Below are positions 1-64,000 of a stretch of 64,000 nucleotides of DNA, piece by piece. How positions within the stretch are numbered: position 1 is the first letter of the stretch; the number at the start of each line of letters is the position of its first letter. Origin of the DNA: Epiperipatus broadwayi (lineage: Eukaryota; Animalia; Onychophora); assembly GCA_028023455.1 (NCBI GenBank), contig JAQFVV010000003.1:19344001-19408000 (forward strand), in the 5' to 3' direction. The notes under the pieces were generated by a model. It made no database searches. It worked only from the letters and a program-made list of their open reading frames with translations, and was not told the origin of the DNA. The position numbers and the translations under genes were made by a program.

Positions 1-360
1 GAGACAGATATGCTATCTTTTCACTATGACAACTGTGAATATATATATTTAGTAAAAATAATGATTTAACGATTGCTTCAGTTTTCTTGGATCATGAAAG
101 GATAAGTAAATATAAATTTAAGTTTGATCTTGAAAGTGTTGAGATTCTTCATGAAAAAATAAAACATAATAAAAGAAAAATTAAGAAGGTAATTTTAATA
201 AAAAAAAATAAAATGAATATAATTAATAGATAAGCTGCTAATGATAAAATTCGGGTTTCATGGGATTTGAGTTGATTATGTTTGCTTCTGTTATGTTTTT
301 TGAATTTAACGGCAGCTGAAGATGGTTAATGAATTAATCAAAAGTACTTCTGCAGATTAA
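1..360 (+). mobile_element. Penelope-like element 3' remnant (GIY-YIG endonuclease C-terminus plus tail)
   Basis: Frame 66-233 reads LTIASVFLDHERISKYKFKFDLESVEILHEKIKHNKRKIKKVILIKKNKMNIINR*. This resembles the H..F.F..V.IL.E...KR...E.I.I...N tail of Penelope GIY-YIG domains. A hammerhead-like fold follows at 312-353, as is typical of PLE pseudo-LTRs. Confidence 0.6.
312..353 (+). ncRNA. Decayed minimal type-I hammerhead ribozyme
   Basis: GCAG-CTGAAGA-T-GGTTAA-tgaa-TTAATC-AAAA-GTACT-T-CTGC. Stem I GCAG/CTGC, core CUGANGA, 6-bp stem II and palindromic stem III AGTACT are present. G12 of GAAA is replaced by A in a former CpG context, and H17 is U. Confidence 0.55.
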
Positions 361-497
361 AAGATTGTATATAATAGTTAATTACTGTTATATTTATTAT
401 TTTTATTGTTATTACAATAGTTTTTAATTAACAGACATTTTATTTGTATTATATATATAAACATTAAAGGCTTAAAGCTAAACTAGTCAATAAAATA

Positions 498-686
498 ATC
501 AAAATTATCCCAAATTCACAATTCAACTAGACTAGCCAAAAAATATAAACTCTAAAGCACAACCAATCAGTGAAACCATTGATGTGCTTTAGAGTTTATA
601 TTTTTACAGTGAAACCATTGGTTGTGCTTTAGAGTTTATATTTTTTGGCTAGTCTAGTTGAGTTGGGAATTTGGGATAATTTTGAT
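498..686. repeat. Inverted repeat with internal 39-bp tandem duplication
   Basis: 498-567 is the near reverse complement of 617-686. CAGTGAAACCATTG.TGTGCTTTAGAGTTTATATTTTT occurs at both 568 and 607. Confidence 0.9.
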
Positions 687-691
687 ATACA

Positions 692-3150
692 CACTAATCT
701 GACTAAGGATAAATTCCTAATATCCACTCTGTATATTCTTGGCATTACAGCTGTTATTATGGGATAATTTGAATAGTAAATGAACTTGGATAAGCTGCTT
801 ACCAAATACCAGCCCTTTTGATAAATGTATTGGTTTTTACTTCTGAGCTTCAGTTTAAAAACACCATGTCTTCATTTTTGGCTGTCTGGCAATTCTTAAC
901 CTAGATATATGTTGGGTTTTTTCGAAAGCATGAATATTGTGTGAGAGAATATTCATTATCTTTTCTATTTACAATCATAACAGACAAAAATAAAATTATG
1001 GCTGGAGGTTACAAAATTATAAACCAAGTTAGCAGTTGGCAAGGGAGAAAGTGCAAAGATTTCGTGGGTTATGATCCTTTATTTAGCTATTTACAATAGT
1101 AAAACATGAATTAAATGAAACAATTGATTTGAAAAAAGGACATATACTTTATTATAAAGGCACAAATATTGGAAACATAAATAGATTAAGATTTATAATA
1201 AATAAAAAAATGGAAAACAATATTGTTGAGATTGATCATATTCTGGCAAGATTAGTTATTATGGAAGTTACCAAAGATATACAATTCAGATTTAGGCTCC
1301 AAACAAGTTCTTATAGCGATGAAGTAAAGGATTTCCATATAAATGTATAAATACTTTTGACCAATATAAACATTTTAAAATCATTATGGAAGACTTTAAT
1401 ACCTGTGGATAAATTTGGATATCAAGAAAAAAATGAATAAAGATATGGATATATAGATTTTGATGAAAAAGAAAATGTATATATATTTCTTTCTGAAAAA
1501 AATAAAAGCGAAAATGGACCCAAAAGTATCCAAATAAAAGCACAATAAATTTAATTATATTTTGACTAACTGAAAATATGTATTTCAAGACTGTAATGCA
1601 TTTGATATAAACAATACAGGAACTAATCATGGATTAATAAAATAAAAACATATTAATAATGGAAAGCTAGACAAACAAAGGGTATTAAAAAAAAGACCGT
1701 ATTAACAAATGGTATTTCTAAACTTGGAACTTGAAAATAATTTTAAAATATTAAGAGACTTTGATATTGAATTAGATTTGAACTGGATAAATATACTAAC
1801 AAATGTTACTTAGATAAGTGATACAAAAAAGTGGCAATTGTCTAATGTACCAAAATAAAGCAATATATGAAGGAAAAAAGCAATATGAAAACATTAAAAA
1901 AATGATATAATAAAAAAAATATAATGGTAAATTGACAAGAAAACTTATAAAAGAGAACAAAACATTTCAAAAGCATAACATAACATTAAGGCATTGGAAG
2001 AAAAGTTGTCTCAGCAATAAGAAACATAGAATAAAAAATCAAAATAGCTTCTACAGTTATAACAACATATTTTGAAATGTCAAATTTTCTAAATAAAAAA
2101 ATGACATATATAATTAAATCTATGAAAAATAAAAAAAGTTCTAGGAAATAATGGACTTATTACTGAAGTTTTTTAAAAGAATACTTAAGAAAGATGTGAA
2201 TGAAGATATTAGAAATTACAGATCCATCAATTTTTTTTATATCAATTCTCTATAAGATCTTTACTAAGATAATTACAAATTGTCTTTAGAGAACTAAGTA
2301 CTCAATTTCAACCAAAAGAATAAGCTGGATTTAAAAGTAATTATACCATAGTAAATCATATATCAAGCATTACAAAAAAAAATTAGTGTAAATCTCAATG
2401 AGGAATGGTTGTAAATTATAAAAATGCATTTGATTCTAGGAGCATTTCCAGGTGATTAAAGAATAATGTCAAATTCTGAAGAATATTTATTAAAAAGCCA
2501 CAGCAATGATTAGATTACATGAAAACCCTAAAATGAATAACATTGATAAGGAAGTTTGTCAGGATAATTCCATAATTTCAAAACATTTAACAATAGTTTT
2601 AGGAAGAGTATTTTGTGGATTAAAATGATAGGGTTTAAGAAATACAAAATAATTGATGAATACTTAAGTCATTTTGAAGATGATGTGAGTGCTTTACATT
2701 TACAAACAATACAAAATTCATTAGGAAGTTTGAGTACTGGAGGTGACAGACTTGATTTGCAGTCCATGGATCTTGACCTACATCAAACTATACGGGCCAT
2801 CAGATTATTAATATATATATAGAAATACAATGGATGAAATTAATAATAAAATAAAACTTGGCTGGACTGCATTTGATAATAAAAATATTAAAATTTCCAA
2901 TGCATTTAAAGACAAAAATATTTAATAAATATGTTTTATCACATATAAATAAGACTTGAATGCTTAATAGCAGAGTAATCAAACGATTTCAGATCAAAAG
3001 CAAATTACATGGTTGAAATAATAAATACATATCACAGTCATCATTAAAAGATTTAAGAGGTTCAAATAGAATCCAGCTGAACACACATCTAAAAAAGATG
3101 AGTAAATGTACAATTAAAATCTTAAACTGGATTAAACTTGAAAGAGATTT
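692..3150 (+). mobile_element. Decayed, internally deleted RTE-clade LINE (same family as 53257-57210)
   Basis: Colinear nucleotide similarity to the reverse complement of the 53-57 kb element. Matching parts are the 5' UTR (700-1050), endonuclease (TATATTTTGACTAACTGAAAATATGTATTTCAAGA near 1556) and RT (GATATTAGAAATTACAGA near 2204), plus a W.AGH-like remnant near 3065. No intact ORF. Confidence 0.8.
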
Positions 3151-3300
3151 TCATTTTGCAGTCGGTGGATTTTTGAAAATGATGATTATCCACACTAAAT
3201 GTATTATTTGGAGAATAAATCATCAAAACACAATTTAAATAAATTAAAAATAAATGAATAAAATTTTAAATAAAAGCAACAATAAATGCAAAAATAGTAC

Positions 3301-3437
3301 CTTATCTGTCACAAATGTAGGTGTAGCAGCAAGAGGACTTCGCAAATCTTTGCGTATATAAATTTTATTAGTGGAGGTTGCACAGTTACCCGGCAGTTTA
3401 TCTTTGACTTCGATAGGCTTTCTTTCAGATTGCACAG
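3301..3437 (-). CDS. Hr78: NR2C/TR2-TR4/Hr78-family nuclear receptor, coding exon 3 (T-box and hinge)
   Basis: tag|CT GTG CAA ... GAT AAG|gtact, 137 bp, phase 1 in and phase 0 out. Encodes (S)VQSERKPIEVKDKLPGNCATSTNKIYIRKDLRSPLAATPTFVTDK. Confidence 0.93.
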
Positions 3438-3533
3438 CTAGTTAATAAAGAATAAGTTATCCATATATATTTAAAAAAAATCTGATAAACTGCAAGTATT
3501 TATACTTCAATTTATATTGTTATCCAAACTTAC

Positions 3534-3713
3534 AATCAGAGCGCATGCCCATACTAAGGCACTTCTGGAGCCGACAATACTGACACCGGTTTCGATGATG
3601 CTTAGTCACTTCACAATCTTTATTACCACGGCAGGCATAACCTAACTGTTTACGTATACTTCGTTTAAAGAAACCTTTACATCCTTCACAACTAATAGCG
3701 CCATAATGACGAC
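3534..3713 (-). CDS. Hr78: NR2C/TR2-TR4/Hr78-family nuclear receptor, coding exon 2 (DNA-binding domain)
   Basis: aaatag|GT CGT CAT ... TCT GAT T|gtaagt, 180 bp, phase 1/1. Encodes (G)[59 protein letters not shown], with an EGCKG P-box and NR2C/Hr78-type sequence. A 96-bp intron separates it from the next exon. Confidence 0.96.
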
Positions 3714-5049
3714 CTATTTCAATGAGTAATAAAAGTACTCTAAAACCATATAATCTAAGAGAATGACATATCTTTATTCTTTTTATTTTAACATGTATAA
3801 AATTTCTACTTTCACGACTTCCTTGGGGAAATATATCACCCACATACCAAAAGCAACAATAATCTAATCAACAAATTTCATATTTTTCATTTTAAAAAAA
3901 AGCAAATAATATAATGTATTTAAAAAATAGGTCTGAAAATAATATATTTATCAAACAAACAATGATTGAAAAATAAATATTTTCAATAAATAAGATGAAT
4001 GCAAAAATGCTAATTTAATTTCTTTTAGAATGTTTGTATAGTTAATACTTATTGAATATATTTGTTTTTCATTAATTGTTTCTTCAGTAAATAAATTATT
4101 TTTAGAGTTTTGATTTTTTTAAAAAAATATGAAATTTATCAGTTAGCTTATTCTTATCTTTTTTAGTATGTGGATGATATTTCCATCAATAGATAGAACA
4201 TATATGTATCTAGAACCCATAAATCTTCGTATCCATACTGTTACTGATTCAAATTACAGTTTAATTGCTAAGTCTATAATAATGAAATATGTACTTGATA
4301 GTTTGGTATTCAAGATTTGCATTTTGTTTTTTTTATTTGCTTCACACGAATAATCCAATGACTAACTGCCAAAATAATTTATTTATTTAATAATATCACA
4401 TCTGATAACCTAAAGTTAAATACTGATTGATTTTAAGATCGTAGCATCTCATTAAAAAATACTCTGAAGAAATTTTTAAAAAATTCTCCAGAACCTTTAT
4501 GTAATAATAAAGGAGATTCTACATCTCATTTTCACACAATGCTTCAACAAAATAACAACTCTATATACAACCAATTTAATTAAAGTCATTATATCTCTGA
4601 AATACCATTCTTTTCAAACTTCTTAAATGCAATAGCAGTACAGTCAATTTCATATTGCCCTGAAATTTCCAAGTCTGTCTTTCTATCCACAAAGCTACTC
4701 AGAATATTTAAACCAATTCACATTCTCATGTTGGCAATCATTCAAACCAAAGGTCGCTAAATTTTTCTTGCTAAAAATGTTTATTCCATCACTGGCTGAT
4801 AAAACACTAGAATTTTTTGAAAATTAATTACTAAACAAAATTCTTTATGTAGTCAAAATAAGAGTCATAGATCAATTCATTTTAAGTGCTGGCTCTGGCT
4901 AAGCATTTATCATAAAGCTTGTAGAGGAATTGGCAATCCTCACTGTTTAAAATTCTTTATGGATTGTATTAAGACATTAACAATATTTTGTAGTTAAACA
5001 TCTTAAATTTTAAAAAATAACTTCATTCGCATACTGCACATTAGAAAAA

Positions 5050-5900
5050 TAAAATTGAGAGAGAGATGCTACCACATCTTTTATTTTGCAAAATGAGATC
5101 TAAAATCAGCATAAATACTTATGTTTCATTGACCACACACATAAGGTTGATTAAATGTAAGCAGTTATTTTTCAAAATCACGTGGGATCTAAAAATACTT
5201 TCAACAAAAATGAAGTCTTTACTACAAAGTATGGAAGAGCCCATACTATGATGATACAGTAATAAATGCAAACTGGAAGACAGAACTAAAACAAATGTAT
5301 CAAAAACATGTAAAAAATTAAATAACTTCAGAATATACCTAAACTAAACATTAAGGTGTTTGGGAAGCTAGGGAAATAAAATTTCTAGATCATATAATTT
5401 CAGACAAAAGAGAGAAAAGTGACCCAGAGAAAGTCAAAGAATTAAGAATCCAATAATTCTGGAAAATGTAAAGCAAAACAAACTTTTATTGAATAGTTAA
5501 GTGGGGGAAGTTTTTTTTTAAATTTAGTTTATCTTGCAAAATTAATTGCTCAAAAAGAGACAAAAACTGAAGTGAAGTATGACAAAAAAAAGAAAACTTC
5601 AAGAGAACAAAATGATTATTGAGATCACAAAATCTTCTGATTGACTGCAGTAGTGATTTGAATATATTGACTACCAATACCTAGGCACAAAATACAACTC
5701 CATTGGTTGCTACTGGAAAATTTCCAACAGAGTTGGTATTACACAGAAATTTAAAAACATATCTGTCTCTACCTAACTAACATCAAACAAAATACAGTTT
5801 GAAAATAATAAAAAAAGATATTAGAGAAAATTTCAAAATAAATGATAATATATGATGATATACATAAGAAGATAGGTCAAAGATTATATTAAAACTATTC
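5050..5900 (+). mobile_element. Decayed Gypsy-type LTR retrotransposon RT fragment
   Basis: Interrupted frames read YFQQKMKSLLQSMEE, PYYDDTVI and REIKFLDHIISDKREKSDPEKVKELR, matching Gypsy RT motifs FQ..M, Y.DD and E.KFLGH.IS..G..PDPEKV. Confidence 0.65.
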
Positions 5901-6412
5901 TAATAAAATAAAAGTTTACAATTTAAACCCAAATCAGACCATAAAGATTACAAAATATTATCAGAAAAAAAAAAAAAGCAAAAGATATCAAAAAATATTT
6001 GCTAGCTAGAAAATCAGACTATTGGAAATATTAGTGAAGAATCGGCAATACAAAATAAAGAATCAATAGAAACTGAAGATGTCAATCAACTAGTACAAGC
6101 AGTAAAATAAAATCGAAGAATTTGTGAAAACTGAAAAAGTACAGACAAAAAAAAAACAAAAACAGAGTAAAATATCATCACTTAAGATTTCTTTGAATGC
6201 ATAAAGATATCCCACACTAGTGGAACAACTTAAATTTTCAATTAGATAGAAATCTCTAAGCTTCTGGAGTAGAGAAAAATAGTATGCTATGATCTAAAAT
6301 AGCACATATATATATAAAGGTTAATACTTAGGTGTTATTATTATAACCTTTTCAAATCAAATGCATTTTTAGTATATTGTATCATAATCAATACACACAC
6401 TTAATATTATTT

Positions 6413-6461
6413 AATATTTAATAATAAGTGTTAGTTAAACTAACACCTATTATTAAATATT
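6413..6461. repeat. 49-bp near-perfect palindrome
   Basis: AATATTTAATAATAAGTGTTAGT-TAA-ACTAACACCTATTATTAAATATT. Confidence 0.85.
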
Positions 6462-9173
6462 GATTTAACAATATTATAAAAAATATGGTCTTATGGATCA
6501 AACATTATTTATAACTTCATATCTGGTGGTATTTCCCTTCATCATGGGTATATTGTCAGAGATCCATCCATAAACTATCAGAATACCCCTAGATGAGATA
6601 ATATTCCTTCTCTGATCTAAACACTAAGATAGATAACTCTTGGCATAAATTCAAACTTAGCTTACAATATAATAACTAATTAAGTCCTTCATAATATCAA
6701 ACAAATTTTATAAGTCATCTAGGACTTAGAAAATATAACCACTAATAAAAGTATATGTGATAAATATAAGTAAAAAACAAAACATCAAAATAAAAATAAC
6801 TCCTTGGATGGCTGATGATTAGAATATAATAATGGCTTCTCCTGTATCAAATCATACATGTCCACCTTGAATGAAGTATGAGGTTTAAATAAACAATTGA
6901 ATGCATTTATTGTTTGAGAATTCTTAAAAAGCTTGAATGCAGGAAGTGCCAGAAGTAGTAACAATCAGAGGATATTATATTCCAGAGTATAACATTTTGT
7001 CATTGCACTAAATCACACAGGGCAATGAATGCAATTTGACATCTCCATTCTTGATAATGAACTATAAATTCCCTTCTTTAATAAATGAAATTAAATAGTT
7101 TTAATAGAACAAGTACATAAATTAAGTATATAAGAATATAAGTTAAAGCAGAATGATGCTATTAAAATCCATTTGCAAAATGTAAATAATAATAATAATG
7201 TTACTTCTGCTCAGGCATCAGCAATTAAAATTACATAAGTAATAATGATCTTTAAACTTCCCAAATAACAAACTATTTTTAATTCACTCAATCAGTAAAC
7301 AATATCTGCTATTGTCATATAATGAAATATAATTTAGATGTGCAACTAAATACTGCTTTCATACTTGGATCATGAAGTCAAAATGCACTTTTACGAGTTA
7401 AGCACATGTTAATGAGACACCAAGTTAAAATCTCAATTCAAATGCAAATTTTTTTTAGTAGATAATTAATGTCAATTATTAAAAATTATACAATAACAAT
7501 AAATGTATACAAATGAAGAAAATAATTTCATAGTTGCAGTTTCCAGAAAATGAACTTACATAATAATGTTATCATACTTTAAGTAACAAATTAGTGTCGA
7601 TAATAATCATAATCAGGAGAAAATAATTTTATTCCTTCCTTGATACAAATAAACAAATGCACATAAGTTATTAATTAAAAATGATATTAAATTTATTTAA
7701 TGTTAAAGTCTCATATATATACACATTCATGAATTCTAATACCTAAACCTTGCATGTATAATTTTTACCCTTTATAAGAAAAATATAAAAACAAAATATC
7801 ATTAAAAATATTCTTCTCATTCATTTTATTATTTTTATGATGACAAAATATTATTTTATATGATGACACATAAAAATGCTATTTTTTTTCTTCATATTTG
7901 AATGTAATACTACTAGGATCCTTCTTTAATTAACCACTGTCTTGTGCCCATTGAATTATGAATATTTTTAATGTAGATAACTATAATTTTAAGGGATTAC
8001 TTTCATATCTTTATTCCTGTAATTAAGGCTAAAAATTATTTGAATATTCAATTAAGAAGCTCATTTATAGTTTTACTACTATTTGGATTTAGAGTGCATT
8101 CCACTGTAAACTTTAGTTTATATTATTCCTTTTAGATTACATGCAGTTAGTTTGGCATTTTATTTTATGCATAAGACATCAGTGTGTTCTTTTTTAAAAT
8201 AGTCCAGAAGTAAATTAAATGAATTTTGTTGATATTCTTCTTTCCTTAAAAGATTACAATAGAGTTCACTATTTTATTATGCAACTACATACAGAATATA
8301 TAGTTTTTTCTTTAGCAAATTTATTTTCTAACAGTACTAATTCCAGATGTACATTTTCATTCGAGTTAAAATTCCTTAATTATGATCAAATTCAACAAGT
8401 TAAAAAAAAAATATTTTAAAGTAAATTACCACTTCAAAAATTGTTTTTTTTTTCAAGATAATTTCTTTTTTGGATATCTTTTTTTTTCTGATTGAAAAAA
8501 AAAATGTTCTAAAACAATTTTAATATATTAACCAATCATAATTCTTTATTTTTCAGTTAACTGGATATGCAACAATTCTAATTCAATTTTTCTATTATAA
8601 TTTAAAGGAGAGGAAAAAATGTTGAGTAAAAATAATAAAACATTCTTTATGTAATAATCTATTTATGTATATAATTTATTAAAAATGTTAGAAATGATAA
8701 AATTAATATTATTATTTCATTTTCGAGTTTACTTTTTAAAAAAAATAATTATAAAATAATTAGAGAATAATCTTCTATCTCCTAAACACAGAAATCATGC
8801 AAAAGGCATTTATACTGTTAAATAATTAAAAGTTTAAAAATATGTGCTATAAGTTTTAAAAAAGAAAAATTATTATTAACTTTTTGGTTAATCAGCTATT
8901 AAGTGTTAGTATAATTATAGATTTAATATACATGTATGCATAATTTTATCACTCCTTGAATACATTCTTTTAAATAAAAATATAATGTTAGCAGGGATAT
9001 GCCTGTTAAAATATATAAATCATATAACAGAAATTCTACTTAATTATGCAAATCTATAAATACATTGCTATATACTAAACTAGCAAGTTGGAGATAATAT
9101 TAAAACTTGACTTCACACATGGAGAAAACATTAATATCATTAATCACAACCTTAAAGCATTTTATGGTTGGGA

Positions 9174-9221
9174 ACTTTTGTCAAAGGCAACCATTATATA
9201 ATGGTTGCTTTTGACAAGAGT
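9174..9221. repeat. 48-bp near-perfect loopless palindrome
   Basis: ACTTTTGTCAAAGGCAACCATTAT|ATAATGGTTGCTTTTGACAAGAGT. Confidence 0.9.
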
Positions 9222-9939
9222 ATTTAATTTTATCAATGTTTTCTCTATATTAATATTGACTTATAATTTATATTTCAGTGGTGGATTACTATAAGTTTTT
9301 AAAATAAAAAGTATATATATCATAAAAAATAAATTCTAATTATAAAAACAAATTAGTTAATTATAAGTTATATAGAAATTATTTTGTAATATATTGAAGA
9401 AAAAAAAGAAATTAGGATATACTGGTACAAAATATACAGAATTCTTTAGTTAATTAGTTGAAATTTGGAAAAAAAATCAGATTAAATACCAATAGGAATT
9501 TGAAAAGCATATATATATATATATTAATCTAATAAAAAAAATACTCCAGAGAATTGGAAATTAATAGGTAGGTTATATGAAAAGAATTTAAGCTTTTAAG
9601 AAAGAGAAAATGAAAGTGCATAAAAGTTAACAACTCATGGTTTCTAAAGAAATTTCCATCTGAGCCGTCCTTGCCACAATCCAAGTACACTGAGGTTCGA
9701 AGGTATTAAATTTAGTATATGCCAATCTGATCTTATTTATTATTTTACGAGGCTTTTAGCCTAGGAGAAGTGTTATATTTTTTACTATTAATGTTTATAT
9801 ATATGTTTGAAAATGAAATATCTGTCTAGCTATATGTGATCACATATTAAATAATTGTTAAAATTTCAGTTGTTTTTGTTTCCATATTTTTAATGATATT
9901 TACAACTTAATTTGAAAATACTCACAATTATGACAGAAT

Positions 9940-10700
9940 GGTATTCAGTGAGTTGGACATAGAATATCTTTAGGGCTTCTTGGTGTTGTAAAACCACACC
10001 AAATCTCTGGAAATTAGTCAACTTTGACTATGAAGCAATCTATATGAATTTTTGAAAGTTTAGTTGTAGTGAACAACAATGATATTCCAAGATAATCTGT
10101 GTAATCTATTACCTGTTCTCTTTCTTAAAAATAGATGGCACATTTTCATGAGTTCATATACTCTTGGAAGAGTCCAATAATTTTACAACATGCATATCAC
10201 CTCCATACTTTAAAACTTCTTTAGGGATACCATCAGGTTATATGTAGATTTCCCATTTTAAAAATTAAAAAAAAACATTCTTAATATAGTCAAGTTGAAT
10301 ATATCTGTTCCAATCAAAATGAATCAGTAGGATGGATAAGTCATTAAAAGGAATCACTTGAATTATGCTACTATTATTCAAAAGCTGATTGGAATTCTCC
10401 CTCTTTGCTTTCAATATATCAATAACTTATAAAAGAATAAAAGTATACTGATTCAATAAGAAAACATATTTTTCAAGTTCATAGATTATTTCCATTGCTT
10501 CTAAAAAATATCTAAAAAGACTGCAATCAATAAATAATTGTATCTTGCTTCATTCCACCAATTATTTTTAAGTTTTCTTATCACTCATTGAATTTTAAAT
10601 CCCCATATTCCTTATGAAGTTCCACATTCATATTATCATTCGCATAAACAGAGAATGCTACACGATGTCTCAAATAGTATATATACATCTTTTTAAATAA
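9940..10700 (-). mobile_element. Decayed RTE (BovB-like) LINE RT fragment
   Basis: Minus-strand remnants PDGIPKEVLKYGGD, IFKKENR...LGISLL and EIWCGFTTPRSPKD match RTE motifs GPDGIP.E.LK.GG, IFKKGDR..C.NYRGISLL and E.Q.GFR..RST.D. Confidence 0.7.
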
Positions 10701-11317
10701 TACAGGTGATACCAAAACATTTTCTCTATCTTAAATGTCTTTGAATATTATCATTCAAAAAAGACACACTTTAATATAGCAGAGCATTAAGTTTTTATAT
10801 TTTTTCTGCAAAAAAGTCAGACTAAGAAAAAGTTGTGGACAGACTTCTATAATATTATTGTCTTTTTAATTTTGTTTATAAATATTTGATTAATTAAATT
10901 AATAAATAATTTGGACATATGAATAATTAATAAATTATACAACTGTGCTAATAAAATATTATGGCAAAGTAACTATTGCTAAACCTATAAAATAATTGGA
11001 TTTGTCAGTAAATGCATTAGTGAATTAAAAAAACCAGTCTAATTTATTTAATGGCAGAAATCCAGTCACTATAGTTCCATTACTGTGGGGTATTACTATA
11101 TAATCAATGGTTAAAAAAAAAAAAGTTAAGTTGTACAGAACAAGAACAAAATGCTTTTAATAAAAGATAATTTTTCATAAACAGTGTAGATAATGATGCT
11201 AAATCTAAGGCTTCATCAGTGAAATATCATACTTTTCCCTGTACTATAAAAATACCATAAAAACTAATATATAAAAATAGGTAAAATCAATTACTATTTC
11301 ATGCAATTATAATTTAA

Positions 11318-11812
11318 ACCACTAAACATCACATGATCACTATTTCTTATGCTTGCTCATAACTATTATTAAAACAGGCAAAACTCTCCATACAGTAGTG
11401 TTACTCAGTGCAAGCCAGAGTAATCGATGGATACCAGAAGACTTGTGCATAAAATCCCTATCTAGGGCCTACTCATCCAATATCTCCAGACTAGTTTCTG
11501 GCTTGTGGCCTTCGTCAGTGAGGAGCCTTGGATCTGAGAGCACTACACCTAGATCTTAGGATCTAATGCAACCCTCCAGAAGCCATCTTTTATTTCTACT
11601 TAATTACAAAACTATGAGAATAGATCTAGGTGTAGTGCTATCAGATCCAAGGCTCCTCATTGATGAAAGCCAAAAGCCAGATACTAGTCTGGGGATATTG
11701 GATGAGTAGGCACTAGATAAGGATTTTATGCACAAGCCTTCTGGCGTCTTTTGATTACTCTGGCTTGCACTGAGTGGCACTACTGTATGGAGAGTTTTGC
11801 TTCTTTTAATAA
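11318..11812 (+). mobile_element. Non-autonomous hairpin element (leader + 191-bp inverted arms + 65-bp spacer) with 14-bp flanking direct repeat
   Basis: Arms 11366-11556 and 11622-11812 show about 20 mismatches in 191 nt. Leader 11318-11365. Flanks CAATTATAATTTAA (11304-11317) and CAATTCTAATTTAA (11813-11826). Four more family copies occur in the window. Confidence 0.85.
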
Positions 11813-12469
11813 CAATTCTAATTTAAATATTAAAACTCACCATAATGATGGATGGTGAAGGGTAATGTTGATTCTAGGATCACAATGAGATTGCTATTAT
11901 TAGGATGAAATATTGTATAGCAATGAAATGGATTTCACTATGCATTGCTATAAGTGACTGTTTGTTCACTTACATACTTGTGTAATAATTTAATCAATTT
12001 TATTATAAATATTTAAGTGTTGACATATATTTTAGATATATTACTTACATACATTTAAGAACGTGTTTTATAATTATATATATATATAGTAGTGTGCGTG
12101 AGTGTAGTTGCAGTTATTTCAATATTGATGTATTATTTATTGGAAAATTTAGCATTCAACAGCAAAAAAGAAGACATATATAAAAAAAATTTTTTTTTGT
12201 TAAATTGACAGCATATTTATCAACATGTTGAAACAGAAACTGAGTAAAGAAATGTTTATGGTTGAGAATTAATATGGTATAAGAGGGTATTTATTGTAAT
12301 TATGGCAATTCATTAAAAAAAATAGCCAAGTAGAAAATTAAAATGTAAGAAGAAATTTGATTAGACTTGTAAAAGAAATCAATCTTTAGGAGTTACCTTC
12401 ATATAGAATTTGAAATCAAATAAGTTATTAGAGTGAGTAAAAAGTATTAAAAAATCCACTGCAGATGGT

Positions 12470-12522
12470 GTGGATAGATGTAGGGAGCTTGAAAGTCTAA
12501 GTTCAAATCCCTTCTAATTACA
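12470..12522 (+). repeat. tRNA-derived SINE-like fragment
   Basis: B-box-like GTTCAAATCC. Similar to 20880-20922 (GATAG.TG.AGGG.GCTTGAAA....GTTCAAATCC). Confidence 0.35.
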
Positions 12523-15500
12523 TTAAGTTCAGTACTTGTAGTTAAAAATAGAACTGTAAAATTTATGTAATATTTTTATTAATATCCTTTTATTATGAGA
12601 GTATCTTTTAGCATTTTGTCCACGGCACACACACGTTTTAAGAACAGATATATGAATTTAAATAATTATACAACTATATTGCATACAGCACATTTATTTT
12701 GTGTGAATGAATTAATCTCAAATGAATAATTATAGATTTAAAATTTTTTATTTTATGATAACTTATTTATTTATAATATGTTTTCAACGGTTAAATGAAT
12801 TTTGGTAATAAAATATTTGTTCCTTATTGAAATATTAAAGATGATGTGCCTTTAAACTAGTGGCTACTTTTTGTGTCGTATATATATACTTTTTTAAGAG
12901 CTGAAGTAATTCTCTTATTTATAGTAGATAAAGAAGTATGTGTACATGCATATATATATTTTATAGTTAAATCACTTGATAAATCAGCATAGCATATGGA
13001 ATTGCTATGGTAGTATTTTGAAATGACATTTCTGGAAATATATTGAGGTTTAGTCAAAATATATTCTAAATTAAAAACTTACTATTATTATTTTTTTGTT
13101 TTATTAATGTAAATAATTTATTAATTAAACTTGGTCTTCGTATTAATATTTTTTTTATAAGACTATATCACTTATCATTCTTTCACTGGGTCATATAATT
13201 ATAATGCTTACCTTGAGATATTTAAATAAACATTTAATTAATATGAAAACTGATTAGAATACATATTTAACCATATTGTTTTTGGAGAAATTATGATACG
13301 CACACATTTTGGAAATTATTTATTAAGATTATATAAGAAATATAAGCACAGATTAATTTCATTTTATTATAGCTAAGTTTAAATTTAGATTATCGAATAT
13401 AATTTGGATTCAATAAAATACCCTTTGATTCTGAATTATATTAATGATTTCATTTATTCAGTTACAATATTTAAAGATCAAATAATGTGGTGCTAATAAT
13501 ATATAATAAATGGAGCAGTAAACTTCCAGGCATTAGTTATATTAATGCAATGTCCTTTAGCATACTTATTTGATGATTTACTCTAATAAATATCATTACC
13601 TTATATAATCATATAAAATCATGGATGGTAGATGAAAATGGATTCATTTTTCATCTACAAGTTGGATTACATTAATACTAGAAGATGCTACATTCAAATA
13701 ACTAGTGTTTATAGAATTATAATTCTATTTATTATATATCTATAAATATTAAATTATCAGTCTTGCTTTCTTATCTTGTTCCTATGGAAGACATGTAATT
13801 TTTTAAATTTTTATCATGACTACAAACAAAATTTCTTTCAAGAAACTGAATGTTAGTTAACTCTGATATTAAAATATCTTCAAAGTATATTATTTGTATG
13901 TAGGTTTAGCTTAAATTTATGAGTATGGAATATTCACCCATCTCTCTTTATTGCATCTGTTTGATTAGTTTCTTCTTTGGCACCTTTAAAGAAAGAGTAA
14001 TTTCAGACTTTATTATATATTTCTTTAAGTTAGGAGATTTTAGCATCACATTTTTTCCTCACAATTCCTGTTTTAATTCTATTTTGTACAATTCCTCTAT
14101 CTCTTTATCAGTTTCTCTATTTAAAAACTACTTGCATTGCTTAGCTCTTTTTCAATCAAAAGTAAGTCATCTACTACTTGAGATTTTTTTTAAATTTTCT
14201 ATTTTAATCTTGAACTGAATTATATTAAATTCTCTGTCCAAAGGCAGACCAGTTCAGTAATAGTATTTGCAACAACCAAGATGCTAACATTAATTCTATC
14301 ATCATTAGGAATAGATTGCAATTATATGTCACTATCTTATTATTCTAGTATAGGCACATTATAAACTTAAATAAGTCATTTACTTATGTTATATATAGAG
14401 CTCGCAAAATGAATACAAGCTTATTAAATTAGGTCATGTGATATCTGACTTGATTTTTTTTAAAATAATAATAAGCCATTTACTTCAGCATTTTTTACAC
14501 CTAAGCACTGAATAAACACAATTACACATTATGAGGTCATAGCACTATTTTCTAAAAGGGTGTAAATTTTCATTCTTATTTCCCTTTATTTTAATGGATA
14601 CAATAAAGTTGATAAACTATATAATTACATTTTCAATCTTCAAAAAGAAAAATATTGCTAAATGGAGTAGCTAAATGTTTGGAACAATGTTTAAGAAAGA
14701 AAAACAAAAGAGATGAAAATCATACATGAAATAATATAGTATCCATTCTAATCCCAAGAACTTTCATGTTTACACTACTTTGTATGATCAATACAATGTT
14801 AGTATATTTTCTACTGAAGGCTAGTAGCATGAGACATGTTTAGGAAAACATGTTCATATACCAATAACTTTAACCTTTTAAGTATGTTTTAACATCAGAA
14901 TAGTCTATCACATACTAAAAATTTTATGCATCACAAAATATTTATTAATAGAAAGTAAGTATTGTAATAAGAAGGCACTCATTAGATGCAATGTCCGAGT
15001 CATTGGCTAACTCGATTTTATGTTATTTCTTTAAAGCCTCATAACATTATGGTCTAATTAAAAATTGAATTAATTCTTACAGAACTATTTTTTTTATTGT
15101 ATAATAAATTGTAAAGATATTTAAAAAAAATAATAATTGAAAGATTAATTGCATGGGGGATTATGTGATAAGTGACAGGTTAAATCTCAAATCAGGGATT
15201 ATTAGTTCTAAATCTGTCACTCTATCACTATGAATGATAAGCCACACAAGTCATAGTATTTTTAATTTTTTTAAATGAAATGGAATGGCATTTTTTTTCA
15301 TTTTAATCCCTGAATAATAGAATATACATGTGAGTATATCATAGTTCAGTCAATAGCAAATCATCGTATCAAAATGTGCAGGAAAAAACAAACCATAAAT
15401 TATTTTTATACTTTAAACTGAAATGTATAAGAATAAAAGATAATGTTGATTCAATAGCATCTAACAATAATAATAATATATGGAACTCATCTTTTTCTCC

Positions 15501-15749
15501 TGTTAGACACTTTGATTTTATTCTATTTAAATTAAAACTACAATCTGTAGTATATAGTCATTCAACTGTGTTAGTTGATTAAATAATTTCTGACTGTACA
15601 ATATTCCTATCATGAAAATGCTAATCCAATAAAAACCACAGCAAAACACTTATTTATATGAAATATTTTGTCAAAATGTGATTGAGGTAAAAAGAACGAA
15701 GATATGTCATTAGTGACTGTCTTGCTATTTTATAAATATCATTATAACT

Positions 15750-16340
15750 TTCAATCAATAATGATTCATTAATACAGTTTTTCTGATCCATAGTCTCTCT
15801 TCTTCTCATTACATCAACAAGTTTCTGTAAATTATCCATCCATCTCACATGTGGTTGCTTTCTCAGCCTTTTATGATCTCTTGGGATCCAGTTTAAGACA
15901 TCAACCTTCAATAATTATCATATTTTCAAGAAATATATCCAGACCAACATCATTTCAATCTCTTAATTCTTTCAATGATGTTAATGATATTTGTTTGTTC
16001 TTTTACCCAAGTATTTCACTTTCGATCCCTTCAACACACATCTGTATTGATTTTCCATTAAGTGCCCAAATCTCAGATCCATAAGTAAGAAATGGGAAAA
16101 TTCATTTATTAAATACATTCCTTCTCAAACATATAGGTGTATTTACTAAGTTATTTCTACCAAAATATTAATTTCATCCATTATAATATACATATAATAT
16201 TTAACTTCTAAGCCCTTCTTTATCTCTCAAATATGTAACTCTTATTTTATTGTTGATTCTTTTTTGCTTTTCTTAAAGTATGTTCTTTATATTTTATATT
16301 ATTTTTGTTTAAATACAATAGATTCCCCTTTTGAGAAGTT
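15750..16340 (-). mobile_element. RTE LINE 3' fragment
   Basis: Encodes VLNWIPRDHKRLRKQPHVRWMD, the RTE C-terminal W.PRD.KR.RGRP..RW.D motif. Nucleotide similarity to 53380-53790. Confidence 0.8.
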
Positions 16341-16870
16341 TATTAGAGCTTCACTAAAATTAATTTACAAATGAGTTTATTACTAATATCTTTTATATGT
16401 AAGTATTTCTAAATATTATGACTTTTTTTTTCTTCAATTAATTATTAATGAAATATAAAAGTTTATTATTATCACAATTATGCTTTCTCAATGCAGTAAA
16501 CATATCAATATATCTTATTGATTGATGTCTGTTTCTCTTTGATTTTTCTTACTTTGTCATTTTGAACTATGTTTTCATAATCATGATTTTCATTTTTTTT
16601 TACTAAAATGTTGTTAAATGGAAGAAAATAAAGTGTTAATAAACTTTAATCACTAGTTTTTAAAATCACTTTCTTTTAATTTTGTTTTAATTTTGCCCAG
16701 TGTAATTAGGTGCAGTGGTAGTATGACAAATTCAGGAGCTTAAAAGTTCACAGATTATGCCAGTTCTTTCTATCATATGAACTTCTTAAACCGGTAAGTG
16801 ACTTGATTATTTATCTTTTATTATATTCTTCACAAAAATGTTATTAAATACTCTAGTAGCAACTTACTAC

Positions 16871-17311
16871 AAAAAAATGTATATTGGATGGAGGATACTT
16901 TAATTACAAAAAGTTATTAAAAAATTATCTTGCACACTACGCAAACATGTGAAGCTCAATATTAAAAGAATTATCAGGCTGAGCACTTTCGGGAAGCTTT
17001 AGTTCCTATATTCATAGCCTATCTTGGGAATATCAGCTTGAGTTGTGATTTAAATAACTGGGTAATAATTTATGCAAATTTATTCAATGTCTTCATATAG
17101 TTCACTTTCTAGAGATGGAAAAGCACGATTCTTTCCAGACTATATGAAGATATTGAATAAATTTGCATAAATTACTGTCCAGTCATTTAAAATCACAACT
17201 CAAGCTGACACTCCTAAGATAGGCTATGAATATGGAAACTAAAGCTTCCTGAAAATGCTCAGCCGGATAATTCTTTTAATATTGAGCTTCACTTGTTTGC
17301 GTAATGTGCAA
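16871..17311. mobile_element. Foldback insertion: about 175-bp inverted arms with one-sided leader
   Basis: 16929-17100 is the near reverse complement of about 17139-17312. Candidate TSD GTAGCAACTTACTAC (16856-16870) / GTTGTAACTTACTGC (17312-17326), 12 of 15 identical. Confidence 0.75.
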
Positions 17312-17656
17312 GTTGTAACTTACTGCTCAAAGGTGAAGTAGAAACAAGGATTTTATTTCAATATTATAAAAAACTATCATGAATATTATTGAAAAAAAAA
17401 AATTAATCACTAAAGTTTTATACTTTTTTTGATTACATAGATATAGTCCAAATATAAATTTAACTCTCAAAATAACTTAATTATTGTATAATCAATGATA
17501 TTAAAATTAATAAGTTGATTATTTAATATTTGTATTTATATGTTTAAGTTTTCAAAAGTCTATGAAGCAGCAGCAAAGACATTGGAAAGTGATTAACTTA
17601 TACATTATTAATATATTTAAGTTTGATATATCTATTTTACATATAGTCCATAATTA

Positions 17657-18570
17657 ATAATCAATTAATTTTACTAGCGCAATATCAGATTGTAATTCTA
17701 TTTAGAAGGTAATAAACCTTCCTAGCTAGCACTGTTTATGATATTAAATCAGTGATGTTAAATGCAAGAATACTCTTGGTCCAGCCACAAGATAAAGACT
17801 TTGAGAAAATAAGAATGTCAGTCTTATTTTCTCATCTAAATGCATTTATATAGGCCAATCTTAAGTGTCTTCAAATGAGAATGTGAATATATTAAATCTT
17901 TCATGTTATATCCATTTAATATTATATATAGTGCTAGTGAGGAAGATTTATTATCTTCTAAATAGAATTACAAACTATACTACAATAGTAAAATTCACTG
18001 ATTATTAAATTATAATATTTCATAAGTGTTAATAAGATTATTAAAACAGATAAATGTAAAGTGAATGATTTAATATGTTCATGCTCTCATTTCCAGAAAC
18101 TTAAGATTGGCAAATATAAGTGCATTTAGATTTGAAAGTAAGATGGTTGGGCTTATTTCTCAAAGACTTTATCTTGTGGCTGGAATAAGAGTATCCTAGC
18201 ATTTAACATTGCTGATTTAGTAAGTATGGTGCTAGTGAGGAAGGTTTATTGCTTTCTAAATAGAATTACAATCTGACACTGTGCTAGTAAAATTGATTGA
18301 TTATTCCATAGTTTAACATCTAATATTAGCATGAAGTAAATTATAATATTTCAAAAGTATTGAGAAGATTATCAAAAGAAATGGATGTAAAGTGAATGAT
18401 TTAATATATTCAAGTTCTTGTTTCAAGACACTTAAGATTAGGTTTGAAAACAAAATGGTTCTCAAAATCTTTATTTTGTGTCTGGAACGAGAGTATTTTC
18501 ACATTTAACACCACAATTTAATATTATGTATGGTGCTACTGAGAAAGATTTATTACCTGCTAAATAGAAT
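17657..18570. mobile_element. Inverted-plus-tandem about 300-bp unit with perfect 15-bp flanking direct repeat
   Basis: Direct units start at 17931, 18229 and 18533 (partial). 17657-17915 is an inverted copy spanning a unit junction. TATAGTCCATAATTA occurs at 17642-17656 and 18571-18585. Confidence 0.85.
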
Positions 18571-18912
18571 TATAGTCCATAATTATAAATTTAAATACAA
18601 AAAAAAAAAAAACTTTCAAATAATAAAAATGTGTCATGACATCCATTGGAATGTTATATTTTGAGGTTTCTCTCTGTAAATAAATATGTTGTTAATTACA
18701 ATTATTTTGTTTCTTTATCACAGAATGATATCATAAACAATTGTTAAAAAAAAAAAAACAAACATGTAAGCACAAAATGTTTATAAAGATATATTACACA
18801 AATGATTGCCACTATATCAATGAAAACTTTCCTGATTTATTTACTTTTGTTTTCCTGCACTCAACTATTACAATTAATTGCTATTTCTATTCACTTGTAT
18901 CTAACCACTTAC

Positions 18913-19336
18913 CAGAAGCCTTGTCTCCACAAACTACACAAAGTTCAAAAGTATTTCGTTTATCTAAAGATGATTTGGCTCCAAATTCATTTTCTTTCAT
19001 TTTAGCCAAGATTTCTACAGGAGCTTGTAATTTGGCTGCCCAGTCAATACCACCCATTGGTGTAGTTACCATGGTTGGAGTAGTTACAATAGCAATGGCT
19101 GGGCTACCGGCCAAAGCTTGACTCAAAGTCATCATGTTAGAATTTGCAGCAATAGCCGGGCTTCCCGTGACAACAACATGACCAGATACCATCTGACCTG
19201 TTTCTGTGACAACTACAGTGGTTTCTGCATTCTCAAGGGATCTCTGATTCCCGCTCATCTTCACCCCCATAGGCTGGACGATTGTAACGGTGGTAGGAGT
19301 GGAAGAAGAATGGTGCAACTCATCAAGAGATGCCAT
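18913..19336 (-). CDS. Hr78: NR2C/TR2-TR4/Hr78-family nuclear receptor, coding exon 1 (A/B region and start of zinc finger 1)
   Basis: ATG at 19336 has an in-frame TGA upstream in the same exon. The ORF ends ...FELCVVCGDKAS G|gtaagt (phase 1), joining in frame to the 3713 acceptor across a 15,199-bp intron. Confidence 0.93.
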
Positions 19337-19375
19337 TGCGAATACATTGATGGACCTTCACTGGAAAACCAAATT
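19337..19375 (-). other. 5' UTR part of first coding exon
   Basis: Acceptor ttattttcag| puts the exon start at 19375. An alternative ttttccag acceptor lies 15 nt downstream. Upstream non-coding exons and the promoter were not located with confidence. Confidence 0.65.
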
Positions 19376-19511
19376 CTGAAAATAATATAAAATAAAATGT
19401 GACATCTTACTATGTATTACTGTTGTTTCCTGCTTTTTACATGTGTGTGTGCAATATGAGATGTAACAAGATACCATCTATGGAGTAAAATATGTATTAA
19501 TATCATAAATT

Positions 19512-19773
19512 TATTCTAGTCAATTATAAAAATTGAAATAAAACACACAAGTACACAGATCCATATTTTCAAAAATGTCAATTACTTACCAGTTATTGCT
19601 TGTATTCAGCCTTGTCCTTAATAACATGATTTATTTATATGTATATATAATTAATTTATGAAGGACAAGACTGAATACAAACCAAACAATAACTGATAAG
19701 AAATTGATATTTTTGAAAATATGGTCTAGTGTACTTGTGTGCTTTATTTCAATTTTGATAATTGACTAGAATA
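19512..19773. repeat. Inverted repeat, about 110-bp arms
   Basis: TATTCTAGTCAATTAT...TCAGCCTTGTCCTT versus AAGGACAAGACTGAATAC...TAATTGACTAGAATA. No clear TSD. Confidence 0.9.
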
Positions 19774-21099
19774 TATATATATATAGCATTCCTAAAGAAA
19801 CTATTTAATGAAATAATAGGAATTATAAAAAAACACTTTTAAGATATGGATAAATATATATACTTAAATAATACCATATGATTCTAATTTAATTATCAAT
19901 TTCTACATGGTAATCCTCAACATCTCTACAAATCTCAAAGCAATCAACTGTTTTGCAAGAGACATGTTCAGGCAATTCAGTAATACAATTTTAAAAATCA
20001 GTTATACAGTTAATTCTTCTATAGTATGTGGCCCAGAATGGTTTAGCATAATGATAGAATGGTAGACACTGGAGATCAAAATCCATTAATCATGATTTAT
20101 CTCTTTCATTTTTGATACTCAAATTTCTTACAAACTACAATTACTTTTTTATGGTAAACTCAAATTAAATTAAACATTATGTAAAAAATAAAAATAAAAA
20201 CAACTAAGGATATTACATCAAATGAACATGCTACCCATAATCGAAATATTCCATGATTAATCCAATAATTGGAAAAAAAGATTATTGAGGATGAGTGAGT
20301 GATGTAATTTAATTACGAGTGACAAATAAAACAAAATTACATAAGATAAACTTACATGTACCATATTTATTTACTCATAAATCAGTATCTGCTTTTTTTT
20401 CATATTAGTTTTTAATTATAATATGTAATATGGTGTACTTTTTAAAAAATGACCATTGAATGCACCAATTTGGAAATCAGTTTATCAAAAAAAGTAAATA
20501 AATATTTAATAATTAATAAAATGTAATTATAAAAAAAATTGATTCTTATAAGTGGGTCTCTAAATTTTCAAATATGATTTGACATATATAACCAAACGGT
20601 CAATAAAAATATACATAAAATCTCTTATATTTTATTTGAAAAATTATTAAAGAAATAGTTGGTTTAAAAAAAAAAACACCATTTGTGACAACAAGAGTTC
20701 TGACAATTAATTAACTATTACCAGTTGTAGAAAAAAAAAGAAACTTTTCATTGTGTCAAATTTTCTCTATTTTCTTAATAAATTTTCTTATTTGAATTAA
20801 TGTAATATATAATATTAGATTACAAGTATAATTTAGTATACTTGGAAATTAGATATGCATCGGCTGTATGAGATAGAGTCGATAGCTGAAGGGTGCTTGA
20901 AATTTGTGTTCAAATCCTCTACAAATAAATGTAAGATGTAGTTTATTATTTTCCTAATTCTTTTTTTTAATTTAAAAAAAAAAGATATTTAATTTTATCT
21001 TTATTTCCTTAATAACACAAATCATCACAAAACAAAAAGTTTCGTTTTCTTTTCCACATCTGTTAAATTGAGATAAAAAATATGCTGGTAATAGATGCA

Positions 21100-21900
21100 T
21101 CAGTATTGGTGGGCAATTTGAATTTTTAAAACTTCATGAGAAGATCTGATTTTTTTATTCCTAAGAGGGGTCTTCCACAAGGTTCTCCATTAGCTGCTCT
21201 TCTGTTTTCTGTCTATATAGATCCTGTCGTTCGCGAGATTGAGAACCTCATCCCTGGTTTTTGTCTCCCGCATTTGGGAGTGCAGACAGCCGTAATTGCA
21301 TTCAGTGATGATATTATAATAATATTTCAAAACAGCTACAATATCCAAGTTGTGATAAATATCTTAGAGAATTTTCAGACTTTAACTGGTTCAGTTATTC
21401 AACCAATAAAGTCTACAGCCTGGAAGTTAGCTACAGGTAAAAAAAATGCCATCTAACTTTTTGGCTCTACCATATGCCTTCTTGGGCATATCATTATATA
21501 TGTCCAAGACAAAGATAAACAGAAACTTGAATAAATTAATTATTACAAAAATTGAAGATAAAACAAGTAAATTTTCTTCACATAAATTATATAAAGTTAC
21601 AAGAGTGTTAATTTTTAATGCCATCGTAGGGATTTTGGCATAGTGTTCCTTGGGTGGCCTTATATGATGAAATAATACTCAGAATAAATCAGTTCACAAA
21701 GAAATGTCTGGGGTAGGGCTTCAAGATGGATCCCAATACCAACTTTGCAAATGCCAATAGAAAATGGAAGGTCTTGGCCTTGTTGATCCTGGACTATATG
21801 TATCTTATATCAAGGCAAGTTCTACAAGAAAAAAATTAGTTATAATTTTGCATTTAATAATTATTGATTGGCACATTGATTAACATATAAAAAAAAATCA
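21100..21900 (+). mobile_element. L1/Tx1-clade LINE RT fragment
   Basis: RGLPQGSPLAALLFSVYIDP and VIAFSDDIII (21136-21456), then a frameshifted FLGI...KVTRVLIFNAIV segment. Stops and frameshifts are present. Confidence 0.8.
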
Positions 21901-22090
21901 AAAATTTAAAAACAGGCCTATTGTAAAAATACGATTATACTGATTCTTTTATTTTTAATATTCTATCTGTCCGAGCAAATTTATTAATGGGGAAAAAAAA
22001 TTTTAATTTTTTTTTCAAACATATTTTAGCCATGAAGTGAATATACAAGTTTGATGCTGAAAAATAAAAAAAAATTGAAAAGGGAATAAA

Positions 22091-22707
22091 TATTAGATGT
22101 AATATGTTGGACTATATATCCATCATCTATGAGTGAATGTTGAATGTATAGAAAATTTTAAACTTTCTAAATACAAACAACTTGTTCACATAGAAGTCAA
22201 ATTTGTACCTTTAGATTTTTGAATACCAAATTGAAGGCAAACGCTCTAACCAACTGAGATATCCTGTCAAAGGCAACAGATAGTAGAAAATTGATATATT
22301 TATATGTGAGAGTTGGTTCAAATTCTCCTGAGTCTTTCAATTTTTTTTAAATTTAATATTAATTTTTTCTAAGAGCAAGATTAATTATAGGCTTCTATAC
22401 ATACACAATGTATGGAAGCCTCTAATTAATCTTGCTCTTAGGAAAAATTAATATTAAATAATAATAAAACTAATTAACCTTGAAAAAAAATTGAAGAACT
22501 CAGGAGGATTTGAACCAACCCTCACATATAAATATATCAAATTTCTACTATCTATTGCTTTTTACAGAATAGCTCAGTTGGTTAGAGCATTTGCCTTAAA
22601 TTTGACATTCAAGAATCAAAAGGTGTGAGTTGTTTGTATTTGGAAAGTTTAAAATTTTCTATACATTTAACAGATGATGGAAATAGTCCAACATATCACA
22701 TCTAATA
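22091..22707. repeat. About 620-bp foldback containing tRNA A-box and B-box motifs
   Basis: Arms mirror around a centre near 22400. Contains TAGCTCAGTTGGTTAGAGC (A box, about 22571) and its mirror GCTCTAACCAACTGAG, and GGTTCAAATTC with its mirror. The end motif GATGATGGAAATAGTCCAACATA recurs at about 27568 and 51343. Confidence 0.85.
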
Positions 22708-24738
22708 ATATACCATCATCACAAACCTTCAAGTAATAAATATCATTTAGTCAGACAAATTATTTAAATGTATTTCTAACAAAACCCAATAATAAAACAG
22801 GATATAAGCATGATGGCAGAAAAGAATATAGTAAAAGATAATACCTAGCAGAAAGAAACATTAAGAGTTAATGAAAAAAGCAAAAAAAAAAAAAGTACTG
22901 GAAATCAGTATCAACGTGATTGAAGGACATTATTTTCCAAAAGATATCACTTTATGATCATTAAGTATATATATGGTAAATTTTATATAATTAATAAACA
23001 ATGCAATATTGGATATGTAACATCTTTAACAATTGAATACAGAGATAGAAATAGAACCTATTTTCATGAATGATCTATTTTTTCTGAAACTAGTAAAAGG
23101 TCTTTACTGTTATGTTAGTAAACTTTTTCACATTCTAATATTAAATTTATATCTAGTCATAATGATGGCAAAATTTTAATTGTGCAATAAAAGATAATGA
23201 ATGTTCTAAAAAACATTTTTCAAGGAATGTTAACAATGAAAAAAAGATTATCAATAATTGGGGTCATTAATGCCCACTTAATTAAGCAAATTTGTACCAA
23301 ACAAAAATAATATCAAGAAGTTTAAAAAAGAATTGTGGTCACAGTAAAATTAGTAGCTAGTTTGAGTTTAGACTTTCTGAGATGTAGAGAAGATATTATT
23401 TCACACAGAAAGGGAATTTTATAATATATATGTGTATACAATATTTATCTTTTTTTGACAAAAATAAAAATCAGAGAGATATAGCAATATGATTGGATGT
23501 GCTAGAATCAATTATTTGTCTTATATATATAATGAATTTATGGACATCTAAGTAAAAGAAAAAATAATTTTAGAAGTTTGGTAAGCTTTATATTATTTTT
23601 TAATTACTAATTCTACATCATATCAATCAACATTTATATTAGGATATGTTAGTAATGAAGGAAATGTCAAGAAATGATTTTTTGGCTTTTTATAAATTGA
23701 AAGTCATGATTTCATATACTATTTGGAAGTAATAACATTAAAAGATGTTAAAGTGATTTTTTTTTCTTTAGATATAAAAAACTGTTGCAGTCAAACATAT
23801 GACAATACAACTAACATGGCTGTTAAGCATAATTGTTCAAGAAAAAAATCAAAATTTTGAATGAATCTTCCACTTTTATTCCATTTTTTTAAATTTAATT
23901 GGAAATTGTGTGCAAGGCTTGTTCAGCAGCTATGTATTATTTTGATTATCTTCAAAATATTTAATTTTTTTCCCCTTCATCTACATAACAATAAAATCTA
24001 TTAAGATTTTTAACAATTCAAAATCTAAACATATAAAAAGACTTAATGATATTAGATAATCAGTAAGAACTGATGCAGTTTTTGTTTTGCTATGTAACTA
24101 TAAATCATTAAAACTCTTCTTATTCATATTAGTGAAATGAAAAATTGAGATTAGAAGCAAAAAAATTGTCTATTTAGGTGAGTATGACATTGCATTTTCA
24201 ATCATCATATAGAATAAATTATTGAAAAGAATAATCAGTACAAGTCAGTCATTACAAAAAAATTCAAGGAAATTTATTGCAAAGCATGAATGTCTTAAAC
24301 TCTGTCTTTCTTTATAAAGGAGATTTAAAATACTTTTGAAAGTATAGAACAAAACGGAAATTTATTAATTGATAATACAAGTTATGAATAAACAAAAAAT
24401 ACATTTCGATGAATCAAATATAAATGCACTTTAAGATGCGAATTGCTTGTGATAGAAACCTGTAACATAATTTGCATTAAATTTACAACAGAAATTTCTA
24501 CTAGAATTGCTATCTACAAGAAAATAATAAACAACTTCCAATTATGTTTCAATCATAATATGATTAATAATAAAATAAATATAAGGTTTATTTATCAAAT
24601 CAATAGAAAAATTATATTGATATAAATCATCTCAATGCTGAAGTTCATAATTTTTAAAAATACATTAAAGAAGAAAATATCAAGTAACCTTTTAAAATGT
24701 ACAAAAGAATAATTGATGGTTATCAACCTTTTCTAATA

Positions 24739-24797
24739 TTATTAAAACAGGTAAAACTATCCATACAGTAGTGCCACTCAGTATCATGTGATGCTTT
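24739..24797 (-). mobile_element. Short copy of the 11318 hairpin family
   Basis: TTATTAAAACAGGTAAAACTATCCATACAGTAGTGCCACTCAGT followed by the reverse complement of the leader motif (ATCATGTGATGCTTT). No clear TSD. Confidence 0.75.
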
Positions 24798-26197
24798 CCT
24801 ACTGTTGAAACTATTTTTTTTAAAAAGTTTAACATTATCTATGCGTAATGCATCAGGAAAAAGACTTTGTTTTTCCTGTTCTTAAATGCTTTAAAAATTA
24901 CTCAAGAAATAACCTGGAGCAAAATAATTTGCAAAATTTATCAATAATGTTTATAGTAAATGATATTATGCAAATCTTAAATTATAAAACATTATTGATA
25001 AATTTGAAGCATTCAAAAATTGTAAAAAAAAAAAAATTTTTTACGGGTCTATTTAGTTCAAGTATTTGATGCTAGTAACAAAATTATTTGATGAATTTGA
25101 TTTTGGCAAATGCTTTTGTCCATGTTATTATATGTAATAGTATGTTGGAAATAACACCACCAAAACTACTGTATGGTGAGTCCAATGTATTATTACATCT
25201 AATAAACCATTACCACAAACCTTCAGGCAAATATTTTATTATATTTAAAATTACATGTATACATTTTTTTGTTGTTTTTGTGTTATAAATTTAAATAAAA
25301 AATATTGCGAATAATTGATTTCATTTAATGAAGACCCCCAAAATTTCTAGATCCTCAAACCCCTTAAAGGCTAAATTTACCACTGGGCATAAGTATAAAT
25401 AAGAAGTAATTACTACATATACTATTAAGCTTTTTATTTTTTAATTTGTGTTTAAAGACTTCATATTTGTTTTCCTTTTAAGTGTTTTATTATCTTCAAA
25501 TGATTACTTTACATGGTTTATTGCACCTGTCTTAAAAATTATATAAGACATTTACAATATTAGAAAAATTATTAATATTTTTCAGATTAAAAAAAAAAAA
25601 GTTCTCTTCAATAAGCCATTATCAAGACTTGACATTTATAAAAGGTCAGACTATTTTTAAATCCAGTAAAAAAACAGACAACTTAATATTAATTTTTTTT
25701 ATTCATCTTTTATATTTTTTGTTTTAGACAAAATATTTCTAAATTTTTTAAAACAAAAATTACACATATTCATTTAGGTTGCAAAATATTTTATTCCTGA
25801 AGACAATCAAATAGGTCAGCAATAACAGTACTAACATTATGGTTACACATCTTTTATATTTACTCAAGTATTTCACACCATATCATAGAGGAAGGAGTTA
25901 TATTTTAGTACAGTGGTAGCATGACCAGAATCTGTAGATATAAAGTCCTAGACTAAAGCTTAAACAGTCACTATGGTGGTGCTCAAGTGTTTTTCGATCA
26001 GTTAGACATATGTAACTGAAATTCAGTGTATCAATACAATGGCTGACTCAAAAGTTAAAAGCGCCTGGATCAAATTCAATCTGTCTTTTCTGGTGCTAAA
26101 ATATCATATGATTTCTTGACCACAATGTAATGATAATTTCCATATCTTTAAACATGCATATATATGTATATACAAAACAATAAAAATCACTAATGTG

Positions 26198-26262
26198 TTA
26201 TTAAAACAGGCAAATCTCTCCATACAGTAGTGCCACTCAGTGCAAGCCAGAGTAATCAATGG
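26198..26262 (-). mobile_element. 5'-truncated copy of the 11318 hairpin family
   Basis: 65 bp of the outer arm end, flanked by ATCACTAATGTG (26186-26197) and ATCATTAATGTG (26263-26274). Confidence 0.8.
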
Positions 26263-27331
26263 ATCATTAATGTGATTGTAAAGTTTAAAAGAAAAATTGA
26301 TAAAAGGCTACGAATAAAATATACATTTTCAGCTCAACTCAAAAACTTGTATTAAGTTATTCAATTAAAGTTCAGGAAACATGTTTTGAGAAAATAAATT
26401 GAATCTTTGCAGTCTTTTCAATTGAAAACCATATGAGTCCATCAGAAAAGGTCTAATACTGATAATGCAGTTACACAAAAGATTCAATTTCATTTTATAA
26501 AATTTCAGCATAAATGGAAAATTAAACTCAATGACTAACTTAAATTCGATCAGCTACAATGCACAAGCTGAACACTTTAATTTTGTTCCATGCATTTTAA
26601 TAAATTAGCCAATAAAAATCATTATTATTGAAAAAGTTTATAAGACTTGAAGTTCTAATTATTTGACTATGTTTGTTTAATAAATAATTAAAATCTAAAA
26701 CCCTTGACTTCTGTATTATGCAAACAAATGGAGAAAAAAAACCCGATGACATTAAAAAATAGTGTAGAACTAATTTGTGTTTATCCAGACCTATTGCAAG
26801 AGTAAGACAAAACTAGAGATAGTTGTTGGAGAAAGCACCATAATTATAGATATTTAGTCTTTTTTTTTTTAATGATAATAAATAAAACTCACGTTAAGAC
26901 AGAAACACATTACCTATGCATTCTTAACATGTATGCCTGCTCAATGTTGTTGAGCTTCATAATCCAGGAAATATTTCTGATAATTTGTTTATATATATAT
27001 ATATATGTTTATAGATTCAAATATTTGTCAAAAAGTTTATGATGATGGCATTTGACTTATGACTATATGTTGGAGTATTTTCATTATTTGAATTTATGGT
27101 CATGCTATAATGAATTAGGCTATTCTGCCAAAGGTTACTTGGCTAGACACATCTGAAAGTCTTTAATTTGATTCCCATATTATTACAATAAGTTAGGTCA
27201 GTATCATCTGAAGAAAAAAAGAGAATATCATTAAAATCAGTGTTTTATATTAATCTGTGTGTTACTACTAATAGTTGAATATAGTTGAAAAGTTTAAATA
27301 AAGTTTGGATTTTCCCAACATCATTTAACAA

Positions 27332-27544
27332 ACATCATATGATCATCATGTGATAATGCTTACACAAGCTGTTTGCACAGAGGCTAAATTGTCCATATAG
27401 TAGCACCACTTAGAAACTTGTCTGGAAATATTGGATGAGTAGGCACTAGATAGGGGTTTTATGCATGAACCTTCTTGCATCCATTGATTACTCTGGCTTG
27501 CACTGAGTGGCGCTACTGTATGGAAAGTTTAGCCTCTAAGTACA
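27332..27544 (+). mobile_element. Internally deleted copy of the 11318 hairpin family
   Basis: Leader ACATCATATGATCA, about 35 bp of left arm, then about 120 bp of right arm. Flanked by CATTTAACAA at 27322-27331 and 27545-27554. Confidence 0.8.
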
Positions 27545-30500
27545 CATTTAACAATTAAAACTTGATAATGGAAATAGTCCAATATATATTTATAATCATT
27601 CACACACACACACCCTCAAACCTCATATATATATATATTAGAATAAATTTTTGATAAGAGCAAGATAGTATGCATTCTTACAAATCTAAACAAACAATTT
27701 AATTAATAACGACATTATTTAAAAAATTAGGTGGATTACTTTTATTTCAAGTTTATTATTCTAATTTTAATTTGTATTATTTGTTGAATTTTTGTTTTAA
27801 AAACAAGTAGACATGTACATATAAATTTTGGATTTATTCAAAAATTAATTAGAATTGTCTTGATTTTCATCTATGCCAAAAGAAAAGTTAAAGAAGCTTT
27901 TTACATTGCAAATGATCCCAGTGCCATTAATAGAAGAGAGGCATGCTTTGCTCTCTCTAAACAATGGACTAATTAAATATTCAAACTCATTTGCATATGT
28001 GTACAATAAATCACAACAGTATTCATTCACAAAGCTATGAGTATGAGATTCGAACATTAAATCTCGAAGCGCTAAGCAGACCTATTACACCTTATTTTAA
28101 GTATAATTATAGCTTCACTAACGCATGCGAAAAAAGTCGCATATTTATAATTGTAATTTACAAAATAACATTTAACAAAAATCATTAGAAGCACAATTGG
28201 GTATTATCAAATCATCTCAAATCATAATTAAATAACATGTATTACAAATTGTCAATGCAATATTATGATTATTAAATATTTAAGAGCTTCCCCAATATTG
28301 CCAGCAATGGTAATTAACACAATTAACATATTTTTTTTCCATTAAAGATAAGATTTCATTGGAACTTAATGCATGTGCTATGTGTGCATGTTAATTCACA
28401 TATAATACAGATTTTTCATAAGAAACAAACATGCGATGACATTATTTTAGTAAAGTATTATTTTGGTTTTTGTAAAATCAACAAATGAATTGAAGATGTT
28501 TCAAATGACAATGAGGTCAATTTTAAAAAATTTATCAATGATGAAAAATTGAAATGCAGCTGCTATGGAAGAACATGAGATCAGTTACGGTGAAAAAATT
28601 GGAGCAAGAGCTAGATATGTTATATAGATGAAAAGAAAATAGTATATTTTAATTAAAGATTTTGAATAATCAAAGTTACATTTATGCAAAACACCAATAA
28701 TTAGAAGAATTTTACAAGTCTTTACATGTGAATAATGCAAATTTTAATCCTCCCTAATATATATATAACAATTTCTTAAATATTTGCACAAATAGACACG
28801 ATTCACCATAATGAGATATAGATAGTAAATAGAAGATTTTCAGAACTTTTAGATATAAATATTGATACTTTGCTTGGTTTGATCAGAAATGAAATTTATC
28901 TAAAAAATACATAAAGAATTCTCATTAAAATTATCAATACTTACATTTAAAAGCTATGAAAATCTAATTAAAATCTTTGTGTGAGTGCTGTTTATTTGTA
29001 AAAATATTAAATTACGCATTTTTGTTATTATATTTTGCAAAATGAAATAACTCTGTCTGCTTTCTCACCATGAAGCAGTCACATATTTGATAAGTATGTG
29101 TAAAAGAAAACATAATAACAAACAATAGCTGATCGATCTGACATTCATTGAATTCAAATTTTATCTGCATAATTTTTTGCAATTTTTTTATTATTTTCAA
29201 GTTTATTATTATGTTATTACATATATCAATTTTTGGTAGTACATATTTCTGTGCACAGACTTAACCTAAAATGAAATTTATTAAATCAAATATTGTTTAC
29301 ATATGTAATATATCGACATTTTAATTTTATACAAAAAAATATCAAATATTAAGCCAAATATAGTACAAATATAGTGAATCAAAATAACGCAGCTCTGGGT
29401 TTTTTTTTCAGAGATAATGGCAAAATCTAGAGTTCAAGATCCACGGATCGTGATTCATTTCTGCACTTCTGATGTTTGATTTCACGAGAACCCCTGAGCA
29501 ATAAACTATTTGATTATTACAAAAACCCAAAACAAAACAATTACAGACATAAACATTTATTTGATTATTTACAGTTTGCAATACTATGCAGTATGATTGT
29601 TCTTAACAAGAGCTTTCTAATAAAATAAAAACTGTAATATAATTTTTTATGATAAATATTTGTATATTAATTACATATATATATATTTAGCCTTTAAATA
29701 TCACACATTACATACTATCAGGTATATAAAATAATAAGTTAATACATGTAGATTCAAACAAAAATTTTTATGTGAAGATTCCTAATTTAAGTAATTTAAT
29801 ATGTAGTGTTTTAATTTAGCACCATTGAACAAAGAGCAAATGGTTCCTGAATTGATTCCCAGATGCAAAGAAAAATAAGAAAAACAATTTAGTCCTTTGA
29901 ATATACAAACTATAGGTTTGATGTTATTATATGACATTACCTCTTTAGCAAATGAATATATGAATTTTTTATATTTTTAAAACATGAATGGATGAGATAA
30001 AGAGGTTTTCTAGATTAATCAAAAAAGAAAGCTATGAATTAAAAATAAAATAAAACACCATTAATCTTAAACCCTTGGAGTCATGAATTTTTCAAATGTC
30101 AAGAAGAGATCTTTACCCCCCCCCCCCTATTTTTAAATCTAAAATGTTAAAACTGTAAAAAAATTTTTTTACTATCCATAGAGTATAAATTTATTTTATT
30201 AATAATAATATAACACTTTAAATTACAATATCAATTTATAATTATTTATCAAACGTCGTTATTTCCCACTTTGATTCTGTTTATAAAAGTGTGTGCAAAC
30301 TAATTTATTTATTGTAAATATTAAAGATTGTAAAATTTTGTTCAGATAATAAAAAATTTTGAATTGGTATTCACATTAACGGTATTTTACCTGGTACTGA
30401 GTAAAATAAGACCATTACCACTTTGTAGATCAATAATGATTGAAAATAATATCTGTAATTCTTTAATGAGTACATTCGAACATATATTGAGAGTAAACAT

Positions 30501-33500
30501 TATAAACGTAAACAGACTTTCACTTAGTAATTTAAATACATGAAATTCATTTAGATTTCAAACTCTTTAAAATGTGAAATATAATTAATTAGTTAGAGGT
30601 CTAGCGTCAATCCCAGTAAATGTCTTTTAAAGATAGATCTCAGTTTCTTTTGTAATCATTTAAAAGAAAGTTTAATATCTAACTGCAGTTAGAGTAAGAG
30701 ATTTTAACAACGGAGACTGTATTCTTGTCAGGAGACTTTAGCAATTTGTCAAAGATAGTTTTAAAAAAAAAGAAATAGAGAAAAAAAAACAAACATTAAA
30801 TTTAGTTATTAAAATATTATTTAAAAAAATTTGACAGACTGCTCTTTGCTATAGATTTTCTCTATTTTAATACCAAGACCAAAAAATAAATAAAATTATC
30901 TAATATTATCCTCACATTAAAACTAGTATATACTAGGTATTAAGATCTCTACCCAAGGGATGCTGAAATACCAAATGTACTGTAACAAATAATACAGAAT
31001 CATCATAGTATTATATTCTGGCAAAATAATATTTAGTTACTACATAAAGTTCAATAATCCATTACATTGTTAAGATTCATATTAACTAATATTTAAATAA
31101 AATAAGTAAACGATAATTAAAAAAAATTGGTGCTGCTTTAATAATGCTTTACAGTTTTTCACATTTCTACATAAATCTGCTAAATCCACATAAATACAAT
31201 ATTAATTAATATTTCCCTTAAAAAATTACTTGACACTTTTTATTCCAAATTTTAAGAATAAACTGAATGAAAAAAATAGTAAATAAAAAATTTAATTATG
31301 ATTTCCATTTGATATCATTCAAAAATGAAATAAATATTTTCTCAGACTATTTTTTAAAATTTCCAGAATCATGACGTCAGAGAATTGTAATTGCAGTCTA
31401 TATTATACTACAATAAAAGATTTTAGTGAATATTGAACAGCATAGTTTCTGAGGGAAGAGCATGTGCTAAAAAATAACTATACAGTATATAATTCTATTT
31501 TTGATATCCATAAAGTATCTCTTTTTTCCCCATATCATTATAGTTTTTTTATATTCTTTAAAATGTTAATTCTCAGGGTGCCAAATAATAATCTGTTTTG
31601 TTTTTCTATTATTCAATCAATGATTTTTCAAGATTTTAAAAATATATAATGATTATAAAACAGCCAACAAATTATTAAAAACAATGAATTTACACCTGAA
31701 AGATTGTTCTATACAATAAGAACATATGGAAAATCTGAAAATGGCCCAAAACGCAAATAAGTAAAATTAAATTATAAGTCTAACAAATATAACATTTCAA
31801 AAAGAGTAGTTTTTCATATTCTAAAAATATCTGATTGCAGAAATTTGCCAAAGCTGCAACCCTAAAAGAGCTGCACATCCAACACCATATTGCTAACCGA
31901 GCACTGCATTTGATTGCCCACAACACTCTCCAGTGACCAATTAACCTTATTTTTCTGTCAACTAATTATAATATCATGCTTTGTATACTACTACTTGTAA
32001 AAAGTAATAGAGAGAATAAAACAACGGCATCTAATAGTTACGTAAAGAAAATCATTATACTAATTACAGCCATTCCATTTTCATTTGGAACCTAATTAAT
32101 AACTTTCCCTTAGCTAATCACCCACTAATCATCTCTATTCATTACAAAAACTCTAAGTAGGATAAACATTTACATTCAATTTGGTCTATAATCTATCATA
32201 ATTATAATCTTCAGAATTTGAATTTTTGTTGTTTTAGTCACTTTGAAAATTGCTTAAAAATAATAATTGAAGAATTTATATATTTTTAGAATGCGGTAAA
32301 AAAGATGAAAGTAAAATTTAAATATTTATAAATAAATAAAAAATGTAATAAAATATTTAATTCAAAAGAATTTTTAAAAAATAGTATTAATTAGTTTTAA
32401 ACACAAACACATACAGTGAATATTTAAACTTTTGAATATTTAAAAATCTCTTCAGCATATGAAAAAGCAACATTAAATAATATTTCATTTACAAAAAAAC
32501 CTTTTAAATATAATTAGACATCTTCATCTGTACTGCTTAATGGCTTCAAAATGCATTTCATTTATTTTAATTTTAGAGATAATGAAATCTAAAACAAAAG
32601 CTTTATGATAGGTTATATTTTATTATAATAACTTCAATGATTCTTCAGCATTTTGCCAAAGAGAAAATATTTTCTTTAAAATATACTTTAGTACCATATT
32701 CTGTGCACACTGATAAATATATATGATGCATATTTAATTATGTTTAAAAACCAAATTGATCAAAGTGAGATTCGTTTTTTACTTAATTTGAATCAATCCA
32801 ACAACCTTTTGTTCCTAAGTCCACATTTTCTCTTCAAGAATAAAACTAGTCAAGGCATGTGTGTCTGTACATAAACAAAATGGCTACACATTTTACATTA
32901 TACAATAGCAATGAAGATGTAAACAATTTTAAAGTCCTTAACAACTATCAAAAATGATATTAATGATATCCAATCTTAAGGTGAAATGTTTAAATAAAAT
33001 CTTACTATTTCCTGATAATAATTAATTGAAGAATAATCAATTGTTCAGCTTCTCTTTTATTATTCTAAAGTATTTTTCACTTCATCATTTCTTCAAAGTT
33101 ACCAACTTCAATCTGGTGTAGCAGAAAATGCCTCAGTTTCATCTTCACTCATTAAATTTCCATTTAAAATTAAGCTATTTGACAAATCACTGACCCAACA
33201 CTTATTTTCCTCAATTTGTGTCATCTATTTTTGCTTTGTCTACAGATACTATCTTAGTTAACTGGGATCATTTTTGATTCTAAAAGTAAATATCTTATTA
33301 CTTTGCGCATCCATGGATGATAATTATAGACAGATATTTCCATGATACCAGCAGATAGAAGATGAGGGGCAACAAAATTTTAGAAGAAAATTGACACCTA
33401 ATGGCTAATATATATGTCTCTAGAGTAAGACCAGCTAAAATTGAAAATTAAACTATCACCAATGTGGTCTGTCACCAATTCATTGAGGATTAAAATCTTT

Positions 33501-36500
33501 GTGAAGTTTATACATATAAGTACACTTAAGATCAATGATAATAATTTACGTTGAAAGAAAATGTGGAGTATACAAAAATAAAACAGAAGCAAGAAAATGA
33601 TAAATGAACTTCAAGAGAGAGAGAGAGAAAATATAGATACATATCTGAATTAGCCTATCACAAGATGAAAGTTTCTCTACTTTTTCCAAAGAGAAGCAGT
33701 AAAGAAAACATTATTCACTATATTTGTCACTTTTCAGATAGTGATGGTTTGAGCATTTTTTGTTGTTGTTATTGTTTTAACCATAGTTGCTAGATATCCA
33801 TTTAATGATCAATATTGGAAGATTAAAACCTAATAAAACTTTTAAATTTTATTCAACCGTAATCTGAATTCAGGTTGTAGATAAAGAAGGTACATATTCT
33901 ATCAGCGAATCCATTTCAAAGAAAAAAGTAGTTTCAAGAATTAAAAAAAAGAGAGACATATTTGGAAAGGTAATTCAATTTGATATAAAAGATGCTTGGA
34001 GAAGATGATCTGGTTTGGCAGATGCACTTTTTTGCCTGATAATAAATGATCATACATATTTAACAACTATCTACCATAAATTAAGTATTCACATTATTTC
34101 AAAATTGAGATTTCTAAAATATCTTCAGTTCTGTCGATATTAAAAACAATTTTTAAAAAATCCTATAAATTTTAATATTACTTCTCAGCATAACCACCCC
34201 ATAATCATCCAGTTAAAAATATACGAAAAATATAATTTTTATGTGATAAAGCTTTTGAATTTTATCATAAAAGATTTGTAATTGTTTTTGAAAAAAAGTG
34301 ATGGCTAAAACATTTTTTTTTTTTCATGTCTTGTTGCAAATTGTATATTTCAGCTTTTCTTTAAGCAAAACTAAATATGATTTATTTTTATAATAAATAT
34401 ATTGGGTTCCTGCAGGTCTCAAAACAAGATTAGTATATTTTTTGGGGAATGTGAATTTTTAAAATTTCTATCTTCAACTTATATACTTATATTCCGTTAG
34501 AATTAATTTTAGAAGTTTAGTGATTGTTCAACAATAGTAAGAATTATAATTTAAATAAAACAATGAAAAACAGACATTTCACTGCTCTCTTTTATTTTCT
34601 CCTTTTAACATTTTTGATTAATATTATAATCTTCTCTTCAATTCTGATAAATGCAGAATTAATTGAAAACTTAAAAAAAAAAAAAAATTATAAAAGGAAG
34701 TACTGTACTTTAGTGACTCCATTTTTAAAATTTAAAGAGTAATTTTTCAAGGTTTTTTATTTTTATCATATCACAATATCCACTAGAGCAGAAAGATAGA
34801 CCCTCTCTCTCTCACTGCATTCATTTTGTGAACAACCTTTGCTCATCAAATGAGTTGGGGTATTAATTGTCTGAATCCCACACTCATTTCTCCATTACAC
34901 CACTCTGATGTGTTTATATTGTAACCGAAATCTCTGTAACCGAATGCCCCAATCGGGCAGCCAAAGACTGTAACCTTAATCTGGAGCACATGTGATGAAT
35001 GTAAGTAATCAAATCTACCACATTGCATGCTAAAAATTGTAACCAAAAAGTCTGATCACATCACAACAAACAAAATTAATGATATAACATGAAATTATTA
35101 TGATCTAATCTGGTCGTGGCCAGGGTACACCGCGAAGACCCATCGTAGCAGTATGTGAAAGTACATTAGACAAATTATAAGTATATAATTTTATTATTCC
35201 TCAAAACTTTAATCTGCAATTTTTCATTGCATGAGACCTTATGGCTAAGCCATGGACAAGATGGTATAATTTGTAGAACTACTAAAGATTATTCTTTAAA
35301 AGTGACATGTATGGTTTTGGTACAAATGCTAGTCTAGGTATGAACTTTGCAATAATAATAAGATTGGAAAACTTGGGTTCTTTCAAACTTAAATTTATAA
35401 TTTAATAAAAAGCAGTGGGACTCTTATTATATTGATGAATGACAATTATAACATTAAGCAAATAGATTCAATCATATCATTACCTGATAAATCTGTTTAT
35501 AAGTTTATAAAATCAATCAATTTTGTATCATGTATTAGAACCAATAACGCAAAGCTAAAGTGATGGAAAAGGCAAATGGGATTTTATTGTACCTTACACA
35601 TCATAAATTACCAAGGACAAAAAGCATTTAAATGTTTTCTCAGAATATTACTAAAACTCTTATGTCTTACTAACAACAGTATGTACTGCAATGTATGCTC
35701 TATTCAAGATATAGGGTTTCTGGTTTTATGAATGACAAATAGCAACGGCACAGTAAGTTTAATTATAAATCAACATTTATTTACAATTTTATGATCAACA
35801 AATAATTGATATATGATGTTTTAATATAATAAATAAATACATAAATAAACAAATAAATAAAATATCATTCCATTTGTTCACTTCACTCAATATACCATAG
35901 GCATAGGTTTATAAAAGCCTAATCATACATTTTATTATAATTTGATCTAATTTCTGCCTTGAGGAAACTTTACTGAAATTCAACATCAAATCATGAAATA
36001 CCCAATGTGTCAGTTCCAGAACCAATAAACCTATACTATAAACCTATAATAATATAATAAATAATATTACATTTGCAGGAATTAGCTAAAATGCAATGCT
36101 AAACCAAAGTAAAATTTCAAACTTTAGTTCAAATAAAATATTAATTAACAAGCAGTTAATCATTATGAGGATAATTTAGATAAGATGCCCTGCTACACTT
36201 TATGACTCAACTTATAAGTTATACTTATAAATGGAAGACGATGATTTTAGCATAATAATACAAAATACTTTGCCCAAACTTACATTTATAAAGTAAAATG
36301 ATATTCCTCATCTACACATAGGAATGATACAACACTGAGTGCCCTGTGGGTTTATATACCACCATGAAGCAACAAATATAATTACACAATTCCGCAGATT
36401 AACCACCAGCACAGGAATGAGTGTAAAAATTAAAAAAGTGGCAACTAATTAATTTGTGGATTAACCACCAGCACAGATTAATGCCATTTAACATTGTAAA

Positions 36501-38380
36501 GCAATATTAATATTTAATTCATATTTAAAGTGCAAAAATCATCCTCCTCAGTTATTCTGACAATTCAGAAAAACACCAGCATTTTAGCAGATGTAGGTTC
36601 ATACATAATAAAAAGTGTTTCAATAATAAGGACAACTAATATACTGATTTATCTTGATTAAAATATAAACATAATAACAATGTAATACAAGTGACATGAG
36701 TATAGGAACAGAACTCTGGAAAGACTCATAAGACACTTCATAAGAGGTTGACACCCACCATAAATTTATTATTAATTCTCAAGCTTTTTCTGCAAGCGCT
36801 ATTCCCTTTAATAAATATTTTATTCAATCCCATAAGTTTAATTTAAACATAGTAAAAATATAAATCATGAACCTCATATATAAGTTCATATAACAATAAA
36901 AATTAAAATTAATTCATTCTTATTTAAACACATAAATTAAAGTGTACAACATTTTTAGAATACTAAATATTATCTGTGAAATCAATGTAAAAATGTCTTG
37001 AACAATAAATACACATTACACAAAGTAATAATTATAAATTATAGCTGAATTCCATAGATGTGATTATATCCATTTGTTCTAGTTATTATGAGCACTTTTA
37101 AATTAATGAATTTTACATGGCTCCATGATTGAAATAATTCCAAAAGCATGACATGTAGAATTTAAATGAAACTGTTCTTCACAAGTTATTAAATTCTACA
37201 TTTTTATATAGCATTGTTCCAAGCTTATAATATCCAGGCTATATTAATTTATCTATCCACATTTAAATCTAGGAATACAATCAGAACAAAACAATTTAAC
37301 AAATCCACATTGGCGATAAAAATCAGAAAGTAGTTTTAGTTAATCGTTTAAAGGCTGTTATTATTATTCAAGTAGTAAACAAATTAAATAGTAAATACAT
37401 TACTGACAGTATACATTCAGATAAGATAGTCAATTCTTTATTATTTAAATGATACACAGAAATATTAAACCAGCGTTTCAATAAAATTTAACATTTAAAG
37501 TTGATTTTAAACCTCTTCTTTTTTAAAAATAAAGTTGTCATATCCAAAAAACTTCTGTAATTAAAATATTTATTTAATGTTGCCAATTTGTATGTAATAA
37601 AATATTCCAAAACATACTGACCTTCTGCTATTAATTCTACTTTTAAAGTTAAGCATTTTGACATATTCAAATGTAGATATTGAGAAAATTATTAGTGATT
37701 TGATCCACCGGGCCGGCAGACTTGAACAGATCATTTAAATCTAGCAACTCATACTATTATTAAATAACACCATTTTATGTTTAAATTCGTATAAAAATTC
37801 TTGGTTAATCCATTTGCTTATTATTTTAAAAAAATATGCTTAACATATTTTGCTTACATTTTATTCTTACACCATTTTTTTCTTAATAATAACCACAAAC
37901 ACTGACTTTCCCTGAGACGCTTACTGAAACGCACACGTTATTTTATATTTTTATCTAATAATTAAAAATTAGTTAAACAAATGGCTTTTGAATTTAAATG
38001 AAAATAATTTCTAAGATTATTTTAAATAAATAAGAATTATTATTATTTTTAATCACATTTTACTAAACTTGATGTGTGCTGTAAATTTCTTACAAGTTAA
38101 ACATATTTGACCCAAATCAGTGAATGGAAAAGGAGTAATTTTAAATACATTAAAATAATACAGGCAATAAGCAAGGTAAAATATTACTTATTCTCACCAA
38201 TAAATTATTTTGAATGCAAGTAAATAGTCTCTTGAGAATGCAAACCAAAGCAATCAAATCACCAAGACAGAGAAATTTTTAAATCAGTTCTATCAATATC
38301 TATATTTTACATTAAAATATAAGGTTAAAATATTAAATACTTGAAAATATTGCAATTAGAACTTAAAAAAGAGGGGTGGG

Positions 38381-38489
38381 GCTCATTACTATTATATTGC
38401 TGTGATATCTAAATATGGAAGGTTCCTCCTCCTCGAAGGAGGGAAAATCTTCCATATTTCGATATCGCAGCAATATAATAGTAATGAGC
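38381..38489. repeat. 109-nt hairpin
   Basis: GCTCATTACTATTATATTGCTGTGATATCTAAATATGGAAG pairs with CTTCCATATTTCGATATCGCAGCAATATAATAGTAATGAGC, with an inner TTCCTCCT/AGGAGGGAA stem. Confidence 0.9.
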
Positions 38490-38927
38490 TGCACATCCAA
38501 GTTTAAACTTGATAATGTTTTTGTCTGTTAGCTATTATAGCTTATAGTTGCAGTATTTGAAAATCATGTTATCAATTTCTCTTACCTAAATAATTTAAAT
38601 TAGTTATTCTGGCCTCAAAAATCACATTCAGATTTAGAAAACAAGCTGTATTAAGTAAAAAAAATATATATATAAAGACATTCCTTTATGTGTAAAATTA
38701 ACATAGTCTTCCATTCTTGTTTGCTTCAAACTGTTGAATGTCTCTAACAAAATACTGTAGTGCTTATTTTGATTTGTTAACAAATATTTTCATATTAGTA
38801 ATCATTTAACAAGTGTTAAGAGATATTTATTGGCACTGGGGGAGGGGTGGATATGAACCACTACAGAAAATGCCAAGTGAATAATGGAAAAGAAAATTAT
38901 GAATCAGTTATATAAATATGAATTTAC

Positions 38928-40397
38928 GGTACTTACGTAGTAGTCCTGCAACATAGGAGAGATCATATGCCTTTTCACATTCATGATAAATGTCTAATCT
39001 TGTGATCCCATCAAATAAGTCCTACAATCTCATCCAACATGATAAATTTACACTTTCATTTATTATCCAGATTTACTTCGGCCAAGTTCTTCTCAAGGTG
39101 TTTTTTACTTCAATGCTGATTTATTCTTGCCAATTTTCTGATTAATAATACAATTTTTTTCTTTTTTTTTAAACAGTACAAAATGTTGAACATTTGTTAT
39201 TGACCCACTACTGAGATCAATGCGGTCAATTACATTCATACTTTGAACAAGCAATACTGTTGTAACATTCGAGGATGTAATAATAAAATAGGACCTTATA
39301 AGGGAACATGGTTGGAGGGTTCCAGAATTCCATTTTTAATGATGATCCAATTTATTTACAACTGGAATTGCAAATTAACACCCATAGAATGGGGGGGGGG
39401 GGGGGCAGAGCTTGGTTTATCAGCAAAAATGTAAAATTGGAGACCCTAACAAAATCATTGAAATTGACAAGAGCTTTTTGCACAAAAAGAAAAAAACCAA
39501 GCCAGATGAATTGTTCTGAAACAGGGAGGACTGATTAATGTTTCATCATGAGAATTCACGGTAGAACAGTGGCAAATATGGAAGAGGAATCAATAATTCA
39601 TTCACATTGTTGGAGAGCCTATAAAACTGCAGAATTATGAGCTGCTGGTTACTGGCCATTTTCATGTGAATCATACTGGATGACATCAAAAAAATTAGTC
39701 CACCACATTGAAGAAATAATAAAAGTGTAGTAATTAATTTTTTTTTTTTAAAAAAAAATACACTTACTATTTATTAACATTTCTGGTGAAGATCCTGTGC
39801 AGGTATTATATTGCTCACCCACATGTTAAGTAAGTCTTCATTTTGGGAAAAATAAAAAATTTTACTTTTAGTTTCCATTTTGAAACAAAATTTTATAAAC
39901 ACTTAAAATAAAGTAGAACAGACAAATTGATTGTTTCATCATGACAATTCCTGTTATATATTACACAGTAAGTACCATATGTGTATATTTTAAGCATTTT
40001 GTAATTTAGTGATTGTTTTGTCTGTATTTAAAGTAATATTTGGGAATTGCATAAAACTTTTTCAGATTTATTTTTATGTGAAATTCATATTTTTAATATT
40101 GTTAGAAATCAATATTTTTAGTATTGTTAGATTTAGTCGGGTGCAATTACTGTCATATATTAGAACTGCTATACCTTTTCACATATGTATTCAGACTGTC
40201 CATAACTTTGTAAATCTTGCAAAAATATTATGTAAAAATGGTCAGTTTTGACAAATTTATCATCCTTAAGTTTATACAAGATCCAAGTGTACATGTTATT
40301 TGGTCACATCACAAAATTAGAAAGTTATTAGCTTATTGATACGAATGTAAAAAAACATAGCAAGGCTAATACATTGCAGGTCTATTACGTAAGTACA
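38928..40397 (+). mobile_element. Merlin (IS1595/ISXO2-like) DNA transposon, decayed
   Basis: About 24-bp TIRs GGTACTTACGTAGTAGTCCTGCAA / TTGCAGGTCTATTACGTAAGTACA. Perfect 8-bp TSD GAATTTAC (38920-38927, 40398-40405). Transposase remnants YKGTWLEGSRIP..IQFIYNW..ELGLS, IIEIDKSF and VNH. Confidence 0.9.
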
Positions 40398-43300
40398 GAA
40401 TTTACTTATACAAAACAATATTAATATAAAACTTACATAGTTTAATAAACAAGCAGTAGATCCCCCTCCCCCAATAAACAATATAATAAAGTAATGTATG
40501 TTATGCAGAAAAATGAAATAAAAGTAAAATATGTAATTGTCAGATGGTTAAATAATTTAGAAATTTAATTAAACAAATAAGAACAACAAAAATACTAATT
40601 AATTGTGCAAATATAAATTTACTTGTACAAATTACTTTTTTTTTTTTTTTAAAAAAAAAGAAGGCTACAAATAAACAGAGAAGGAAAAAAACTTGAATTT
40701 GATTATACAAAAATAAACAAAAAAAAAAAAAGAAAATGAGTTGTACAAAGTAATTTAAAAAAATAAAAAAAATTATGGGGAATGTTAAAAACCTGAGGTG
40801 TACAGAGATAGCACTTTATTTTTCTGCTTTCAAGCTAGATTTTGTTAGTTTAAAGAATTGATCTTGTTCATTAAAATTGTTTAAATTTTTTTAAAAGCAG
40901 CTGTATTATTATTTTGAGAAACACACACACAAAGTGATTATTTTAACTTCATTTGTTTATAAAAATATATATATAGCTAACCCTCATTACTTTTTTTTTA
41001 TGCTCCATTAATCTTATCTTTTGTTAATCATTATATTTGATAATCTGGTTGTGTTCGAATTAAGAATACATTAAAAAAAAATGGATTAATAACTTAAAGA
41101 ATTTGCTTAAAAATAAAAATTATATTATAAAGGAATTCCAAATTCACTCAATAAAGAGAATAGATAAATTATTCCTGAATTTCATTGTTTATACTTTTAA
41201 AGTGCAAGTATTAATATATTTTTATTTATTAACCATAGAAAATTAAAAGATCATTCTAAATCAAAATTCTAACAAAACAAAATTTCTTTCAAATATTTAT
41301 TAAAATTAAAATTAAATATTTAAGAAGACAAGAATTCATGAATATGCATTGTAGCGAAACACCAAATATTGTGTGATGAAATGCTGATGCTTTAACCGAA
41401 AAATGTAATTATATTTCCCACACAATGCCTAAAATATACATGTATTTTATCATCATTATTTCTAATGAAGAGACGATTGATAATGGAGTAACTTGGAGAA
41501 GAAAATACCAATTACACACAATATAAAGGATCTGAAAGGATAGAATAATTTGACTACTTTTGCGAAGAATGACTAACAAAGAACTTGGAATTTTATTATT
41601 CAAGAACGTTTTTCATCTCATCTAGGAAGGAAATACGGAACTATTATTCTATTCAATTTCTTGGAATATATTGATGTGTTATATAATCTCAACTTCTTAA
41701 CTTTATTTCCTTTGTTGTTTGAAATTGTTTATGTTGAGAATACTCTGTTTCATAAAGTTATTTATATCAAGATAAAGAGAAAATCATTAAGTGGAAAATT
41801 TTTTTATTTAATAAAATTTAGATCTTCTATATATTTTTCATTCTCCACATTGAATCTTACATGACATTACAGAATTTTGTTTATTACTAATATATTTAAC
41901 ATAGTAATATTTCTATAACTCTTTGTGTGAAAGACTAACCTCTTTGCGTGAAATTTTTTTATTTCATAATGTGACAACACACACAGGGATTTATTTATAA
42001 TACTAATGTTACTTTACAAGGATCTTATTATGTGTATCATTTTTGATACACATAATTTTGAATTTATACTTAGTTATATTATAATTTTTGAAATTTTAAA
42101 TTTTCATTATTGTTTTATAAATTATTGAAAAGTGTTCGTGTTATGATATTGAAACAGTCAGTTTTATCCACCTGCCTGTTTCACGTATTTTATGACCATA
42201 CCTATCTCTATGCCAGGTTTAAACCCTCTCAGAGTACCCATTTAAACAACCTTAAATTACTATATATGCAAAATTGCATTTATATATGCCAACAATAAGT
42301 TTGTAATTTAATAGTATACGTATATATTATATGTATCCATTTTATAAATATTTCTAGTTTAAGAAATATTTTAGTTTAAATTATTTAGCCAATTTTATTG
42401 TTATGCTATTGAAATAGCATATGTATATAAGCCATTTCCATTGTTATTCTGGATGTATGGTAATAAAATTAGTTTTCTACTAATTATCAAAGCAACTTGT
42501 TTTTTTTTTGTAAACAACTTTTAAATTAGGTCATGCAATAGTCCTAAAATAGCGTGAACTTAATTATCTAAAATATTAATAACAAAATTTGCAGAATTTT
42601 ATAGCATTGTCACAATAAACAGAAGAAAAAAACAACAGAAAAACAAAATCTAAATTAGTTTTCATAATTAAAAATGTGTTTGTAAAATGAAGTAATGGGT
42701 TTTTCTACTAGCTTTAGCAATTAAATATATTTTTCTAAAATAAATAAATGGACTTTTCAGCTATGGACAAGCTTGTAAAAATAAACAGGTGGCCAGAGTT
42801 AGAAAGGTATAAATACTTAAAGTTTTGTTGCCATAGATCATATATATAATAAGTGAATTGTAAACAGAACTCACGTTCGTTTTATCTTCAAAATGGTGGG
42901 GTAGTAGGCCATAACCTATCGCCTCTCTCCCGGATGGAAAAGAATTTTCGTCTGATAAAATATAATGCCGTACACCAGCAAAGCAGCCTGTGGAAAAACC
43001 TCCATTAACTTTAAATCATTGCCAAAAGTGTCAACTTATTATTGTCTCAAGTGCTCAAAACTGCAATGAAAACAGCTGACCGGTAAATTGATAAATTTTC
43101 ACTCAGAGCTCTGTTCATAAACTGAGACTTTCAATTCTTTCTTTTAAAACAAGCTATTTATTAAATCTTACTTTCCCAAACACCTTTCCTAAAATCTGCA
43201 AAGAAAACTGTTAAATGCTAATGTTTAAATCTTGTCTGCTTGTAAAACTTGTGATATTGAATTCTCTGTTAAAATGTAAAACTCTAATAATCTATTCTAA

Positions 43301-43747
43301 ACTAAATGTATAATTTTCTGCAGTCTTCTCTGCCTATTTCTAATCTATCCAATTTATTTTATAATTTTATAATTTTGATTTTATATGTATTTAATATGCC
43401 AAATAACTTGAAACAGTGAATATTTATAAGTATAATTTTAGCTTATCAATCTGCGAAGACAATTTCAAATCTTCGCTATAATAAATAATTGAATTATTAT
43501 TGTTCTCACTCGCTGTTTCAAGATCAGTTATTATTTTACTGATTAAATTTTGGGTATTAATATTACAATAATCAGTTATTTTCTAGTTAAAATTGTAGTT
43601 TGCTCAACTCTAGTTATAAGTTATAACTATTTCTATATGTAACTCATACATCATAGGAACTAGCCACAGAGATATTCTCAAAGCATATTTTAATGTTTTA
43701 TTTGTAATTATCCCTCAAATATGCTTTGTCCTCCTTAGATTTATATA

Positions 43748-45044
43748 TGTTGAGATGCAGGTGATAATCTTAAATTAGGTTACTAATTAAGTTAGTCCCT
43801 TTGAAATACTAAATTTGAGAACTGGGTTGTATAGATATGCAAATAGACGTTATCTATTTTTATGGCACGATAATATAATTTTATATATTTGCATTATATA
43901 TATGTATAAGTTGCGGATGTGTCCTTACTAAGTATGCAATGTACAATTATCTGCTTGCTGCATGATTCTTGATGAGTTGCTGGTGGAGATCACACTTATT
44001 CACTTAGTTCGGGTAAAGCACACACTTTTAGAACTAGGGCACAAGAACCTAGATTATGCATAATTAATGCTTATCCAACTCTCTGAACTACTAATGTTCC
44101 TATTCGTAGCAAGTTGAGCGGTTGTAGGGCAACCGAGCCTTTGGAGGCTGAAGCCCGCGAATAATGACCCATTCACACCTTTTAGTTTTATTAATATTTT
44201 AATATGTGCCATAGAGAACATAGGTAAACCTATAATAAACCAATTTTCTCTCCCTTTATATTAAACGCTTATCTAGCGTCAGTGTATATCCTAATCTAGG
44301 TTAACACATTAACCTGCATATCTCTAAGTCTAATTATGTGCTTGACTTAACTAGTATATAGATAGATCCTACAGGAGCGCTATTAAGTTAGTTATATAAC
44401 TTTGGCTATTAAGTTCCATATGATTTAGCAGACTACATAAGAGCTAGAAATTTGGCATATTAATATAGGCATAAACTTCAATATACTGCATTACACTTTA
44501 TTGAACACTTATAATGAGATAATATGAAACATTAATCTCATTAGTTATGCAACACCTGTGTGTGCAATCTAATTGTGTATATTTTGATTTACTATTTGTT
44601 ATTGTTTTATTAAATTAATAATATTTAAAATTATAACTCGTTTTCATATCTTTATTGTCCGTGAGTTCATTTTATCCAACTCTAGATTTAATTGCACATA
44701 CATCATTATATCTGTATGTAAATCATTCTATTAAATTTCATAATCAATCATTGATATATTAATTAATCATTTAGTCATATGTGTGTATATCTGACCAAAT
44801 CAGTGTTAAATCAGTTAATTTACGGGTCTCTTGTTTTACCCTGAGTGATTGCTGGACCATGGTTAAACTGAATGTCTGTGTAAGTTGAGAAGTGTCAGCC
44901 ATAGGGTATTAGATCATTGAGCAGAGGTGAAAGGATTGAATGTTGGCTGGATTCTGGATCCCAGCATCCGTATTCGATCAGCTTTAGTGTATTTGGCCTG
45001 TATTCTAGATTTTGTTACATGGAGGGACAATTCTTACCGTTACA
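43748..45044. mobile_element. Possible solo LTR (about 1.3 kb)
   Basis: TGT...ACA termini with ATATA on both flanks, less AT-skewed than its surroundings and without ORFs. The low-complexity flanks make the TSD weak, and an alternative left end exists at 43703 (TGTAA). Confidence 0.4.
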
Positions 45045-45671
45045 ATATATATTACTATTATGGAAATAAGGGAAGGTTATAATTAATTTAATGCTATACA
45101 TAATAGAAATATACGCAAACATGCATTATAATAAAAAAAAATTTGTTTGTTATATAAAATCTTTTCATATTGTTACTTATTAATAAATATGTTTTAAATT
45201 TAGGCAGGTTTCTTATTTATTTGATTTATTAAGTTATTTTACCAAACAAATATTTATAAGTGCATATACTCACGCATATTTGTCATATCAATTTAATATC
45301 TTAATATTATTAAATAAATTATTTTAAGAATAATTTATTGAATTAAATACTACTATGAAATTTTGGGTAATGCCTGAAAAGAGTTAAATGCAACATCTGC
45401 CCTGAGTTCGAATTCTGAGCATAATGGTATCATCAACCAAGATAGAAATTGAATGAATTAATCTAATTTTGCATCGGTATTAAATAATTTAATGTTAAAT
45501 TATTTTGTTTAATGCAGATTTAGTTTTAGATTATAATTACATTGTTTCAGCCATGGCATTTTATACGAAGACCCTAAGTCTGACTATAATTAGATGCAAC
45601 TACTTCAATTCCTGAAAAAGGATCGTACCGTTACACTAAGCATCAAATTTATTGCTTAATATTTTCTCAAT

Positions 45672-47030
45672 AGTGATGTGATGTATTTGGCTTCTCCTTA
45701 AACGAAGTCAAGAATATCTCAGCAACTATGCCCAGATAAACCTGTTAGCCACTTTATTTTCCATTCCCCACTCTAAGTCTTCCCATATTCTGCACCATCC
45801 CATTTCCACAACATGATCTTTGTCAACTCTATGGCCTTTAAATCTAAATCCCCCTTATCTTTTTGCAAACCCAGCATAAAAGCTAATAACTCACTTTCTG
45901 TATAGTCACTTTGTTCATACCTATTCTCCCATAACTTCTTTATCTGTACCCTTTCTGCTTTCAAGCATTTACATTCAATGAATAGATGCCTAATACTTTC
46001 TATACCTTCCTTACATAATTTGCACGCTAAATCACCCATAGTTTTCCATTTACATTTATATTCTCTTGTTGCTAAAGATCCTGTTCGAGCCTTAAACAAT
46101 AAACTACTTTCCTTACTATTATCATAAATTAACTCACTTCCAATATTCCGTTTACTTCTATATATATATATTTAAACTCTTTTTACCCTCCATACTACTT
46201 CAACATCTCTCCAACTCCCTATTTTTTATTAATGCTTCTATTCTTTTATCCTATCCCTTACCACTATAACACTCAACAATCCTCCTAACACAATCATCCC
46301 ATCTTTTATACAAGTATACCGATATAAATTCTTTATCCAAATCTTTTGCATACCGCATTATCTTTCTCACCCATCTTGTTACCTGCCCTTTACTCATAAC
46401 CCAATTAACCACTATTTTGGCTATTCTTTTATTATCCATAAACTGCAACCTACCAAACATTTTCATTTTACTTTTTGCATCTCTCATATAGAAACTTGAC
46501 CATCCCATTTCTCCTTGAATTGCCTTCTTTGCCGTCCACACCTCTGCATCTAATGCATGTCTTCCTACTTCCCTTTGTACTTTCTCTAAATAATCTAAAA
46601 TCCTATTACTAACACATAATGCATCATTACCATATGTTAACCCTGCTACTGCAACTCCCTTCCATACAATTCTAGCTACATCATATTTATTATATGAAAA
46701 TACTGTTAGTTTCTTTACCAAACCCTTTCTTTTCTTTGCTTCATTTACTAATTTTTTCTCCCATTCATCCAAGCAATTTTCCTGATTACATAAGATGATT
46801 CCCAAATACCTATATCTATCCACCACACTTAACTTTATATCCCCCAATAAAAAATCTACATCCTCTCTTTCCCCAGTATTAACCATCATTATATTTGATT
46901 TTTCTTCACTAAATTTAATCCCCATCTCTTTACCCACCCTTGCACATGTCCTCAACATAATATCCATATCTTCTCTTCTTTCTGCACATAAAAGGATATC
47001 ATCCGCAAAAAAAAAAAGACCCGACAAAGT
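45672..47030 (-). mobile_element. 5'-truncated non-LTR retrotransposon (RT C-terminus and CCHC zinc knuckle)
   Basis: ORF 46251-47027 has FADDILL and YRYLGI. Downstream ORF 45773-46099 has LFKARTGSL and CKLCKEGIESIRHLFIEC. The 3' end may be the CATCACATCAC repeat near 45672. Clade not assigned. Confidence 0.88.
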
Positions 47031-47889
47031 ATATAGTGTTCAGAGTCTTCAAGTGGCTCTTCCAAGTGACAACAAGTGTCCCTGAGTACCTTCTAAATAT
47101 GCAATCTATACGGAAAATTTGACTTATATAAAATTTGATCAAACAAAAATCACAGATCACTTCTTATGTAAATAGAATATTGCTTATATGTGTGTGTGTG
47201 TAATCATCTTTTAAAACTGCTGGTCATTGAGACAGAAATCAAGTAAGTATTATACTAATCAGAATTCAGAGTTAAAGAAACACATACTTAGAAGTTCACT
47301 GATAAAAAAAGCCATTATTCCACATCGATCAGTTAAATAATAAAAATAAAAATAACAGCTAAAGTTTGATGACGTATTAAACATTTTTTTTTGATAGCTT
47401 TAGTCTAAGATAGTGGAAGGGGGGTGGGGGTGAGAATAAACAAAACTGGGTGCAGTATCATTAATTCAGCATTCAATGGCTTCAAAGTCTTTTTAAATTA
47501 GCAATTATTTTCGATTTACTACTGAAAACTTGAAGCAAATACTAAAAATAATACTTATAAACTTTTATATATATATTCTGATACGTATATATTAACTGAA
47601 ATCTATTAGAAAAAAAGTTTTTTTTAAATTTTTTATCCCTATCTAATTCTTTCTGTGATCATTATATTCTATAGAAAGATTAAAAACTTGTTTTTATCAC
47701 TAAGAAAAATAAAACTGTTTTAAAAATATGAAAATATGTCCTTAGATCAAGTCATTATCATCATCATTGCTAGCAGACATTGATAAACAACAAATAAGGC
47801 CATTCTAAGTCCAGAAAAAAAAAAAAAAATAGAAAGGTAAAAATAAAAGTTAAAGATTAGTTTTGCAATGCACTCCTTGATTTGGTGCA

Positions 47890-48120
47890 GTAGAAATGGC
47901 AGACTTAGGCGCTCAAAATTCACAGATCAAGTCCAGCCCTATAATTTCCAGCACTCAAACATCTTGCGAATTCCTGAATAATAAAGTTATTCAATTATTT
48001 ATCTATTTAATTTTGCGATGGCTATATAAACCATTCTGCAAATCCATAAGTATGCCCACATATATCACATGCTGGTTGTCTAATTTGTCTCACATCAATT
48101 AGGCTCATTAATTTACAGGA
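47890..48120 (-). mobile_element. RTE C-terminal zinc-finger remnant
   Basis: PACDICGHTY then, after a frameshift, NGLYSHRK, resembling the RTE C..CGR.C.SRIGL.SH motif. Similar to the remnant near 57640-57700. Confidence 0.55.
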
Positions 48121-49602
48121 ATCAGTTTAAAATTGTTTTTCCTTTCATTTTATTTTAAAATGTTTGTGTATATACTAATTTATTTGCTCAAATGTAGGCG
48201 CATTCAAGATTAAATTTAAAAAATATTGCTAAAGCAAATTCTAATTCTTGCTAAAATAATAGTTATGAAAATTCGCCCCACCCTTTATATTTTATCAGTA
48301 ATGTAGAGAGGTTGGCAGCCTCTGAGAGTCCGATTAACAACATTGTACTATATATTTGAAAAGACATCAATACGTTTTTAGAGGCAGAAATATATATTTA
48401 AAAATGATAATCAGAATTATTTGAGCAATGATCCAGGATTCAAAAGATATTAACATTACAAAGGATAGAAATAAATATTATTTTAAATCGTACTGCTAGC
48501 AAAGAGTTTCATAGACTGCAAGAAAAATGAACAAGTCAGAATAAATCTGAACTCTCAATTGACGTACAAGTTGTTCTAATCTAATTTATTACTTGAAACG
48601 AATGATGATGAAAGAAGAGGATGATCAAAAATAAGATGGATGGTCTCCATCATTAAATTAAGGCTTTATCTTTGAGCAATTAACAAACAAACGGATGATA
48701 ATTTAAGGTCATTTTATAATTATATATATATAATCTAATTGATATTTACAGATTATTTATAATCTGAATAGAATAAATTTAGTAAACATGTAGGATATTT
48801 CTGGATCATTCATATGTGGTGGTGATGGGATACGTAAATCTAATTGAACGACATAGTTATGCTTTGTTTTTATATTGATGTTCAGACGTTACTCGAGCAC
48901 TCAATCAAATATCTGTATGATATATATGAAAAAATCAATTGTTGAGAAACTACATCACATATCCTTTATGATAAAATGAGAATAAATTTAATTTTAAAAA
49001 TTCTTTTAGGATTCTATCAACTCAATTTTTACAAAAACTCAACAAGTATGTTTACTTCTAATTAAATTAACATATTTTTAATCACGTATAGGCAGAAAGT
49101 ATTTTTTATAAAGCAAAACTTTAAAAAATTTACGATTATGTGTTTGTAATTTGAAAAAAGAATCACAAATCAATTCAATCTTTAAACTAATAGATTTTAG
49201 ATAACCTAGTGGAAAATTTAGGAAACTCATTTAACTTTCAGTAGTATTAATTTCTCAACTTGAAATACTTTGCATCCTTTACTGGAAGTCATATTAAGCT
49301 ATAGACAGTTATCTATACATCTTGTGTTAGCGATATTATAGCGTAAAAGTAGGTTAAGATCAGTTTATAGTTTAGGAAGAAGAGATGTGAAGAAATCTAA
49401 TCCTGTTTCTTCCTTTCAAGATTTTAAGAAAAGATTTTAAAAAGTAAGACTTCTTTTTTACTTTTCGTTTTCATTTTTCAAAAGTAAAATTTAAACCATC
49501 TTACACTAATTTAATTCAGTTTAAAACAAATCAATATTAATAATATATCGTATATATATGGTATTGATAAAAAAAAATTGGTAAATAAAAATAATAAAAG
49601 TG

Positions 49603-49650
49603 TGACATTTGACCTTTTAGCAATCGCAAACCTCTGTGCGGTTGACCTTT
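49603..49650. promoter_or_regulatory. DR1-like nuclear receptor element plus extra extended half-site
   Basis: TGACAT-T-TGACCT at 49603-49615 and TGACCTTT at 49643-49650, inside a CpG-retaining patch (49600-49830). Motif match only. Confidence 0.35.
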
Positions 49651-51054
49651 ACTTTCAAAGGAAATTACAGCAATAAGAGCTGTAAATGTCAGGCGGTTTC
49701 ACCTCTGCAGACCCCCAACATTATAGCAATGCGCACACTGCAATCCTGGTTTATAACTTCCTCTCGTCTCCCAGACGATTCATCAATGAAAGAAATAACC
49801 CTTACTAAACCGTATTAATAATATCATATTGGGGAGGGGATAATAAGACAATTCTTTTGTAAAATATGTCAACAACATTTATAAATTAAAAATAATGTGC
49901 AAATGATTATGATCGCACATACATTTTTTAAAAACATAGTTCAAATCAATAAAGAAATTCCTAACGTAGACATTAGCGAGCATCCACCTATTTGAACTCG
50001 GGTGGAATTTTGAATTTTTTTTCAATTAGTCGACTCCAACTGACTATCAAATTATAGGGCAGAAAATATGTATATGACTATTCTTTGTTAGGAAGAAGAA
50101 ACCATTACCAAATATGGCTCCATAGGCGAATGCCATCTTAATTAGTGATAAAGACTGCATCATATTATTATCAGTCAATAAATATTCAATTGATAACCCC
50201 AGATTAACCAGTGCCAATAGCCTCAAACAAAAAATAATATCTATTTACAAGCCAGAACTGATTCACTTGCTGTGGTGACTTTTTTTTTAAAAAAAATTAA
50301 ATCTACTTATGATCTGAAATTTTTTTTCAATAATCACATGACTTGGATCAAACCCTATGTCATGGATATAGTAGCTGAATTTGCTTTCAAAAGATTTTTT
50401 AAAATTAATTTATTTGATGAGAAATGTCTTTATCACTCCTTTATGAAGGAAAACTACAAATTTTAGCCAGCCAGTGAGATATTTAAAGTTCATGATTACA
50501 TATGAGATGAATTCTCCTTAGGAGTAAGCTGGTCTGAATGTTAGGAAAATATGGACATGACAGATAAAAAATAAAAACAAAGACATTATTTTCAATGATT
50601 TAGATGGGTGTATATTTTTTCTTCAAGCAATTGTAGCCATTTTTCTGCACATAACATCATTGTCTTCTATTATAACAAATCATGACTCTCACATTTTTAT
50701 TTTTCATAATCTCATTCACATTATCTTCCTTCATTTCTCTGAAATGATCATTTTGCATCTTTTCCATTGTCATTCTTTTCAAATTACATAAGTTGACCCT
50801 TTGTGCATCATCTGCTATCTCTCTCTCTCCATCACCAGAGAGCAAAAGTTTCCCTGGTATCTCTCAATGAGTGTTGAAAAATATTAAAAAATAGAAACCA
50901 TTCTCCAGGCTAGTCAACTACTTATTAATGATGTTTTTTTATGATTATCATTACAATGAAGCCATGGATTATGTTGTATCAAACTTATGCTAAAAAAATG
51001 TAAATAAACAAAACAAACAATAAAAACATTGAAATATACAAACTTATTAAATTT

Positions 51055-51187
51055 TGACCAATGACAATACTAGCATGGGATTCGAACCTGGGTCCTTAAA
51101 TTTGTGGCTAGAGCATTACCTTAAAATTCAAAGCTCAAGAATTTAAGGACCCAGGTTAGAATCCCATGCTAGTACTATCACTGGTCA
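51055..51187. repeat. Hairpin made from a tRNA-derived SINE head
   Basis: 48-bp arms carrying GGATTCGAACC and GGTTAGAATCC (B box). The loop has GCTAGAGCATTACCTTAAAATT, similar to the A-box-adjacent sequence of the 22091 foldback. Confidence 0.85.
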
Positions 51188-51195
51188 GCCAGCAA

Positions 51196-51238
51196 CACCT
51201 GAAGAAGAGGGGAGACTAATACCTCTCAAAACGTTGTG
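51196..51238 (+). ncRNA. Decayed minimal hammerhead-like motif
   Basis: CAC-CTGAAGA-A-GAGGGG-agactaata-CCTCTC-AAAA-CGT-T-GTG. Core and stem II are present. G12 is changed to A at a former CpG, and stem I is only 3 bp. Confidence 0.45.
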
Positions 51239-51399
51239 CATATACTAACCCGTTTGATATGCTATTACTAACAGTTGAAGGTATTTGGAATATTTAAATA
51301 AAGTTAAATTTTTCTGAAGACATTCAATACATATATTAATTAGATGATGAGAATAGTCCAACATAAAAATACAAATAGACTAATTCTGATACTATAAGC

Positions 51400-51766
51400 C
51401 AGGGGTTCCCAACCTTTTTGACCTGAAGAGCACATTCTATAATACCGGCCAGGTGGCAGGCACATTTTATTTTTTCAATGTAAATTTATAGTTGGATATT
51501 GTTAATAATACACATAATGTACAAAAAAATATTTATTTAAAAAATAAAATTTTAACATAAAATTAACGTTTATATTTTTATGCTGTAAAAGTATAGTATG
51601 ACCTACAATTTGATTACAATATAATACAATAATTTATAAGAATTTTAAAAATTAAATTTATTTGTATCAGATAAATAATTTTTTATCGTGTTCGGATAGC
51701 AGCGGGCACACGTAAAATGATCTATGGGCGCCATGGTACCCGCGGGCATAGGGTTGGGGACCCCTG
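51400..51766. mobile_element. hAT (Charlie-like) MITE, 367 bp
   Basis: TIRs CAGGGGTTCCCAACC / GGTTGGGGACCCCTG. Perfect 8-bp TSD CTATAAGC (51392-51399, 51767-51774). Confidence 0.93.
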
Positions 51767-51849
51767 CTATAAGCAATGCTGCACATTATATAATAAAATG
51801 GGAGTTATTTATACATTTAGAAATCTTCTTGCTCTCAAAAACTAGAATA

Positions 51850-52500
51850 AAATCGTTTGTCTGTGTTCTGAGAACATAGTAAAATGGTTTGGATTACCTT
51901 AAAAAAAATTTTAGGGAAGAAATTGAATTTAGAAAAGCTGCTGCTACTAAATGATGCACCTGGTCAGTCTAAATCTGTTTGCTATCAAAATGTAGAGATT
52001 GCCTTAATCTCTTGCCATTATATCATATGTTAAGGACATATACACCTAACAATTATTTGATCATATTTGCTCAATCCCTAGTATCAATATCTAATGCTCA
52101 ATTAATAAAATGCAGGAAATTATTCAACAAAAGTTATAAAACTGATGGCAAATGAATTAAAATCAAAAACTGTAAATGCCTGTTGAAAGAATGTATTGGA
52201 GTGTGATTATTAATGGCTTTGAAAAATTTTCAAAGAATAATGCAGAAATTAAAAAAAAAGTATTCAGGCATCATAAGAACTTGGGGGAGATGGATTTGTT
52301 GATATGCTCGATAAAAAAGTTATGGATCCTATTGAAAGCCATACTAAAAGTTGACTAACAAATTCATGAGTTGAAAGATCTTGTTACAATATTAGAAAAG
52401 AAAGAGGGGAAGGGAAATCAAAGAAGAAAAGGAATCACTAAGACACAAGAAAAACTGTAAAATGTTTACAGATTTTAAAGAAATAAAATTCTGAAAAATG
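51850..52500 (+). mobile_element. pogo/Tigger-type transposase remnant
   Basis: KLLLLNDAPGQ (cf. LLLLDNAPGH) near 51935 and ELKSKTVNAC*KN near 52155, with many stops and indels. Confidence 0.6.
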
Positions 52501-53892
52501 ATTCTATAAAGAAATGTAATACTATTCTTACATGGAAGATCACTGTCTTATTATACCCTCAGCAGGACCACGGCAGTGAATATTTTCCCAATCACACTAT
52601 TTTTTTAAAAAAGATCGCAACAAAATGATAAAGCTCCATTAATTTTTAATTTCCAGAAAGGGAGAGACCTAATTTACCCATGTTATTTAGGGCTCTAAAA
52701 TCACCTAAAGCTGATGACTCTTCTGATATCTTGACTTCAAAAGATCAATAGTCTGACCATTTTATTAAAAAAAAAATACCACAATAAGTTATTACTATTA
52801 TTTTTGAAGAAAGCAAATAAATGAAAACACGCCCACATATAGACAATAGTTATTATATATGTTAATGTGCTTTCTTAATTTATTATTCATAACTGCATTA
52901 TTATTATTTTTTTAATTTTTATACTATAATCTGAATATATACTATACTTGTTAAAAATAATGTACTGTGTGTATATATATTTATAAGTATTGTACACTTA
53001 TAGAACTATAGTAAACAATATACAGTGTATTATAAACAAAGCACAAACTATTTTCCACTAATTCATAGCCATCCTCTAGAAATCTTGAAACAAAATATAA
53101 TAGATGTGGGATTTCATCCTATAGAGTTAATATGATTTCCATAAAAGCAAACTGGTAATAATTAAGGCAGTTTATCAGATGTTCTTATTAAAATCACTAG
53201 GCTGAGTCACTCTGTGTGGCATTATTTTCTTTATAATTTAAATACTGTATACATTTCATCATCATTTTCAACCACTATCAATCCACTGCAGAATGAAGGT
53301 CTCTCCAAATTCAATCCATCTTCTCCTATCTTTAGCTTCTCTTCTCTACACCATTCCTGCACACTTTCTTATTTCATCTATCCATCTCACATGTGGTCTC
53401 TTTCTGACTCTTTTACAATCTCATGGAATCTAGTTTAAAATTTCAATTGTCCATCTATTATCATCTCTTCTAGCAATATGTCCAGTCCAACTCCACTTCA
53501 GTCTTTTAATTTTTTCCGAGGTCAGTAACAGCTGTTTGTTCTCTTAGCCATATATTGCATTTTCGATCTCTTCTTGTTACTCCCAACATGCATATCTCCA
53601 TACTTCTTTGAGTGGTCTGAAGTCTCTGCATTGCTCTTCTATTAAGTGTCCAAATCCCAGATCCATAAGTAAGAACTGATAAAATACATTTATTAAAAAC
53701 TTTCCTTTTCAAACACATAGACATATTTTCTTTTAGTATCAAGTTATTTCTACCAAAGCATTCTAACCAAGTTTAATTCTATGATTAATTTCATCCATTA
53801 TGTTTCCATCTGTATTAATAATCTGAACAAGGTATATGTAGCTGTTAACTTCTTTTAACTCATTATAATCAATCTTTATTTTCATATTTTGA

Positions 53893-54503
53893 TATTTTAA
53901 ACAGCATTAAGCTGTTGCACATGTGCTTTGCAGATTTTAGCTATAAATCACTGAATACTAACACTTCAAACACATGATAAAGTCTTTGGAAAAGATAGAG
54001 TGGCCATCTATCTTTTCGAACCCAAACACTTTTGTATGGGCAAATCTTAATTGTTTGAAAGTGAAAGCGTGAAAATATTAAATAATCATTTTAAATTACT
54101 TTTATATGCTTGAATGAATGACGCTGGTGAAATTTACTAGAATTTACGATACGTCATTCTTATTTGAAAATAAATGTATATAAATAAATCAATTATTTTA
54201 TATAGCGCGATGTTTATAAACTGTAATATTTTAAACAGCATTAAGCTGTTGCACATGTGCTTTGCAGATTTTAACTATGACTGAATACTAACACTTCAAA
54301 CACATGATAAAGTTTTTGGAAAAGATAGAGTGGCCATCTATCTTTTTGAACCCAAAGGCTTTTGTATGGGCAAATCTTAAGTGTTTGAAGTGTTAGTATT
54401 CAGTCATTTATAGTTAAAATCTGCAAAGCGCATGTGCAACAGCTTAATGCTGTTTAAAATATTACAGTTTATAAACATCGCGCTATATAAAATAATTGAT
54501 TTA
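53893..54503. mobile_element. Direct-plus-inverted foldback insertion inside the RTE, with 13-bp flanking repeat
   Basis: Palindrome 54182-54506. 53893-54055 is a direct copy of about 54228-54385. TTTCATATTTTGA occurs at 53880-53892 and 54504-54516. Confidence 0.85.
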
Positions 54504-55230
54504 TTTCATATTTTGAGAAAATCAATTGAACATTACTTTAGTCTTTTTAACATTTATCTTTAGTCCTATTTTCATCTGATTACTCCTGCAACATTTCCTG
54601 CAGTTCTAAAGCATTATTAGTAAAAACAACTACATCATCTGCAAAATCTAAATGACTTAAATAATCTCCATTTACTCCTTTAGATTCCCATTTTAATCCA
54701 CAAAATACTTCTTGCAGCACTGCTGTAAAATGTTTTGGAGATATGGAGTCATCCTATCTTACACCCTTCTCAATGTTGACTTTCCTAGTATCATTATGTA
54801 ATCTAATTGTTGCTGTTGCATTTTTATAAATATTCTTTAAAATATGACAATATCCTGGATCTATACCTTGATGATCCAATGCTTTAATCACTGAAATGTT
54901 TATAAAATCAAATGCATTTTCATAATCTACAAATCCAAAGCATAAAGGCAACTCATATTCATTTGTCCTTTCTATAACTTCTCTCAATACCTGGATATGA
55001 TCTACTGAATTAAAACCACTTTTAAATCCAGCTTGTTCTCTTAGTTGATAGAAATCCAATGTTCTTTGTAGACGAGTTGTAATTATCTTGGTAAAATTTT
55101 TGTATAAAACTGATAAAAGGCTGATAGGTCTGTAATTTCTAATATCTTCTTTATCACCTTTTTTAAATATTAATATTGCATTCTCTCAATCATCTGATAC
55201 ATCTTTATCATTTGGACATTTGGTATATAA

Positions 55231-55331
55231 GCCAATAAACATCATATGATCACCATTTCTTATGCTATCCATTGATTACTCTGGCTTGCACTGAGAGGCA
55301 ATACGTATAGAGAGTTTTGCCTGTTTCAATA
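55231..55331 (+). mobile_element. Leader-plus-3'-end copy of the 11318 hairpin family nested in the RTE
   Basis: Leader AAACATCATATGATCACCATTTCTTATGCT is joined directly to the outer 67 nt of the right arm. Perfect ACATTTGGTATATAA flanks at 55216-55230 and 55332-55346 duplicate the RTE codons for YTKC. Confidence 0.88.
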
Positions 55332-57064
55332 ACATTTGGTATATAACTTTACTAAAAAAAATTCTATTTCTTCACCTGCTTTTTTTAATATATCAATTAT
55401 AATTCCATTATTACGTGGAGCCTTTCCTTTCTTCATAAATTTAATTGCATATCTCATTTCTTCATTTAAAATTCTGGGCAATTCAGAAGATGTAATAAAT
55501 ATAGAAGGTACTTGATCTTTATTACTATATAATTCTTGATAGAAGTTTTCTACCCATTTCATGATGTCATCTCTCTTTTTAGTAATAATTCCATCTTTTT
55601 TTTCTTACTGCAGATATAAATTGCCTATCAATACCAAAATGTTGTTTTACACTCTTGAGACTTTTATTCTCTTCTACAGCTTTCCTCGCTAGTTCACAAT
55701 TATACTTTCTTATATCATTTTCAACTCTTTTCCACACAATTTTACAAAATTCGAGGTATTCAATCCTTTTTAATATATCATTTTTGTATATCGTCATATT
55801 TCTTCTTTTCTTCATAAATTCTTTAGTCTCAGTAGAAATTTTATTGGTCAATTGGTTCTTTTTTCTACCAGCTATCTTTGTTGCAGTTTTTAAAAGTGTA
55901 TCAGTTATTATTTTATTAATTTCATTCAAATCTGAATCATGTTCAAAATCTACTAATACTTGAAACTGATTTATAAGTTCTAACTTAAATTCATAGAATG
56001 TTTCTGAAGATTGGGAATATCAACTGTAAATATTGTTTTTCTTAATAATTTTGTCTCTCTAGTTTTGCATTAACATATATCTTACATCTTACTAATCTAT
56101 GACCACTTCCTGTGTTAAATTTATTAAGAACCTTACAATCTTGAAATATGTATTTTCTGTTAGTCAAAATATAATCCAATTCTGCTGTACCTTTATTTGG
56201 ATGCTTCCATGTCCATTTCCTTTTAACATTTTTCTCAAAAAAAGAATTCACAATATAAAGTTTTTCTTTTTCTGCAAACTCCACAAGTCTATGTCCTCTC
56301 TCATTTCTATTACCATAACCAAAATTACCTACAGCATTTTCATCTTTCATTTGTTTACCAATTCTAGCATTAAAGTCTCCCATAACAATTTTAAAATGTT
56401 GTTTACTCTGATCAAAAGCCTTTTGTACATCCATATAAAAGTCTTCTACTACTTTATCACTATGAGAACTTGTTGGGGCATAAACCTGAATTATGTGCAT
56501 TTGTATCTGCTATTAAGTTGTAAACCTAATCTTGCCATTCTGTCTGATACACCATCAATCTCCACAATGTTATTCTTCCACTTTTTATTTATAATGAATC
56601 CTACTCAATTGTATTTCCAATATTTGTGCCTTTATAGTAGAGTACATGCTCACTTTTAAAATCAATTGTTTCTTCACTTTTTCTTCTAACTTCACAAAGT
56701 CCAATAATGTTCCTTTATTCACTTCACTTGAAAGTGATCTGCAGTTGTAAGTACCTAAATAAAAAGTCATCATCAAATGGTGCCTGGGCCCACAACCAGG
56801 GATTCTTATCACCCTTCGCCTTCGGCCACCTACCACTGCCTTGGTTGGTGACTTTACAGCCTCCTGGGAATAAGGGCCATGATTTATTTTTGTCTGTCAT
56901 GATTGTATATATCTATTGGAAAAATATTTATCATTTACACATACATTCGTTCTGCTTTATCAGGAATCTGAGAAGAAAAACCATGGTGTTTCTTGATCTT
57001 AAACTCGGAGGTAAAAAGCCAATAAAATCACCATGCTGGCTAATGCATGTTGGTGAGCAGCCCA

Positions 57065-57145
57065 TCCATGTTCGTATACTACATGAATAATCACATAGCA
57101 ATAACATATGGAGTGGACAGTAGGAATTTGCCCTGTTCGGTTCTT
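57065..57145 (-). ncRNA. Candidate decayed HDV-like ribozyme in RTE 5' UTR
   Basis: Elements occur in the right order over about 81 nt: P1 5' strand AAGAAC, P2 TCC/GGA, L3 TCCACTC, P4 hairpin GCTATGTGA/TCATGTAGT and J4/2 CGAA. P1, P3 and P1.1 are only restored by combining this copy with the copy at 692-790. Confidence 0.45.
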
Positions 57146-57589
57146 TTAAGGCCTCCAAGAGGAATCAAAGGGTCTCCTTTCAATTAATAGCAAACTCCTT
57201 TCTGCAGCCATATACATTTATTAATATATAAAAATAACCTTTTAAAATAATTTAAAAAAAAAAACATCTATCTTTTAAATGGATTGGACTTAATTTTGTT
57301 TTTTTTTCTCCCTATTTCCTTTTTATTACTTCTTAGTACAAAATTTTTATTTATTTATTAATAGATTCATTCCTTTGCATTTGTTTTTAATATAAAAAAC
57401 AGTATTCTAATAAAATTTTTACTGTTTCCAAAGTCTTTTGGTATAAATTTTATCATCAAGAAATAAAAAAGCATTCTGTAAGCATCAATATTATCTCTAC
57501 CTAACCTTAATAAACAAATATTTATTTAAGATAATAATAAATAACAATAAATAACCATTGATAAACAAATATGGAAATTCTAACTCCAA

Positions 57590-58990
57590 GAAAAAAAACA
57601 AAGTAAATTGCTCTAGAAATCAATTTTGCCATGACCATACAATCAATCTATGAAACACAAATACATCAGCATACAGAACATGCTGGACCATTTTTCTGCA
57701 CACATATTTTATATTCTCTTTTAATTTCTTCATCAAAAATTTTTCTTTCTGAAATACTTTAACACCATGTCTAATTGTAGCTCTCCAATATATTTGTTCT
57801 TTGATACATTTTTCCAATGGAAACAATTGCCATCGTATTTTATCTTTTAAATTGTTAAAAGCAACAGCATATTTCTATATTGCACTTCAATCTCTAAGTC
57901 TACTTATTTAAACTGGTTTACATTCTCAAGTTGATAACTATTCAAGCTAAAAGTTGCTGTGGTTTTTTCTTCCATTACCAGCTGATACAGAAGTTGAATT
58001 TTTTGAATATTAATTAATAAACCAAAGTTTTTATAAGTTGTATTCAAAACACTAAGTACATTCTGTTAATCATATTCTGAACTGACAAAAATAGCACAAT
58101 CATCAGCTTACTATAAATCCAAAATTCAAGAAAATAAAGTTTTGTCCTCACTTTTAATCAATTCAAATTAAAAATTCCACCACTATCAAACATCTATCAT
58201 ATTTTGAACTCTGTTTCATTAAGCCAACTATAAATAATTCCAACAGCTACTATTATACAAATTAAAAACAGAAATGGAACAAAAATACATTTAGTTTTCC
58301 ATTCAAAAGCCTCGGATTTCCACTTGTGGTAATAACAATTCCTTTTACTCCATCATGTAAAAGCTGTATAATATGTATAAATTTTGGTAGACAATCAATT
58401 TTCAAGCAATGACATAGATCTGTCCTATTAACTGAATCAAATGCTTTGACCAAATCAATAAAAATAATATATAGCTCACTCCATTGTTCCTGATACTTTT
58501 CTCAAATCTGATTGTCAACAAAAAGTCTATAGTGCTTCTTGATTCTCTAAAACCATATATTGAGTCACTGTTGATCATTCATCTATAATTGATAATAACA
58601 TATTCAATAAAATCTTTAAAAGTATCTTCGCTTTAGAGGATAATAATGATAATTCCTAATAATTTCTTATTTATGAATCAAAAGTTAAGGAGTATGATAC
58701 CTCCCACAGTAGTGGCGACAAATACATTGTGATTTATTTATTTTTACAACAAGCACCTTGATATTCATTTAACCAGTCCAGAGTGATGTAAACATTATTC
58801 TCTAGCTAATAATATAAAGAAGAAAAAAAAACACTCTTCACTCTATCATGACCTGAAAAATTTTTTAAAATTTATCTCATCCAGACTTGAATACTAAATC
58901 ATTCACTGGCTTGGCAGGCAGATGGTCATCACTAGTCTTCAGAATGTAATTGCCCCACCTCCTTTCTTGTATCTTTTTTTTTTTTCACTT
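57590..58990 (-). mobile_element. Decayed and rearranged RTE (BovB-like) fragments
   Basis: VKAFDSVNR..PKFIHIIQLLHDG (58262-58453), YWRATIRHG and PACSVC..ICVS (57620-57826), and RWGNYILKTSDDHLP near 58900-58960. Confidence 0.7.
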
Positions 58991-59631
58991 TTTTTGGTTT
59001 GAAATTGATCAAATATTTTTCTCATCAGTGAAATTATCTTTTATGGACTAAACCAAATAACTGTTCAAGTCAATAAAAAAATGTTAAAATTTTGTAATGA
59101 ATGAAGATATGTTAAATTTTATGTTTAAGGGTAAATTAAGGAAGCAAGATAAAACAAATCCAAGCAATAACACTTGATTTTCAATGATCAATTATTATAA
59201 TTGTTTAATTACTCATTACCTTCCACAGATAACACATAGCCAGACTGGTGTTGCTTATATTATTTACATTCACAATATAATAATGTTCGTGGTACAAAGA
59301 TAGCTTGAGTAACAAAACAAATACTTAATACTGCTGTTGATATAAAAACTCATAAAATTGGCATCTGAACATTAAAAAAATGTAAAATAAGTTGTGCTTA
59401 ATGAAAGCAATAGAAGACCACTGCTGATGTAAAGAAATTAATCTGAGTCAATTTTTTTAATTTTTATGTTGCTCAGCTGAGAATCTTCAGTTCTAAGTCC
59501 TTGATTCTATTTCTGTGTACTTAAATTCACAAAACTAAAAACAGTCAATCGATTAATCTCTTGGTAAGTAATGTGATATTCAATACCAACAGTGCCAATT
59601 TCAGTTTCAATTCAGGTATCTTTTCATATCC

Positions 59632-59715
59632 TATTGCTTAGTTATTCCATCTGCTTTCAGTAAGAAAACAATATTTTATTGCTTAGTTACTCCATCTGCT
59701 TTCAGTGAGAAAACA
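59632..59715. repeat. Tandem duplication, period 45 bp
   Basis: TATTGCTTAGTTA(T/C)TCCATCTGCTTTCAGT(A/G)AGAAAACA at 59632 and 59677. Confidence 0.9.
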
Positions 59716-61299
59716 GTCTAAATAATTAATCATTGCTTAAACAATATTTACAAGCATTTGACAGTTGTAATGGACTTGCCAAAGATTGGGGTGTAGCTTC
59801 TAAATCATTGGTTGTTAAACTCTATATTTTCAAAAATTATAGAGGAAATTTCCAAAAATATTTATTTGTAAGGGTTATATTTATTGATGAAAATTAAAAA
59901 TTAATAAGGATAAATCCATTATATAATAATATAAACATCTTACATAGAATAACTAAATTTTCTTCAAATCAAAAAAAAATTAATGAAAAGAATAGCAATG
60001 GTTTACATTTTTGCAAATACTGAAAGGATTTCAGGGATTTGGGGTTTGTGAACAACACTTTTAAATTTGATTATGAGCTGGAAGATTTTTTTTTTTTTTT
60101 TTAGATTACAAGTAAGTTTGGGATTTTTTTAAAAAAAGCAATCATCATAGCCAAACCCAATTAGCCAGCTAATAGTGATTGGAAATGAGTATCTAGCTAA
60201 TACTAAATATAAGGTAAAGTTACTATGTTAATCTGGTTTAGTCAGATGTGTTTTGATGCATTGAAAATAAAACAAAAAATATGACTGCCCTATGATCCAG
60301 CCTTCATTATTGATGAAAGAGTCATGTCTTTCTACAAAAATCGATAAGAATTGAATGTTATTCTCACCACTGAACTTAGTAGATGTGATGGTAAAAATAA
60401 GCTATAACTTCACCTTCTAGCCACCATATCAATGATTTAGCAAAAACAGATTGATTTAAGACTTTTATTCTCTGGCTAAGAACAATTGACTAATTAATTG
60501 ACCAGTTATATAAAAAAAAAAATCCACCTGAATTTGAATCTCAAGTCACGATTGTAGGATCTGCCAGAACCCAAGTCCCTTAATTAACAGACATACAAAA
60601 TGCTATTTAATCCAGCATTTCATATTTAGATGTTACATTATAAACTTCAAAATAACATCAAAAAAGCTCCTTTCTGCAAACACTTTACAGAATAAATAAA
60701 ATTTTCCAAACACATCTTAAATAAATTAAAAATTATTTAATAGATTTTCACTTTCTCCAGTCTGCCGTAATAGAAAAAAGCTTCATTTGAAAACTTATTG
60801 CAGAAACAATTACAACTGGGATAAATAAAATATTGGCCTACTTTGAATGTATCAAATTTTTATTCCTCAATTTATCCTGTTTCAGCTCAATAATCTTCTT
60901 GTATTAAAAAGCAATCCACTTCATTCTTCAGAATCAACGGATAAAATCTTCTCCATAAATCCAGTAAAATGGAAAGCTTTACAAGATTGATTCACCATAT
61001 CTCAATCTTCAATCTCTTCTTTATGAAAAAAAAAAGCTATATGACTCCCCTCCTTCTCCCTTTCTTTCCTTCCAAGGCTTATCTATTACTCTATTACTAG
61101 CAATTCGAATAAGTTTCTAAAATTTTCTGCTCCAGATAAAAAAAAAAAAAAATTAATTCTATTTCAATCAGATTCTACTGAGGAATAATTCCCCGCCTTC
61201 TCCTGGATCCTCTCTCTCCACATGAATTGCAAAACTGCAAACTTTATCAAAACACATCCCTTTAACATTCTCAGCCTGCTACTCAACACTCTAATAACA

Positions 61300-61341
61300 A
61301 GGTCAATTGATAAACATCTGACCTTAGATGACCTTTGACTT
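61300..61341. promoter_or_regulatory. Cluster of four nuclear-receptor half-sites (perfect DR4 overlapping a DR1)
   Basis: AGGTCA at 61300, TGACCT at 61319, TGACCT at 61329 and TGACTT at 61336. The minus strand reads AAGTCA-A-AGGTCA-TCTA-AGGTCA. Motif match only. Confidence 0.45.
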
Positions 61342-64000
61342 GAAAAATCTCCAGAATACAACACTTAATGTTCAATAAAAATAACTAATTGTGAACACAG
61401 CTTAGGGATAAAAACATAATTAAATATTTTATGTATAATCAAAGCATCTGAGGGAATAAAAAAAAAGGAGGGGGTGTGTGTGCTAAAAAAGACAGTAAAT
61501 ATGTCTTTAGTTATATTATGTAGATCATCTAAAATCAACAATTCACATATAAATGCACAGACAGAGAGCTAAATTTATTAATAATAACTACCTACTCAGC
61601 GCTAACATCAAGAAGCTAGAATAAATTGTATTTAAGAGAGTGGCAGGCAATCGTAAACTACCACCAACGATTATCAAGTGATATGTCGTAGTACTTCACT
61701 GTCGAGTTGCCTTGGGAAGTTTATAAACATACATGCCTTCTCAGTGGGAGACAATTTGTAAAGGAAGAGGTTATCTCAATCTTCCCCCCTTTTTTTTTTT
61801 TAACAAAAAAGGAGAACAATCAAGACAATATAAAAATAATAGAATACGGTACTTAAGAAGTAAACATATACATAACGTTTTTTATGTGTTATATATATGT
61901 TCCTGAATGTAACATATAAATAAATTTGGTGTGCTTTAAAGCTAGTGATTGGGAATAAAACACTGAGTAATTTTTGATGTGGAGAGTTATTTTATTATCT
62001 TGCGAACGTGGATCTGTTAACATATCTTGGGCAATGAAATACCCTATCTTTTATCTTGTTTAACAGCATACCTCCCTAGGAATCAAAACACAAAAAACTA
62101 TGAATTATGAATCACAAACTAAAGATTAAAACTTTAACCCTAACAAAAAATTGTTTTGAACTTAGAACACTATGCTGAGGACTAAAGCCTGAATTTTAAT
62201 AAGATACTCATATCATCTTTAAATTTAATATAAAAAAATAAATCACTACAGGATTAATTAAACAAGCAAATTATGCAAGCCATCATACACTCTTTCATTG
62301 CTACACTAGAGTTTTATTTAAAACAATAATGAGAGTCTAGCCTAAAAAAAACTGATAGGCAGTTATAAATTTTCAAAAGCTCATATATGTTAAATGGTTA
62401 TAATATCCTGTCTTTAAATTAGCATTAGAAAAAGGGACAATCATAAAATATCACAGAAGATAATCAAGTGATGTCATATTATTCAGCTAGGCAATGCTAA
62501 GGGTGTCACTTGATATTAATCCGGTACATATAGAAACAAGCATCTACATATTAGTTTTTGACCAATTGTGTTATGTTTCTAAAATTTATATCAACTGCAC
62601 ATACAAATATATACCATTATTGAAACAAGACAAATAAATTGAAACCAAATAAAGAAAGAAAACACTCGAGTTAAGAAAAAGCACTTGGGCTGGTATTTCC
62701 AGTTGAGATTCTAAAAGAGAGAAAGTGTGTTTACACTATATCTATTTTCCCATGAGCTATAATTATTCTAGACTCTAATAATCATTCACAAATATTTTAA
62801 TAAAATAATAAATTTCAATTTCTTAGGGTTTTATAATAATAATAATCTGTGTATTCTTACTCTTATTTTCTTTAATCATAAAATTCTTTATAACTGTTTC
62901 TTATTTCAAATTTTAACTAAGCAGTAATTTTAATCTATGTTTTCTAAAATGAAGGCTAGCAAAATTAAATACAAAGTTGAATAATAATTTTATCTCAAGG
63001 TTAATCTAATAAGCATGGCTATCAAATGCTTTATGCATTCCAAGATACGATAGTGTAAAAGGGGTTTTATGTACACCATCTTATTCAATATTTACATTTC
63101 AGATAGTATTAATACAATAGTAACTTATTCAATCCTGCAGAGTTTTATGTGTAAATCTATACCTCAAATATGACCTTTAATATCATGAACGTGAAATGAA
63201 ATGATGATGTTTTTTTTTTAAGAACAACAAAGAGAAATATTAAAATTAATAATTAATTTATTGCACACATAAAAAAATCATATAATACATTTAATAAATA
63301 TTACTGTTTGTTCCCTAAACTAATTTAAATTTGGAATATATCAAGTGTTTTGTCATACCGTGTTGTGAAGACATTCACATTAAATAAGAATAGGTTGTTT
63401 CAGTATTTCACAAAATAATCCTCAATTTAGTACTGGAAGATAATAATTATTATAACCAGGAAAAAATCAATGCCTTATGAAAGTTCTTAATTGGTTTATT
63501 TTATCAACTAATCAATTATTTAACAATCTCATTTACAAACATTGGATACATTTTCACTCTTTTAAAGTAAGCAAGTATAAATCATTGCTTAGCAGGACTA
63601 GATGATAATTTACCACATTGGGCTTATTTATTTTTGCCTTAAGATCCTTTACTGGATTCAATTACAGATTTGGACATCAGGAGGGCGTTACTTCATCAAT
63701 AAAAAAAATAGAAATAAATCATTAGGCTGCTTTATTATACATTCAAAAATACTGGAAAATTAATACTAACAAGTAGGAGTGATATATAAAATATTCTTTA
63801 CATATTTACTCATCTGCATAACGATAATTAACTCCATTTAACATTGAGGTCAAAGTATTAAGAACTCATAAATATTATTAATATTTGGCTATAGTCATTT
63901 AATATAAGTTTGTTAAATACTTACATTTGTACAACCTTATCCTAACATATATTACATTTAATCTCTTTCAATCTTAACATTAATCATAATATTAAATAAA

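Follow-up and report, generated by a model that had tools for sequence, protein, structure and literature searches.

The hairpin at positions 11318-11812 of a 64-kb window (the whole stretch of Epiperipatus broadwayi DNA that was analysed) goes back to a single, old insertion of a non-coding repeat that is very abundant in this genome; it consists of two partial copies, placed head-to-head in the style of Penelope-like elements (PLEs). It is a real mobile element, and it is of a known kind. The repeat is about 450 bp long. Its spread probably involves an RNA intermediate, which a PLE enzyme turns into DNA at the target site. Below we describe the insertion and the tandem unit from which it derives, the architecture of its relatives in the genome, and the resident PLEs that leave the same footprint.

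Anatomy of the insertion and its repeat unit

The element spans 11319-11812 (494 bp; the first-pass annotation had 11318-11812, 495 bases) and lies within 15-bp direct repeats CAATT(A/C)TAATTTAAA at 11304-11318 and 11813-11827. A repeat search of the window delimits two arms of 196 nt, 11361-11556 and 11622-11817, with 89% complementarity. This insertion, hereafter copy 1, contains the following features.

11304-11318, unstranded: left target-site duplication (CAATTATAATTTAAA)
11319-11365, minus strand: tail, formerly read as a 5' leader; 47 nt of tandem-unit sequence from just beyond the ...TTTTAATAA end, in reverse complement
11366-11624, minus strand: inverted arm, 5'-truncated, unit positions 434 down to 178
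11483-11525, minus strand: hammerhead-like motif of the inverted arm (CUGACGA ... GAAAC ... GUC), with one helix I pair broken
11612-11632, unstranded: head-to-head arm junction with AGA microhomology; its sequence is nearly unique genome-wide
11625-11812, plus strand: direct arm, from the first start site and without tail, unit ~246 to 434, ending ...GAGAGTTTTGCTTCTTTTAATAA
11653-11695, plus strand: decayed hammerhead-like motif of the direct arm, its core mutated to TTGATGA and GATAC
11813-11827, unstranded: right target-site duplication (CAATTCTAATTTAAA)

The tail marks the second reverse-transcription start site in copy 1. The divergence between the two arms of one insertion ranges from 2.8% (in the loci L007 and L013) to about 11% in copy 1, indicating that the family has been active over a long period and that copy 1 is old.

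A search of the organism's own 5.6-Gb assembly returned 7,049 first-look candidates, many of them matching positions 1-305 of the query only. The family unit revealed by these loci is a non-palindromic, non-coding sequence of 441-458 bp; its copies are arrayed head-to-tail, and the array periods are 441 and 458 bp. L022:1101-1541 (minus strand) was taken as the reference unit. The fixed end reported earlier, ...GCCTGTTTTAATAA, is position 434 of this unit, and the next 47 nt, ending ...GATGTTTAGTGG, match the reverse complement of the supposed 5' leader. Therefore, the leader corresponds to the opposite strand of the unit sequence that lies beyond the 3' end. It is indeed shared among copies, but as a PLE-type tail in reverse and not as a 5' end. 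Likewise, the 191-bp hairpin that had been taken for the body of the family, and for its RNA, is replaced by a tandem repeat from which inverted copies arise at varying points.

The repeat is dispersed in very large numbers. An exact 25-mer from the arm occurs 60,253 times in the genome, against 0 for the reversed control, and a 15-mer from the tail occurs 189,522 times at up to one mismatch, against 78 for its control. On the first contig the copy density is about 6 clusters per Mb. The 3' end, described earlier as fixed, is nearly so within the window but ragged over about 10 nt genome-wide (unit positions roughly 424-436). Target and element frequently share a few bases at the join. The arm phylogeny is star-like in a nearest-neighbour analysis, in which the arms of L007, L013, L011 and L014b are mutually nearest relatives; aimed at the re-mobilisation of hairpins, the analysis was uninformative on that point.

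Neither poly(A) nor a microsatellite was present at any family end examined in the window and the fetched loci, and the repeat has no ORF, both in agreement with the first reading. Searched with Rfam, neither the window nor the full-unit loci matched tRNA, 7SL or 5S, even at E<=1, and ARAGORN made no call. A-box and B-box look-alikes in unit 60-135 are weak and were seen by eye only. The label SINE-like is not sustained, as the Pol III head from tRNA, 7SL or 5S was not found. A comparison of the unit with the rest of the window, including two LINE fragments, also produced no match.

All five copies of the family first listed in the window were found again at their places. The four besides copy 1 are as follows.

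24740-24793, minus strand: copy 2, a 12-nt inverted tail piece joined to about 43 nt from the end of the unit, with no clear duplication
26187-26274, minus strand: copy 3, a single 5'-truncated arm; 26198-26263 (the last 66 nt; unit 368-436) lies between 11-bp repeats TCA(C/T)TAATGTG
27322-27553, plus strand: copy 4, of a divergent subfamily and flanked by CATTTAACA repeats; its inverted arm, which bears the tail, starts at 27331, and its direct arm stops at 27542-27544
55217-55346, plus strand: copy 5, a 36-nt inverted tail arm (55231-55266) and the last 66 nt of the unit (55267-55332)

The clean 5' truncation noted for copy 3 is genuine. Copy 4 (27331-27544) has the same layout as the other composites and a flanking repeat of 9-11 bp, and copy 5, whose target is a LINE fragment, is flanked by perfect duplications of 14-15 bp. 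The leader AAACATCA(C/T)ATGATCA is seen in copies 1, 4 and 5, and copy 2 has a 12-nt piece of it. Four copies in the window thus carry flanking duplications (9-15 bp), as first observed. The accompanying rule that these begin with CA holds in the window and fails at most other loci; it was dropped after the genome survey.

The window has a GC content of 26%, and hairpin-shaped repeats are unusually many in it. A palindrome at 22207-22624, with 145-nt arms of 88% complementarity and a 128-nt spacer, contains tRNA-like pieces in its arms, e.g. TAGCTCAGTTGGTTAGAGC near 22561-22580, and probably represents another repeat family, related to tRNA and inserted head-to-head. A repeat of about 330 bp (53879-54506 and 17656-18600) forms direct tandem copies with an adjoining inverted copy, a tandem-plus-inverted layout like that of the studied family in a sequence unlike it. 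Further short palindromes lie at 498-686, 16929-17312, 19505-19780 and 38376-38494, with arms of 58-126 nt and 86-97% complementarity. The two LINE fragments are a C-terminal part of a reverse transcriptase with FADD (46251-47027, minus strand) and an AP-endonuclease-like part (55579-56500, minus strand). The latter is the insertion target of copy 5, and an inverted relative of that LINE lies at 1117-2873. At 18887-19336 (minus strand), an open frame closes with ...CVVCGDKASGK..., where a nuclear-receptor zinc-finger DNA-binding domain begins; it is probably an exon of a host gene.

Architecture of the insertions across the genome

The hairpin is made anew at each insertion, with a variable inversion point. 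We mapped onto the unit all 22 distinct composites of the fetched loci, which had been picked by similarity to the hairpin query. All 22 are head-to-head with their 3' ends outward. For at least 20, the outer ends fall into two classes, unit ~421-439 and ~29-49 of the following unit (mostly 44-47), with one end of each class per composite. As these two outer-end classes are about 50 nt apart, one end carries an extension of 47-53 nt and the other none. Exactly one end bears such a tail in at least 20 of the 22 composites, a count that is biased by the selection of the sample with the hairpin query. The arms measure 0.1 to 2.6 units, and whole composites or arrays of up to 1.9 kb are enclosed in a single duplication of 11-17 bp (mean ~13). 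When the flanks of different loci were paired as a control, 17 of 27 insertion duplications exceeded its 99th percentile.

Since the loci had been chosen via the hairpin query, pattern searches independent of structure were added. Among the first 100 genome places of an exact 25-mer, 14 close pairs have the (-,+) orientation and none has (+,-), and the eight short pairs among them show eight different spacings. The tail 15-mer gave seven close pairs in (-,+) and none in (+,-). Scored by exact matches, these unselected pairs, too few to decide the point, include two with one tail, none with both and four with none detected.

Over the fetched loci, the termini are asymmetric and the duplications variable in length, which runs counter to a DNA-transposon origin. 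Fold-back DNA transposons have symmetric termini and a fixed duplication length. What the family shares with Foldback elements and MITEs is the long inverted repeat containing tandem subrepeats. This likeness would speak for a DNA transposon of the fold-back or MITE type, or for a satellite that has undergone palindromic rearrangement. This explanation is already contradicted, and we give it almost no credence: the termini are not mutual inverted repeats, because the 47-nt tail is on one side only, the duplications are of 11-17 bp, single truncated arms carry duplications of their own, arm lengths and junctions vary, and the copies are dispersed at the density given above. The family is not a MITE, because its duplications vary between 11 and 17 bp, 5' truncation is common and its termini are not inverted repeats of each other; the earlier proposal of a non-autonomous retroelement inserted by target-primed reverse transcription is supported.

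The junctions bear on what kind of RNA is copied. The simple hairpins (n=11) have at least nine different inversion points or junctions. The copy 1 junction has three genome matches at up to one mismatch in 5.6 Gb, in addition to L002, which has a 5-nt deletion. Because the junctions vary and that of copy 1 is almost unique, the family does not have a hairpin as its body; copy 1 has a handful of siblings at most and is a single product out of a very large number. Copy 1, L002 and L004 do have one common junction with different duplications, suggesting that a hairpin copy may occasionally be recopied.

The first-pass annotation had proposed a SINE-like retroposon whose RNA is mostly double-stranded; in the corresponding model, a LINE copies a master RNA that is itself the hairpin of about 190 bp, through ordinary target-primed reverse transcription. 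The variable duplication length, the 5'-truncated copy 3, the nearly fixed 3' end and the junction common to copy 1, L002 and L004 would all fit such a master. It is largely refuted, and very improbable, given three matches of the copy 1 junction against at least 60,000 arm copies, the junctions that differ between hairpins, a unit that is tandem and non-palindromic, and the lack of a Pol III-type head and of poly(A). Moreover, the combination of a tail at one end with an inverted copy has been reported to be absent from LINE insertions (PMC8557442).

Resident Penelope-like elements and the hammerhead-like motif

The Pfam GIY-YIG model found 10,243 candidates in the genome. Intact PLE ORFs of 800-901 aa with YVDD and GIY-YIG motifs, belonging to three families that are 43-50% identical, were recognised by these motifs at the following places.

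L043, 1301-4003 and 4436-7138: intact PLE ORFs of the first family
L046, 4089-6743, minus strand: intact PLE ORF of the second family
L048, 4280-6679, minus strand: intact PLE ORF of the third family

A Pfam scan of the ORFs returned nothing, though the same GIY-YIG model had matched them in the genome search. Their identity as PLEs rests on the visible YVDD and GIY-YIG motifs and on their Atlas neighbours, which carry RVT_1 and GIY-YIG. L043 contains a perfect tandem with a period of 3,135 bp. In L048, a tRNA-like sequence lies at 3020-3099 (minus strand), about 1.2 kb downstream of the PLE ORF; it scores 28.1 bits with the Rfam tRNA model against a gathering score of 29 and has no ARAGORN call.

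The resident L046 family has the same insertion footprint as the repeat. Each of its head-to-head pairs (L049 and L034) has one end at 4932-4936 and the opposite end at 4984-4989, which leaves a 50-nt tail; duplications of 11-13 bp enclose the pairs. At 4880-4990 of the L046 reverse complement, the two alternative 3' ends fall at equivalent points of an internal duplication of about 50 nt (AAAAAGA(TT)ATGGTG(G)AAGATTT...), which may explain why two start sites exist.

This footprint also bears on a LINE reverse transcriptase as the mobilising enzyme, with the inversions produced by twin priming or template switching. Twin priming makes inverted 5' parts, and the outer end of such a part is an arbitrary internal position. 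LINE fragments are common in the window, and the family shares with L1 twin-priming inversions an inverted 5' part that stands beside a direct 3' part in one duplication. However, the outer end of the inverted part is here one of two fixed sites, so that the repeat has specific start sites at both outer ends; its arms overlap the same part of the unit, and it has a tail and no poly(A). In addition, no LINE sequence of the window matches the unit, whereas the exact footprint is found in resident PLEs. We therefore consider mobilisation by a LINE improbable and favour a PLE enzyme.

A sequence partner of the repeat was sought among the resident PLEs. Comparison by blastn of the unit with 12 GIY-YIG loci and 9 longer PLE loci (3-5 families) detected only neighbouring insertions of the family itself; between the unit and the 3' regions of the PLE families in these 21 loci, no sequence similarity emerged. 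With PLE proteins as queries, tblastn found no PLE coding sequence within 1.5 kb of the 22 family loci, nor any in the window. Because the unit has no similarity to the PLEs examined and no PLE coding sequence adjoins it, we infer the PLE partner from the footprint only.

The L046 PLE and the repeat also resemble each other in layout, each with a small hammerhead-type motif that precedes the first end by about 90-120 nt. The consensus of the repeat motif over 52 arm copies reads UCCUCA / CUGAYGA / A / GGC-CACAA-GCC / A / GAAAC / UA / GUC / UGGGGA, in which UCCUCA and UGGGGA would be the helix I strands, CUGAYGA the core and GGC-CACAA-GCC helix II, while helix III would be the palindrome ACUAGU. 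Helix II is closed by a G-C pair in 29 copies and by an A-U pair in 16, while 6 are mixed, a statistic inflated by kinship between the copies; the G-C and A-U forms represent one compensatory change. An extra A stands between 11.1 and G12, 3' of helix II. No match to the Rfam hammerhead models was obtained at the gathering score; relaxing the cutoff to E<=1 for 27 kb of loci, and to E<=10 for the 111 nt surrounding a consensus-like motif, gave none either. A strict motif scan of our own detected no intact hammerhead in the window. We call the motif hammerhead-like. Compared with the published PLE-type motifs (PMC4209133), it has the same unpaired base after position 9, the same G10.1-C11.1 pair and a palindromic helix III, and differs in the extra A before G12. 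A monomer cut at GUC is predicted to fold with z ~ -3.9 and 64% of its bases paired.

A motif common to the 3' regions of the L043, L046 and L048 PLEs, CTTGAAAA(A/T)GA...TCGAAACGTTG, is similar to the minimal hammerhead variant (U3-A8) published for the flatworm Cercyon elements. The core type is C3-G8 in the repeat and U3-A8 in the resident PLEs examined.

Two bolder readings of these data can be formulated. In the first, the hammerhead-like motif, with its A inserted between helix II and G12 and its compensatory change from G-C to A-U, would be a working new variant behind a family of over 100,000 copies, which PLEs would mobilise in trans without shared sequence. In the second, the four copies with the copy 1 junction would show that a fully palindromic copy can undergo a further round of retrotransposition. 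We think these readings unlikely.

Proposed insertion mechanism and comparison with known systems

Four features characterise PLE insertions: they are strongly truncated at the 5' end, contain partial tandems, adjoin an inverted copy that is itself 5'-truncated, and have a tail of 30-40 bp, often at one end only; with LINEs, these features are reported to be unseen (PMC8557442). All of these structural features are found in the family. In vitro, a purified PLE protein cleaved both DNA strands and extended them, and it began reverse transcription at two neighbouring internal positions of the RNA, between which the tail lies (PMC11167929). Animal retrozymes have been proposed as non-autonomous derivatives of PLEs (PMC7229834; bioRxiv 10.64898/2026.07.22.740005).

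Therefore, based on the composites of the repeat, the resident PLEs and these published systems, we propose an insertion cycle for the family. A PLE enzyme, composed of a reverse transcriptase and a GIY-YIG endonuclease, would carry it out: the endonuclease would cut both strands 11-17 bp apart, and DNA synthesis on the repeat RNA would be primed from each exposed 3' end. Synthesis would begin at either of two internal start sites, ...TTTTAATAA and ...GATGTTTAGTGG, which are separated by about 50 nt. The two cDNAs would grow towards each other, stop at variable points and be joined head-to-head. The product would be an inverted repeat of variable arm length with a tail of about 47 nt at one end only, inside one target duplication. 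When only one strand is used, a simple 5'-truncated copy such as copy 3 would result, and a multimeric or circular template would allow whole tandem arrays to be inserted at once. For this cycle we infer an RNA intermediate, mobilisation by PLEs in trans and, if the hammerhead-like motif is active, self-cleavage.

The repeat agrees with PLEs (Penelope/Poseidon, Neptune and Naiad) and their non-autonomous derivatives in its frequent 5' truncation and partial tandems, in the adjacent inverted copy that lacks its 5' part, and in the tail at only one end. Its target duplications are likewise AT-rich and variable, and a small hammerhead-type motif lies about 100 nt before its 3' end. It differs in having no ORF and no similarity to the resident PLE ends examined, and its tail of 47-53 nt is longer than the published 30-40. 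The animal non-LTR retrozymes (PMC7229834), namely newt satellite 2, Schistosoma Sm-alpha and the coral and mussel repeats, are likewise non-coding tandem units of a few hundred nt with low GC, with duplications longer than 4 bp and in coexistence with PLEs. The layout of the repeat motif also resembles their type I hammerhead, helix I being of 6 bp and helix III palindromic (ACUAGU), and its monomer is predicted to fold well. On the other hand, the unit of 441-458 nt is slightly above the reported 170-400, and the motif is non-canonical, with the extra A 3' of helix II, and is not recognised by Rfam. With respect to Foldback elements and MITEs, the repeat stands apart by its asymmetric termini, its variable duplications and its single truncated arms with their own duplications.

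These results explain why an AT-rich genome of 5.6 Gb is full of hairpins with long duplications: they are footprints of the Penelope type and call for no new class of element. The use of two RNA start sites and of both DNA strands by PLEs has been seen in vitro only recently (PMC11167929), and a large family of short, non-coding elements offers a convenient natural record of it. For the organism itself, the inverted insertions are likely to be a source of double-stranded RNA, and of errors in genome assembly.
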